Virus record (IMG/VR): IMGVR_UViG_3300042564_004473
Span: 1-54,426 of that record
Origin: a virus
Taxonomy: Duplodnaviria > Caudoviricetes
Length of the DNA: 54,426 bases
Reading direction: 5' to 3' (one strand)
Shown: positions 1 to 54,426 of the stretch, piece after piece
Layout: each line of letters starts with the position of its first letter
Position numbering within the stretch: the first letter of the stretch is position 1
The notes under the pieces: model-generated
Databases searched by the model: none
What the model was told of the DNA's origin: nothing
Seen by the model: the letters and a program-made list of their open reading frames with translations, nothing else
Made by a program: the position numbers and the translations under genes

Positions 1-268
1 CAATAGATTCCATATCGATTGAGGTGTTGCAAGTACGTTTCACCCCATTTTGAACAATGTCTTCTAATAGATGAGGTGAACAAGTTGTTTTCTCGGGTAA
101 GGTATTCTTTACCCCATTTTGAATGGCATCTTCAATTAGTTTTCCCCTTTGAAAATGTAATTTACAGGTGTTTCTCACCCCATTTTGAATGGTATCTTCA
201 ACTGAATTTAAATAATATAAAGAGTGTTTATTGGTGCGTTTAACCCCATTTTGAATGGTATCTTCAAC
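1..268. repeat. CRISPR-like array of four 36-nt repeats with unique 30-33 nt spacers, in frame within the 1..487 CDS
   Basis: Repeats at 32-67, 101-136, 167-202, 233-268 (core ACCCCATTTTGAATGGTATCTTCAAC); spacers 33, 30, 30 nt plus a probable 30-nt spacer at 2-31. Confidence 0.9.
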
Positions 269-487
269 CCATTTGGTGATATATCGTTGATTTTCAATAA
301 CATCCAACGAAAAGAAACTAAAAATAGAATTAAAAAAATTATAATTATACCATAATGTCCCATCTTTTGTTAATTCAATTACCCATTTTTTTTCATCGGT
401 AAATATTAACCAAGTGGAACCATTGTGTTGATATGTATCAACACCTTTAATGTTTTGCCCTATAAATTTAAGAATAATATTTTCCAT
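1..487 (-). CDS. Repeat protein (3'-partial): 73-aa unique N-terminus, then VEDTIQNGVKxT repeats separated by 10-11 variable residues
   Basis: Hand-translated from ATG at 487 with no stop before the window edge: MENIILKFIGQNIKGVDTYQHNGSTWLIFTDEKKWVIELTKDGTLWYNYNFF...ITKW VEDTIQNGVKRT NKHSLYYLNS VEDTIQNGVRNT CKLHFQRGKL IEDAIQNGVKNT LPEKTTCSPHL LEDIVQNGVKRT CNTSIDMESI; TATATTTG at 499-492. Not in ORF track because it has no stop in the window. Confidence 0.85.
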   Translation of the reverse strand, partial: MENIILKFIGQNIKGVDTYQHNGSTWLIFTDEKKWVIELTKDGTLWYNYNFFNSIFSFFSLDVIENQRYITKWVEDTIQNGVKRTNKHSLYYLNSVEDTIQNGVRNTCKLHFQRGKLIEDAIQNGVKNTLPEKTTCSPHLLEDIVQNGVKRTCNTSIDMESI

Positions 488-491
488 AGAG

Positions 492-499
492 CAAATATA
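492..499 (-). promoter_or_regulatory. Bacteroidota sigma-A type -7 element (TAnnTTTG)
   Basis: TATATTTG on minus strand, 4 nt before ATG at 487; same motif at 13049, 15494, 26631, 28775, 29443, 45054, 50492, 50976, 52491. Confidence 0.7.
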
Positions 500-540
500 T
501 AATTTTATTTTAAAAAAACAAAATATCGTCTAATCATATA

Positions 541-567
541 GTTTACAGTTTACAGTTTACTGTAAAC
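541..567. repeat. Short tandem plus inverted heptamer
   Basis: GTTTACA GTTTACA GTTTAC TGTAAAC between divergent genes. Confidence 0.7.
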
Positions 568-571
568 AAAC

Positions 572-579
572 ATATTTAT
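572..579 (+). promoter_or_regulatory. Phage-specific (putative late) promoter motif ATATTTAT
   Basis: Recurs just upstream of starts: 572, 2408, 3466, 4731, 7819, 19565, 27065, 30203, 31117, 33471, 47557, 52938 and on the minus strand (e.g. 19531-19524). Confidence 0.7.
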
Positions 580-583
580 AAGT

Positions 584-1105
584 ATGTTTAATTACATCTC
601 ACAAATATTAAAAAACTTTACTTCAAGTCAAAGAATTTTGGCGTTGTTAATATTAGTTACATCAATCGTAACGATAACCCTTGGACCTTCGTTCATTAAT
701 TCTAATACAAATACGTGTGATGAATTAACCATAAGACTTAAAAGTCAAGAACAACAGATTATTGAATTAAATCAGAGAGTTAACGAACTTAATTCCCAAC
801 TATTAACCGGACAAAAAGAATGTACCGATAATCTAATTTCAAAACAAAAAGAAATTATGGACATTGTTAATGGTATGATTAAAGATGCTGAGAGTTCAAA
901 TAAACAAACAATAGTTAAAACGAACGAAACTCGTAAGACGACTATGAAAATAATGGATGATGGAAATCAGTCAACAGGTGAAGTATCATCAATGATGATT
1001 AAAGAACCAGAGACTAAAGTTATTATTGTTAAGGATAACACCGAAATGATTAAAAAACTTAAAACAATGAAATGTAATATACAAAACAACTTTAAAACAA
1101 AATAG
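584..1105 (+). CDS. Membrane-anchored coiled-coil protein
   Basis: TM segment ILALLILVTSIVTITLG then heptad Q/E/L-rich region. Confidence 0.75.
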   Translation: MFNYISQILKNFTSSQRILALLILVTSIVTITLGPSFINSNTNTCDELTIRLKSQEQQIIELNQRVNELNSQLLTGQKECTDNLISKQKEIMDIVNGMIKDAESSNKQTIVKTNETRKTTMKIMDDGNQSTGEVSSMMIKEPETKVIIVKDNTEMIKKLKTMKCNIQNNFKTK

Positions 1106-1109
1106 TAGA

Positions 1110-2393
1110 ATGAAAATATTAATTAAAGAATCTCAATACAAAGTATTATTGGAACAAGGTTTTGAAATGATGGAACCATCACCAATAACTAAAGCTTATA
1201 ATGAAATTATTAGTGGTGCCAAGTATTGGATGGGAACAGATAAAACTAAAATACTTAAAGCATTTGATTATATTAAAAATGTACAAGATTTTAAAACATT
1301 GATTTCAATGTTTAAAGATAAAAGAACGGGATATGGAAGTTTTGAAGAAATGATAAACAAGGAATATGATAGGCTAGACTTTAAGGATATTATAAAACTT
1401 AAAGATAAATTATATTCAATTGGAGTTATTCTTAATTTTATTTCTGGTAAAAATATTGCTGGAAATCCAATTTTTTTAGAAGGTGTCAAAATATCCTATG
1501 TTAATAAAACACCTATTAAATCTTTACAACTAGTTCCAAAGGAGTGTAGTTCTAAATGGCAGCCTCAATTAGAGAAAGCAAAAAATTATTGGATTCAATG
1601 GTTATCAAGTCCAATCACCAAAAATAAATTTTTGAATAATTGGAAAAAGGTTGAAAAAAATATGACTTCGGCTGAAGTTGAAAATATATTTAAAAAATAT
1701 ATAGATTCGTTGAGGGTTTTAAAATTATATTATTTTGATTCTAAATTAATTCCGACAGAATCTAATTCCTACGCATTTGTTATTAAAAGTAATCCTGATA
1801 AAATTTTTGTGAATTGTTCTCAAAATGACCCAGACCCTTATGGAACTTTAATTCACGAGATACAACATCTGTTATATGAAATAAAACCATTAAATCCTGA
1901 GGTTCAAATTGCAAATGTTTTTGTGAATTCAAATACTAAAAAGTCAACAATTGAAACTTTTTTTGATTTTAAAAAAAATCCTAAACAAAAAACTTTTTCT
2001 TATGATAAAAAACTTTTTAACCCAAATGAAATAGCTAAACTTAATTCTACAAGTACACAAATTGGTGTTCCATTTGAATCTTTACAATATATATTAAATA
2101 ATTCGAAATATCACGAAAAGAGAAAACCAGGATATGCCTGTAGTGAAACTGAAAAAATGTCTAATATTATGTCGGTTAGAAATTTATTTGGTGTAAAACC
2201 TGGGCAAAATATAACTAAAGAAATGTTATTACCGTATATTAAAGAGGAAAAAAACAATGACGATGTTTCTTGGGTGTTAGCTTGTTGGGCGTTAAGAGGT
2301 TTTCCTGATTTGAGTGAAATGTTAAATAAAATAAATGACTTGGCTTACCAAAACGCAAACCAAAATAACAACAGTAGTACTCGAACGGTGTAA
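1110..2393 (+). CDS. HEXXH zinc-metallopeptidase-like protein with leader and annexin-like repeat (paralog 1)
   Basis: TLIHEIQH, downstream E (ETEKMS); WMGTDKTKI..YGSFEEMI segment; leader MKILIKESQY..LLEQ. Confidence 0.7.
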   Translation: MKILIKESQYKVLLEQGFEMMEPSPITKAYNEIISGAKYWMGTDKTKILKAFDYIKNVQDFKTLISMFKDKRTGYGSFEEMINKEYDRLDFKDIIKLKDKLYSIGVILNFISGKNIAGNPIFLEGVKISYVNKTPIKSLQLVPKECSSKWQPQLEKAKNYWIQWLSSPITKNKFLNNWKKVEKNMTSAEVENIFKKYIDSLRVLKLYYFDSKLIPTESNSYAFVIKSNPDKIFVNCSQNDPDPYGTLIHEIQHLLYEIKPLNPEVQIANVFVNSNTKKSTIETFFDFKKNPKQKTFSYDKKLFNPNEIAKLNSTSTQIGVPFESLQYILNNSKYHEKRKPGYACSETEKMSNIMSVRNLFGVKPGQNITKEMLLPYIKEEKNNDDVSWVLACWALRGFPDLSEMLNKINDLAYQNANQNNNSSTRTV

Positions 2394-2430
2394 TTTAATT
2401 TTATATTATATTTATTATTAATGAAAAAAA
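2388..2430 (+). repeat. 43-bp direct repeat (gene end, promoter, start of next gene); copies at 3446-3488 and 4711-4753
   Basis: GTGTAATTTAATTTTATATTATATTTATTATTAATGAAAAAAA identical three times. Confidence 0.9.
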
Positions 2431-2443
2431 CCAAATAAAAAAT

Positions 2444-3451
2444 ATGAAAAATTTGTTTAACAATATTTCTCAAGAAGAAAAAAATAGAATTCTTGAAATG
2501 CACTCAAGTAAAAAAAGTGTAATATCTGAACAAAAAAATCCATTTCCATTACTAACTCCTAAAACATACACACCTCATAAATATTTACAACAAGTTCCAA
2601 AGGAGTGTAGTTCTAAATGGCAACCTTTGTTAGATAAAGCTAAAAACTATTGGATTCAATGGTTATCAAGTCCAATTACCAGAATTAAATTTTTAATTAA
2701 TTGGCAAAAAGTTGAAAAAAATATGACTTTGGCTGAAGTTGGAAATATTTTTAAAAAATATATAGATTCGTTGAAGGTTTTAAAATTATATTATTATAAT
2801 TCTAAATTAATGCCGGAAAATGCGGATGCCTTTGCATTTGTTGATAAATTTGAACCTGAAAAAATTTTTGTGAATTGTTCTCAAAATGATGAAGACCCTT
2901 ATGGTACTTTAATTCACGAGATACAACATATGTTATATAACATAAAACCATTAAATCCCGATGTTCAAATTGGAAATGTTTTTGTGGATTCAAATACTAA
3001 AAAATCAACACCTAAAACTTTTTTTGATTTTAAAGAAAATCCTAAACAAAAAACTTTTTTTTATGATAAAGAACTTTTTAACCCAATTGAAATAGCTAAA
3101 CTTAATTCTACAAGTAATCAAATTGGTGTCCCATCTGAATCTTTACAAAAAATATTACGTAAAGCGAAAAATAAAGAAAAGGAAAAACCTGGATATGTCT
3201 GTAGAAAAACTGAAAAAATGTCTAATATTATGTCGGTTAGAAATTTATTTGGTGTAAAATCTGGACAAAATATAACTAAAGAAATGGTATTACCGTATAT
3301 TAAAGGAGAGAAAAAGCATACCGATGTTGATTGGATATTATATTGTTGGGCGTTAAGTGGTTTTTCTGATTTGAACGGTATGTTAAATAAAATAAATGAC
3401 TTGGCTTACCAAAAAACAAACCAAAATAACAGTAGTACTCGAACGGTGTAA
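2444..3451 (+). CDS. HEXXH metallopeptidase-like protein (paralog 2; different leader, no annexin-like part)
   Basis: TLIHEIQH; closely similar to 1110 from QQVPKECSSKW onward; leader NISQEEKNRILEMH. Confidence 0.7.
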   Translation: MKNLFNNISQEEKNRILEMHSSKKSVISEQKNPFPLLTPKTYTPHKYLQQVPKECSSKWQPLLDKAKNYWIQWLSSPITRIKFLINWQKVEKNMTLAEVGNIFKKYIDSLKVLKLYYYNSKLMPENADAFAFVDKFEPEKIFVNCSQNDEDPYGTLIHEIQHMLYNIKPLNPDVQIGNVFVDSNTKKSTPKTFFDFKENPKQKTFFYDKELFNPIEIAKLNSTSNQIGVPSESLQKILRKAKNKEKEKPGYVCRKTEKMSNIMSVRNLFGVKSGQNITKEMVLPYIKGEKKHTDVDWILYCWALSGFSDLNGMLNKINDLAYQKTNQNNSSTRTV

Positions 3452-3498
3452 TTTAATTTTATATTATATTTATTATTAATGAAAAAAATGCTAATAGA

Positions 3499-4716
3499 AT
3501 GAAAATATTAATTAAAGAATCTCAATACAAAGTATTATTGGAACAAAGTAATTCAAATATACAAAAAGCCTATAATGAAATAGTTGCTGGAGCCAAGTAT
3601 TGGATGGGAACAGATAAAACTAAAATACTTAAATCGTTTGACTATATTAAAAATAAACGAGATTTTGAGACATTGAAATCAATGTTTAAAGATAGAAGAA
3701 CGGGATATGGAAGTTTTGAGGAAATGATAAAAAAGGAATATGATGTACTTGACGTTAATGATATTGAGAAACTTAAAACTAAATTAAATTCAATCGGTGT
3801 TAATTTTAATTATGTTTCTAATTATCATTCTATGTTGACTAATAATTTTCTCATTGGGGAACCGTATTTAGCTCCAAAGGAGTGTAGTTCTAAATGGCAA
3901 TCTCAGTTAGAGAAAGCAAAAAATTATTGGATTCAATGGTTATCAAATCCAATTACCAAAAGTAAATTTTTGAATAATTGGAAAAAGGTTGAAAAAAATA
4001 TGACTTCGGCTAAAGTTGAAAATATATTTAAAAAATATATAGATTCGTTGAAGGTTTTAAAATTATATTATTATGATAATAAATCTGAATCGGACCCACT
4101 TCTAAAAGACTCTTACGCTTATGTAAATGAAAGTAATCCTGATAAAATTTTTGTAAATTGTTCTAAAAATGACAGAGACCCTTATGGAACTTTAATTCAC
4201 GAGATACAACATATGTTATATGATATAAAACCATTAAATCCTGAGGTTCAAATTGCAAATGTTTTTGTGAATTCAAATACTAAAAAGTCAACAATTGAAA
4301 CTTTTTTTGATTTTTTTAAAACTTCAAATCAACAAAGTAATCAATCAATGGAATTACGTAATATTGAAATTAATAGTAAAAAAGTTGGAACTACAAGTGA
4401 TACTTTGAAGTCGTTATTACGTAAAGCCAAATTTAAAGAAAATAAAGACCCCGGATATGTTTGTAGAGAAACTGAAAAAATGTCTAATATTATGTCGGTT
4501 AGAAATTTATTTGGTGTAAAATCTGGACAAAATATAACTCAAGAAATGGTGTTACCGTATATTAAAGGAGAGAAAAACCATACCGATGTTAGCTGGGTGT
4601 TATTTTGTTGGGCGTTAAAAGGTTTTCCTGATTTGAACGGTATGTTAAATAAAATGAATCAATTGGCGTACCAAAAAACAAACCAAAATAACAACAGTAA
4701 TACTCGAAAGGTGTAA
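3499..4716 (+). CDS. HEXXH metallopeptidase-like protein with annexin-like repeat (paralog 3)
   Basis: TLIHEIQH; same leader as 1110. Confidence 0.7.
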   Translation: MKILIKESQYKVLLEQSNSNIQKAYNEIVAGAKYWMGTDKTKILKSFDYIKNKRDFETLKSMFKDRRTGYGSFEEMIKKEYDVLDVNDIEKLKTKLNSIGVNFNYVSNYHSMLTNNFLIGEPYLAPKECSSKWQSQLEKAKNYWIQWLSNPITKSKFLNNWKKVEKNMTSAKVENIFKKYIDSLKVLKLYYYDNKSESDPLLKDSYAYVNESNPDKIFVNCSKNDRDPYGTLIHEIQHMLYDIKPLNPEVQIANVFVNSNTKKSTIETFFDFFKTSNQQSNQSMELRNIEINSKKVGTTSDTLKSLLRKAKFKENKDPGYVCRETEKMSNIMSVRNLFGVKSGQNITQEMVLPYIKGEKNHTDVSWVLFCWALKGFPDLNGMLNKMNQLAYQKTNQNNNSNTRKV

Positions 4717-4743
4717 TTTAATTTTATATTATATTTATTATTA

Positions 4744-5481
4744 ATGAAAAAAATGCTAATAGAATCTAATATTTCAAATTTTATAAAAGATAAATTGGGT
4801 GTCGATTTATCTGACAGGATTCATATGGTGACAAACCAATATGAGTTACCTATGGAATTCGATTGGATTATTTCGTCAAAAGCTCTAAACCAATATTTGA
4901 ACCGATATGGACCTATGTATGTTTTTGAAGGAAAAAAAAATACGTATTTGGGACAACCTAGAAAAAATAAATGGTTTGTTGTCGATAAACAAGATTATGA
5001 GGTTTCTGAATTTGATGTTATGAAAGATTTGGGTATTGAAATGCTTGGATTATCGTTAAACGATTTAGTGTCTGAATATATAAATGAAACAAATAAAAAA
5101 AGTATGAATTACGTAATAACAGAATCACAATTAGAAAGATTATCCCAAGAAATTGAGTTAGCCGATAATTTTTATGGTTCAGTTGAAGAAACCAATTTTG
5201 TTGTTGGTGACTTACTAACTGAAGCGGAATATAAAGGACGTAAAGTTAAACTTGGAAAAATAATGCAAGGAGACGTGAAGAAATTTAAAGTTTACGTTAA
5301 AAACGATAAAGGAAACGTAGTTAAAGTTAATTTTGGGTTTGGTGGTAAATCCGCTCACGGTAAACGAATGGTTATTAAGAAAAATAATCCTGCAAGAAGA
5401 AAATCTTTCAGAGCTCGTCATCATTGTGAAAATCCTGGACCTAGATGGAAAGCTCGATATTGGGCTTGTAAAACTTGGTAA
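4744..5481 (+). CDS. Phage protein with C-terminal basic DUF6321-like domain
   Basis: RKSFRARHHC..KARYWACKTW; internal second leader-like MNYVITESQL. Confidence 0.65.
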   Translation: MKKMLIESNISNFIKDKLGVDLSDRIHMVTNQYELPMEFDWIISSKALNQYLNRYGPMYVFEGKKNTYLGQPRKNKWFVVDKQDYEVSEFDVMKDLGIEMLGLSLNDLVSEYINETNKKSMNYVITESQLERLSQEIELADNFYGSVEETNFVVGDLLTEAEYKGRKVKLGKIMQGDVKKFKVYVKNDKGNVVKVNFGFGGKSAHGKRMVIKKNNPARRKSFRARHHCENPGPRWKARYWACKTW

Positions 5482-5488
5482 AAAATTT

Positions 5489-5515
5489 AAATCCCCAAAC
5501 ATAGGGGATTTTTTA
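5489..5515 (+). terminator. Intrinsic terminator
   Basis: AAATCCCC/GGGGATTT stem plus T tract. Confidence 0.75.
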
Positions 5516-5556
5516 TTTTTATCAGTATTTTTTCAGTTACTAACTATTTATTTAAG

Positions 5557-6399
5557 ATGGAAATAATTATAAATGAAAGTCAATACGGTAAAATAATTTA
5601 TGAAAATGTTAATCTAAGAGATTACTATACTGAAGATTTTGTCGAAGTTTTTTATGAAAAATTTCGTCCTTGGATTAGAATAAATCACGGGGATGAAGTA
5701 GGTAAATATCCAATGTCTTTTTTAATTAAAAAATATGCAAAAGATTTTGCCAAATCGGTGAAATACAGAGATTACATTGGAGATAATTTCACTCCGTTAA
5801 CTTTAATGGATAAATTAGGTCAACACATTGTTCTACAAGGACATATTCTTCCAACACTTAGTAAAGATTTTAAATTTACTGAAAAATATAAACTTGGTAT
5901 TGAAAAATTAGTTAATAGTTTAAACTTACCTTCGTTCGCAACAATTAGATTTGAAGAGTCGACACCCTTTAATGTCTATTGTTTTATGGATATTGATTTT
6001 TTCAAATACATTACTTCTGATTTAAATCGGGAGTCATTTACTCAGTTAGTAAATTCTAGACATATATTAGTGGATTATTTTGAAAAATTTATGGGAGTTA
6101 ATTTTGGAGACTCAATACACGGTGATTTAGAAATAGATTATAATACCCCACCAATTATGATTGGAGAAGATGAGTGGGTTCATTATTTTTTAAATAAAAA
6201 AATTAAAAAAGAAATTAAGTCACTTCCTAAGTCTCACAACTTATTTTCTGTAAAATATTCTAGAAGAGGATTCAACCCAATAATAAAATTAACTTTTAGA
6301 CGAAATACTAGATGGACTGATGAAAGCGAATTTATTAAAAACGTTAAAAATTATCTATCGGAGAATGGTTATAATTTGAATCTACTTGGAATTCATTAA
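5557..6399 (+). CDS. Hypothetical protein with INESQY leader
   Basis: 280-aa ORF, MEIIINESQY. Confidence 0.75.
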   Translation: MEIIINESQYGKIIYENVNLRDYYTEDFVEVFYEKFRPWIRINHGDEVGKYPMSFLIKKYAKDFAKSVKYRDYIGDNFTPLTLMDKLGQHIVLQGHILPTLSKDFKFTEKYKLGIEKLVNSLNLPSFATIRFEESTPFNVYCFMDIDFFKYITSDLNRESFTQLVNSRHILVDYFEKFMGVNFGDSIHGDLEIDYNTPPIMIGEDEWVHYFLNKKIKKEIKSLPKSHNLFSVKYSRRGFNPIIKLTFRRNTRWTDESEFIKNVKNYLSENGYNLNLLGIH

Positions 6400-6442
6400 A
6401 ATAATATTCACTTAACTATTTTATAAATTATTATTAATAATT

Positions 6443-6628
6443 ATGAACGATACAGAAAAATCAAATTTATACTCACATTTATTAGCACAATACGATAAAT
6501 TGGACAATCAAATCTCATCAATCAAAGGTGAAGATATTAATCTTAATGAATCTCAAGAATCTCGTATTAGAGATTTACAGATTAAAAAAGGACAAATTAT
6601 GTCCCAATTACAACAATTAATGAGATAA
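6443..6628 (+). CDS. Small coiled-coil hypothetical protein
   Basis: 61-aa ORF filling the gap, helical Q/L pattern. Confidence 0.6.
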   Translation: MNDTEKSNLYSHLLAQYDKLDNQISSIKGEDINLNESQESRIRDLQIKKGQIMSQLQQLMR

Positions 6629-6698
6629 TTTAATTAGTAAGGAAACCGCAATAATTTGGAGTTTTTTTGTTTTAAAAGTATTTATAATAAAAAATATT

Positions 6699-6824
6699 AT
6701 GAAAAAAATATTATCAACTTTATTATTAGTAACTTTTATGTTTTCGTCTTGTGTTATAGTTGTAAAACCAAGAAAACATTACAGACATCATCGTCCTTAC
6801 AATAATCTTGGATGTAGAAAATAA
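6699..6824 (+). CDS. 41-aa putative lipoprotein micro-protein
   Basis: Hand-translated MKKILSTLLLVTFMFSSCVIVVKPRKHYRHHRPYNNLGCRK; lipobox-like FSSC; GTATTTAT upstream. Confidence 0.6.
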   Translation: MKKILSTLLLVTFMFSSCVIVVKPRKHYRHHRPYNNLGCRK

Positions 6825-6829
6825 TTACT

Positions 6830-7504
6830 ATGAAATTTTTAATAACGGAAACGCAATATAGTCGATTATTCGAACAACTTGATACTAAATTTGATACTCC
6901 TTACAATAAAGAATTTATGAGAAAATATTCTAAACCTGTATCATTACCCAATTTATCTTTTGATGACACCATTGATGTTATTTCTGGTATGATAGACGGA
7001 ATACCCGGAATTGGTAATGCAATTTCAGCAGGAATTGATGTTACCCATGCGTTATCTTATGGGGTTAGATTTATGTATTCAAATAACGATAATGAGAAAA
7101 TCGAAAATGCTGTTTTGGGTATTGTAACTTTAGGTGCTGCAACAATACCTGTTGCGGGAAATGCGTTACCAGTAATTGCTAGAAGTGGTATTAAAGCAGT
7201 GTTGAAACGAACTCCTGAGGAAATTTTACTTATCGGAAAATCACTTGGACTTTATAAAAAAACAATTTTTCTTTTATCTAAAACTAAATGGAAATACAAT
7301 ATACTTTTAGTGTTAGCGAAGATATGTGGTATGGAAATGTTGGAAACTTTAATAAATGTTGTTAAATATATTAAAGATTTAATTCAAAAAATTACTAATG
7401 TAAGTGTAAAAAAATCATTACAATTATTATTAAGTGTTTTGGATGAAATTTTAACAGACACTGAAAGTATTAAAACTGCAAAAGAAATATCTAAAAAATT
7501 ATAA
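6830..7504 (+). CDS. Leader-bearing protein with Gly-rich hydrophobic hairpin
   Basis: MKFLITETQY..FEQ; DGIPGIGNAISAGID and IPVAG motifs. Confidence 0.7.
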   Translation: MKFLITETQYSRLFEQLDTKFDTPYNKEFMRKYSKPVSLPNLSFDDTIDVISGMIDGIPGIGNAISAGIDVTHALSYGVRFMYSNNDNEKIENAVLGIVTLGAATIPVAGNALPVIARSGIKAVLKRTPEEILLIGKSLGLYKKTIFLLSKTKWKYNILLVLAKICGMEMLETLINVVKYIKDLIQKITNVSVKKSLQLLLSVLDEILTDTESIKTAKEISKKL

Positions 7505-7528
7505 CCCTCCCTTTATTGAGGGTTTTTT
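7503..7528 (+). terminator. Intrinsic terminator
   Basis: AACCCTC/GAGGGTT plus T tract. Confidence 0.7.
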
Positions 7529-7564
7529 GTTTCCTATATAAATTTATTGAATATATTTTTAATA

Positions 7565-7801
7565 ATGAATATAAAAACTGTAGAAAGTATTTTTAAAATT
7601 TTATATCCTGAGTTAAAAATTCAAATAAAATCATTTGAAGAACTTTCACGAAAACAAATGAACGAATCTAACGAATGGGTTGTGGATTCCCCTTCTTATT
7701 TTGTTGGTGTGTTTATTAACGAGTACCCAAGTAAAGCGATAAACATAAGTGAAACAATGAGTTTATACACTGGTTTTGAATTTAATGTGTTTACTGAGTA
7801 A
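7565..7801 (+). CDS. Hypothetical protein
   Basis: ATG at 7565 preferred over TTG at 7547. Confidence 0.6.
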   Translation: MNIKTVESIFKILYPELKIQIKSFEELSRKQMNESNEWVVDSPSYFVGVFINEYPSKAINISETMSLYTGFEFNVFTE

Positions 7802-7828
7802 ATTTTACCTAAAAACAGATATTTATTA

Positions 7829-7860
7829 CTAGTTCTAGCACTAGAGGCTAGTTTAACTAG
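7829..7860. repeat. Cluster of five CTAG palindromes
   Basis: CTAG at 7829, 7835, 7841, 7848, 7857. Confidence 0.8.
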
Positions 7861-7884
7861 ATTAAGTTAAATTAATTATATAAA

Positions 7885-9693
7885 ATGAAATTATTAAATT
7901 TATTAAGTAAAAATATTATACTGGAGGTTTCTGAAAAAGTTAAGAACCAACTCCTTGCCAAATTTAAACCAACTACTGAAGATAGTGATGAAACTATTTT
8001 AAACAATATTGATATGTTCGACAGATACAAACAAGGTTTATCTGTTGATAATAGAGATATTATGAAATACTCGTACGAAGATTTGAAAAATCTTATACAA
8101 TCTAAAGAAACAACTAAAGGTTTAAATGATATTTTTACAGAATTTAAGAAAAAAGAAAAAGGTATTGAGAACAATAATTTAAAAAGATATATTAAAAAGT
8201 TTTTAGAGATTCAATCAGAACTTCCAAAGGACAAACAAAACATATTAAAATTTAATTTTTTAAATTTAGTTAAATTAGTTGACGATTTATATCCAAGATT
8301 ATTCGTTAAAAAAATGTTTGGGAAATATTCTAAAGAAAATCCTAATTTAACTCAAGACCAAATACTTTATTATCTTGATTCTTATTATGAAAATTTCGAT
8401 TTAATTCCTTTTGATACTAAAGGTGTTGATAAGATGTCTTTTAGTGAATTAGAACACCTTTTAGACGGTTTACAAGGTAAAAAAGAACAGTCTAATAAAA
8501 ATAAAGAAGATTTAAGTAATATTGACTTAAAATACAACGAAAATGGGTTAAAAATTTTCGCCCCAACAACTAAAGACCAATGTATCAGATTAAGAAACGG
8601 TAGAGGATGGTGTACAAGTCGTGAAGGTAGTGGAAATATGTACTATAACTACAGATTAGGTCACTCGAGAACACTTTATTATGTTATTGATGAAGATAAA
8701 GACTTTGATGATTTAAACTTCGCTACGGTTATTCTTGTTGACCCTAGTGGAAGAATGGCGATGGCGGATAAATCAAATACAGGTACATACGGTGGTAGTA
8801 CAAATATACCATTTAGTCAAATTGTATCAAAAGTACCAAAATTACAAGGTTTGGAATACATTTTTGAACCGAAACCACTTACTCAAGAAGAAAAACAATT
8901 AATTAATACTGTTAAAAATGCTAAAGTTGGAGACAATCCAATGGAATCGTTTAATACTCTTCAAGAAGTTGAGATGTGGTTAGAGTATAACAGTCCAAAA
9001 TTAACTGATATTCAATACTCAAACATTACTTCTGAACTTAAAAAGAAATATATTGCCTTAGGTATGGATTTAAGTTCAAATATGATTAAATCATCAGAAC
9101 CTGAAGTTTTAAGATATTATATCTCTAAAAAAATTGATAGTATTAAATCTAAGGGGATTAATAATCTTACTACCGAAGACATTGCATTACTTAATACACC
9201 GATATTAAAGAAGGTAAAAGAAGAATTTAAACCAAAATTTGCAAAAGAATTAACTTCTGGTGGAGGAACTAAAGTTGAAATCGAATACCCTACTGGTAAT
9301 TCATCTAAATTTGTTGCTTTATATGGTTTTGAAGACTTGTTTGATAGTTTACCTGATAATATGACTAACTTCTTATTTAACAATAAATCAAAGACAGAAG
9401 TTAATTTAGAATTACCATCATCAATTTCAAGATTTCAAGATTTGGAGGCTTTATTATTAATGAATTGTGTTAGTTCTATTCCTGAAAATATTGGAGATTT
9501 AAAAAATCTTAATTTCTTAGCGTTACCTGATAATACTAATTTAACTTCATTACCTTCGTCAATATTAGACCTACCTAGTTTACTATTCATTAATTTAAAA
9601 GGTAGTAATCCTATGTTACCTGAAGGATTTAATGATAGATTCTCTGAAGAGGGTGGTAAAGGAAGTGGATTCTTTACTAGAAAAATGGGTTAA
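7885..9693 (+). CDS. WCT-motif domain protein with C-terminal leucine-rich repeats
   Basis: GWCTS..YYNY..LYYVID; LRRs LPSSISRFQDLEALLL, IPENIGDLKNLNFLAL, LPSSILDLPSLLFINL. Confidence 0.8.
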   Translation: MKLLNLLSKNIILEVSEKVKNQLLAKFKPTTEDSDETILNNIDMFDRYKQGLSVDNRDIMKYSYEDLKNLIQSKETTKGLNDIFTEFKKKEKGIENNNLKRYIKKFLEIQSELPKDKQNILKFNFLNLVKLVDDLYPRLFVKKMFGKYSKENPNLTQDQILYYLDSYYENFDLIPFDTKGVDKMSFSELEHLLDGLQGKKEQSNKNKEDLSNIDLKYNENGLKIFAPTTKDQCIRLRNGRGWCTSREGSGNMYYNYRLGHSRTLYYVIDEDKDFDDLNFATVILVDPSGRMAMADKSNTGTYGGSTNIPFSQIVSKVPKLQGLEYIFEPKPLTQEEKQLINTVKNAKVGDNPMESFNTLQEVEMWLEYNSPKLTDIQYSNITSELKKKYIALGMDLSSNMIKSSEPEVLRYYISKKIDSIKSKGINNLTTEDIALLNTPILKKVKEEFKPKFAKELTSGGGTKVEIEYPTGNSSKFVALYGFEDLFDSLPDNMTNFLFNNKSKTEVNLELPSSISRFQDLEALLLMNCVSSIPENIGDLKNLNFLALPDNTNLTSLPSSILDLPSLLFINLKGSNPMLPEGFNDRFSEEGGKGSGFFTRKMG

Positions 9694-9959
9694 AGAACGT
9701 CTAAGGTATTAACTTTAGTAATATCATTATTGATACCGGTGTATTTCCACCCCTCATCTATTAATATATTTAAACCTGTTGGAAATATATCTACAGAATC
9801 ATCAATTTCGGTTGCAAAAACTTTTGAATGAATTACATAGGATTTAGCGTTAGTAGAATAAGTCACTGATTCTATAACAATCTTACTACCCTTACCGAAC
9901 ATAAGTTCCATCTCATCTTTTTGGATTACGTTAATTAAATGTTCGAGCATTTTTTTCAT
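9690..9959 (-). CDS. Hypothetical protein
   Basis: 89-aa ORF converging on 7885. Confidence 0.65.
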   Translation of the reverse strand: MKKMLEHLINVIQKDEMELMFGKGSKIVIESVTYSTNAKSYVIHSKVFATEIDDSVDIFPTGLNILIDEGWKYTGINNDITKVNTLDVL

Positions 9960-10002
9960 CTTAGATAATTATAGTTATATTTGCAAATAAAGTATATTTC
10001 AT

Positions 10003-10314
10003 ATGAGAAAGTTAATAATTACAGAAGAAGAAAAAGAAGAGATTCTTAATAAATACGATAACACTACTGATAATAAGTTGTTAACTCACTTAAAACGACA
10101 TTTTCCTATTAATGTTTTCAGTGTTGAGGGGTTTTCCAGACCATTTAGAAGAATACAAATTAATGGTAAAGAAAAAAGTTTAGATGATAATAAGAAATAC
10201 TTAGTTAATAGAATAGTTGATTCCGTTGAAGACGAATTTCCAAATTTAGATAAAAATATTATGAGAAGAACCATTAAATATTATATCGATATTAGTAGGA
10301 CACTTGATAGTTAA
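10003..10314 (+). CDS. Hypothetical protein with ITEEEKEEIL leader
   Basis: 103-aa ORF. Confidence 0.7.
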   Translation: MRKLIITEEEKEEILNKYDNTTDNKLLTHLKRHFPINVFSVEGFSRPFRRIQINGKEKSLDDNKKYLVNRIVDSVEDEFPNLDKNIMRRTIKYYIDISRTLDS

Positions 10315-10338
10315 TTATTTAACTTGTATATTTTAATT

Positions 10339-10557
10339 ATGATTTATTTAAGTATTATTTTAACAATTATTTGTTTGATATTATTAACTTTTTTAGTTTG
10401 TGCCGTAGTTCTAATCAAGAAATATGGTGGTAAAATGTCTAATTTTACTAAAAATAACCCCATTTCAGGTAGTTTTCCACCAATTGGTGACTCAAAACAG
10501 ATGGAAGAATCAATGAAAATGATATCAAACTTAATGAAAAACTTCGGTAAAAAGTAA
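10339..10557 (+). CDS. Small single-TM membrane protein
   Basis: Hydrophobic N-terminus; ATG at 10339. Confidence 0.6.
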   Translation: MIYLSIILTIICLILLTFLVCAVVLIKKYGGKMSNFTKNNPISGSFPPIGDSKQMEESMKMISNLMKNFGKK

Positions 10558-10560
10558 CAA

Positions 10561-10585
10561 AAAAACCCCAAAATAGGGGTTTTTT
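10561..10585. terminator. Bidirectional terminator
   Basis: AAAAACCCC/GGGGTTTTT between converging genes. Confidence 0.7.
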
Positions 10586-10615
10586 GTGGTAAATATTATA
10601 TATTTGGTAAGAAAA

Positions 10616-11194
10616 TTAGAGAGTTTTACCAAATAAAGATTGTAGTCTAATTAAAGATTCGGTAACAGGTTCTTTACCATTGACACCTTTATTTAAAAGT
10701 TTATTTATCTCTTCGTCAGATATCATATCATCAGGATTTGGAAACGATGTCCCTAATTTCCAAGGAACAGGTTTACCATTAATTTCTTGAATCATTACCA
10801 TATAGTAAGAGTCTGTTGGAAATGCACCAACAGGAGTTGTTACAGCATATAACTCACCTTCGTCACAATATTCGGAAACCCATCTACCGATTCTTAATAT
10901 TTCATTATCGGTTAGGTTGGGATAATCAAGGATTAAATTTGCAGTTAAATTAACATTCGAGTAACCAGGGTATGAATTGTCAACTTCGAAATCTAATATA
11001 TAAAAATTAAATTTGTGTTTTACACCTTTATCTCCTATAATCTGTAAAGAACTTTTAAACTTGGTATCGATAAAATCTTTTAATTCGTTATTTGTTTTAG
11101 ACAGGTTGAGTAAATTAGTCATACCTCCAAAATACTTTGAAGCGTCAAAGACACTGTCTTGTTTTTTAATAAAATCTATAATTTCGTTGGACAT
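10616..11194 (-). CDS. Hypothetical protein
   Basis: 192-aa ORF; C-terminal VTESLIRLQSLF leader-like motif. Confidence 0.7.
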   Translation of the reverse strand: MSNEIIDFIKKQDSVFDASKYFGGMTNLLNLSKTNNELKDFIDTKFKSSLQIIGDKGVKHKFNFYILDFEVDNSYPGYSNVNLTANLILDYPNLTDNEILRIGRWVSEYCDEGELYAVTTPVGAFPTDSYYMVMIQEINGKPVPWKLGTSFPNPDDMISDEEINKLLNKGVNGKEPVTESLIRLQSLFGKTL

Positions 11195-11303
11195 ATTTAG
11201 ATAAATGTTTTATTTATTAATAAATAGTCTTAATATATAACTGGTGATATTTTATTTTAAAATATTACAAAATAACGAAGTATTTATAGGTAATAAATTT
11301 ATT

Positions 11304-12320
11304 ATGAAAAAAATTATAAAATTAAACGAGTCAGACTTACGAAGAATTGTATCTCGTGTAATTAATGAGCATGATAGTAATATAGTCGAACCGACAGGAC
11401 AGTATTATACTCTTGGTGGTTTTTATTTTTATGTTGATGGTGGTAAGATGTGTTTAGCCGACAAATCAAATGGGGAATTATCTCCTAACTTATCTGTTGA
11501 ATTTCCATCCACAACTGAATTATCTGCCGAGTGGACGCAAAAAACACAAGAAGTTGATGACGAGAATATTAAAGGGAAAGAGTTGTCAGGATTGGCATTC
11601 GACCCTAAAATGAAAAATGCGATTAATTACGGTAAGTATATCTACGGAAAAAACCAAGCAATTGTGAACTTTGGTAGTATGATACCTGTATTATTTTTCT
11701 CAACAAAATACAACGCACCTACATTAGGAGGAGTTGTTGTTGGAACTGAGTTTCCTCAAGGTGTTGAGGGTAAATTAAACCTTATCGACGCTAAACCAGG
11801 TAATAAAATCTTTTTCCAACAATCCGCATTTAAACACGGTAAAGAATATGGTATTAGATTGGAAGTTTCAATGCACGGACAACCTATATCGTTAAAAGAT
11901 TTTGGTATTAGTCAAAATATGATGAAATTACCAAAAACATATAACATTGGTGATTTCTTTGCTGAAAACAGTGCAACACCTCATAACTTACATACAGCGT
12001 CATTTGTTGATACAATTAAAAACTTCATTAAAGATGGTGGTAAAATAAACCGTATTATGGTTAACGCATCCACATCTAAAATGCCGGCAGGGCACGTTGA
12101 TAATAACACATCAAATTCTAAATGGTCCGATGTTATGGATTATGATGATATGGTTGTTGGTAACAATGATGATGGGACAGGTAATTTACAATTATGTAAA
12201 GCGAAAGCTCATAACACATATAATGAATTAAAGAAAGCAATTCCTGAATTGGTAAGTGCCCCTTTCGTATTGAAAGCTGCAGGACCACTTGGGGAATATG
12301 TTCATATAAAATTTGAATAA
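11304..12320 (+). CDS. Leader-bearing protein, possible degenerate OmpA-like C-terminal domain
   Basis: MKKIIKLNESDLRRIV..INE; C-terminal IMVNASTS...NLQLCKAKAHNTYNEL resembles the OmpA_C N-x2-LS-x2-RA helix. Confidence 0.6.
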   Translation: MKKIIKLNESDLRRIVSRVINEHDSNIVEPTGQYYTLGGFYFYVDGGKMCLADKSNGELSPNLSVEFPSTTELSAEWTQKTQEVDDENIKGKELSGLAFDPKMKNAINYGKYIYGKNQAIVNFGSMIPVLFFSTKYNAPTLGGVVVGTEFPQGVEGKLNLIDAKPGNKIFFQQSAFKHGKEYGIRLEVSMHGQPISLKDFGISQNMMKLPKTYNIGDFFAENSATPHNLHTASFVDTIKNFIKDGGKINRIMVNASTSKMPAGHVDNNTSNSKWSDVMDYDDMVVGNNDDGTGNLQLCKAKAHNTYNELKKAIPELVSAPFVLKAAGPLGEYVHIKFE

Positions 12321-12357
12321 TAAAATAAATAATAAAAAAAAGTAAAAAAAAAATAAA

Positions 12358-12921
12358 ATGGCAACAGGTAGAAAAGTTTCATTTACTAATACTGGAGATA
12401 CTGTAGTTTATTTGAACTATCAAAGACTTAGTGACGGAATGTTAGAAAATGAAGTAGAATTAAATCCAAATGAAAAAAAAACAATTTGGTACGTTGACGG
12501 GACATTCTCAACGGATATAGTAAACCCACCTATCGTGGAATCAGATAATAGTGTTTGGCCACCTATACCACTAACACCATCAAATACTCCAACTCCAACG
12601 GTAACACCAACACAAACACCGACAAACACACCAACCCCAACACAAACACCAACAAATACACCAACTCCAACAAATACACCAACAAATACACCAACTCCAA
12701 CAAATACACCAACTCCAACAAATACACCAACAAATACACCAACAAATACACCAACAGTAACACCAACAAATACACCAACAAATACACCAACAAATACACC
12801 AACAAATACACCAACAAATACACCAACAAATACACCAACAAATACACCAACAAATACACCAACAGTAACACCAACAGTAACACCAACTCGTACACCAACA
12901 CCAACTCCTACAGTACCATAA
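12358..12921 (+). CDS. Protein with long Thr-Pro (TPTN) C-terminal tail
   Basis: About 70-aa globular N-terminus then ([12 protein letters not shown])n. Confidence 0.8.
12586..12918 (+). repeat. Coding tandem repeat, 12-nt unit ACACCAACAAAT and variants
   Basis: Directly visible. Confidence 0.9.
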
Positions 12922-13059
12922 GTTATAATTTAATTAATAATACTTTAAATAATATCAAGGTATAAAGAAAAATACTAAAAAATATGTAGAACAAGGAAGA
13001 TGAAAATTTTCCTTGTTTTTTTAATTTGACAGAATAAAAAAAATGTTTTATATTTGAAT

Positions 13060-13358
13060 TATTGAACGGAGGGATTTTTATTCAAGGGTTTTCAGTTACT
13101 ACACCCGCAGATTTTGTTACACCTCTTAAAACTAAAAAACAAAACGAAAAAAAAGTGATAAGGTTAACAGGTTGGAACTACCTTAACTATAACCTAGTGT
13201 ACACTAAATAAGTTTAAATTTGCCAAGTTTTTTACTAACTTTATTTCTTTAAAAAAGTTGTGGATGTTCAATCCCCACAGGTCTCAGAAGTCCTAAGTAA
13301 AAATTCTAACAAATCCCCGACGGGGGAGTACATAGGGAGACGACAGTCTCCCTTTTTT
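13060..13358 (+). ncRNA. Candidate ~300-nt non-coding transcript
   Basis: TTTG at 13025 and TATATTTG at 13049, no substantial ORF, terminator at 13334-13358. Confidence 0.35.
13334..13358 (+). terminator. Intrinsic terminator
   Basis: AGGGAGAC/GTCTCCCT plus T tract. Confidence 0.75.
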
Positions 13359-13396
13359 GGTTTAATAGATATTTATTGATATAAAAATACCAAGAT

Positions 13397-13642
13397 ATGA
13401 AAGAAATATTATTTGACGAAACTGGAAAAGTATCTATGAAAAGAGTTTGCGGATTTTTGTGTACTGTGGCACTTTGTGTGACTATGTATCATAACTCATT
13501 TTCACCTGAGGACCAAGCTCCATCACCTGTGTTAGTTAATGCTGTTGCATTATTAGCATTTGGTTGTTTAGGTTTATCATCTTTTGATAAATTTACTGCT
13601 ATGAAAAAAGATGTTGCGATTGGAACTAAAGATGAAGAGTAA
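13397..13642 (+). CDS. Small two-TM membrane protein (holin-like topology)
   Basis: SMKRVCGFLCTVALCV and LVNAVALLAFGCLGL segments, charged C-terminus. Confidence 0.6.
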   Translation: MKEILFDETGKVSMKRVCGFLCTVALCVTMYHNSFSPEDQAPSPVLVNAVALLAFGCLGLSSFDKFTAMKKDVAIGTKDEE

Positions 13643-13663
13643 TCCTTTTTAAGATTTAAATTG

Positions 13664-13690
13664 AAATCCCCTACTCAAATAGGGGATTTT
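13664..13690 (+). terminator. Intrinsic terminator
   Basis: AAATCCCCTA/TAGGGGATTT. Confidence 0.7.
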
Positions 13691-13727
13691 GTTTTTTTAA
13701 GGTATTTATAATAACAAAATAATATTA

Positions 13728-15017
13728 ATGAAGGTATTAGTTACATTAGAACAAATTAAAAAGTCGTTACCATATTTAATTTTAACGGAAAACGATACAA
13801 TCGATTTAACAAAAAATATTGATATATCTTCAAATCCGTCTTTGAAGAAATTAAAAAATGATGCAGTAACAATAGGTTTACAACATAATAAAGGTACTAA
13901 AACCAGAGAAAGAGGTTTAGAGTTAAAAAAAATGTTATCGTCAATCGAAGGATTAGAAGATAAAGAAACATTTGAAAAATACTTTCAAAAAATTGCCGAG
14001 TTAATTTCTAAATACAAATCTAAAACAATTGCTATTAAAAAATTGGCAGAAATTGTTTATGATTTAGCTCAAAAAGATATTAATGTTGCAAAACAACAGA
14101 TTGAAGATATTATTAAAATTTTTGAAGACCCAAGATTTGCCGACAAACATAAAAATAGATTAATAAAAATATTAACTGACAGAGGTAATGTTGATTTAGA
14201 TAATTTTTATAATGAAACCAAAAGAGCCTATGCGGATTACGAAAATTCATTTGCGGAAGGAGAAAGTAGTCCATTTAGTATTTATAGGACTTCACCACAA
14301 TTAAAAGTGTTATTGTCAAAAGATTATTCATATAATAATATGGTGATATCTGCAAGAGAATTTAATAGTCAAGACTCAGATATTTCAAAAGTTTTATATC
14401 TTATTGAAAAACTAATATCTGTTAAAATATATGGTGATGCTAATGATATTATATCTAAAATAATTTCATCTTTGTCTTTCGCATTTAATTTTAATTATTC
14501 TCCTGAAAATGTTAAAGCGGATTTAATACTTAGAGATTCATTAATCTATGAAGATAGAATTACTAAAAAAGTAGTACGAATTGCTCAAAAAGGAGGATTA
14601 GTGGAAATTAAATATAAACCGTTTAAGGAACCAAGTTATCTTTCAGAGTTTTTTAAAATTGACGCGTCAAATGTTAACTACTCATTAATTATTGAAGGAT
14701 TATCAAAAATTCCAAAAATTACAGATGTTAAAACTGCGTTTAAAGTTTTTATGTCAAGCCTTATTGGAAACCTTAAAAAAACTATGGTAACGACTGATGG
14801 TGAAAAAATTATAGAACATTTAACGAATAACCTATCAGGTATTATTTTTAAAGATAATATTTTTATACCAAAAAGTGATATAAGTTTTTATTGGAATTCT
14901 GTTGGATACGCAAACAGAGATAGGTTATCGATATGGTATAAAGTTTCAGGAAATCCTACAATCTATAAAATATCCTCAACATCACAAGGATTCTCAAGAT
15001 ACGTGTTTAAACCTTAA
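13728..15017 (+). CDS. Hypothetical protein with leader-like N-terminus
   Basis: 429-aa ORF, MKVLVTLEQI..LTEN. Confidence 0.75.
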   Translation: MKVLVTLEQIKKSLPYLILTENDTIDLTKNIDISSNPSLKKLKNDAVTIGLQHNKGTKTRERGLELKKMLSSIEGLEDKETFEKYFQKIAELISKYKSKTIAIKKLAEIVYDLAQKDINVAKQQIEDIIKIFEDPRFADKHKNRLIKILTDRGNVDLDNFYNETKRAYADYENSFAEGESSPFSIYRTSPQLKVLLSKDYSYNNMVISAREFNSQDSDISKVLYLIEKLISVKIYGDANDIISKIISSLSFAFNFNYSPENVKADLILRDSLIYEDRITKKVVRIAQKGGLVEIKYKPFKEPSYLSEFFKIDASNVNYSLIIEGLSKIPKITDVKTAFKVFMSSLIGNLKKTMVTTDGEKIIEHLTNNLSGIIFKDNIFIPKSDISFYWNSVGYANRDRLSIWYKVSGNPTIYKISSTSQGFSRYVFKP

Positions 15018-15070
15018 AATATTTAATAATCCCCTTTGATTTAAGAAGGGATTTTTATTATATTTTAATT

Positions 15071-15484
15071 ATGGAATTATTAAACACTCACCCAATCAAA
15101 AAATCAGACTTAGGATTTCACGGAAACCTCTTCGGTGGAAAATTACTCGCTTGGATAGATTCTGCGGCTGCGGGATATTCTATGCAACTTTGTGATTCAC
15201 CAAGAATGGTGACTGTGTCAATTGATAAATGTTTTTTTGAAAAACCGGCAAAAGAAGGACAACTACTAAAAATATACGGATACCCGACTAAATTAGGTAC
15301 CACATCAATTGTTTTATATATGGAGGCAAGAGCGCATAACGTATATACAGGTAATCAAATTGTAGTGTTAAAAACCAATATAAGATTTGTCAGAATTGAT
15401 GAGGAAGGAAATCCAATCCCAATTAATGAGAAAGGAAGAAACCGAATAGCAAAATTAATTCAAGAAAATATGATAACAGAATAA
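15071..15484 (+). CDS. Acyl-CoA thioesterase (hotdog fold, YciA-like)
   Basis: DLGFHGNLFGGKLLAWIDSAA, MVTVSID, FVRIDEEGNP. Confidence 0.85.
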   Translation: MELLNTHPIKKSDLGFHGNLFGGKLLAWIDSAAAGYSMQLCDSPRMVTVSIDKCFFEKPAKEGQLLKIYGYPTKLGTTSIVLYMEARAHNVYTGNQIVVLKTNIRFVRIDEEGNPIPINEKGRNRIAKLIQENMITE

Positions 15485-15505
15485 TAATTTTATTATATTT
15501 GCAAA

Positions 15506-15652
15506 ATGAAAATAAATTTAATGAAAATTGGTTTAACAACATTAGGACTAAGTATTGTGGGTCTTATTGTGGGTACATCATTAGTATTATTAATGGGTTG
15601 TTTCTATATTGCCAAATGGATTTGTTTAAAACTTTGGAGTGTTCTGTTTTAA
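15506..15652 (+). CDS. 48-aa hydrophobic membrane peptide
   Basis: Hand-translated MKINLMKIGLTTLGLSIVGLIVGTSLVLLMGCFYIAKWICLKLWSVLF; TATATTTG 4 nt upstream. Confidence 0.55.
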   Translation: MKINLMKIGLTTLGLSIVGLIVGTSLVLLMGCFYIAKWICLKLWSVLF

Positions 15653-15654
15653 TA

Positions 15655-15747
15655 AATAAAAAAGGGGAGTAGCGAATTCCCCTCTTCCTTGTTACCGAAA
15701 ACGATAACGGTCCTAAAAGTCCCCAATTTAATGAGGCGGCTATTTCA
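15655..15747 (-). ncRNA. Candidate small three-hairpin RNA
   Basis: GC-rich island after ATATTTAT; stems CCTCA/TGGGG, GTTATCG/CGGTAAC, AGGGGA/TCCCCT plus U tract. Confidence 0.5.
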
Positions 15748-15808
15748 TTATAAATATTTAAAACTTGATAAGATAAAAAATAAAATTTATATTTAAACAA
15801 AAAATACG

Positions 15809-16750
15809 ATGGGAAAAATAGATGAGTTAAAAAAACAAAATCCTAATTTTAATATTAATATAATCGATATTATCAATGACATTTATGGGAAATCAAAATA
15901 TACCGAAATGGTGGTTAATTTAATCAAAAATAAGTATAATAAACGTAATAATGATAATAACTATTCCGACATTTATAGAGAGTTAGTTAGAGAATTTAAG
16001 TTAAATCCTGATAAACTTATTACTAAAAATTATTTTGATTTAGTTAATATGATTAGAGTTTTAAGTGAATATATCGGATATAATGAATCTAAAACTATTG
16101 AAAAATTTATTGAACTTAACGATAGAAATTTAATTGTGCAAAACGATTTAACATCATATAAAACATTTGAAGAGTTAGAATTACAAATATCTTTATCCGA
16201 TTTAAAGACTGTTGACAAAGAATTGGAAAAACAAGTTTTAAAATTGTTAGAGACAGATGAGTGGTTAGTTTTAAAACCATTGTCGTATCAAGCGTCAGTA
16301 AAATATGGTTCAGGTACTAAATGGTGTACATCATCTAAAAATGAATCGGAATATTACTTTAGATATAGTAAGAGAGGTATTTTAATTTATTATATTAATA
16401 AAAAAACTGGAGATAAAGTTGCGGGTTTTAAAAATCTTGATTTATCGTATGACAAAGAAACATCATTTTGGACAATAATTGATTTAAGAACTGATTCAAT
16501 TGATTGTGATTTACCTGAAGATGTTATGAATATTTTTAAAGAAGAATTTAAAAATACTAAAAAAACAAATTGGGAACTTTTATCTGATGATGAACGTAAT
16601 AAACAATTAATACAACAAGAAAGTTTGAATAATAAATATAATGTGGATATACATCCTACCGAGGGACACCCAACCGCCGAACTTAGAGTTACAAGAAGAG
16701 GTGATATTGTTTTAGATGAAGAAATTGATGTGAGTGATAGAAGAGCGTAG
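15809..16750 (+). CDS. WCT-motif domain protein
   Basis: EWLVLKPLSYQASVKYGSGTKWCTS; paralog of 51645. Confidence 0.75.
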   Translation: MGKIDELKKQNPNFNINIIDIINDIYGKSKYTEMVVNLIKNKYNKRNNDNNYSDIYRELVREFKLNPDKLITKNYFDLVNMIRVLSEYIGYNESKTIEKFIELNDRNLIVQNDLTSYKTFEELELQISLSDLKTVDKELEKQVLKLLETDEWLVLKPLSYQASVKYGSGTKWCTSSKNESEYYFRYSKRGILIYYINKKTGDKVAGFKNLDLSYDKETSFWTIIDLRTDSIDCDLPEDVMNIFKEEFKNTKKTNWELLSDDERNKQLIQQESLNNKYNVDIHPTEGHPTAELRVTRRGDIVLDEEIDVSDRRA

Positions 16751-16786
16751 ATACAAGAAAAAAAATAACCTTTGATTATTCAAGGG

Positions 16787-17560
16787 TTATTTTTTATTTT
16801 GAATTTCTTCTTTAAGAATTTTTTTAATCGTTAATTTTAAATTTCCTTCCTTAATATTTTTTGGGTATTCGGTATACGTTCCGTGATTAAATGTTGGGGT
16901 ATCGTAATTTTGATTAATTTTAAAAACACCATTTTCTTCCATATATTTCGGACTTAATTTTACACCTACACTACACACATCTGTATCATAATCACTACCA
17001 TCACTGAAGATATAATAACTTTTATCTTTATTACAATAAAATCCTTTTGAATTTGGTAGGGATACAACATTACCTGATTTAGACATATCAACATTTAAAA
17101 ACTTAATAAGTTTTGATGACAAATCTTTAATATTAGGAAATAAAGTAACAGTGTTATTATTTCCTAATAAAAGTTTAATAGACTTATTAACATCCAAGGG
17201 TTTTAAAAGTCCTTGAGTCATTTTATCTAAATTATTAATTTTTGATTGTCCTGATAACGATTTAGAATTTTTATTTGGAAGTGAATTATTAACGTCCGAT
17301 AGTCTTGAAATCCCTTGAGTCATTTTATCTAACGTATTAGTTTTTGTTTGTCCTAATGACGATTTAGACTTGGCATTCGGGAATGACTTATTTAACAAGT
17401 TAATTGCTATTTGGCTTTTAACTTTAGGATTTGTTTCAATATTAATCCAATTACTTGAACCTATTTTTTTTGCATTCCAAACACCGTTAATAACCGCATA
17501 TTCCCATTTATTATCATTTGGTAATTTTAAAATTTCTTGTTCGATAACTAATCTTTTCAT
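16787..17560 (-). CDS. Hypothetical protein with internal repeat
   Basis: LDKMTQG..DVN twice; C-terminal IKKILKEE. Confidence 0.7.
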   Translation of the reverse strand: MKRLVIEQEILKLPNDNKWEYAVINGVWNAKKIGSSNWINIETNPKVKSQIAINLLNKSFPNAKSKSSLGQTKTNTLDKMTQGISRLSDVNNSLPNKNSKSLSGQSKINNLDKMTQGLLKPLDVNKSIKLLLGNNNTVTLFPNIKDLSSKLIKFLNVDMSKSGNVVSLPNSKGFYCNKDKSYYIFSDGSDYDTDVCSVGVKLSPKYMEENGVFKINQNYDTPTFNHGTYTEYPKNIKEGNLKLTIKKILKEEIQNKK

Positions 17561-17632
17561 AATAATATAAATATACTAAATATGTTGATTTGATAGATTT
17601 GAAAGTTTATATTTCTATAATAAAGTATAATT

Positions 17633-17851
17633 ATGAAAAATTTGGTAATCTTAATGGTAATAGTAATTCGTATTTATTTTGTTTTCAAAGTAATTCAAGG
17701 ACTTTATTTTAGCCATTTTAACACTAATTATTCTTTAGATAACGTACAGTGGTACATTTACGCATTGGTTATTGATATTTATCTTGTTAAAATAATGGAC
17801 AATTCAAATCCGAATGATATTTATTTTGAAAAGAAAGGTAATGAAAAATAA
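17633..17851 (+). CDS. Small membrane protein
   Basis: Two hydrophobic segments. Confidence 0.55.
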   Translation: MKNLVILMVIVIRIYFVFKVIQGLYFSHFNTNYSLDNVQWYIYALVIDIYLVKIMDNSNPNDIYFEKKGNEK

Positions 17852-18440
17852 TAATATTAACGAATCAATTTTAGACGATATTAAAGATTTAATTCTTAAG
17901 TCAGATAAAGAATTAGCATCCAATGAAACCTATCAGAAACTTAAAAAGTTTTTTGAACCAATAATCAATGGAGTTAAAGGTTCTGAAGAAATAACAACTG
18001 ATGTTTTGATTCCTAATACCACAACAACTGACGACGAATTTTATAAAAAAATATTAAGTTGTTTAGGCGCTGAACCAACTAAAGGTAATATGGCGTTTTT
18101 CTATGCTTGGAGACAAGCCGAAGGGGGTTCCGCAGCAAACAATCCATTTAATACCACAAAGAAAATGCCAGGTGCTAAAAAATATAAGAATAATACTCAC
18201 GGAGTTAAGAATTATAAATCTGTTGAAGATGGTATTGAAGCAACTTGTAAAACATTAAAACTACATTACTATACTGATATAGTAGATGGACTTAAAAATG
18301 ACGTTGGGTTAAAAAAATTATCAAGAATGAGTTCCCTTAAAACTTGGGGTACAGGTAGCTTATTAGCGTCTGTTGCTGACGGTTATCTAAAAGGAAGTAG
18401 TCCAAAACCAAAAGATATTAATAAAGGTTATTATGCTTAA
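17841..18440 (+). CDS. Putative lysozyme-like peptidoglycan hydrolase
   Basis: AWRQAEGG..NNPFNT..Y.SVEDGIEAT pattern; ATG at 17841. Confidence 0.55.
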   Translation: MKNNNINESILDDIKDLILKSDKELASNETYQKLKKFFEPIINGVKGSEEITTDVLIPNTTTTDDEFYKKILSCLGAEPTKGNMAFFYAWRQAEGGSAANNPFNTTKKMPGAKKYKNNTHGVKNYKSVEDGIEATCKTLKLHYYTDIVDGLKNDVGLKKLSRMSSLKTWGTGSLLASVADGYLKGSSPKPKDINKGYYA

Positions 18441-19519
18441 TTTTCAGGTTTCAAAACTGTAAGAGCTTCAGGATACTCTTTATCTAATAATTCGGTATTT
18501 TTACCTTCATAAGGTATATTTTGTAATACATACCTAATTGCGTTTAACCCTGATACTTTTTTGTCAATAGCATCCAATATAATCCAAGGATGGTTCAAAG
18601 TTGATGTCTTATCAAATAATTTATCTTTAAATTCTGTAAATCTATCCCACAAATCTTGCATTTTAGAATCGTTAGGGGAATACTTCCAATATTTTAATTT
18701 TGAATTTTGTCTCATCTCAAATCTTTTTGCTTGAGTTTCTTTGTCAATTGAGAACCATAATTTAAATAAATAATCCCCATCTTTAACTAAAGAATTTTCA
18801 AACTCTTCAACACCATCCATAAATTCTTGATATTCTTTATCACTACCATAACCCATAACAGGTTCAATTAAACCTCTATTATACCAACTTCTATCAAATA
18901 GGTTAATTTTACCTTTCTCAATTTTTGATTCATATCTTTGCCACCAATTTTCTCTTTCTTCAGGAGTTGGGATTCCCATTGCTATAACATTAAATCCTTT
19001 TGGATTCATATTTTCGGTGAACTTTAAAATTGTTGAACCTTTACCAGCACTATCCCTACCTTCAAACACGATAATAACTGTTTTGTTATTTTTCATTAAC
19101 CACTCTTCTAATTTAAGAAGTTCAACTTGTAACCCGTATAATTCTTTTCTATAAACTTTTTTTGGTATAATTGAAGGTTCTTGAGGTTCAAAAGAATAAT
19201 CATCACTTTCAGGTTCTACGTTATATATTCCTTGTTCTCTCGTTTTTAATGAATCTAAAATTTTTGAAAAATAAGAATCAACATTTTTTTTCTTATCACC
19301 TTTGAATGATAAAACTTTTTTAAGTCCTCTCTCCATTAATTCATAATCGATTATTTTTTCATCACCAATTAATATTATAGAATTTAAATTAGATTCGATT
19401 GATGGTGTCATTATATCATTAACAATAAGAATATCTTTAATTTTTTTAAGATATGTTTCGATATTACCTTCATTTATAATACCTCTAATTTTTTGAATTT
19501 CGTTTAACAGTTTGTTCAT
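18437..19519 (-). CDS. ppk2: Polyphosphate kinase 2 with phage-type N-terminal extension
   Basis: FEGRDSAGKG, FDRSWYNR, KYWKYSPND; ATG at 19519 lies 4 nt after ATATTTAT. Confidence 0.92.
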   Translation of the reverse strand: MNKLLNEIQKIRGIINEGNIETYLKKIKDILIVNDIMTPSIESNLNSIILIGDEKIIDYELMERGLKKVLSFKGDKKKNVDSYFSKILDSLKTREQGIYNVEPESDDYSFEPQEPSIIPKKVYRKELYGLQVELLKLEEWLMKNNKTVIIVFEGRDSAGKGSTILKFTENMNPKGFNVIAMGIPTPEERENWWQRYESKIEKGKINLFDRSWYNRGLIEPVMGYGSDKEYQEFMDGVEEFENSLVKDGDYLFKLWFSIDKETQAKRFEMRQNSKLKYWKYSPNDSKMQDLWDRFTEFKDKLFDKTSTLNHPWIILDAIDKKVSGLNAIRYVLQNIPYEGKNTELLDKEYPEALTVLKPEN

Positions 19520-19605
19520 ACTAATAAATATATTCATTTACAAATGAATAATTAACATATCGAAATATTTATATAAAAATAAATTACCAAGATTTAAACT
19601 AAATT

Positions 19606-21513
19606 ATGAAAAAAATTCTAATGGCAGTCTCAGTCATGCTACTGAGTCTTGTCGGGTTTTCCCAAACGTGTCCAATCCCTGCATCGTCAGGAGTATTTGT
19701 GACATTAGACCCCACCTATCAATTGGCACCGTCATCAGTAGGGTTTACAAATGTTGGATTGTGTTTCTATAATAACACATCTACTTTAATTACGGCGGCA
19801 CAATTCAGAGTATTTTACGATAAACTAGCGTTCTCAGGTGTTGATACCGTAACGTCATTGAATACTTCATACGCTCAATATCTACAATTCGTGGATAATC
19901 CTGCTGGAGGATATGTAACAATCACAATGTCATACACAGGTAACTTATCGACTTTTCAAATCCCTAATGGAGCATTTGTTCAGTTAAAGTTAAATCACAT
20001 TGCAGGTTTCTCGTCATTAACTTCAATCGGAAATATGACATTTAGTGGTGTTGCAACATTTCCATCTATATCAACAACACAAGCGGGTATGGATAACTCC
20101 CTTACATTACAAAACTTTGGGGGTGTGATGTTACCACAGACTATGTCGTATCACGGTACATTCCTTAACGTAACTGGTTCAGGTGCTAAAAACCTAACAG
20201 TTGCTTTAGAGAAAAAATTAAAAACTTCATCTACTTGGAGTCAAGTTTCAACTCAATTAACTGCTAATGATGGTACATTTGCATTTAATAACGTGGCTAT
20301 TGACACTACAGGTTGGAATGTTAGGTTAAAAGTTCAGGGAGATACTTTAGCGGTAGGTAACGTAATATCTACAAGTGATGCTCAAAAAATTAACCAATAT
20401 GTTTTAGGTACATCAACTCCATCAGGATTTGATTATTACGCGGCAGATGTTAATGGAGATAATAATGTATCAATTTCCGACGCTTATGGCGTATTTGGTA
20501 GAGTTGCTGGTAGATTCACAACTTGGCCAAATTCAGTTAAAGATATTAAATTCTTTACTCAAACTGAATATAATACTATTAACGGTTCAACTAATAACTA
20601 TACCTCAACAATTGCTGGTGTAACTAATTTTACATTTGATATTGTTGCAGGACAACCTGACTCAGTTACTTATTATGTTTTAGTACCTGGAGATGCAAAT
20701 GGAACTGGATATCATATGGCTCGTTTAACACCTATTGATATTACAATAAACCCTAATTCAAATACACCTTCTCAGGTTTATAATGTCATTGACAACAAAG
20801 TTGAATACGATTTCCCAACCGCGTCTATTGAGGTTAATGTTCCGAGTCTTTCAGTAGATGAAGGTAATTTAGTTAATATACCAGTTAGAGTATATACTAA
20901 TGGAAATGATTTAGGTTCACTTCAATTTGGATTCAAATATGATGACACTCTTTTAGATTTTAAAGGTGTTGAATCTAAATCTGCAAGTTCAAGATGGATT
21001 ACTTTCCTTAATACTAATGACAATCAAGTTGATTGGGGTGGTTATGATAATAGTACAAATCTAAATTCATTACGTAATAATGATGAAGTTGTTACTCTTC
21101 AGTTTTTAGCAAAAAAACCACAAAATCAATGGGGAACAAGTCCTTTATTCACAACTAATAAATTCGCAGGAAATACAATTGCGAAAGATTTGAGTATTGC
21201 ACCAACAAACGGAATATTAGTTGTTTATAAGATATCTAATAGCTTTGATTTTTCGTTAAATGAAGATATGAAAATTTTTCCAAACCCAACGGATGACTAC
21301 ATAAACGTTAAATTCGAAGTAATTAAAGAAGGTAATGTTACGTTAGTTGTTTACGGAATTGATGGTAAATCACATAAGGTTATTGTTAATGGAACAATGC
21401 CTGAAGGAGAATATCAATACGGTGCTAGCTTAGGATATTTACCTGAAGGTACTTATGTGGCGGTTTTAAAAAGACAAGACAAAACAATAACAAATAAATT
21501 TGTTTTAAAATAA
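19606..21513 (+). CDS. Secreted cohesin-like / dockerin-like protein with T9SS C-terminal sorting domain
   Basis: Signal peptide ..GFS|Q; cohesin-like AAQFRVFYD and VNIPVRV..LGSLQFGFKYD; DVNGDNNVSISDA; CTD IFPNP..LPEGTY..NKFVLK. Confidence 0.82.
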   Translation: MKKILMAVSVMLLSLVGFSQTCPIPASSGVFVTLDPTYQLAPSSVGFTNVGLCFYNNTSTLITAAQFRVFYDKLAFSGVDTVTSLNTSYAQYLQFVDNPAGGYVTITMSYTGNLSTFQIPNGAFVQLKLNHIAGFSSLTSIGNMTFSGVATFPSISTTQAGMDNSLTLQNFGGVMLPQTMSYHGTFLNVTGSGAKNLTVALEKKLKTSSTWSQVSTQLTANDGTFAFNNVAIDTTGWNVRLKVQGDTLAVGNVISTSDAQKINQYVLGTSTPSGFDYYAADVNGDNNVSISDAYGVFGRVAGRFTTWPNSVKDIKFFTQTEYNTINGSTNNYTSTIAGVTNFTFDIVAGQPDSVTYYVLVPGDANGTGYHMARLTPIDITINPNSNTPSQVYNVIDNKVEYDFPTASIEVNVPSLSVDEGNLVNIPVRVYTNGNDLGSLQFGFKYDDTLLDFKGVESKSASSRWITFLNTNDNQVDWGGYDNSTNLNSLRNNDEVVTLQFLAKKPQNQWGTSPLFTTNKFAGNTIAKDLSIAPTNGILVVYKISNSFDFSLNEDMKIFPNPTDDYINVKFEVIKEGNVTLVVYGIDGKSHKVIVNGTMPEGEYQYGASLGYLPEGTYVAVLKRQDKTITNKFVLK

Positions 21514-21579
21514 AAAAATGAGGTACTATTTTGGTACCTCTTAGCCTTTAAACAATAAACTAAATTAAAAAACAAAAAT

Positions 21580-21927
21580 ATGTCAGAGGAAACAAATGTA
21601 CCTGAATCAGATGGAACTTGGTCAGGATTAAAGAAAACAATTATCGGAACTGTATCAACTGCAGTATTAGCAGGAGGAACTTGGGTTACGACAACTCTAT
21701 TTAACGGTGGGGAAGATAAAGAAGAAACAAAAACAGAACAAGCTGCTCCGGCTCAGCCTGTGATTAATGTTAATTTGGAAAACAATAATACCAATCAACA
21801 AAAACAATCTTCAGGAGGTGGAACAAATACGATTGTTAAAGAACGAGTGATTGAAAAACAAGCGGCTCCTGCACAATCTGCTGTAGCTCCCGTACCTGCT
21901 AAACCAAAAGAAGAAGACCCTTGGTAA
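21580..21927 (+). CDS. Small membrane-anchored protein
   Basis: One hydrophobic helix, low-complexity tail. Confidence 0.7.
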   Translation: MSEETNVPESDGTWSGLKKTIIGTVSTAVLAGGTWVTTTLFNGGEDKEETKTEQAAPAQPVINVNLENNNTNQQKQSSGGGTNTIVKERVIEKQAAPAQSAVAPVPAKPKEEDPW

Positions 21928-21928
21928 T

Positions 21929-22648
21929 ATGAAATTAAAAAAACTAATATACCTAATACCGTTTATATTACTTTCTTGTAATGTTTCGGCACAAATTGGT
22001 ACTGTTAAAACAGAACAATATCAAGCAGATTTTGAAAAAAAACAATCAATATCCGCAGTTGCAGATTATACCGATACAATTGTAATCCCTATTCAAGTAT
22101 TACAAATTGGTATTAATGAATCTGTTTATGAAATGTATCCTGAGTTAAAAGATAAGAGAGTCGGATTAGGGGTTGCTAATATTGTTTTAGAATACCTTGA
22201 GATGACAGACAGATTTAAATTCACTGAGGATAAGGCGGAAATTAAAAACAAAATGATTGCTCAAGATAAAGCATCTGCAAAAGGAATATCTCAAAATGAA
22301 ATTAAAGTTAAAGGGAATGTCATCTTAGCAAAATACTTTGTTTATATTGAAGTTTACGATTTTTCAGTTTCAGAGGATGAAGTTGTTAAAGCAACTAGCG
22401 GTTCTAAAGCAACACAAACAACTCGTTTAGGTTTACAAGTTAGATTTGTTGATGCTGAAACGGGTGAAGTAATTACGGGTAGTGGATTAGGTGAATCATC
22501 TACAGTTAAAACGGCATCATTATTAGACGGTGTGGATGAAATTAAATTTAACCAATCAACTATTGGTATATCAACTAAAAAAGCTCTTGAAACGGCATCG
22601 TCAAGAGTTATTTCTAAATTAATAAAAAAAGGTGTCTTTAAATCTTAA
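21929..22648 (+). CDS. CsgG/HfaB-family envelope protein
   Basis: Signal peptide; GLQVRFVDAETGEVI, STKKALETA. Confidence 0.7.
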   Translation: MKLKKLIYLIPFILLSCNVSAQIGTVKTEQYQADFEKKQSISAVADYTDTIVIPIQVLQIGINESVYEMYPELKDKRVGLGVANIVLEYLEMTDRFKFTEDKAEIKNKMIAQDKASAKGISQNEIKVKGNVILAKYFVYIEVYDFSVSEDEVVKATSGSKATQTTRLGLQVRFVDAETGEVITGSGLGESSTVKTASLLDGVDEIKFNQSTIGISTKKALETASSRVISKLIKKGVFKS

Positions 22649-22655
22649 AAAAAAA

Positions 22656-23018
22656 ATGGGAAAATTAAAAGAAAAATTAACAAGTTTTATTAGCTCTCCA
22701 TCCACTGTTAAAGTAGATGATAAAAATAGATTTTATTATATGTTACAACAAATGCAGGCTAATAGATGGAGAATCACTGCAATTGTATTAGGTTTATTTA
22801 CATTAATCATTGTGGGTATTAATGCTGGTGTATTTATGGGTGCATCAATCGGAGAAGATTGGAAAGAAATGTTACTAATCTTATTAGGTGCTTTTGTTGG
22901 TAATTTAAATAAAGTTGTCGACTACTGGTTCAATTCTGAAGATAGAGATAAAATGTTAATTCAAAAAGTTGACGAAGAAGATGGTGTTTCTTTATCAAAC
23001 ACTATGAGTATAGAATAA
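22656..23018 (+). CDS. Two-TM membrane protein
   Basis: IVLGLFTLIIVG, LLILLGAFVG..VVDYWF; ATG at 22656. Confidence 0.7.
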   Translation: MGKLKEKLTSFISSPSTVKVDDKNRFYYMLQQMQANRWRITAIVLGLFTLIIVGINAGVFMGASIGEDWKEMLLILLGAFVGNLNKVVDYWFNSEDRDKMLIQKVDEEDGVSLSNTMSIE

Positions 23019-23020
23019 TA

Positions 23021-24463
23021 ATGAGTATTAAGAAGATTATATTTACAATATGTTTTCTGTTCTCAACTATTACAATATTTGGACAGGGGTTTTCGTATTC
23101 ATTTACGGACCCCTGTACTTTTAAAACAAAACAAATTTTCATTAATAATCCTAATGGAAGTGTAGCCTTAATCTATAATGGACAAATTCAAAGTTTTACT
23201 CCTGCTCAATTACAAACGGGGGCATTAGAAGCTTGGATTACTCAGGTAAACTCATCAATACCCGAAGGAACAGGACCTTGTGGTGGTGTAGCATTATCAC
23301 AAAACACCAATATGAATGCGTTAGTAACCGTAAATACAATTTCGGTTTTAAATTCAGTAATGTCCTCAATGTCATCAATTGCTAGTATGTCAGATTTGTC
23401 GTCAAGTGCGGGAGGTAATATGTTACAAGGTATTATCCAAAGTGGTGAAAAATCAGCATCGAGTAATCAAAAAGATGAGGATAATAATAAAAATAACAAA
23501 AATGGAGGAACGAATAATAACGGAGGAAATTCAACAACTTCTGACAATAATCAAAAAGAAAACTCAACTGGGGGAGGAACTTCAGGAAATTCTAATTCTG
23601 AAGGACAATCAAATTCAGAACAAAATGGAGAGTCTTCAAGTTCAAGTAACTCAACTGAAGGGGGAAATTCAACGTCTCAATCATCTGTAAATGGTGAAAC
23701 TTCAAATTCAGATAACTCAACATCTGAACCATCTGTAAATGGTGAATCAGGTGAAAAAACAGATAACGAAAAAATATCGGATGTTAAAAGTGATGAGGTA
23801 AGAAGTTCGACTCAAGTTAAAGCGAAAGTATCATCAGTTAAACAAGGTAATTTGATGGTGACAGGCGATATCGTAATGATATCGAGTGCATCAGGAAATG
23901 AACCGAGACAATTTAGAGTGAATGCTAGTACTGTTAAAGTTAATACCGAAAACACTTTTGCAAAAGGTGCGTTGATTAATTACACCAGTGGTGCTCAAAA
24001 TAGTTGTATTACATTATTTTACGCACTTAGGTCTGGTAAATATACAACAACGGTTGCTAATTCAACAATGTTGAATACTCAAAAGGATTTGTTTAATACC
24101 ATATCAATAATGAAATCATATAAAAGTGGTAAGTTTACTTTTACTGTGGGACAAAATATTACGACAGGTAAATTAGGTGAATCTAAATTTAAAAGTTTAT
24201 CAACATTGGCAGGTGTTGTCAATAATTTTAATATTAACAAATCTATAAGCGGTACCGCAATGCTTGTAATGGTATACTCCCCATATATTTATTATTATGA
24301 AGGAATATGGTACAAATCAGGATTTATGGCAGTACCATTTACATCATTTGATTATAAAATAACTAAAAAATTTAAACTTAATTTAAGTTTTAGTGGTATA
24401 CAACCAATAAACGACGCTCCATTAAATTATCAAGTATTACTTGGAGGTAAAGCATTATTATAA
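23021..24463 (+). CDS. Secreted protein with S/N/G-rich linker and probable C-terminal beta-barrel
   Basis: Signal ..IFG|Q; alternating strands (FDYKITKKFKLNLSF, YQVLLGGK). Confidence 0.65.
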   Translation: MSIKKIIFTICFLFSTITIFGQGFSYSFTDPCTFKTKQIFINNPNGSVALIYNGQIQSFTPAQLQTGALEAWITQVNSSIPEGTGPCGGVALSQNTNMNALVTVNTISVLNSVMSSMSSIASMSDLSSSAGGNMLQGIIQSGEKSASSNQKDEDNNKNNKNGGTNNNGGNSTTSDNNQKENSTGGGTSGNSNSEGQSNSEQNGESSSSSNSTEGGNSTSQSSVNGETSNSDNSTSEPSVNGESGEKTDNEKISDVKSDEVRSSTQVKAKVSSVKQGNLMVTGDIVMISSASGNEPRQFRVNASTVKVNTENTFAKGALINYTSGAQNSCITLFYALRSGKYTTTVANSTMLNTQKDLFNTISIMKSYKSGKFTFTVGQNITTGKLGESKFKSLSTLAGVVNNFNINKSISGTAMLVMVYSPYIYYYEGIWYKSGFMAVPFTSFDYKITKKFKLNLSFSGIQPINDAPLNYQVLLGGKALL

Positions 24464-24467
24464 AAGC

Positions 24468-24920
24468 ATGAAAAAATTATTATTAGTATTAGTAACATTA
24501 TTAATCTTTGTAACATCATTTTCCCAAGTTTGTTACACAGTAAAAAACGTTGAAAGTAAGGGAGACATCCAAGGAGTTAATCCTAAAAGATTTACTCTTG
24601 GGGTTAAACAAATTACGGAAGAAATACTATCAACTAATCATTCCATATGTGAAAATGGTGTACCAGTTTCTGTGGTGATTGAAAGTATTGAAGCTCCGAC
24701 TACAGGAGTAGGGGTTGGACCTTTTGAGTTTAAAAGAAAAAAAACAATCGTAACTTTAAATGTTATAATAAATGGAGTTTCTTACTTAGGTACAGGACAA
24801 AGTAATATGGATGTTAAATCTACATTTATCGAATTACAAGATGAAAATCTTCCTTTTGAAAAATCGGCGTTTTCTGCGGGTTTAAAAAAGGCATTACAAG
24901 ATGCGATTTCTAAATACTAA
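24468..24920 (+). CDS. Secreted protein
   Basis: Signal ..SFS|Q; ATG at 24468. Confidence 0.7.
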   Translation: MKKLLLVLVTLLIFVTSFSQVCYTVKNVESKGDIQGVNPKRFTLGVKQITEEILSTNHSICENGVPVSVVIESIEAPTTGVGVGPFEFKRKKTIVTLNVIINGVSYLGTGQSNMDVKSTFIELQDENLPFEKSAFSAGLKKALQDAISKY

Positions 24921-24922
24921 CT

Positions 24923-26599
24923 ATGAAAAACATACTGATATTCATATTGATGTTTATGTTTATCCCGTTAATGTCAAATGCTCAATTTACATATTCGGGA
25001 TACATTTACAACGCTAATAATGTTGGTGCTGCTAACGTACCTGTTAAAATATATAAAAGAACCACACCAACTTTAACAGGATTTACATCTCAAACAAATT
25101 ATAACGGACACTCGTATTACCGTTCAACAGGATTGGCAACTTGGACAGTTGCAAAATCTAATTGTGAAGCAATGAATGGGCATTTGGTTACATTTTCTAA
25201 TGCTGCTGAAAACACATTTGTATTTAATACTTGGCCAAGTGGTTGGATTGGGTATTATCAGGATAAAGTTGCGGGGTATTTCTATTCAGAACCTTTAGGT
25301 GGATACAGATGGACTGAACTTCCAGTTACTAATGGATTACAGGCGGATTATGATGTATCATCTTACACATCAGGAACATCATTGTTGGATATTAAAGGGG
25401 GTGTTAATGCCACGTTAACTAATTCACCGACTTACACAAGTACATCAGGAAAGTATTTAACTTTCAATGGTGTTAATCAATACGGAATTACAGATAACTT
25501 AGCGTCAAAAGTAACAGGTAATACTGTTACATTAATGGCATGGGTTTATCCAACAGGAAATGGTGTTATTGTGACTGAATTGGGTGCGGGTAACCCATCA
25601 TCAGGTTGGCACGACTCTCAAATTGAAATTACCGGTGGTAATACTTTAAAGGTAGGTATTTGGAATACTAATATTGTATCTTTAAACACTTCAATCACAT
25701 TAAATGCTTGGCATTTAGTTGGATTTACTTATGACGGAACAACTTTAACAGGGTATAAAGATGGTGTTAGTTTTGGTTCGGTGGTAACTAATAGACAATC
25801 ACCCCAATTAAATGGAAATGGGTTATATTATGGAATTGGTTTGGCGGACGCGACTAATATGGGTTCAGGTGCGTATGGTGCATTTAGATTAGGTGACTTT
25901 CAGGTTTTCGATAGAGGTATAACTGCTGATGAGGTAAATAGAATGTATAATTTATACTCTTATAGATATGGGATTTATCCTTATTCCAATTGGAACGGTG
26001 GAGAACCTAATAATTCGGGAACTGAAGATTACACCCAATTTGTGGGTAGTGGTAAATGGAATGACTTGAATAATAATAATTCTTTAAACTATGTATTAGA
26101 GTTTGATTATATTGTTGATTTTACTCCTTGGGTTTTATTTAAAACCGTATACACCGACGCAACGGGAAAATACACAATAAATGAAACAACAAATCCTGCA
26201 ACGGAATGGTATCTTCAAATAGATGTTCCATCACCAACTACAACTACAATACAAACTGTAGACGCCTCAAGTGCTGGACTTAAATCTATTAGTAGAACTT
26301 GGACATCATTAGATTATTACAAATACGATGTTAATAATGATGGAACTATTACAGTGTCTGACACGTATTATATTTTTATGAAAAAGTCAGGTAGGTTTAC
26401 AACTTGGAAGTCTCCATTGCCCGATGTTAGATTATTCACTTCTACTCAATTTAATGCAATTAATTCGTCCACAACTGATTTAAGGGTAACTTACCCCGGG
26501 GTTTCCACTATTACAATTAATTCACCTGTTAGTGGGGGAAGTTCAAATTATTATTTAATTAATACCGGGTATTCAAATAATACGATATTAGGGTATTAA
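24923..26599 (+). CDS. Secreted C-type lectin / LamG / dockerin-like protein
   Basis: YNGHSYY..W..A..C..GHLVT..EN..WIG; LamG WHLVGFTYDG..YKDG; WNGGEPNN..WND; DVNNDGTITVSD. Confidence 0.82.
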   Translation: MKNILIFILMFMFIPLMSNAQFTYSGYIYNANNVGAANVPVKIYKRTTPTLTGFTSQTNYNGHSYYRSTGLATWTVAKSNCEAMNGHLVTFSNAAENTFVFNTWPSGWIGYYQDKVAGYFYSEPLGGYRWTELPVTNGLQADYDVSSYTSGTSLLDIKGGVNATLTNSPTYTSTSGKYLTFNGVNQYGITDNLASKVTGNTVTLMAWVYPTGNGVIVTELGAGNPSSGWHDSQIEITGGNTLKVGIWNTNIVSLNTSITLNAWHLVGFTYDGTTLTGYKDGVSFGSVVTNRQSPQLNGNGLYYGIGLADATNMGSGAYGAFRLGDFQVFDRGITADEVNRMYNLYSYRYGIYPYSNWNGGEPNNSGTEDYTQFVGSGKWNDLNNNNSLNYVLEFDYIVDFTPWVLFKTVYTDATGKYTINETTNPATEWYLQIDVPSPTTTTIQTVDASSAGLKSISRTWTSLDYYKYDVNNDGTITVSDTYYIFMKKSGRFTTWKSPLPDVRLFTSTQFNAINSSTTDLRVTYPGVSTITINSPVSGGSSNYYLINTGYSNNTILGY

Positions 26600-26642
26600 A
26601 ACTATTTTTGGTGATTTTGTAAAAAAATCGTATCTTTGTGGT

Positions 26643-27044
26643 ATGATTACTAACAATGTCTTAACGAGAGAACAATCTATTAAAATTGCGGAATCTACCT
26701 TTGATTGGTGTTTAACTAAATTTGGAAATCCATTAAAGACGGTTAACCCAATACTTAATGTATCGTTTGACAAAAGAGTTAAACAATATTATGGACATTA
26801 CCGTAATAGAATTATTAGTGTATTCCCAAACGTATGTGGGAATGAAAGACTTATCATATTAACAGTTATTCACGAATTTAGACATTTTTTACAAATGCCA
26901 AAATTAGCTAATATGTCACAATACTATAAACTTTGTGAAAAATATGATTATGAAAATCATCCATTAGAGATTGATGCTATAAATTTTCAAAAAAAACACT
27001 ATTCGTCTTGTAGAAGAAGTTTGAAGAGAAAAGGAGTGTTATAG
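26643..27044 (+). CDS. Small HEXXH metalloprotein
   Basis: VIHEFRHFLQ..HPLEIDA. Confidence 0.7.
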   Translation: MITNNVLTREQSIKIAESTFDWCLTKFGNPLKTVNPILNVSFDKRVKQYYGHYRNRIISVFPNVCGNERLIILTVIHEFRHFLQMPKLANMSQYYKLCEKYDYENHPLEIDAINFQKKHYSSCRRSLKRKGVL

Positions 27045-27104
27045 GTGATTAATCTTTTTTGTAAATATTTATTATAAAATAAACTATAATAAATTACAAA
27101 AACA

Positions 27105-27926
27105 ATGTTATTAAAAAACGGCTCTAAAGGAGAGGATGTAAAAAAATTACAAGCAAAACTAGGATTAACCGCCGATGGAAGTTTCGGACCTGGTACAGAA
27201 GCAAAGGTTAAAGAATGGCAATCTGCAAATGGTTTAACTGCTGACGGAATCGTTGGTGAAGGAACTTGGGGTAAAATGTTTGCCGGTGAAGTCATTAAAG
27301 AAAATGTTGTAATTCCAACAGGGGGAGCATTTAAATTAGAAAAATTAAAAGGACATATTCCTGACGCGGTAATTGCTCAGATTCCTGATACCGCAGCAAA
27401 ATTCAATATCACAACTCCGTTAAGATTAGCACATTTCTTAGCACAATGTGGACACGAGAGTGGTGGATTTAAAGCGGTTAGTGAGAATGTGAACTATTCT
27501 GCAGATGGACTTAAAAAAATATTTGGAAAATATTTTCCAGGTAATTTAAATGAATCTTACGCTCGTCAACCCGAGAAGATTGCATCAAGAGTATATGCTG
27601 ACCGTATGGGTAATGGTAACGAAGCTTCAAAAGAAGGTTTTAAATTCCGTGGAAGAGGTTATATTCAATTAACCGGTAAATCAAACTATACTAACTTTGC
27701 TAAATTTATTGGTGAAGATACCGTAGCAAATCCTGACTTAGTTGCGACAAAATACCCATTAGCATCTGCAGCATTTTTCTTTGATTCAAATAAATTATGG
27801 GCAATCTGTGATAAAGGTGCTGATGAAGCAACTGTAACTTCGGTAACAAAAAGAGTTAATGGAGGTACAATAGGATTGGCTGATAGATTGAAACATTTTA
27901 AAGAATATTACGCTTTATTGGCATAA
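27105..27926 (+). CDS. Endolysin: PG-binding domain plus glycoside hydrolase family 19
   Basis: ADGSFGPGT..ADGIVG; AHFLAQCGHES, FRGRGYIQLTG, TKRVNGG. Confidence 0.92.
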   Translation: MLLKNGSKGEDVKKLQAKLGLTADGSFGPGTEAKVKEWQSANGLTADGIVGEGTWGKMFAGEVIKENVVIPTGGAFKLEKLKGHIPDAVIAQIPDTAAKFNITTPLRLAHFLAQCGHESGGFKAVSENVNYSADGLKKIFGKYFPGNLNESYARQPEKIASRVYADRMGNGNEASKEGFKFRGRGYIQLTGKSNYTNFAKFIGEDTVANPDLVATKYPLASAAFFFDSNKLWAICDKGADEATVTSVTKRVNGGTIGLADRLKHFKEYYALLA

Positions 27927-27954
27927 TTAAAAAAAATGTCTATATTTGTTTAAA

Positions 27955-28197
27955 ATGAATAATACAAATAGTATGGATAAATTTAAAACAGAATATGAAA
28001 GAATCATTGAGACTTTAAAGTCTTGTAAAATTCAAAGTCATTTAGATGCTACCGAAAAATATTATAAATTATTTAAACAGAAATGGGCTGATTTTTATAA
28101 TTCAAAGGATAGTAAATTGGATGAACTTACATATAATTGTGATGTAAAATTTGAAATACTATTAAACAATAAAAGAAAAACATTGGGGTGGGTATAA
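27955..28197 (+). CDS. Hypothetical protein
   Basis: ATG at 27955 after TATATTTG. Confidence 0.6.
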   Translation: MNNTNSMDKFKTEYERIIETLKSCKIQSHLDATEKYYKLFKQKWADFYNSKDSKLDELTYNCDVKFEILLNNKRKTLGWV

Positions 28198-28214
28198 TCA
28201 CCCCAATTTTGCCT

Positions 28215-28637
28215 ATGAAACAAACACAATTAGAATTTAAAAGTGAGTTTTTACCTGAAATAACCGTTGTGGTTGTTTTTGATGATGACCCACGATATGA
28301 ACAAGTTAAATCGTATTTTGACGAATACGGGTATGGATTTATGGTACCTGGTAAAAATTTAATAATCGTTGATGGTGAAGAATTATTAAACGGAGACGAC
28401 AATAGTATTTTAAAGTTTATCGAAGCTCACGAAGTGTCTCACATATTATTAAATCATTCAGGACCTAGAAATGAAAAAGAAGAACTTGAGGCAGATTTAG
28501 GTGCTTATATAATTTTAAAACATTATGGGTACAAAAAACCATTAGAGTTATTGTTAACTCATTTTGAAAATAGACACGGAATGGAATTTGATGAGTCGAT
28601 GATTCCTGAAATATCAAATAAATTGGGGTTGGGATAG
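28215..28637 (+). CDS. Small HEXXH metalloprotein
   Basis: AHEVSH..ELEAD. Confidence 0.7.
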   Translation: MKQTQLEFKSEFLPEITVVVVFDDDPRYEQVKSYFDEYGYGFMVPGKNLIIVDGEELLNGDDNSILKFIEAHEVSHILLNHSGPRNEKEELEADLGAYIILKHYGYKKPLELLLTHFENRHGMEFDESMIPEISNKLGLG

Positions 28638-28723
28638 TCGTAAAACTAAATTTTTTTAAAATAATATATATTTATATGATACCTCCACCCCCTTATGGGT
28701 GTTTATATATATCAAGTACCAGA

Positions 28724-28750
28724 AGACCCAAGAAATTCTTGGGTTTTTTT
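28724..28750 (+). terminator. Intrinsic terminator
   Basis: GACCCAAGAA/TTCTTGGGTT plus T tract. Confidence 0.75.
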
Positions 28751-28794
28751 ATTTGTATTTTGACTAAAATTTATTATCTTTGTAAAAAAAATAT

Positions 28795-29430
28795 ATGGAA
28801 CCAGAAAGAGACATATTCGACGAATGGACGGAAGAAAGAGAAAAAGAATCGTGGATTATGAGAAAATTACGATTCATACCATTATGGTGGAAACACGATG
28901 GAAAATATTTACATCTTGAATTTAAACGAGGAGTGAAAAGTTTAATTTATTGGTTTCCAATCATATGGAAAGACAGAAATTGGGATAGTCATTACATATT
29001 TGAGATAATGAAACACAAACTATCTGCACAAGCTAATTATATTGGACATAGAGATTTACATACCCGAGCTCAAGAAGATGCTCGAAGAATGAGATTGTGC
29101 GTGAAATTGATGGGGTTGATTCAAGAAGAGTTTTATTCTTCTGAATATTTGGATTATCATAAAACAAAACATTGGTTTGAGGATGTTCCTGAACATCCGG
29201 GACTTTCTTCTTGGGAATCAAGAGTATTAGGAGAGAATTTTGATGATTATTTTAAAAAATACCCATTAATCTATAAAAGAGTGTTAAATGGTGAGGGTGT
29301 TTTTAATAGAGAAGGACGTGAGGATGATAAACAAATCATTGCTATGAATATTGGATACATAAATCACGTCAGAGCAAGAAAACTATTGTTTAAAATAATG
29401 GAAGATAATATAGAAAAATGGTGGGATTAG
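28795..29430 (+). CDS. Phage hypothetical protein
   Basis: IWKDRNWD..KWWD; TATCTTTG upstream. Confidence 0.75.
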   Translation: MEPERDIFDEWTEEREKESWIMRKLRFIPLWWKHDGKYLHLEFKRGVKSLIYWFPIIWKDRNWDSHYIFEIMKHKLSAQANYIGHRDLHTRAQEDARRMRLCVKLMGLIQEEFYSSEYLDYHKTKHWFEDVPEHPGLSSWESRVLGENFDDYFKKYPLIYKRVLNGEGVFNREGREDDKQIIAMNIGYINHVRARKLLFKIMEDNIEKWWD

Positions 29431-29467
29431 CCTATTTTTTATTATCTTTGTAAAAAAATTAAGAATT

Positions 29468-30169
29468 ATGAAAATTACACTTTTGTCGGATACTCACAAT
29501 AATCACAAACAAGTGACTCAAGACTTACCTGGTGGTGACTTATTAATTCACGCGGGGGACATATCTTCAATGGGTTATGAACACGAGATTACCGAATTCT
29601 GTAAATGGTTCGATAAAATTGATAACTATGATACCAAAGTATTTATTGCGGGTAATCACGATTGGGGATTTCAAAATAATGTTAAGAAAACATCAAAGAT
29701 AGTTAATTCTTATAAAACAATTGATTACCTACAAGATGAGCTTTTGATGGTAGGTGAAGACTATGATAAAATGATTAAGATTTGGGGTAGTCCTTGGCAA
29801 CCTGAATTCTATAATTGGGCGTTTAATCTTCCTCGCAACGGTGAAGAACTTAAATCAAAATGGGATATGATTATTCCTGATGTTGATATCTTGATTACTC
29901 ACGGTCCTGCTTGGGGTTTCTTGGACGATGTTGAGGGTAGAAGAGGACATAGATTAGGTTGTGAATTATTGGCGGAAAGAATTAAATCTATTAAACCAAA
30001 GATTCACGTTTGTGGGCATATTCATACAGGGTATGGACACTACTTTGACGGACACACTCATTATTTCAATGCTGCGGTATTAAACGAAAGATATAATTAC
30101 GCTCAATTACCTTGGAATATTGATTGGGACCCAATCACAAATAGAGTTACTTTCTTGGACAATGATTAA
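29468..30169 (+). CDS. Calcineurin-like metallophosphoesterase
   Basis: SDTH, HAGD, AGNHD, THGP, GHIH. Confidence 0.9.
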   Translation: MKITLLSDTHNNHKQVTQDLPGGDLLIHAGDISSMGYEHEITEFCKWFDKIDNYDTKVFIAGNHDWGFQNNVKKTSKIVNSYKTIDYLQDELLMVGEDYDKMIKIWGSPWQPEFYNWAFNLPRNGEELKSKWDMIIPDVDILITHGPAWGFLDDVEGRRGHRLGCELLAERIKSIKPKIHVCGHIHTGYGHYFDGHTHYFNAAVLNERYNYAQLPWNIDWDPITNRVTFLDND

Positions 30170-30172
30170 AGA

Positions 30173-30193
30173 ATCACCTTCGGGTGGTTTTTT
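30173..30193 (+). terminator. Intrinsic terminator
   Basis: CACC-TTCG-GGTG plus T tract. Confidence 0.7.
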
Positions 30194-30214
30194 ATTTTTA
30201 ACATATTTATTACT

Positions 30215-30799
30215 ATGCAAAGATTTGAAAATGAATTACCAAAATCGGTATTAAAACTGATTATCAATGAAATTGGTAAAGAGGTGAGTGAAAGTGATAT
30301 TAGTTGGACTAATGATGACGCTTATTCTAAAACTATTACAGAGTTAATTGATAATTCAATTAAGAAATTTGGTATTACGAATATTGATTGGGAGTCATAT
30401 GGGTTTTTTTGGAAGTTATATCAAGATAATCATGATTTTGATGGGGAAGGAGATATTGTAGTTCCAAAAATGATGGTATTTCCTGTAGATATATCAGTAA
30501 ATGTTAGAAAATATATGACAGAAAGTTATTTACACAATATACATACATATGATAAAGAGTATGTTAATTCTTTCATTTATGAAGGCGAATTTGATTATTA
30601 TGAAGGTAAATATATGAATGAAAATGTGTATGATACTTACACGAATGATTGGGAGATAGAAAGTATAGGGAATCCAGTTAGTTTAAAAGAAGGTAAAAAA
30701 GTTAGAAGAGTTATCACAGAAAGTGATAATAAAGAATTACAAGATTTATTAATAATGCAAAAAGCGATTGAAGAAAGGATTAATTACCTTTCTTCTTAG
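30215..30799 (+). CDS. Hypothetical protein
   Basis: 194-aa acidic ORF after ATATTTAT. Confidence 0.7.
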   Translation: MQRFENELPKSVLKLIINEIGKEVSESDISWTNDDAYSKTITELIDNSIKKFGITNIDWESYGFFWKLYQDNHDFDGEGDIVVPKMMVFPVDISVNVRKYMTESYLHNIHTYDKEYVNSFIYEGEFDYYEGKYMNENVYDTYTNDWEIESIGNPVSLKEGKKVRRVITESDNKELQDLLIMQKAIEERINYLSS

Positions 30800-31013
30800 A
30801 CTTTTTTTCTTCAGAGATTAAATCTTTAATTGTCTTCTTTTTATTTGGAGAAGTCCAAATGTTAAAACCCCTTTTCCATCTATATTCAACAGAAACAGGT
30901 CCATTTGTGGTTATAGTTCTATCATATTTCCAAATAGAAATAGATTCTTCGTCTTCGTAAACTCTTTCCCACTTAGTTGGTTTATCTTCCTTTTTATTGT
31001 TTTGTAATGCCAT
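30780..31013 (-). CDS. Small basic hypothetical protein
   Basis: 77-aa ORF filling the gap. Confidence 0.6.
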   Translation of the reverse strand: MALQNNKKEDKPTKWERVYEDEESISIWKYDRTITTNGPVSVEYRWKRGFNIWTSPNKKKTIKDLISEEKKSKKKGN

Positions 31014-31128
31014 AGTGTAAAATTAAGGTATTATTTTTTTTTAATCAAATTTTTTTAATTATATTTGTGGTGTGTAAAAAATATTATCACTTCTTAGTTT
31101 ACTATTAAATACATTGATATTTATCAGT

Positions 31129-32097
31129 ATGAGTGAAAATCAAGGAATATATGATATTGTTAATAGGTTAAACCAAGATAAGGTTTATGAATATAATGGA
31201 CCATTATTATCTGACGTACCATTTAACATTAGTTTTAAATATAAATTTAAAATAACTGGGGATTTAACATTACTCCATATGGGTAATCCTTTAAATCATA
31301 TAGGTATTGATTTAACTATCCTTGAGTTGACTCCTCCTAGTTTTCAAGATATCTTTAAGGGGTTAAATACCCGTATGAAAATTGATGATAGAATATATTA
31401 TCTATCAGGTAAATTAAAAAATGATATTTGGAGAGTTTTACAACATTTTAGTTTGGATGATTCCCCTGAAATTGTTAATGTTAATTTAGAATTAAATTCA
31501 GACGAACCTACGAGTATTACAGAATCACAAAGTGAAAAACGAAATGTGGTTAGAAAAGTTGTTGAAGATATTATACAAATTTTTAAAAGTAAAGGTGACG
31601 GAGAATACACTTTACCTGAAGATACTACCGGAGAATTTACGTATCAATTTGAAAATTTAAAAAATGACTTTAACGTTGAATTAAGAATTCAAGAAAGTGA
31701 TGAGGTAGATAAGTTTGAATTGGATGGTGGTTATTATGAGGATGATGAAACAATAGAGATTGAAATCGTATTTAATCCTGAAGCATTTCCTAAATCATTA
31801 TATGAATTGGTTGGTGATTTAAACGAAACATTTAGACACGAATTACAACATCATTTACAATATGGAAGAGGTGATGAGAACCCTAAAGGTAAAAAAAGTC
31901 CTGAGAAATATTATTCACAACCTCACGAATTAGATGCTCAGGTTGCTGGGATTAAAAGAAAGTCTAAAATAACTAAACAACCTTTTGAACAGAGCGTTAG
32001 AGATTGGTTTGCAAAAAATAAAAATAAACATACTTTGAATAACGCCTCTCAAGAAAGAGTGATTCAAAGGATTTTACAATATTATAATAATAAGTAA
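31129..32097 (+). CDS. HEXXH metalloprotein
   Basis: RHELQHHLQ..YY..HELDA; internal ITESQ. Confidence 0.7.
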   Translation: MSENQGIYDIVNRLNQDKVYEYNGPLLSDVPFNISFKYKFKITGDLTLLHMGNPLNHIGIDLTILELTPPSFQDIFKGLNTRMKIDDRIYYLSGKLKNDIWRVLQHFSLDDSPEIVNVNLELNSDEPTSITESQSEKRNVVRKVVEDIIQIFKSKGDGEYTLPEDTTGEFTYQFENLKNDFNVELRIQESDEVDKFELDGGYYEDDETIEIEIVFNPEAFPKSLYELVGDLNETFRHELQHHLQYGRGDENPKGKKSPEKYYSQPHELDAQVAGIKRKSKITKQPFEQSVRDWFAKNKNKHTLNNASQERVIQRILQYYNNK

Positions 32098-32109
32098 TGT
32101 TTTAAAATA

Positions 32110-32730
32110 TTAGTCTCTAAATCGAGCAACTAATTTAGTAATCAATTCTTTAAGAGCGTTACCTGAAACACTTACCAATCCAAACGACATTAGTCTAACT
32201 ATAATTTCTTTTACATCATTCCCTTTAATGCCTGATTGAGACATTTCCCATATTATAGGTAAGATAGGTATGATGAATGAGTAACTCATTATATTTGATA
32301 TTGTGTACAATGTCATATTAAGACTCTCAATGAATTTAAAGAACGTCTGTCTTAATTTGGTACCTTTTTTTAATACTTGAGAAAAAACTTCAAAAATACC
32401 CTGTTTTTTAATGTGGTCAACTAACGTTTTAATGGTTGATTTACTTTCGTTAAAAAGTATTGCTGAAGTTGCACAAAGGATAGACGCCACTTGGAATTCA
32501 TTCAAATTAAAATTCCCACTCATAATAAAATCGTTTAGTGGTGCCATAACACCTCCAACACCTGCACCCCAAATCAACAACATATTTAAATTAATTTTTA
32601 AATCTTGTTCAGTCTTGGTAATGACAGTTTCTGCAAATTCTTTCAAATTGCTTAAATAGTTTGTAAACTCATCACGAGATTCATTCAATAAAATTGCACG
32701 ATATTGACTTTCAGTTAATACTACTTTCAT
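32110..32730 (-). CDS. Leader-bearing hydrophobic protein
   Basis: MKVVLTESQY..LNES; several hydrophobic helices. Confidence 0.7.
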   Translation of the reverse strand: MKVVLTESQYRAILLNESRDEFTNYLSNLKEFAETVITKTEQDLKINLNMLLIWGAGVGGVMAPLNDFIMSGNFNLNEFQVASILCATSAILFNESKSTIKTLVDHIKKQGIFEVFSQVLKKGTKLRQTFFKFIESLNMTLYTISNIMSYSFIIPILPIIWEMSQSGIKGNDVKEIIVRLMSFGLVSVSGNALKELITKLVARFRD

Positions 32731-32773
32731 ATGATAATAAATACTTATAATATATTTATTGTTAAAAGAATTT

Positions 32774-33361
32774 ATGCTAAACCCAAAATTAAATAAAGGA
32801 GATAGAGTACTTTTACTTCATATGGAAGGTGAAATGATGTCACCTGGTAGTAAGGGTACCGTAACTGGTATGAGTAGAGACCCATTTGAAAAAGATGCGG
32901 TTATATATAATGTAAGGTGGGATGATGGGGGAAGTCTATCATTACTGTCGGTAACTGACGCTTGGAAAAAAATCGAAGAACCAATAAAAGAAAGTTTTGA
33001 ACACGCTAAATGGTTTATGAATAATAGAATAATTGTTGAGTGTTTTGATACTAGGTTTTTAGGCGAATTCTTAAAGAAGATTAAACAATCAGGTATTACA
33101 AATATGTTTGGAGCATCACCTTATTTATATATGGGTAGAGAAAGAATTGAAAACGAATTTAAATACCAAAATATTCATAATGAAGAGGCATTTGAGGAGG
33201 TGTTAGATATGGCGGACGAAGCTCAACACAAGATGATTAACGGAGTTATGAAAGTAATCGAGAAAGAGGATAAAGAAATTAGTGTTGAATTGGTTAACCG
33301 TTATATTAAAAGATATTCGTCTTTATTTTTGGATTACTGGATGAGACTACACTCGGCATAA
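32774..33361 (+). CDS. DUF4314-like plus DUF5049-like protein
   Basis: GDRVLL..GSKGTV..VRWDDGGSLSL; IKQSGITNMF. Confidence 0.6.
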   Translation: MLNPKLNKGDRVLLLHMEGEMMSPGSKGTVTGMSRDPFEKDAVIYNVRWDDGGSLSLLSVTDAWKKIEEPIKESFEHAKWFMNNRIIVECFDTRFLGEFLKKIKQSGITNMFGASPYLYMGRERIENEFKYQNIHNEEAFEEVLDMADEAQHKMINGVMKVIEKEDKEISVELVNRYIKRYSSLFLDYWMRLHSA

Positions 33362-33493
33362 AAAAAAAGAGGGACAAGAAGTTAAAATAAATTACCAAGA
33401 TACTAAACCAAGAATTCCCTCTAATTAAGTTCTTTAAACAAAGATAAATAAACTATTTCAATCTGTAAAGATATTTATAATAAAAAAACACAA

Positions 33494-34027
33494 ATGAATT
33501 CATATTTTTTAAACGTAACGAAAGAGGAGAAAGAAAATATCCTTGACAAACATAAGACATTATACGATGGATATGCCGTAAGATACGGACAACCTAGTAG
33601 TGAACAACCATTATATACTCAAGACTTTGCAAATGACAAAGAAGGAGTTACTATTAATTCTAAAGGGGAAGTGTCTAACTATTCTAATAAAATCTATATG
33701 AAAGAGTCTAAGAATGTTTGTAATGAATGTGGACTTTATGAAGAAGTTTGTGAATGTGGAAGTGAACAAGTTAAAGGTATTGGAGACAAATTTGATTATA
33801 CTGAACAAGGCGCTGGTGATGAGTATTTAAGAGTTGGTGAACAAGAAGAGGGTGACGAATATTTAATGATTGGTGAAGAGGATGATGATGAAGAAGAGGA
33901 AGCAGGATTCGTTGGTAAATCTGACTTAAATTTAGGTGAAGAAGAAGACGAAGAAGAGGAATATAAGATTATTGAGAAAGTTAACGAATCTTTAGATATG
34001 TTCAGAAGATTTAAAAAATATAACTAA
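33494..34027 (+). CDS. Acidic leader-bearing protein (scaffold-like composition)
   Basis: VTKEEKENILDKH; CxxC-x6-CxC; repeated GDEYL; many I/L/V-x-E sites. Confidence 0.7.
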   Translation: MNSYFLNVTKEEKENILDKHKTLYDGYAVRYGQPSSEQPLYTQDFANDKEGVTINSKGEVSNYSNKIYMKESKNVCNECGLYEEVCECGSEQVKGIGDKFDYTEQGAGDEYLRVGEQEEGDEYLMIGEEDDDEEEEAGFVGKSDLNLGEEEDEEEEYKIIEKVNESLDMFRRFKKYN

Positions 34028-34078
34028 TTATAAACTTTTTAACAATTTTCAGATATTTTAATATAAAAATAGTTAATT

Positions 34079-34378
34079 ATGGAAATTGTTGAAATAATAT
34101 CATACTTTGTTAATCATTCTACAGATACTATAGATGTTAGATTTAGATTTAATAATGATGAAGAAGACGAAATCAGAGTCGATGTTATCGATTTAAAAGA
34201 ATCTGATGACTTTGGGTATACACTAATTGTGGAAGACTTTGATTTATTTATAGATGATGAAGATGAGGATGATAATAACCTCTTAGAAGATAATGTAGAT
34301 GAAATTGAACTACTAGCATTCCTCAACGAGTATTATCTAATTTACCCAGAAAAAGTTCCAAAAAAAGATTTATATTAA
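34079..34378 (+). CDS. Acidic hypothetical protein
   Basis: 99 aa, D/E-rich. Confidence 0.7.
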   Translation: MEIVEIISYFVNHSTDTIDVRFRFNNDEEDEIRVDVIDLKESDDFGYTLIVEDFDLFIDDEDEDDNNLLEDNVDEIELLAFLNEYYLIYPEKVPKKDLY

Positions 34379-34881
34379 GGACCTATCCTTGTTAAATGTA
34401 ACGTAATAGATTTATTATACCCTATTTGTGCATATCCCCAAGCTCCCGTACTTCGGAGAGTTATACTTTCTGCTTGGTCATCAACAATCTTAAACATCCT
34501 TCTAAAACCTTCACAATTGAAATCAAGATATCCTAAATCGTAATTTGAATTGTGATTGATTACTTCATAATAATATTGTTTAGTCCACATAGTAGAACCA
34601 GTTCCTGTTAATATCGGACACATTGAAATTATCGAATAATCTAAATGCCATTTAGTAGACCCTACTTTAATATTATCCATAGGAAATCGTTCCGATGGAT
34701 TAAAGTAAGTGTCACCGGGTAAATAAACAATATCGTTAGTCGAAACCGAGTTATTTATCTGACTATAAGTAATTTTATCAATCACATATTCACCACTTAG
34801 ACTTAATAACGTTGGTAATTCGTATTTTCTGCATGAACTTAATAAAAACAATAACGATAATATATAAACAAATCTTTTCAT
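34375..34881 (-). CDS. Lipoprotein
   Basis: MKRFVYILSLLFLLSSC lipobox. Confidence 0.7.
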   Translation of the reverse strand: MKRFVYILSLLFLLSSCRKYELPTLLSLSGEYVIDKITYSQINNSVSTNDIVYLPGDTYFNPSERFPMDNIKVGSTKWHLDYSIISMCPILTGTGSTMWTKQYYYEVINHNSNYDLGYLDFNCEGFRRMFKIVDDQAESITLRSTGAWGYAQIGYNKSITLHLTRIGP

Positions 34882-34928
34882 AACTAATTGTAATAATTTT
34901 TTTTTAAAAATCAAAGTATTTATAGGTT

Positions 34929-35240
34929 ATGAGAACAGATATTGACTACTTAATTAATTTAATGGAAAGATATACTACATCTAAGTCAGTTAAAGAACTT
35001 GGTGAACAAGATGCCGAAACTCCTTCTGGAGGTTCGACAGGTGGAGGAAGTAAAAATAATGTCACAACTTGGGCGGGAACTGTTGGAGCTTCACTTAATA
35101 GAAGTGGACCTGCCAATCCAATCTCAAATAAACCAAGACCTGATAGAGTGGGTAGAACTGGACCCGCTAATCAAATTGGTAACACTAAATGGTCCGATAT
35201 TGTTAAATTAGGTAGAGGACCGGCAAATCAATTAACTTAA
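34929..35240 (+). CDS. Small disordered protein with GPAN repeats
   Basis: RSGPANPI, RTGPANQI, RGPANQL. Confidence 0.7.
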   Translation: MRTDIDYLINLMERYTTSKSVKELGEQDAETPSGGSTGGGSKNNVTTWAGTVGASLNRSGPANPISNKPRPDRVGRTGPANQIGNTKWSDIVKLGRGPANQLT

Positions 35241-35241
35241 T

Positions 35242-36924
35242 ATGAATAATAAAATACAAGAAGGATTTGAATCGATTGAAAGAGTTAAACTTTTAATGGG
35301 TTACTCATTATCAAAAACTTTAACGGAGAATGAAGAAAGTTTTCTAACAGAACAGTCTAAAAATGAAAATATACCCAAGTATATTAGTGATTTAGGGAGA
35401 AAGATGTATCAATCACAACATCCTGACGAAGTTTGGGACCCAAATGTAACTCAAAAACAATATAGTTTGGATAAACAAGGTAATACCATTACTAAAAATG
35501 TTAAAGTTGGAGGATTCGTTCCTTTAACTCCTGAAAATATGGGATTAAGAGGAACTCCTTTTGGATTCCATCCTGAAGAATACCCTGAATATTTAAAAAA
35601 AGTTGCTGAGATTAAGAAAAAAGTGTATAATTCAACAAATTGGTTTGAGGACAATACTGACAACAAAAGAAATCAAGAACTTGCCAAATTAAAATCTCAA
35701 TATTATCATCCTGATTTCCCTTCAGGAATAAAGAGACAAGATTATCTTGATTGGGTAAACGGAAAAAAAGAATTATCCGCACAACTAAGAAATGATTTGG
35801 ATTACTCTCGTAAATTATTTTCAGGGTCTTATCGGTCACCTAAAGATATGCCAAATTCTGATTATTTTTTAAATGTTCACAATCAAAATATTAAGAATGC
35901 GGAACTATCCAGAAACTCAAAAATTCTCACCGATTATAAAACAATGGGCGATTATATGGATGCTATATATGAATATGACCCATATAGTATTAAAGAAATT
36001 AATAAAAGTGCTCTTGATAAATGGTGGGATGATTATGGACTTCTCGCAGAATTTGCTCTTTGGATGTTAGCGGACTACGTAACAGGCGGTGTTGTTGCTT
36101 ATTTAACGGGACCTAGACAATTACTTGTGTTAGCAAGAGTAGTTAAATTTGCGGGTAGAGTTGGTTTACCGGTGGCGGTTGGTACTTATGATACAATTAA
36201 AAATGGTCATTTAACCGAAGAAGGTATTGTGGATTTTATGTTTGCGGTTTTACCTTGGGCTCATGCAAAATTTGGAATTAAATCAACACCATCCGTACAA
36301 TTAGTCGAATCTATTGTGAGTAAACAAGCGGGACTTAATTTAAAACTTACCCAAGACGTGAGAAAATATATGAAATTATTAACTCAAGAAGAAAAATCTT
36401 TATTTAGAGAAGTTACTAAATTAACTCAGAGTCAAAAGAAGAATGGTATTAAATGGGTTATTGATGAATTAAATAAAAAAGGATTAAAAGAAGTTTTAAG
36501 TACTGCTAATAAAATCAAGAGAAATACAAAAGACTTCATATTAAGACCAAAAGGTGAACTAATTAAACCTAGTAAATTAGTTAAAGCTGGTAAAATTGGG
36601 TTAACTATGGCAAAAGATTTAACAGGTTTTGAAATTGCAAAAGTGTTGGCTAGTAAATTAGGTTTATTAAATGCTGAGGAAAAAGAAAAAAAATTAGCAG
36701 ATGAATTTAATAAAAGAAAAGGACCTGAATTATTAATATTAATTGCAAATGTTATGGAAGTAATTAAAAGATACCCTTATTTAGATGCTGTTAGTATTAT
36801 TAAGAAATCGTTAAAACAACCTTATGCTAAAACAGAGGTAGAATCGATTGATATTATCAAGGGCAATGAGGATACTTTTAACGCATTCTTGGTGGACAAA
36901 AACGGTAACCCCGTTAAACGGTAA
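35242..36924 (+). CDS. Large leader-bearing protein with hydrophobic hairpin (putative virion protein)
   Basis: IERVKLLMGY..LTEN..LTEQ; central hydrophobic Gly/Ala-rich region. Confidence 0.7.
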   Translation: MNNKIQEGFESIERVKLLMGYSLSKTLTENEESFLTEQSKNENIPKYISDLGRKMYQSQHPDEVWDPNVTQKQYSLDKQGNTITKNVKVGGFVPLTPENMGLRGTPFGFHPEEYPEYLKKVAEIKKKVYNSTNWFEDNTDNKRNQELAKLKSQYYHPDFPSGIKRQDYLDWVNGKKELSAQLRNDLDYSRKLFSGSYRSPKDMPNSDYFLNVHNQNIKNAELSRNSKILTDYKTMGDYMDAIYEYDPYSIKEINKSALDKWWDDYGLLAEFALWMLADYVTGGVVAYLTGPRQLLVLARVVKFAGRVGLPVAVGTYDTIKNGHLTEEGIVDFMFAVLPWAHAKFGIKSTPSVQLVESIVSKQAGLNLKLTQDVRKYMKLLTQEEKSLFREVTKLTQSQKKNGIKWVIDELNKKGLKEVLSTANKIKRNTKDFILRPKGELIKPSKLVKAGKIGLTMAKDLTGFEIAKVLASKLGLLNAEEKEKKLADEFNKRKGPELLILIANVMEVIKRYPYLDAVSIIKKSLKQPYAKTEVESIDIIKGNEDTFNAFLVDKNGNPVKR

Positions 36925-36953
36925 TTAAACATATTTAGATTAAAAAAATTAAA

Positions 36954-39155
36954 ATGAAAAAAATAACGTTAACTGAAGAAATTGGAAGAATGTTTGAGAT
37001 AATGAATAATAATGAGGGTATGGTAATACTTGAATCTACTTTATTACTCGAACAAAATATTTTATCAGCGATAAAAGGTGCTGAAAAACTTTTAGGACCG
37101 ATAGGTGTTGGAAAAGCGGAAACATATTTAGAAAAAAATGCAGAATCTTTTGGGGAAAGATATTCAAAATTTTTTGAAAAAAATAATGTCAGTAAAAGTG
37201 GTAGAGAAACCTTAAGAAAATTTATTAAGGATGTTTCATCCGTTTCCCCCTCATTTGCCAAAAACTTTGTAACAAAAAATGAAACTTTTTTGGTTGAACT
37301 TGAACAAGAAAAGGGTACTAAAAAATTTAATGAAATAATAACATCTTCATTTGGTGAAAAAATATTAAATTCCTATAGAACATTACATCCTACTTCCTCT
37401 GTAGGTTCTAGAGCTGGTACGGCAACTCCGAAACCACCAAAGTCAAAACCACCAAAGTCAAAACAAAAATCAATACCAATACCTTCCGAATTAAAAGACT
37501 CTGAAGGTGTTAAAGATTTCCAAAAATGGTTAAATGATAATAAACCAGGATGGTTTAAAAATAAGGAAATGGAAATTGGTGGTGATAATAACTACGGTAG
37601 ATTTGGGAAATCCACAAGTAAAGCTTGGGAAACACACCAAATTGAATATTTAGAAAAGACAAAACCCCCTTCCGATTTAAGCACCAAAGAACAAATTCAA
37701 GACTTCCAAGATTGGATGGATTCTAAGCACCCTAATTGGATTGTAGATTCAGATGGTAAAGTCAGAAACTTATCACAAGGTAAGGGATGGGGTAAATATG
37801 ATATTAATACAAGTAAAGCATGGGAGAAATACGGAGAAAAATACAAAAAAACGTATGGAACTAGACAACGTATTAGGTCTGTCGATTTAAACAAGACCGG
37901 TATAGATAAGAAACCATTGGTAACTTCTAAAAAGTTATCATTACTTGAAAAAATCTTTGCAAGTGATACTGAAATTATAGGTGGAATAAGAAGATATTCT
38001 TTATTATTTTTAGATACTTTGACTAAAGTTATGAAGGGTGAGGAAGTCGTTATTGACGACATTTTCGGTAAGTTTATAACGGTGTTAGATAAATTAAAGG
38101 CGGGAGGTACATTAGCCGATAGTCAAACATATTTTAGAGATATTTCAATATCAATTAAAGCGTTACAGGATGGTAAAATAGATATTTACAGTACTTTTGT
38201 GAAGGATATTGAAGGTGTTTTAAAGAGTTCGAGGAAATACACTGAGGATGACATTGCTAAAGTAATTGAGCAATTAAAACAGAAAGATTTTGATGCTTTT
38301 AACCCTGAAAATACAAGTTGGTTACGTAGACTTTGGGGTGAAAGTAGTTGGAACAACTTTAGGAAAACGTTAATAGATAAAGACCTTAAATTGCGTCAAA
38401 AATTATTGGAGATTGTTAAAAGAGGAGCTATGGTATTAACTACAGGTGCTATAAAACTACCAAGTGAATATGCGAAACATATTATAGACAAAGGTGTGGG
38501 ACGTGGGATTACAGATATTTATTTAATAGCAACTTTCATAACTAAAGTTACGATGCCCATATTTTTGGCTACTATGGGAACATTATTCACAATGGTTAAA
38601 GGATTTTCTTCTGGATACCAAAACGAAGGTGTCGTTGAAGAATTTAAAGATAATCTTGAAGAACAATATAAGTCTGTATTTACTTTTGGTAATACTTTTT
38701 CAGAACTAACACTTCCTTCAATTATAGTTTCGGCAATAGTGCCTTTTCATTTTCATTGGTTTAATTTTCTCGGTTGGCTGAAAGATACTTTCGACAATCT
38801 AATTAACGGTAAAATATTTGAGTCATGGAATGAACAAGCAAAAAAATTTAAAGTAGCGCTTAAACAAGAATATGATAAAGGTATTAAAAAAGGAAAGGAG
38901 GAAAAGGATAAAATAGTATCTCGGGTGACTAATTATAAAGATAGTATCATTAATGTTAGAGATAGGAAAATTGAGGATTTACAAAATCAACTTAACAATC
39001 GTAATAACATAATTGATAACAGTGAAGCAGGATTTAGAGCGTGGTGTAAACTTAACAATTATAAATTTAAATCGTTTTCAAATTCTGTGGGAACAACTGA
39101 TGATGGTCAAGACTGGCCATGGAACAAAAACACAAATACCTTTGAACCGTATTAA
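36954..39155 (+). CDS. Large protein with two PG-binding-like repeats and TM region
   Basis: VKDFQKWLN..YGRFGKSTSKAW twice; hydrophobic C-terminal segments. Confidence 0.7.
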   Translation: MKKITLTEEIGRMFEIMNNNEGMVILESTLLLEQNILSAIKGAEKLLGPIGVGKAETYLEKNAESFGERYSKFFEKNNVSKSGRETLRKFIKDVSSVSPSFAKNFVTKNETFLVELEQEKGTKKFNEIITSSFGEKILNSYRTLHPTSSVGSRAGTATPKPPKSKPPKSKQKSIPIPSELKDSEGVKDFQKWLNDNKPGWFKNKEMEIGGDNNYGRFGKSTSKAWETHQIEYLEKTKPPSDLSTKEQIQDFQDWMDSKHPNWIVDSDGKVRNLSQGKGWGKYDINTSKAWEKYGEKYKKTYGTRQRIRSVDLNKTGIDKKPLVTSKKLSLLEKIFASDTEIIGGIRRYSLLFLDTLTKVMKGEEVVIDDIFGKFITVLDKLKAGGTLADSQTYFRDISISIKALQDGKIDIYSTFVKDIEGVLKSSRKYTEDDIAKVIEQLKQKDFDAFNPENTSWLRRLWGESSWNNFRKTLIDKDLKLRQKLLEIVKRGAMVLTTGAIKLPSEYAKHIIDKGVGRGITDIYLIATFITKVTMPIFLATMGTLFTMVKGFSSGYQNEGVVEEFKDNLEEQYKSVFTFGNTFSELTLPSIIVSAIVPFHFHWFNFLGWLKDTFDNLINGKIFESWNEQAKKFKVALKQEYDKGIKKGKEEKDKIVSRVTNYKDSIINVRDRKIEDLQNQLNNRNNIIDNSEAGFRAWCKLNNYKFKSFSNSVGTTDDGQDWPWNKNTNTFEPY

Positions 39156-39210
39156 TAATAAATTTTTATACTAAAACAATTATTATGAATAATTAAAATA
39201 TTTAATAAAT

Positions 39211-39921
39211 ATGATATCAGATAATATAACAAAAACAATAATGAGAAAAGTTCTACTTGAACAAAAAAACCCCAAATCAAAACAACCATTAAAGGGAGGA
39301 ACCTCATCACAAATACCTAAAGAACTTAAAGATGTTGAAGGAGTTAGAAAATTCCAAGATTGGTTAGATTCTAACCATGCAGGTTGGGCGAAAGGATATA
39401 AAAACAATATTATTAATAGAGGTAAAAATGGTCCTGGATATGGTACCTTTGGACCAAGAACAATTAAAGCGTGGAATAGTTATAAAAACGAGTATTTAAA
39501 GACATCAAATAGTGTTGAAACACCAAGTAATGATTCGACATCAAATTGGCAGGACGCATTTCCAAGTTGTGTGAAAGGATTAAAAGGTTTTTATAATCCA
39601 CAAAGTAATAGCTATTTCTCAGGTTTTGGTACCGATACCGAAGGTGTTCAATATCAAATAAATTATTTTTCACAAAAATTTAAAGCGGGTCAATTATGTA
39701 TTATTTATAATGACGGAGCATTTTTTGATAAAGGTTATTATAGTTGTACAACTAATAACCAACAAATAACGATTAAGACATTAAGTAGTTTATCAATAAC
39801 AGGTTCGGTAATTAATCCAGATTCTAAAGATATTGCATCGTCTAACCAAAATGATAAAGAGTTACCAAGTGGAGATGACACTTTAGATTATGATAGAGTA
39901 ACTAAAACAATAGGAATATAA
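39211..39921 (+). CDS. Protein with PG-binding-like repeat
   Basis: IPKELKDVEGVRKFQDWLD..YGTFGPRTIKAW shared with 36954. Confidence 0.7.
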   Translation: MISDNITKTIMRKVLLEQKNPKSKQPLKGGTSSQIPKELKDVEGVRKFQDWLDSNHAGWAKGYKNNIINRGKNGPGYGTFGPRTIKAWNSYKNEYLKTSNSVETPSNDSTSNWQDAFPSCVKGLKGFYNPQSNSYFSGFGTDTEGVQYQINYFSQKFKAGQLCIIYNDGAFFDKGYYSCTTNNQQITIKTLSSLSITGSVINPDSKDIASSNQNDKELPSGDDTLDYDRVTKTIGI

Positions 39922-39923
39922 TT

Positions 39924-41426
39924 ATGAAAAATAAAAGAAAAATTTTTGAACAATCGGAAGAATTAAAATCTCAAAATATGGATATGAGAAAATCTGTAGA
40001 ATCTGGTTGTTTTTCAAAAGAATCATATTCTTGGTTCACTATAGATGAAAATCAACCAAGAAAAACTAAAAGTGGTTTGGATGTTGTAACAGGTGTTAAT
40101 GAAAAGAAAGAGACTGTTTGGTTTTATTCTAATGGAACCGTTAAGAATCAAGTGACTAAAAAAGTTAAAACTTGGTTTTGTAAAAAAGAGTATACTACAC
40201 AACAACAACAAATTATAAATTATTTAGTAAATTCCGGTTATACAGATATTGAACCTGATGTTACAAGTCGTGAGCATGAGACCGAAAAAGATGTTAGAGT
40301 ATTTGAAAATGGTAAATATGCAAAATATTTCACAGTTTACACACCAATTTGGTTAGTAGGTGTTGCGAAAGCTAAACAGTTAAATCCTAAAGCTGCTCAA
40401 ACAACTACGTCAACATCACAACAAACAGGTGGTGATAATCCTCAAACAGAAGTAAAACCGGAATCAGTTAAGCAACTCGCTGATACGATTAAACAAAGTG
40501 CTAAACGTACTTCAAGAGAAGATTGTAGAGCTGCTATTATGACATTATATAAAGCGGATAAAAATCCTGGTATTACTTACTTCACAGATGATAATGACAT
40601 TATGTTATTTAAAACTACGGCAAAAAAATGTTCTCAACAAGGTATGAATTTTATAAAAGGGATTCTTGGTGTTGGAGATGAGTTAGATTATTTATTAAAT
40701 AAGAGAGGGAAGTTTGGACTTATGGAAAGTAAAAAAATGAACTTGAAAAGTATAATTAAAGAAAATTTAATTAAAACTCAAGAAAACAAAAATAGATTAT
40801 TACAAGAATCTAATATTGTTAAAACAAGATTAAATATAATTCTTGAAGGTAAAACATTTAAAACTAAGAGACAGGTTAATGACGTTTATGTTACAATCTT
40901 ATCTGAAATGATATACCTACACAAACAAGGATTTAATGAAGATATTATTGCCGAAAACGTTGATAACGTATTTGGAGCCTTAGGTAATATATTTGGAACC
41001 GGAATTAACGGAGTTATTGAAACCTTCAAAGAAAGAGGAGTTAATTATATCCTTGAAAAACTTGGACTTAGTAAAAATAATTTCTTAAAAAATTTCTTGG
41101 TAACCGCGTTAGCGAATACGGATATCAAGGATGTACCTAAATTATTTTCAGATTGTGATTTCTTAACTAAAAAAATATCAGAATCAATTCCTGAAGCATA
41201 TCTAAGAAAATTAGAATATGAAAAAGGAATGGGAAATATTTTTATGGATACGGTTAGAAATTCACTATATGATGTAATTAAAAATAGCGATTTCGCAGAT
41301 AAAGTAGAAAGTAGAATCTCAGGTATCGTTTGTCCGTTAGTTCAACAAATGAATAGTAAATTCTCAGACCACTTAAGCGGCATGAAATCTTCATTGATTT
41401 CAAATCCATTGAATATGCAATCTTAA
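39924..41426 (+). CDS. Hypothetical putative virion protein
   Basis: 500 aa; internal LKSIIKENL..LLQES. Confidence 0.7.
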   Translation: MKNKRKIFEQSEELKSQNMDMRKSVESGCFSKESYSWFTIDENQPRKTKSGLDVVTGVNEKKETVWFYSNGTVKNQVTKKVKTWFCKKEYTTQQQQIINYLVNSGYTDIEPDVTSREHETEKDVRVFENGKYAKYFTVYTPIWLVGVAKAKQLNPKAAQTTTSTSQQTGGDNPQTEVKPESVKQLADTIKQSAKRTSREDCRAAIMTLYKADKNPGITYFTDDNDIMLFKTTAKKCSQQGMNFIKGILGVGDELDYLLNKRGKFGLMESKKMNLKSIIKENLIKTQENKNRLLQESNIVKTRLNIILEGKTFKTKRQVNDVYVTILSEMIYLHKQGFNEDIIAENVDNVFGALGNIFGTGINGVIETFKERGVNYILEKLGLSKNNFLKNFLVTALANTDIKDVPKLFSDCDFLTKKISESIPEAYLRKLEYEKGMGNIFMDTVRNSLYDVIKNSDFADKVESRISGIVCPLVQQMNSKFSDHLSGMKSSLISNPLNMQS

Positions 41427-41477
41427 GGATTGTTTATTATAAAAGGTTAAAACTAAAGGGGGTAATTTTTTCCTGTG

Positions 41478-41506
41478 AAAAAGGAGTCGATTTCGACTCC
41501 TTTTTT
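41478..41506. terminator. Bidirectional terminator
   Basis: AAAAAGGAGTCGA/TCGACTCCTTTTT. Confidence 0.8.
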
Positions 41507-41509
41507 CTT

Positions 41510-42184
41510 TTAACCCTTCTTAGATTTTACAATCTCATCAATAATTCCGTAATCCAAAGATTCTTGTGAAGATAACCATAAATCACGACTTGCATCTTTC
41601 ATTACTTGTTTTGCAGTTTTACCACAATAGCTTCCAAGCAAATCAAACAACGTCTCATTGATTTTTTTCCATTCTTTCATATCGATTTCCGCATCTTGAA
41701 TATTTCCACGGAATCCACCTGAAGACTGGTGTAACATTGTGCGAGAGAAACGTAATGAAGAACGTTTTCCTTTAGTTCCAGCTCCTAACAATACAGAACC
41801 CATTGACGCCGCCATACCTGTGTTAACTGTACGGATATCACATTTAATGTAGTCCATAACATCAACCATACTTAAACCTGATTTAACCGAACCACCAGGA
41901 CTATCAATGTGCATTGTGATGTCTGAAGCATCTGCAGAATCCAAGAACATTAATTGAGCTTGTACGATTGTTGACATATTATCATTAACCTCACCAGCAA
42001 CCCATAAAATTCTGTCTCTCATTAATCTTGAGAAGATATCAATCTGAGTCGCTCTCATCTCTCTTTCCTCCAAAATGTACGGAGTCATTGAACTCTCAAT
42101 TTGTTTTGAATAGTAATCCAAATTACTTGATGGTTTATACAAGTGTTTTGTGTAATACGACTTAAATTCTTTTCCGTAATCCAT
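41510..42184 (-). CDS. clpP: ATP-dependent Clp protease proteolytic subunit
   Basis: DIFSRLMRDRI, IDSPGGSV, GMAASMGS, MLHQ, DYGIID; start set at MDYGK to avoid the tRNA. Confidence 0.95.
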   Translation of the reverse strand: MDYGKEFKSYYTKHLYKPSSNLDYYSKQIESSMTPYILEEREMRATQIDIFSRLMRDRILWVAGEVNDNMSTIVQAQLMFLDSADASDITMHIDSPGGSVKSGLSMVDVMDYIKCDIRTVNTGMAASMGSVLLGAGTKGKRSSLRFSRTMLHQSSGGFRGNIQDAEIDMKEWKKINETLFDLLGSYCGKTAKQVMKDASRDLWLSSQESLDYGIIDEIVKSKKG

Positions 42185-42208
42185 ATTTAATTTTTGTTTT
42201 AATTTTAG

Positions 42209-42290
42209 TATCAGATGAGGGACTCGAACCCTCACGTCGTAAGACATAAGCTCCTAAAACTTACGTGTCTACCAATTCCACCACTCTGAT
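42209..42290 (-). tRNA. tRNA-Leu (TAG)
   Basis: GGTGGAATTGGTAGAC D arm, TAAGT-TTTAGGA-GCTTA anticodon arm, long variable arm, GAGGGTTCGAGTCCCTC; CCA not encoded. Confidence 0.9.
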
Positions 42291-42326
42291 ATTTTTTTAC
42301 AAAGATATATCAAAAACTTGAAACTA

Positions 42327-42821
42327 TCAACTTGTAAATGATATTTTATATTCTCTCCAAATTTTTTCAATAGAGTCATTTAAAAAATCTGAGAAAAAAG
42401 ATGGTTCATAAGGTTTTTTAGTCATAAACATATTCGCCTCTTGAGGTGTCTTATTTGACTTACGAACATTACAATTATGACAACAAGTTACCAAGTTATC
42501 CCAACTGTTACTACCCCCTCTTGAGCGAGGAATAACGTGGTCTAACGTTAATTGTTTTGTCGAACCACAATATACACATTCGTCATTATCCCGTCTAAAA
42601 ATTCTTGTTCTATTCACTCTTATGTTTCTTACTTTGTACTTAACATATTTTAATAGACGGATAATTAATGGACGAACAAAATTTTCATAACTTGCGTAGA
42701 TAGGGTTATCGGAACTCTTTAAGACTTCCGCTTTACCCTTGTACACCAAATTAAAACCTCTTTGTTGTGATGTAACATTAATTGGGGTGTAATCAGCATT
42801 TAATACCAATACTTTGTCCAT
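42327..42821 (-). CDS. HNH endonuclease
   Basis: VLVLNADY, RRDNDECVYCG, LTLDHVIPRSRGG, NLVTCCHNCNVRK. Confidence 0.92.
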   Translation of the reverse strand: MDKVLVLNADYTPINVTSQQRGFNLVYKGKAEVLKSSDNPIYASYENFVRPLIIRLLKYVKYKVRNIRVNRTRIFRRDNDECVYCGSTKQLTLDHVIPRSRGGSNSWDNLVTCCHNCNVRKSNKTPQEANMFMTKKPYEPSFFSDFLNDSIEKIWREYKISFTS

Positions 42822-43048
42822 ACTTTACAAATTTAATTAAAAAAATTGTATAAACAAAAAAAGGTTACAATTTCTTGTAACCTTAATTCTATACGTTGAT
42901 TTTTTATTTCAGTTTATAGTTGTTTATCTAAAACGCGTAAGGTTACCACTCCACTCTCACATAACGATGTGAATGGATTATCTTGTACCAGAAGACTAAT
43001 GTTGTTAAACGACTTTATAACTTTACTGTTTTTCATTTATAATAAATT

Positions 43049-43939
43049 TTAACTTCCAAACATTGCGTCGTAAGTCTGTTCTCCAAAAATACCATCAGGT
43101 TTTATTTCAGCATCTTCTTGGAATTTTTTAACCATCTTTTTAGTTTTTGCTCCGTAATTTCCGTCACAACTATTTTCATCTGTAGCACAAGCTTGGATGT
43201 CATTTGTAAAGGTTTCGCCCGTATATCCATTAGACGCTAAAAAGTTTTGAACCTTTTTAACTAAACTTCCTTTAGCACCTAACCCCATAATTTTATTATC
43301 ATTTGTTATAGCACTAAAATCTGTATCCGTATTTGATACATAACCTGGAGATGATTTAGTTATATTTCTTTCCCAAGTAAGTGTAGGTTTAGCTCCGTCC
43401 CAAGACCAATTTCCTCTTACCACATTTCCTTTTTTACATTTAAACTTATTTGCATATTTATCGTCAAAAAGGTACATAGTACAGTCATTACCATTTGTTG
43501 CCGTGTCCTTAGTTTTAACCTTAATATAATCAAAAATGACACTGCCATCATCAAGTGTGTTCGTACTTACAAATGTCCAATTCGCATCAGTATTACCTGA
43601 ATAATATTTAACTATTTTACTGTAATCGGCATCATCAGTATTTTGAGTTGACGATGATGGTGTTACTGGTGCAGGAGTTGTGTTTGTTGTTGCCGGTGCA
43701 GGAGATGGAGGTGTTGAGGGTGCTGGTGTTGTGTTTGTTGGTTTAAAATACCATCTATTATCTGAACCTTGTTTAACCTCACCTTCAGATTTTTTCTTTT
43801 CTATTTCTGACTGAGGAATTTTAATCCAACCAGGACCCGGAGGACCTGTAGTTGTTGATTGTTCTGAAATAACAACACCTCTTTTATAACCAAAAAGGTA
43901 TTTCATTTCATTTATTTCGTTTAAAAGTTGTTTTTTCAT
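43049..43939 (-). CDS. Leader-bearing protein with C-terminal PG-binding domain (paralog A)
   Basis: GAKGSLVKKVQ..DGNYGAKT..FQ..DGIFGEQT. Confidence 0.8.
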   Translation of the reverse strand: MKKQLLNEINEMKYLFGYKRGVVISEQSTTTGPPGPGWIKIPQSEIEKKKSEGEVKQGSDNRWYFKPTNTTPAPSTPPSPAPATTNTTPAPVTPSSSTQNTDDADYSKIVKYYSGNTDANWTFVSTNTLDDGSVIFDYIKVKTKDTATNGNDCTMYLFDDKYANKFKCKKGNVVRGNWSWDGAKPTLTWERNITKSSPGYVSNTDTDFSAITNDNKIMGLGAKGSLVKKVQNFLASNGYTGETFTNDIQACATDENSCDGNYGAKTKKMVKKFQEDAEIKPDGIFGEQTYDAMFGS

Positions 43940-44109
43940 ATTTGTTTGTTAAATTTTATTTGTTAAATTTGCGTTTAAGAACGTTAATATATAAATATTA
44001 AATTTTTATAAAAAAAGTAAATTTTACCTGTATATTCGATTAAAACCAAACTAATATCAAAATTTAAATTCACTTGAAGTTTTTTTTAGGTTATATACGG
44101 TTTAACATA

Positions 44110-44952
44110 TTATTTAACCTTAGCAGAAGATAATGCACCCCCTAATGCCTCATATGTTTGATTACCTACAATACCATCAACGTCTAAACCATAATCTTTT
44201 TGTAATTGTTTAACCATTTCTTTTGTAGATTTTCCATAAATACCGTCACATTTTTCATAGTCAATCTTACAACCTTCAATATCTTTAGTAATTGGTGAAT
44301 TTGTACTTCCACTATACCCTGCATAAATTAACGCACTTTGTACTTCTTTAACCAAACTTCCTTTGGCTCCTAACCCCACAATTTTGTTATCATCCGTAAC
44401 ACCACTCCAATCGTTGTCAGTATCTTTTATATATCCTGAAGCTTTTTTGGTTTTTTCTTCAAATTTTATTACAGGACGATTACCTTCCCATTTCCAAGTA
44501 CCGTAAACATTCCCACTCTTACCTTTCCAATTTTGTAAACGTGCACGGTAATCATCACTATCTAATTCTAACGTCGCATTAGGTTCGTTAGAATCTTTTG
44601 ATTTCATTTTTATTCTTTCGTAGACTGCTGACGTTATTTCAATACCAACCCAACTCCAATGAGAATCTGTATTTCCTGAGAAATATTTAACGACTTTATC
44701 CCAATCCGGTACTGATTTTATAGGTTCGGCGGAATACCAATTACCCTTAGAATCTTGTTTAACTTCATAACCTTGTTTAATCATCATAGGTTTAACTATT
44801 GGACTTATTATCTTCCAACCATCTCCTGGAGGAGTTGTGTGTATTGTTGATGTTGGTGAAGGGTTTATTAGTTGTTCAGAAATAACAACACCCCTTTGAT
44901 AACCAAAAAGGCGTTTCATTTCATTTATTTCGTTTAAAAGTTGTTTTTTCAT
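44110..44952 (-). CDS. Leader-bearing protein with C-terminal PG-binding domain (paralog B)
   Basis: Same leader MKKQLLNEINEMK; DGIVGNQT. Confidence 0.8.
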   Translation of the reverse strand: MKKQLLNEINEMKRLFGYQRGVVISEQLINPSPTSTIHTTPPGDGWKIISPIVKPMMIKQGYEVKQDSKGNWYSAEPIKSVPDWDKVVKYFSGNTDSHWSWVGIEITSAVYERIKMKSKDSNEPNATLELDSDDYRARLQNWKGKSGNVYGTWKWEGNRPVIKFEEKTKKASGYIKDTDNDWSGVTDDNKIVGLGAKGSLVKEVQSALIYAGYSGSTNSPITKDIEGCKIDYEKCDGIYGKSTKEMVKQLQKDYGLDVDGIVGNQTYEALGGALSSAKVK

Positions 44953-45068
44953 ATTGATTTACGTTTAAGAACGTTAATATATAAATATTAAATTTTTATA
45001 AAAAACTATAAACTTTTTTATTTATAAAATTTGTCTATTTAAAAGATTAGTCATATCTTTGTACAACG

Positions 45069-45265
45069 AAAGACAACTTTTAACAGAAGACGGATTAGCA
45101 CCGTTGAAAGAAACCTTGACTTTGGGGAGTAATTACCCTAAAAGTATTAAATGGCTCAAGGAATACTGTAATGAACCCTGCTCTATGGTACACACATAAC
45201 AGGTGATGGGGAACAAACCATCAGTAAAATTTAAACGTATGGTGAGCATACTTTAAGTTGTTTTT
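45069..45265 (+). ncRNA. Candidate ~200-nt multi-branched RNA
   Basis: Follows TATCTTTG; ends pair (AAAGACAACTT/AAGTTGTTTTT); internal stems ACGG/CCGT, CCTTGA/TCAAGG, CCTG/CAGG, TGATGG/CCATCA, GTATG/CATAC. Confidence 0.6.
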
Positions 45266-45312
45266 TGTTTTTTTAACTAACTTAAACTTTAAAAAATATT
45301 ATTATTATTATT

Positions 45313-45573
45313 ATGCCAGAATTTAACACATATGTGGATTTGGAGGTTTACGAAATTTGGGACTCCTGCTCAAGAAGTGAAAAAGAAGAACTTATTGACT
45401 TATTGGAGGAAGAAGGTTATGTTAAAAGAACCAACTCTAAAGGTAAGAAAGAACAAAAAAGTCATATGGAAGAAAACCATATTAAATGTTGTGAAATTCT
45501 TATGAACTCATATATTAGTTTATCAGTTGAGGACATTGAATTAATTAAACAGATTGCGAATAAATATTCATAA
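45313..45573 (+). CDS. Hypothetical protein
   Basis: 86-aa ORF. Confidence 0.65.
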   Translation: MPEFNTYVDLEVYEIWDSCSRSEKEELIDLLEEEGYVKRTNSKGKKEQKSHMEENHIKCCEILMNSYISLSVEDIELIKQIANKYS

Positions 45574-45665
45574 CCTACCAAATCAACAAACGTGTCTTGT
45601 TCAGCTCTGACGAAAGTTAACTACAAGGTCTCGGTAGACAGAACTTGTCTGATTCTACCCAAAAT

Positions 45666-45740
45666 GCGGTAGTCGTATAATGGTTTATTATATAACTATA
45701 TTAAAGTTAAGATGGAGGTTCGATTCCTCCCAACCGCCCA
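45666..45740 (+). tRNA. Atypical or pseudo tRNA, Gly-like body with anticodon ATT
   Basis: GCGGTAG/CAACCGC acceptor (one mismatch), TAACT-ATATTAA-AGTTA, GGAGGTTCGATTCCTCC. Confidence 0.6.
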
Positions 45741-45946
45741 ATGAGTAAGAGATACTCATCAGATTTGGCATCGTTTCTTAAACAATGATGTAGTTGTCGC
45801 CTTCCACGACTTTAGAGAGGGGGTTCGTCGGAGCCTGGACGTAACAAATCCACCGAGTATGTTTGACTTTTTAAGCGGTAAGACGCGTTGGGTTTTTCAA
45901 CAGGAAAAACCGTGAATATCTACTCACCATAATCTCAGGGTGGGGA
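45741..45946 (+). ncRNA. Candidate structured RNA directly 3' of the tRNA-like gene
   Basis: Series of hairpins; first hairpin GAGAT complementary to last-loop ATCTC. Confidence 0.5.
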
Positions 45947-45987
45947 ATTTTTTCACCAAAAAATAAACTTAAAAAAAAAATAATATT

Positions 45988-46167
45988 ATGATGTGGGTAA
46001 TTATTAAACATATTGAAAATAAAGAGGGGGTAAAACTTCCTGTAATCATTTTAAATAGTGATAGTGAAATTTGGGAATTTGACACTGAAGAACAGGCTAA
46101 TCATATGAAAACTATTTTTGAAACCAATTCAGATTCGGGGTATGAATATGTAATTAAGAAAATATAA
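45988..46167 (+). CDS. 59-aa hypothetical protein
   Basis: Hand-translated MMWVIIKHIENKEGVKLPVIILNSDSEIWEFDTEEQA...YVIKKI. Confidence 0.6.
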   Translation: MMWVIIKHIENKEGVKLPVIILNSDSEIWEFDTEEQANHMKTIFETNSDSGYEYVIKKI

Positions 46168-46173
46168 CTATAC

Positions 46174-46247
46174 GCACTCGTAGCTCAGCTGAAAAGAGCA
46201 AATCACTTCTAATGATTAGGTCCCAGGTTTGAATCCTGGCGGGTGTA
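46174..46247 (+). tRNA. tRNA-Arg (TCT)
   Basis: GCACTCG/CGGGTGT, AATCA-CTTCTAA-TGATT, CCAGG-TTTGAAT-CCTGG. Confidence 0.88.
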
Positions 46248-46300
46248 CAATTATAATCCACCGTGAATCTCACGGTGGTATTTGACTAAATAATATTATT

Positions 46301-46531
46301 ATGGATAATGAAATTGAAAAGGCAAATCGTTCAGAATTCTTTGATGCTATGATGAAAGAAAGAATTAAACATTCTAATTATCATAAGTTTGTGGGTATTG
46401 CTCCTGAAGGTTTTACATTAGTACCCAATGAAGTATTAGAAGAACTTAAGGATTTTGATATTTGGAAAGAATTTAAAAATGATGAAGAATGGATTGAAAA
46501 GGCATCAAAAAAACATTTAAAAAAAAAATAA
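46301..46531 (+). CDS. Hypothetical protein
   Basis: 76-aa ORF. Confidence 0.6.
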   Translation: MDNEIEKANRSEFFDAMMKERIKHSNYHKFVGIAPEGFTLVPNEVLEELKDFDIWKEFKNDEEWIEKASKKHLKKK

Positions 46532-46536
46532 CTAAT

Positions 46537-46818
46537 ATGAGAAGTAGAACATCTGTACTTATAACAATATTAACCTTTTTGATTATTGGGTTAATGATGA
46601 TTTCGTTAGGTTGTAATACAAAACCTAACATTGAACCGGGAGATACGGTTGTAAAATGCGTTATTGATAGTATGTCAATGGAAGGACCCCATTCTACCAT
46701 TGAAGTTGATAACCAATATTATTATTATACCGATTGTGGACAAAAAGTTAAAACTAATAGGTGTGATATTTATCACGTAGGTGATACCATCACTTATGTT
46801 CATAAAAAAATAAAATAA
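46537..46818 (+). CDS. Small lipoprotein or membrane-anchored protein
   Basis: Hydrophobic N-terminus ending SLGC. Confidence 0.6.
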   Translation: MRSRTSVLITILTFLIIGLMMISLGCNTKPNIEPGDTVVKCVIDSMSMEGPHSTIEVDNQYYYYTDCGQKVKTNRCDIYHVGDTITYVHKKIK

Positions 46819-46827
46819 TTTAATGAT

Positions 46828-46968
46828 ATGTCATTTCAACATACTATCGACCCTACTAAAGAAATTAAAGAAGAAATCAACGAAATAGTTGATGCCCAAT
46901 CAACAGGTGTTGCTCAATGTGATGAGCCCGAATGGGATAATTCGCAAGGAGATTTAATATACTTTTAG
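46828..46968 (+). CDS. 46-aa acidic peptide
   Basis: Hand-translated MSFQHTIDPTKEIKEEINEIVDAQ...GDLIYF. Confidence 0.45.
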   Translation: MSFQHTIDPTKEIKEEINEIVDAQSTGVAQCDEPEWDNSQGDLIYF

Positions 46969-47050
46969 GAGTTGTATTTCAACCATTTAAAATTAAATGG
47001 TTAAATTAAAAAAATAGTGTTATCTTTGTCTTCTAATATCGAACGTTATT

Positions 47051-47224
47051 ATGCCACTTTATAAAGAATTAAAAGAGATTAGATTGAAGATAGAATTATG
47101 TGAAAGGATTAAACCGAAAAACATAATTTCTAAAATCTTTATTAATTATAAACTAATGGTGTATAATAATAAGGTTAGAGCCATTCTTATGCAATTGGAA
47201 AAAAGAAAACAAAATGATAGATAA
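47051..47224 (+). CDS. 57-aa basic peptide
   Basis: Hand-translated MPLYKELKEIRLKIELCERI...; TATCTTTG upstream. Confidence 0.5.
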   Translation: MPLYKELKEIRLKIELCERIKPKNIISKIFINYKLMVYNNKVRAILMQLEKRKQNDR

Positions 47225-47549
47225 TAGTAAAGAATATATTTTATGCGCTGCAATTTGGTATTTAGATTTACCAATGAAAAAACCTGAGGTTTTAGATAAC
47301 CGAGGATTCAGACCATATAATGTTGATAAGGGAGTTGTTATTAGTGGATGGAGACACGGAAACTGTATATATCAAATGGTGGGTATTACAGGATTACGTT
47401 CAGTACCTTCCGAATCTGGTAAAGAAATCCAAGGGTTTTTAACAAGTAAAAATAGGTTTGTAGATAGAGAAGAAGGTGGTAGAATTGCCTTCAATGCGGG
47501 ACAAACTGATAAGTTAAAAAAAACATTATATTCTGAAGACATTTATTAA
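47214..47549 (+). CDS. Phage hypothetical protein
   Basis: ILCAAIW..GWRHGNC..QGFLTSKNRFVDREE. Confidence 0.75.
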   Translation: MIDNSKEYILCAAIWYLDLPMKKPEVLDNRGFRPYNVDKGVVISGWRHGNCIYQMVGITGLRSVPSESGKEIQGFLTSKNRFVDREEGGRIAFNAGQTDKLKKTLYSEDIY

Positions 47550-47582
47550 AATAGTCATATTTATATATGTATAAATATAAAT

Positions 47583-48509
47583 ATGAAAAAAGTAATAAGA
47601 TTAACCGAATCAGATTTAGAAAAAATCGTTAAAAGAGTTCTTAAAGAACAATCGGTTATTGGTGCGCCTAATTATGGTATGATTGATTGGAAATCATATG
47701 ACAAACCTTCAAATAATTCAACTGATAGGGTTATTGAAATCCAAAAATCCCTTATACGAAAAGGGTACGATGTTGGAAAAAGGGGTGCTGATGGAGACTT
47801 TGGAAGGGCTACCAGAATGGCAATTATAAAATTTCAAAAAGATAATAAGATTAAACAAACTGGTGATGTAGACCCAATAACCGCTAAAGCTTTAGGGGTT
47901 AAACCTATTATATTATCGAAAGATAGTGGATTTATTTTGATATGGGCATTTCCAGAATATGAACCTAAAATTGATGGGAAAGGTATGGGAGACCAACTAT
48001 TTGGTTCAGTAATAAGAAATTTATCAGGTGGAGGAACAAAAGGTACTTATGGTAAATTAGGTCACGGTGGTTGTGTTGTTATTAAATCAAATGGTGATGC
48101 AACTTGTTATGAATTTGGTAGATATCCTGGAGTTAAAAAAGAAGGATATGGAAAAGTATTAACTCACCCATTAGGTAATGTTGCTAAAATTAAAAACGGT
48201 AAATTATTAAATGGTAAACAAGTTGCAGAATTAGCAAGAAGAAAAACTTTTCCTCCCGGACCAACAATGTCAATGACAGTTGCCGAGGTTAAATTACCGA
48301 ACCCATCAAAATCGATTGAATATGCTTCAGTAAAAGAAAGAGATTATAGTGCACTAGATTTTAAAATCGGTGATGAGGCTAATTGTGGTACTTTTGCTCG
48401 TGATGTTGCTTATTATGGAGGAGTTGAGGTGAGTTCGTTTTGTTACCCAACCCCAATTTCAGTTGTGAATAGTTTTAAAGACAAATCAGATAATTTCTAC
48501 GTAGTTTAG
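47583..48509 (+). CDS. Leader plus PG-binding domain plus possible permuted papain-like hydrolase
   Basis: LTESDLEKIV; GADGDFGRAT..FQ; GHGGCVV..YEFGRY and NCGTFA (His before Cys). Confidence 0.65.
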   Translation: MKKVIRLTESDLEKIVKRVLKEQSVIGAPNYGMIDWKSYDKPSNNSTDRVIEIQKSLIRKGYDVGKRGADGDFGRATRMAIIKFQKDNKIKQTGDVDPITAKALGVKPIILSKDSGFILIWAFPEYEPKIDGKGMGDQLFGSVIRNLSGGGTKGTYGKLGHGGCVVIKSNGDATCYEFGRYPGVKKEGYGKVLTHPLGNVAKIKNGKLLNGKQVAELARRKTFPPGPTMSMTVAEVKLPNPSKSIEYASVKERDYSALDFKIGDEANCGTFARDVAYYGGVEVSSFCYPTPISVVNSFKDKSDNFYVV

Positions 48510-49111
48510 TAATTATTATAAATTGTTTTAACGTTAGGATTTTTATAGATATCTACAGGTGTGATAACCATTTCATTTAAATTAATTGAATTGCGATTAT
48601 ATCGTTTCTTAATTGCCGCCTTAACAACATCATTGTTAAGGTTGTAATCTCGGATTTTTTTACCGTAACCTACAAATCTGTCACCAGCAACCATTACTTT
48701 ATATACTAATTCAGAACAATACATTTTGTCATCTGACCATTTAAATTGAGAATCGTAATTTTTACCCAAAAGACTTACCGCATAATTAAACATATTGTTT
48801 AATTCACTTTTAGTTAATGGGTTTTTAACTCTTGAAACAATATATTTTTTACCCACCCCACGATTTATCCATTCTTGTAATGGAGTTTTTTTTACAGGTT
48901 GTACTGCTTCAAAAACATAAGGTTTTCCATTTCGAAAAAAAATGATTCCACAATGAGTCAGCTTTGATTCTGTTATCTGTTGAATCATTTTACTCTGAGA
49001 GGATTTGGAAGTTTGGAAAATAATATCTCCATTTTTAAAATCTTGAGACATACAAGATTCAAACATAAAACTCATAATACTAATAACTAATAATAAATTT
49101 TTCTTTTTCAT
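48506..49111 (-). CDS. YiiX/YebB-like permuted NlpC/P60 cysteine hydrolase
   Basis: GDIIFQ, THCGI, VFEA, YD..F..MYCSELV. Confidence 0.88.
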   Translation of the reverse strand: MKKKNLLLVISIMSFMFESCMSQDFKNGDIIFQTSKSSQSKMIQQITESKLTHCGIIFFRNGKPYVFEAVQPVKKTPLQEWINRGVGKKYIVSRVKNPLTKSELNNMFNYAVSLLGKNYDSQFKWSDDKMYCSELVYKVMVAGDRFVGYGKKIRDYNLNNDVVKAAIKKRYNRNSINLNEMVITPVDIYKNPNVKTIYNNY

Positions 49112-49244
49112 ATCTTTATAATTTAATAGGATACAAATATACTACTTTAAATTTAATCACCAAAAAAATAAACATCAAATTTTTTATTAAAAAACATTTG
49201 GAAGACTCGGATATTATTGTATCTTTGTAAAAACATTTATTAAA

Positions 49245-49328
49245 ATGAAAGTGTTATTTTTAGATAATGATAGAGTAATTTGTCTTTCCAATAATTGGGG
49301 AAGTAGAGGTAATAAATGGAAAAAATAA
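49245..49328 (+). pseudogene. Truncated HAD-family phosphatase remnant
   Basis: MKVLFLDNDRVICLSNNWGSRGNKWKK then stop; resembles HAD motif I (FLDxDGV). Confidence 0.5.
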
Positions 49329-49351
49329 TTAAATTTTTAAAACAATAATAT

Positions 49352-49786
49352 ATGAAAACAATCATCACATCTTTAATGATGTTCTTCTCGGTTATGGCGT
49401 TCGCTCAAAAACCGATGGTGGGTTTTACACCTGCAGAAATTAAACAACAAAATTACCTTGAATTTAGTACTTTGTATGATTCTTGGAGTGTGGACGAAGC
49501 CGATGGGTTTTATATGTTATATACCGAAGTACCAAATATAGACGGATATGCGTATTATTACTTTGCTAATGGTGCTGAATTAAATTACCTAAGTGCTTTG
49601 ATAATGTATGATTATAATACATATAAACGTATTAAATACAATACTATAAAAAGTTGCGTTCAACAACCTAAAGGTTGGTACAAACAAAAAAGTAGCGGAT
49701 TATATGTTTATTTTCAAAAAAATAATGGTGATGGAAAAAATATATATTCAATTATTTATTCATACCAAATGTTTGAAATGAAATAA
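49352..49786 (+). CDS. Secreted hypothetical protein
   Basis: Signal ..AFA|Q. Confidence 0.7.
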   Translation: MKTIITSLMMFFSVMAFAQKPMVGFTPAEIKQQNYLEFSTLYDSWSVDEADGFYMLYTEVPNIDGYAYYYFANGAELNYLSALIMYDYNTYKRIKYNTIKSCVQQPKGWYKQKSSGLYVYFQKNNGDGKNIYSIIYSYQMFEMK

Positions 49787-49822
49787 ATAGAAAGTATTTG
49801 GAAAATACTATAAAAATTTATT

Positions 49823-50233
49823 ATGAAAAAGAAAAAAATATACCTTGATGACATTCGTACACCTGTCGATAAACAATGGACGGTTGTTAGAAATTACGAT
49901 GAGTTTGTAGATAAAGTTACTGAAATTGGGTTAGAAAATATTAAATTAATTTCATTAGACCACGATTTAGGTGATTCTGCTATGAAAGAATGGCGTACTA
50001 ATGTATATAATAACTACGAATTGAATTACGATAACATAACTGAAAAAACAGGTATGGATTGTGCTAAATGGTTGGTTGAGAAATGGTTAGACGGAGCACC
50101 TGTTGTTGAAGTTGTTATTCACTCGGCAAATGCTGTCGGTAGTGCAAATATGATGGGATATATCAACAACTACCGTCACATAAATCGTTTACCTCAAAAT
50201 TGTGTAAGAGTACGAATCGAACATACCGTATAA
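49823..50233 (+). CDS. Cyclic-phosphate-processing receiver-like domain protein
   Basis: IYLDDIR, ISLDHDLG, TGMDCAKWL, IHSANAVG. Confidence 0.8.
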   Translation: MKKKKIYLDDIRTPVDKQWTVVRNYDEFVDKVTEIGLENIKLISLDHDLGDSAMKEWRTNVYNNYELNYDNITEKTGMDCAKWLVEKWLDGAPVVEVVIHSANAVGSANMMGYINNYRHINRLPQNCVRVRIEHTV

Positions 50234-50234
50234 T

Positions 50235-50468
50235 ATGACAAAATTTGAATATAAATTATTAGCATTTTTAAATGTAATGTGGATGATTATACTCCCGTTG
50301 GTTATTGCTAACGGGATTTATTATCTTCTTGGAAGTTTTATTGCTCGGGACTTAAATCCTCATCACTGGTGGATGTTCACATCAACATTTGGTAGAGTTT
50401 TGATGGTATTTTTTGAGGTTATGATATTACTTAGTATACCCAAGTGGTGGGAACAATTTAAAAATTAA
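50235..50468 (+). CDS. Small two-TM membrane protein
   Basis: Hydrophobicity pattern. Confidence 0.6.
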   Translation: MTKFEYKLLAFLNVMWMIILPLVIANGIYYLLGSFIARDLNPHHWWMFTSTFGRVLMVFFEVMILLSIPKWWEQFKN

Positions 50469-50503
50469 TTTGGAGGTTTAAAAAAAATAACTACCTTTGA
50501 GTT

Positions 50504-50995
50504 ATGAATATATTTTTTCTTGATTACGACGTTAAAAAATGTGCACAATATCACGTAGATAAACACGTGGTTAAAATGATTTTGGAAACCGCACAATTAC
50601 TGTGTGGAGTTCATCAGGTAATTGGTACAACTGATGTACCATACAAGTTGTCACATAAAAATCATCCTTGTTCAATATGGACGAGAAAGTCATTATCAAA
50701 CTATTTGTACTTGTGTGAGTTAGGTTTGGAGTTATGTAAGGAGTACACTTATCGATATGGTAAAAGACATAAATCTCAGGATGTTATTGAATGGTGTCTG
50801 ATTAATAAACCAAACATTCCTGATATTGGATTTACAGAACCTGCAAAGGCAATGCCTGATGAATACAAAGCAAAATCCGTGGTTGAATCTTATAGAAATT
50901 ATTATATGGGTGCAAAATCAGGATTTGCGGTTTGGAAAAACAGAGAAAAACCTGAATGGTTTAAAGAAAATGTATTAGATTTGCAGTATGATTAA
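50504..50995 (+). CDS. Pyrimidine-dimer DNA glycosylase / endonuclease V family protein
   Basis: MNIFFLD..DKHVVKMILETAQLL, HKNHPC..W, EY..RYGKRH. Confidence 0.8.
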   Translation: MNIFFLDYDVKKCAQYHVDKHVVKMILETAQLLCGVHQVIGTTDVPYKLSHKNHPCSIWTRKSLSNYLYLCELGLELCKEYTYRYGKRHKSQDVIEWCLINKPNIPDIGFTEPAKAMPDEYKAKSVVESYRNYYMGAKSGFAVWKNREKPEWFKENVLDLQYD

Positions 50996-51641
50996 GATTG
51001 ATAAAGATAGAAAGGTATGGATAACCTCCGACACACACTATGGACACAAAAATATCTGTAGAGGAGTAACGTCTTGGAGATTACCAGATGGAAGTATTCC
51101 AATAAATAAAACTAGAGATTTTGATACGATAGAAGAGATGAACGAAGCTATCGTAGATGGAATCAATAGTGTTGTTGGACAAGACGATGTGTTAATTCAT
51201 CTTGGTGATTTTTCTTTTGGGGGATTTGAAAACATCCAAAAGTTTAGAGATAGAATTATTTGTAAGGAAATTCACCTTATATTGGGTAATCACGATACCA
51301 GCATAGAAAATAACAAAGGTGATGTTCAGGAATTATTTACAAGTGTTAATCACTATACAAGATTATTATATAAAAATAAAACATTTGTCTTATCTCATTT
51401 TCCAATATCGTCGTGGGATGGATTAAGTAAAGGTAATATCCAACTTCACGGGCACGTGCATCTCCCGACAAATTTAAGATTTGGTAAAGGTAAGAAAATG
51501 GACGTTGGTATGGACGGTCACCCAACGTTTGGTGTGTATGATATGAATGATATTATACAAATGATGGATAAACGTGAGATTGCTTCAGATATGTTATTTG
51601 ACCACCACACAGATGAAATTATTAACAAAGATAAAGGGTAA
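50988..51641 (+). CDS. Metallophosphoesterase
   Basis: SDTHYGH, HLGD, GNHD, SHFP, HGHVH. Confidence 0.9.
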   Translation: MIKIDKDRKVWITSDTHYGHKNICRGVTSWRLPDGSIPINKTRDFDTIEEMNEAIVDGINSVVGQDDVLIHLGDFSFGGFENIQKFRDRIICKEIHLILGNHDTSIENNKGDVQELFTSVNHYTRLLYKNKTFVLSHFPISSWDGLSKGNIQLHGHVHLPTNLRFGKGKKMDVGMDGHPTFGVYDMNDIIQMMDKREIASDMLFDHHTDEIINKDKG

Positions 51642-51644
51642 ACT

Positions 51645-52439
51645 ATGTCAAGATTAGATAGATTAAAAGAACAACATCCTGAGTTGAACATATCGTTAAT
51701 CGATATGTTAGTAAAGGTTGACCCGACTAGTACCTACAAGTACACCGAGTTTTTAATTAAAATGATTAAGGAAATGTTCATCGATGATGATGCCAGTGAT
51801 ATTGGATTAAACATAGGAATAGACATTTTAGGTTGGGATAATGTTGACTCTCTTAATGAATTTGAAATTCATTCTCGTGCGGGTAGAATTAAAAACTCGG
51901 ATATTAGTTCATACAAAAATTGGAAACAAATTGAGAATTCGGTTAAAGATGCGGAAGAAGTTGTTAAACAAAAAGAGGCGGAAAAACAGATTAATAAATT
52001 ATATGATGATTCTGAATGGTTGGTTGTAATTCCTCTTAGTTTTGAATCGTCAAAAGTGTACGGTATGGGAACTAAATGGTGTACCACTCAGGAAAATCAT
52101 TGGAATGATTATATCTCTAACTATAAAATGATTTACATAATCAATAAATTAAGTAATGAGAAATACGCAATCTCGAGAGATAAGAGGTCCGATTCTAAAA
52201 TACAGGCTTGGTTGTCTGATGATAAGGAAACAAGTCCTTTTATGTTACCATTACCCTCAAATATTATGTCAATTATTACTGAAGAAGTTCGTAAAAAAGA
52301 ATGTATTAGGGATTTAATGGGGGGTATTTCAGATGAGATTAAAGATGATGTATATGATGTTATGAAATACATTGAAGGTTTATACGGTAATTACGCCGTT
52401 AATTCGACTAATAATAATTTACCTCCCAGTTATTGGTAA
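51645..52439 (+). CDS. WCT-motif domain protein
   Basis: EWLVVIPLSFESSKVYGMGTKWCTT. Confidence 0.75.
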   Translation: MSRLDRLKEQHPELNISLIDMLVKVDPTSTYKYTEFLIKMIKEMFIDDDASDIGLNIGIDILGWDNVDSLNEFEIHSRAGRIKNSDISSYKNWKQIENSVKDAEEVVKQKEAEKQINKLYDDSEWLVVIPLSFESSKVYGMGTKWCTTQENHWNDYISNYKMIYIINKLSNEKYAISRDKRSDSKIQAWLSDDKETSPFMLPLPSNIMSIITEEVRKKECIRDLMGGISDEIKDDVYDVMKYIEGLYGNYAVNSTNNNLPPSYW

Positions 52440-52502
52440 AATCTTTTAAACTTAAATGAGATTGATACTTGGTAATTAAATAAAAAAAAGTATATTTGTG
52501 GT

Positions 52503-52901
52503 ATGAAAAAATTATTTTTAGTTCGCGGTATTCCGAATTCAGGTAAGTCTACATTTGCGAAAGAATTAGGTGGTGTTCATTTTGAAACTGATAACTATTT
52601 TATGGTTGATGGTGAGTATAAATTTGACGGTACTAAATTAAAAGACGCTCATCAATGGTGTCAAAATGAAGTCAATAATGCAATGATTTTAAATCACACC
52701 GCAAAAATTAATGATAGAATTGTAGTTTCAAATACATTCACTCAAGAGTGGGAAATGAAACCGTATTTTGAAATGGCGAAAGAATGGGGTTATACCGTGT
52801 TCTCGATTATTGTGGAAAATAGACACGGAGGTATTAATGAACACGGGGTTCCCGAAGATAAATTGGAAATGATGAAAAATCGTTTTGAGGTTAGATTATA
52901 A
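52503..52901 (+). CDS. P-loop kinase (AAA_33 / polynucleotide-kinase-like)
   Basis: RGIPNSGKST, AHQWC, VSNTF, HGVP. Confidence 0.85.
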   Translation: MKKLFLVRGIPNSGKSTFAKELGGVHFETDNYFMVDGEYKFDGTKLKDAHQWCQNEVNNAMILNHTAKINDRIVVSNTFTQEWEMKPYFEMAKEWGYTVFSIIVENRHGGINEHGVPEDKLEMMKNRFEVRL

Positions 52902-52958
52902 AATGATTGAAGTTATGGGATTACTTTACATTAGTAGATATTTATAATAAAGAGATTT

Positions 52959-53726
52959 ATGATAGGTATTTACAAAATTACCAACCCCAAAGGTAAAATA
53001 TATATTGGTCAAAGCACAGATATTGAATATAGGTTTTATGGTTATAAAAAAATCATTAGATGTAAAAGTCAAAAAAAACTCTATAATTCATTAATAAAAT
53101 ATGGTGTTGAAAATCACATATTTTCCATTATTGAGGAATGTGAGGTTGAGGTGATGAATGAACGAGAAAGATATTGGCAGGATTATTTTAATGTTATTAA
53201 GAAAGGACTTAACTTAAAATTAACAGGATATGATGATAAAATGGTGTCTTTATCTGATGAGACAAAAGAAAAAATAAAACAAGGATTAAAAAAATATTTT
53301 AATAATTTAACAGAAGAAGAAAAAAATAAAATTTACGGAAAAAGTTCATTATTAAGAAAAGGAAAACCTGGTAATAGAAAAGGAAGTAAATTAACTGATG
53401 AGCAAAGAAAAAAAATTGGTTTATCTTTAAAGGGGCATAAAGTATCTGATGAAACAAAAGAAAAAATAAAACTATCAATGATAGGTAGAACTATTACTTG
53501 GGGAGATAAAATCAGTGAAAAATTAAAAGGAAAACCAAACTTAAAAAATAGAGGAAGGGGGAATAAACCGATAATACAATTTGATAAAAAAAATAATCAA
53601 ATAAAAGAATGGAATTCAATATCCGAAGCTTCGAAAGAAACGAAAATATCGTTCAACTCAATTTCCAATAATTTAGTTGGTAGATGTAAAAGTGCCGGTG
53701 GATTTATTTGGAAATATAAAATGTGA
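52959..53726 (+). CDS. GIY-YIG homing endonuclease with NUMOD3/NUMOD1-like repeats
   Basis: GIYKI..YIGQS, NERERYW, SDETKEKI repeats, SAGGFIWKY. Confidence 0.9.
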   Translation: MIGIYKITNPKGKIYIGQSTDIEYRFYGYKKIIRCKSQKKLYNSLIKYGVENHIFSIIEECEVEVMNERERYWQDYFNVIKKGLNLKLTGYDDKMVSLSDETKEKIKQGLKKYFNNLTEEEKNKIYGKSSLLRKGKPGNRKGSKLTDEQRKKIGLSLKGHKVSDETKEKIKLSMIGRTITWGDKISEKLKGKPNLKNRGRGNKPIIQFDKKNNQIKEWNSISEASKETKISFNSISNNLVGRCKSAGGFIWKYKM

Positions 53727-53730
53727 AATT

Positions 53731-54426
53731 ATGATAGAAGAATTAAATAGATTATATGAAGAGGGTTTACTACATAAACAATTTCATCCGAAATATCCAT
53801 TAATTATATGGAATTATTCGCCACGTGTACAGTATGAAAAACTTTGGACACAACTATTAATGGGGTGTCGTGGTTTAGTTACGGATTTTGATGGTAATGT
53901 TGTTGCAAGACCGTTTAGTAAATTCTTCAATTACGAAGAACTAACACCCGAACAAATTCCAAATGAATATTTTGATGTCTACGAAAAAATGGATGGTTCT
54001 TTGGGTATATTGTTCAATTACAACGGTGAATGGATATTGGCAACCAGAGGTTCATTTACTTCAGAACAATCAATTAAAGGTCGTCAACTACTTGAAAAAT
54101 ATGACTATAATAGATTAAATCCTAATTACACGTATTTGTTTGAGATAATCTATCCTGAGAATAGAATAGTTTGTTCTTACGATTTTGAGGACTTGATATT
54201 GTTAGGGATGATACATACTGAAACCGGTGATGAAGTTAACATCCATCGCACTGATAATGAAGATATTCGTTTCAAGAATTTGTTAAATAACTTAGGTTTT
54301 AAAATTGTCACACTATATAAAACTTGGGGTGAGGGATTTGATGTGTTAAAAAAAGAAATATCTAAGGATAAAGAAGGATATGTAATTCGTTTTAAAAATG
54401 GTTTTCGTATGAAAATTAAAGGAGAA
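53731..54426 (+). CDS. T4 Rnl1/RnlA-family RNA ligase (3'-partial)
   Basis: Hand-translated: CRGLV, RPFSKFFNY, EKMDGSLG, ATRGSF, YLFEII, EGYVIRF, MKIK; runs off the window. Confidence 0.9.
   Translation, partial: MIEELNRLYEEGLLHKQFHPKYPLIIWNYSPRVQYEKLWTQLLMGCRGLVTDFDGNVVARPFSKFFNYEELTPEQIPNEYFDVYEKMDGSLGILFNYNGEWILATRGSFTSEQSIKGRQLLEKYDYNRLNPNYTYLFEIIYPENRIVCSYDFEDLILLGMIHTETGDEVNIHRTDNEDIRFKNLLNNLGFKIVTLYKTWGEGFDVLKKEISKDKEGYVIRFKNGFRMKIKGE

Follow-up and report, generated by a model that had tools for sequence, protein, structure and literature searches.

A CRISPR-type repeat array read in frame, with two inserts matching a likely host, in a protein gene of an uncultured phage

Diversity-generating retroelements (DGRs) need a reverse transcriptase (RT) and a template repeat, and mutate adenines. 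Type VI-B (Cas13b) arrays of Bacteroidota, to which the locus described here is similar in geometry, have a 36-nt repeat and a 30-nt protospacer and yield a 66-nt crRNA, as given by Smargon et al. (bioRxiv 10.1101/092577). Type II-C Cas1–Cas2 are described to act in trans on such a 36-nt array, which lacks cas1, and to supply it with spacers, many of them self-derived (Hoikkala et al., 2021, PMC8092290). Huge phages carry compact cas-less CRISPR arrays, some spacers of which match host chromosomes, and it has been proposed that they use Cas proteins of the host (Al-Shayeb et al., 2020, PMC7162821). In the accessible text of the literature consulted we found no description of translated CRISPR-type arrays or of the phage family considered below.

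The window, that is, the whole analyzed stretch of 54,426 nt from a Caudoviricetes virus record, starts with an array that shares features with all these systems. Like the cas1-less VI-B arrays, it combines a 36-nt repeat of related sequence with 30-nt inserts; no cas1 or cas2 is found at its locus, a type II-C module being present in the likely host cell (cf. PMC8092290); and it has chromosomal inserts, as VI-B arrays have spacers from bacterial chromosomes as well as from phages. On the plus strand, repeat 1, compared by eye with the CRISPR-2 repeat of F. columnare (PMC5395568, Table 4), is identical at 25 of 36 positions, and at 19 of 21 in the 3′ part (binomial P 1e-6 to 3e-8). Unlike VI-B arrays, it is phage-borne, is part of a protein gene and shares its frame, is kept open and is under protein-level selection; its putative growing end is where the VI-B-like strand has its 3′ (CAAC) terminus, and no such repeat array was found in a sample of 35 genomes of the host genus. 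VI-B repeats have complementary 5′-GUUG and CAAC-3′ ends, a defined fold and a poly-U loop. Here the repeat reads GGUG...UUUU...CAAC on the plus strand and GUUG...CACC on the minus strand, that is, GUUG and CAAC are not both present on either; no stable fold is predicted, the ends being unpaired (z from –0.01 to –1.0 versus shuffles), and only the U-run of the VI-B repeat is present.

The arrays of huge phages likewise reside in large genomes, lack Cas1/Cas2/Cas4 or an effector and have spacers corresponding to bacterial chromosomal genes, but they are described as non-coding guides (PMC7162821), whereas the present one forms the 3′ portion of an ORF that reaches 813 aa in relatives, has units of a length that keeps the frame, and encodes peptides under selection. 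Phage-borne CRISPR-type repeats without cas genes are also known as RNA anti-CRISPRs (PMC10651486); those, however, are solitary non-coding repeats, and not long translated arrays with spacers. The likeness to DGRs is that phage-borne elements place new sequence in one particular region of a protein-coding gene, but RT (RVT_1, PF00078) was found in none of five records, the window and four near-complete relatives, and the variation consists of whole unrelated 30-nt units of foreign DNA (10 residues each), not of adenine-directed changes.

Layout of the array and its reading frame

As the window is the whole virus record, the array at positions 1–268 is cut by the contig end. Four direct copies of one 36-nt repeat family, with start-to-start spacing of 69, 66, and 66 nt, alternate with inserts of 30, 30, 33, and 30 nt (Table 1), and base 1 of the window fits the first base of a fifth repeat. 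This is the generic geometry of a CRISPR array (at least three near-identical direct repeats of ~23–55 nt with unique spacers of similar length). The preliminary description of this DNA had claimed four 36-nt repeats with an internal palindrome and unrelated spacers; the geometry stands, and the palindrome CCATT-TTG-AATGG is present in three of the four repeats, being degenerate in the copy at 32–67. Contigs from two public lake-water runs, covering window positions 1–419 and 1–136, extend 982 and 866 nt further, respectively. Loose ends at 233–239 are seen in DNA runs, and could be explained by array variants or other arrays of the family in the same water; the high depth over repeats in contigs of public runs reflects many arrays.

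On the minus strand, the ORF 2..487 (162 aa, open at the 3′ end) consists of 73 unique codons followed by four units of a 12-codon repeat and 10–11 further codons, which agrees with the earlier reading of the array as an open continuation of a 73-codon N-terminus, each repeat being exactly 12 codons (VEDTIQNGVKxT). Two more details of that reading are reproduced by the translation: the odd 33-nt insert makes 11 codons and keeps the frame, and differences between the repeats are mostly synonymous or conservative (the Val codons GTT/GTG/GTA, as well as AAA/AAG, CGC/CGT, AAC/AAT, and ACC/ACT, plus V/I/L and K/R changes).

Table 1. Features of the array and its gene at the start of the window.
Feature	Position (nt)	Strand	Remarks
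Promoter-like motif TATATTTG (TAnnTTTG-type)	499–492	–	4 nt before ATG; predicted from sequence reading
N-terminal domain, 73 codons	269..487	–	ATG 487–485; ORF; gene-side “leader” of the array
Repeat 1 VEDTIQNGVKRT	233..268	–	also codes for the C-terminal end of helix 67–79, the last in the folded domain
Insert 1 NKHSLYYLNS, 30 nt	203..232	–	copy of murG stop/murC start junction, reverse complement
Repeat 2 VEDTIQNGVRNT	167..202	–	sequence, repeat search, ORF
Insert 2 CKLHFQRGKL, 30 nt	137..166	–	copy of 3-oxoacid CoA-transferase subunit A gene
Repeat 3 IEDAIQNGVKNT	101..136	–	sequence, repeat search, ORF
Insert 3 LPEKTTCSPHL, 33 nt	68..100	–	source not found
Repeat 4 LEDIVQNGVKRT	32..67	–	most degenerate copy, 69% identity to reference copy
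Insert 4 CNTSIDMESI, 30 nt (2–31), plus first base of next repeat	1..31	–	source not found

Out of 91,628 host 30-mers, 55.1% are open in a fixed frame, and hence four open inserts are expected by chance in ~9% of cases; the coding case is therefore built on relatives, and not on the window alone. The sample of relatives comprised 57 distinct arrays with 621 repeats from IMG/VR phages. Units recur every 22 aa in 401 of 564 spacings, and the DNA repeat spacing is a multiple of three in 421 of 422 cases, being exactly 66 nt in 329 of them. Catalogued ORFs hold 478 of 497 DNA repeat matches in frame, most of the other 19 belonging to additional arrays, one on the minus strand of L004 and a second, duplicate one in L049. 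These ORFs, of 230–813 aa, remain open over up to 25 units, the chance of 24–25 successive open units being 6e-7 at 55.1% per unit. Insert codons contain no in-frame stops (0 of 2,910), with 4–12% stops per codon in the other five frames. Moreover, changes in the repeats are mostly at the third of the three codon positions (942/428/1647), and single changes in homologous inserts are 48 synonymous and 52 nonsynonymous, with 21.8% synonymous expected, so that the nonsynonymous/synonymous ratio of shared inserts is about 0.3. In a second sample of ten new loci chosen by the N-terminal domain alone every repeat is in frame, and no out-of-frame repeats were seen in the 79+10 loci examined. A few short members of the family in the protein collection end in frameshifted repeats.

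The array is thus coding: the repeats are in frame within one ORF and change in a protein-like manner, as in a tandem-repeat protein, and the frame-keeping, stop-free arrays with codon-position bias contradict the non-coding nature ascribed to CRISPR arrays. The suggestion that an array had been co-opted as coding sequence is hereby supported, the check that had been proposed showing repeat spacings of homologs to be multiples of three in all but one of the 422 cases and their inserts to be stop-free. Of what would have indicated plain CRISPR, out-of-frame repeats are absent at the 79+10 loci and cas genes are not found beside the arrays.

In AlphaFold2 models, residues 1–80 form a domain predicted with high confidence (pLDDT 91–97; helix, four strands, helix, helix), the last helix of which, 67–79, has its C-terminal end encoded by repeat 1, while the array part has pLDDT of 35–45 in the window protein and 30–53 in a full-length relative, where it is drawn as beta-hairpins. 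The N-terminal domain has 148 relatives in IMG/VR viral contigs, and the protein collection contains 121 short ones. The window protein matched no family of Pfam or PHROGs, the three neighboring genes matched none of Pfam, and tblastn against GenBank phages gave no match to the window protein. A structure search of the domain in BFVD returned only uncharacterized proteins of uncultured phages; likeness to solved structures was considered and rejected, the best Z of 5.0 being inside the stated noise range of that search. No neighbor gene is conserved, the best cluster covering 20 of 51 loci. Of 24 runs listed, 19 contain 50% or more of the words sampled from window 1–1500, all of them being lake-water or other metagenomes. 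A RiPP-like precursor with multiple core peptides, constant recognition parts alternating with variable cores, was also considered, and dropped because of the absence of a linked processing enzyme and because old cassettes contain insertions of 25–30 residues.

Origin and turnover of the inserts

Two of the four window inserts are exact copies of bacterial chromosomal DNA. Insert 1 has a 30/30 match in three MAG contigs and two metagenome contigs and none in viral contigs; its source is the murG/murC junction (murC, TIGR01082, 386 bits; murG, TIGR01133, 294 bits), read by the phage as the reverse complement. Insert 2 has a 30/30 match (G432:C176:4126-4155) in one of 35 same-genus genomes, a fourth genome of the genus to which the three insert-1 MAGs belong; here the source is the gene of 3-oxoacid CoA-transferase subunit A (TIGR02429, 255 bits), on the same strand but in another reading frame, and the same 30-mer with the same non-repeat flanks is also found in a contig from an RNA library. 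In both cases identity to the host ends exactly at the repeat borders, with the flanks differing outwards, and the chance expectations of the two matches are about 8e-4 and 5e-9. The flanking murG, murC, SecDF, and CoA-transferase genes argue against mis-binned phage DNA as the source of the bacterial matches, and both inserts point to one Chitinophagaceae genus as the likely host.

A gain of foreign cassettes, as had been proposed, is therefore supported by the two gene-proximal inserts, copied from chromosomal genes of one genus. The suggested search of spacers against phage and host genomes was positive for these two only: inserts 3 and 4 have no match in 401 genomes of the bacterial family or in the 35 genus genomes (insert 3, E ≤ 0.001), and for 421 inserts the longest matches to the window and to 637,900 nt of phage DNA flanking the arrays are 14–19 nt. 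About 90 inserts of other arrays have no exact match in the host genomes searched; none was found for L012 (about 36 inserts) in 401 genomes, for L060 (24 inserts) and L048 (about 24) in G001–G003, or for L017 (8 inserts) and L060 in genus genomes, and L109 gave only a gapped 92% match. The G+C content of inserts is 38–40%, compared to 30–32% in phage DNA.

We observe no Cas1 (PF01867) in the window and five near-complete relatives; together with the absence of RT noted above, this answers the question of neighboring cas1 or RT genes in the negative for the phage, cas1 being present in the likely host. A type II locus (cas9-cas1-cas2) with 24 repeats and 29–30-nt spacers is found in one insert-1-matching MAG (G003), and type II Cas1 scores above the cut-off in 6 of the 35 genus genomes. 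Spacers of G003 do not match the window or the phage loci examined over more than 17 nt, and its type II-C repeat is not significantly similar to the phage repeat, as 58 of 500 shuffles score as well. None of the 35 genus genomes contains a phage-like repeat array (10 single motif matches versus 5 control matches). Mimicry of a host array was considered and rejected, since the window array has just two weak repeat-like matches in the 401 family genomes, neither of them an array. No shared motif is obvious next to the two protospacers, nor is the F. columnare motif NNNNNTAAA seen there, and a profile search for Cas13a (NF038188) found nothing.

Synonymous sites of the repeat are fixed (GTT in 137 of 137, ACC in 132 of 137, and GGG in 124 of 137, the latter compared to 12% GGG in N-terminal domains), across phages with N-terminal domains of only about 50% identity. 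The identity of repeats to the consensus decreases with distance from the gene start, from 0.89 to 0.74, with distal repeats drifting in a protein-like way; 22 of 564 adjacent repeat pairs are identical, versus 27 of 3283 non-adjacent pairs. The first repeat equals the second in only 7 of 57 arrays, and in many relatives it is a variant, VEDTIINGVK, unlike the repeats after it. The repeats on either side of the exact insert 1 of the window, 1 and 2, have 5 differences in 36 positions, which is not expected after a very recent duplication. Cassette order is sometimes swapped, and whole-cassette loss and duplication also occur in relatives, while many inserts are stable and common to divergent phages. 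Inserts in the first quartile of arrays are shared in 53% of cases, and in other quartiles in 62–65%, hence the polarity of insert gain, proposed earlier as a check, is weak to modest.

Possible mechanism and alternative explanations

We consider these observations to be best explained, with a probability of about 0.7, by a phage gene with a translated CRISPR-type 3′ array that grows by acquisition of spacers from host DNA. In this model, positions 1–487 (minus strand) are the start of a phage protein gene, the 3′ part of which is a repeat-spacer array read in frame, and the small, well-folded N-terminal domain is predicted to take its last helix from the 36-nt repeat. As a 36-nt repeat and a 30-nt spacer make 66 nt, or 22 codons, each addition would lengthen the protein by the constant VEDTIQNGVKxT and ten new residues. 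The 30-mers added would be pieces of the chromosome of the infected bacterium, taken from either strand and in any frame, and inserted by the host Cas1–Cas2 integrase, acting in trans, at or near the gene-proximal repeat. Insertions carrying stops (about 45% of host 30-mers) or having a length that is not a multiple of three would truncate the tail and mostly be lost, open ones would persist under protein-level selection, and recombination in repeats may delete, duplicate and exchange inserts between phages. As the two putatively newest inserts are exact copies of the chromosome of a likely host, it appears that host DNA, once captured, is turned into new segments of peptide. The geometry, the coding constraint, the host origin of two inserts, the lack of cas1 and RT in the phage records searched and the type II-C module of the host genus are observed; which integrase acts, where and when it inserts, and what the variable tail does are inferred.

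Three other explanations were considered. An ordinary tandem-repeat protein, evolving by point mutation and unequal recombination only, with coincidental CRISPR geometry and bacterial matches, is already disfavoured, and we regard it as very improbable. The preliminary description had named inserts alignable to each other and stable across relatives as a sign of such a protein; inserts are not alignable to each other, but many are indeed stable and shared across divergent phages, and cassette loss, duplication and order swaps, as well as the lack of host matches for about 90 inserts of other arrays in the genomes searched, would fit it. It does not account for two repeat-bounded 30/30 matches in one genus in a non-host strand or frame, for synonymous sites of repeats fixed across phages with diverged N-terminal domains, or for the foreign composition of inserts. 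Somewhat less improbable, still with a small chance of being correct, is a decoy, where the repeat-leader junction soaks up Cas1–Cas2 integration or the repeat RNA titrates Cas proteins, translation being a by-product. Host rather than phage DNA being written in, phages devoid of cas1 (the window and five near-complete relatives), and phage-borne RNA anti-CRISPRs known to mimic repeats (PMC10651486) agree with that; however, a by-product would not keep 24–25 successive units open, a nonsynonymous/synonymous ratio of about 0.3 in retained inserts is not expected of it, and the phage repeat is not significantly similar to the one host type II-C repeat examined.

The likeliest of these alternatives, although an unlikely one, is a working guide-RNA array, with 66-nt units transcribed from either strand and loaded in a host effector, e.g., Cas13b, against host or rival-phage RNA, the ORF being secondary or of dual use. 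The match to VI-B in repeat, protospacer and crRNA length (Smargon et al.), the 25/36 identity to the Flavobacterium VI-B repeat, and host-derived spacers in cas-less huge-phage arrays (PMC7162821) are in its favor, and RNA-library contigs do hold repeats of the family, although contigs cannot show RNA ends. On the other hand, guides need neither long stop-free, frame-keeping arrays nor purifying selection on inserts, the VI-B ends are together on neither strand and the repeat RNA folds no better than shuffles, distal repeats drift as protein sequence does, and a phage-like array is missing from the 35 genus genomes.

A broader reading of the translated, host-fed array, to which we give slightly less than even odds, is that CRISPR spacer integration is used, or was tolerated and then exploited, to generate new protein sequence, with the array keeping a log of hosts of the lineage. 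If the gene ends in a repeat recognized by host Cas1–Cas2, each infection could append a random host-encoded 10-residue peptide; selection would keep useful peptides, and recombination would trade them between phages. Peptide diversification may then be what the system is for.

CRISPR arrays are regarded as non-coding DNA, and repeats in proteins are ascribed to duplication and mutation, whereas here one stretch of DNA combines CRISPR geometry and chromosome-copied inserts with an open ORF under selection. Annotation is also affected, as such loci will be mislabeled by CRISPR finders and by gene callers alike. The family is common (148 IMG/VR relatives, 19 of 24 listed runs), and the model is therefore directly testable. 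If correct, it would also provide a practical tool for host assignment of uncultured jumbo phages. Moreover, if phage genes do receive host DNA through a host integrase, proteins would have a new source of sequence besides DGRs, and phages a new way of interacting with CRISPR immunity at its adaptation stage.

Layout of the array and its reading frame

The virus record is linear (54,426 b), with a completeness estimate of 25%. Direct-repeat search at its left end yields four copies at spacings of 69, 66, and 66 nt, in agreement with the four 36-nt repeats and inserts of about 30 nt, one of them of 33 nt, claimed in the preliminary description. Window base 1 is consistent with the beginning of a fifth repeat, and this end is also covered in two public lake-water runs, whose contigs extend 866 and 982 nt beyond it, so the array, checked leftward as had been proposed, is longer than the window shows. 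The minus-strand frame said to continue from a 73-codon N-terminus through the array is indeed open; each repeat is read as 12 codons (VEDTIQNGVKxT), and the repeat-to-repeat differences, described as mostly synonymous or conservative, lie mainly in the third codon position or are conservative.

Coordinates of the array (window positions; inserts numbered outward from the gene start) and of side observations in the MAG G003
Feature	Position	Strand	Basis or remark
Repeats 1–4 (36-nt register)	233–268, 167–202, 101–136, 32–67	minus	direct-repeat search and sequence reading
Insert 1	203–232	minus	30 nt
Insert 2	137–166	minus	30 nt
Insert 3	68–100	minus	33 nt
Insert 4	2–31	minus	30 nt
Array ORF	2..487	minus	162 aa, open at its end; ATG at 487, 73 unique codons, then four units
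G003 cas/CRISPR side observations	L101 10662–11306 and 12933–14785		transposase gene; duplicated spacer

AGTTTAC occurs as three exact tandem copies (540–560) in the intergenic region that separates the array gene from its divergent neighbor, which starts at 584. Further on, tandem paralogous genes (1110–2393 and 2444–3451) both carry an HEIQH (HExxH-like) motif, and no Pfam family was found for either.

In a fixed frame, 55.1% of 91,628 30-mers drawn from the matching bacterial contigs lack a stop, so four open inserts are expected by chance in 9% of cases; hence coding is not demonstrable from the window alone and is settled by the relatives. The IMG/VR scan yielded 148 relatives, and the 79 loci examined comprise 57 distinct arrays with 621 repeats. 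The array ORFs of the relatives are 230–813 aa long with at most 25 units, and a 22-aa period is seen in 401 of 564 spacings. Independently of ORF calls, DNA repeat spacing is a multiple of three in 421 out of 422 cases (66 nt in 329). Catalogued ORFs contain 478 of the 497 DNA repeat hits in frame, the remaining 19 belonging mostly to further arrays, e.g., the minus-strand array of phage locus L004 and the duplicate array of L049. Insert codons contain no in-frame stops, compared to a per-codon stop rate of 4–12% in the remaining five frames, and 24 consecutive open units have a chance probability of 6e-7. Changes in repeats are distributed over codon positions 1, 2, and 3 as 942, 428, and 1647. 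Among homologous inserts (59 non-independent pairs differing by 1–4 nt), 48 single changes are synonymous and 52 nonsynonymous, with 21.8% expected to be synonymous, that is, a nonsynonymous-to-synonymous ratio of roughly 0.3. A second sample of 22 loci (ten of them new), for which the N-terminal domain was the only criterion, again has every repeat in frame. The array is coding, as the suggested co-option implied.

Exceptions to the frame exist. At least two of 15 short family proteins inspected in a large protein collection (P0012 and P0005) have tails consisting of out-of-frame repeats. One such tail, LKMPFKMG, corresponds to the +1 frame of the repeat; this frame then runs into TGA within GGGGTGAAA, so that a frameshift in an array leads to a stop at the next repeat. 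In L026 (4976–6222; also in L027 and L028) a frameshift inside the array leaves two ORFs that overlap in different frames, the first of 320 aa and the second of 99 aa with four repeats. One phage (L004 and L006) has array genes on opposite strands, 1938–3000 (minus) and 4961–6077 (plus), with an identical 30-nt insert common to both.

Bacterial origin of two inserts

Insert 1 is found (30/30) in species-representative genomes in three MAG contigs, two of them labeled Bacteroidetes bacterium and one Chitinophagaceae bacterium; two further contigs match in the metagenome collection, and none in the viral collection. All five matches are at the same site, where the murG stop overlaps the murC start (TIGR01133, 294 bits, and TIGR01082, 386 bits, respectively, both above cut-offs), identity stops at the repeat borders, and the strand read by the phage ORF is complementary to the murC sense strand. 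Comparison of the whole array with 35 genomes of the Chitinophagaceae genus to which these MAGs belong identified insert 2 (30/30) in a fourth genome, G432, within the 3-oxoacid CoA-transferase subunit A gene (TIGR02429, 255 bits) adjoining SecDF; here the phage uses the host-gene strand in a different reading frame. A river RNA-library contig also contains this 30-mer, again with the non-repeat flanks found in G432. Expected chance matches number about 8e-4 across the whole collection (insert 1) and about 5e-9 across the genus (insert 2). Thus two of the four window inserts, both nearest to the gene start, are exact chromosome pieces of one bacterial genus, in line with the proposed gain of 10-aa cassettes. 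The proposed spacer search succeeded for these two inserts, but not for inserts 3 and 4: neither 401 family genomes nor the 35 genus genomes gave a match to them at E ≤ 0.001; in the three insert-1 MAGs, only insert 1 matched.

No exact matches were observed for the inserts of L012 (about 36) in the 401 family genomes, of L060 (24) and L048 (about 24) in the three MAGs, or of L017 (eight) and L060 in the genus genomes. For L109 (4442–4477) the only match is to the genus genome G426 (bacterial loci L129/L130, 1501–1534), at 92% with two gaps; the G426 sequence has two copies 1.2 kb apart, and the flanking ACC and GTT match too. Phages whose arrays lack a host match may have other hosts, direct evidence of capture coming from this window. 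Runs of an identical array-specific repeat variant with random-looking inserts are seen in L109 (4211–4700, VENVIQNGVINT, five copies) and L017 (4964–5770, VEDTIQNGVKNT, nine copies); these arrays look the youngest among those seen.

Repeat turnover and candidate insertion machinery

Synonymous sites show almost no variation in the 137 repeats that encode VEDTIQNGVK exactly (GTT 137/137, CAA 137/137, ACC 132/137, GGG 124/137), even across phages with N-terminal domains only about 50% identical; the GGG share of glycine codons in these domains is 12%. Repeat identity to the consensus declines along the array, being 0.89 in its first fifth and 0.74 in its last. Identical repeat pairs are five times commoner when adjacent (22/564 vs. 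27/3283 for non-adjacent). Inserts are unrelated to one another, and their G+C is 38–40% compared to 30–32% in phage DNA, although the stop-free filter alone would lift it somewhat. Swapped and shared cassettes show that recombination occurs, and some old cassettes are common to many phages. A fast-shuffling repeat protein alone would not explain the exact host-chromosome matches; the array is more than a repeat protein. Repeats 1 and 2, flanking the exact insert 1, differ at 5 of 36 positions, the first repeat in many relatives is a variant not copied by later ones, and the first two repeats are identical in only 7 of 57 arrays; recombination in the conserved 26-nt core could account for both the mismatches and the uncopied variants.

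The suggested check for cas1 and reverse transcriptase found no Cas1 in the window or in five 98–100% complete relatives (about 300 kb) and no reverse transcriptase in five records, the latter ruling out a diversity-generating retroelement. Complete genomes have one array locus each, and there is no conserved neighbor gene, the largest cluster covering 20 of 51 loci. Among potential hosts, the protospacer-1 MAG G003 encodes cas9 (1450 aa, TIGR01865), cas1 (TIGR03639, type II class), and cas2, and has an array of 24 48-nt repeats, in which 20 spacers measure 30 nt and three 29 nt; type II Cas1 is above the cut-off in 6 of the 35 genus genomes. In this G003 locus spacers 21 and 23 are identical, and a REP-associated tyrosine transposase gene lies between cas9 and cas1.

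The window locus has the same lengths as type VI-B arrays and a similar repeat, but not their defining repeat end-pairing and fold. When compared by eye, the plus-strand window repeat agrees with the Flavobacterium columnare CRISPR-2 repeat (PMC5395568, Table 4) at 25 of 36 positions, and at 19 of 21 in the 3' part (P about 1e-6 or less). In F. columnare, Hoikkala et al. (PMC8092290) demonstrated experimentally that type II-C machinery acting in trans fills a 36-nt type VI-B array lacking cas1, many of the new spacers deriving from the bacterium's own genome. The VI-B-like repeat and this in-trans filling favor host Cas1-Cas2, which would integrate host DNA in trans at a VI-B-derived phage repeat. 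This is our best guess and has real gaps: similarity between the G003 and phage repeats is not significant, a motif search of the genus genomes revealed no phage-like array, and no clear flanking motif is common to both protospacers. The mismatches between repeats 1 and 2 and the uncopied first repeats described above also count among these gaps.

The protein and comparison with known arrays

In the AlphaFold2 model, built with 38 aligned relatives, residues 1–80 (pLDDT 91–97) form a helix, four strands, and two helices. The last predicted helix (67–79) includes VEDTIQ of the first repeat, so that the gene's own end would be the first repeat. The array part has pLDDT 35–45 in the window protein and 30–53 in a full-length relative, where it is modeled as a beta-hairpin string (E-NG-E), a weak hint only at such a tail. 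The N-terminal domain has no named family in family libraries and no match above noise in the solved-structure search. An internal duplication within this domain (WVIELTDSKTLWYNYTIELTEGKTLWYNYNFF) is seen in L019 (4952–5891). In BFVD, its fold is present in A0A6J5L9N2, L6U7, L9L5, L5X4, L5S8, L5U3, LB14, and L5T5, all labeled “uncultured Caudovirales phage”; as their accessions are neighboring, some deposited phage genomes may carry several copies of the domain.

Cas-less huge-phage arrays with host-matching spacers (PMC7162821) share all features except that they are not described as coding, and the literature searched (supplements apart) yielded no description of an in-frame, translated array. 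The observation made in the preliminary description is confirmed and its interpretation supported: a phage gene ends here in a CRISPR-type array that is translated. Inserts 1 and 2 provide direct evidence for the capture of host DNA, and, as far as substitutions in sequence tell, retained cassettes behave as selected peptides.
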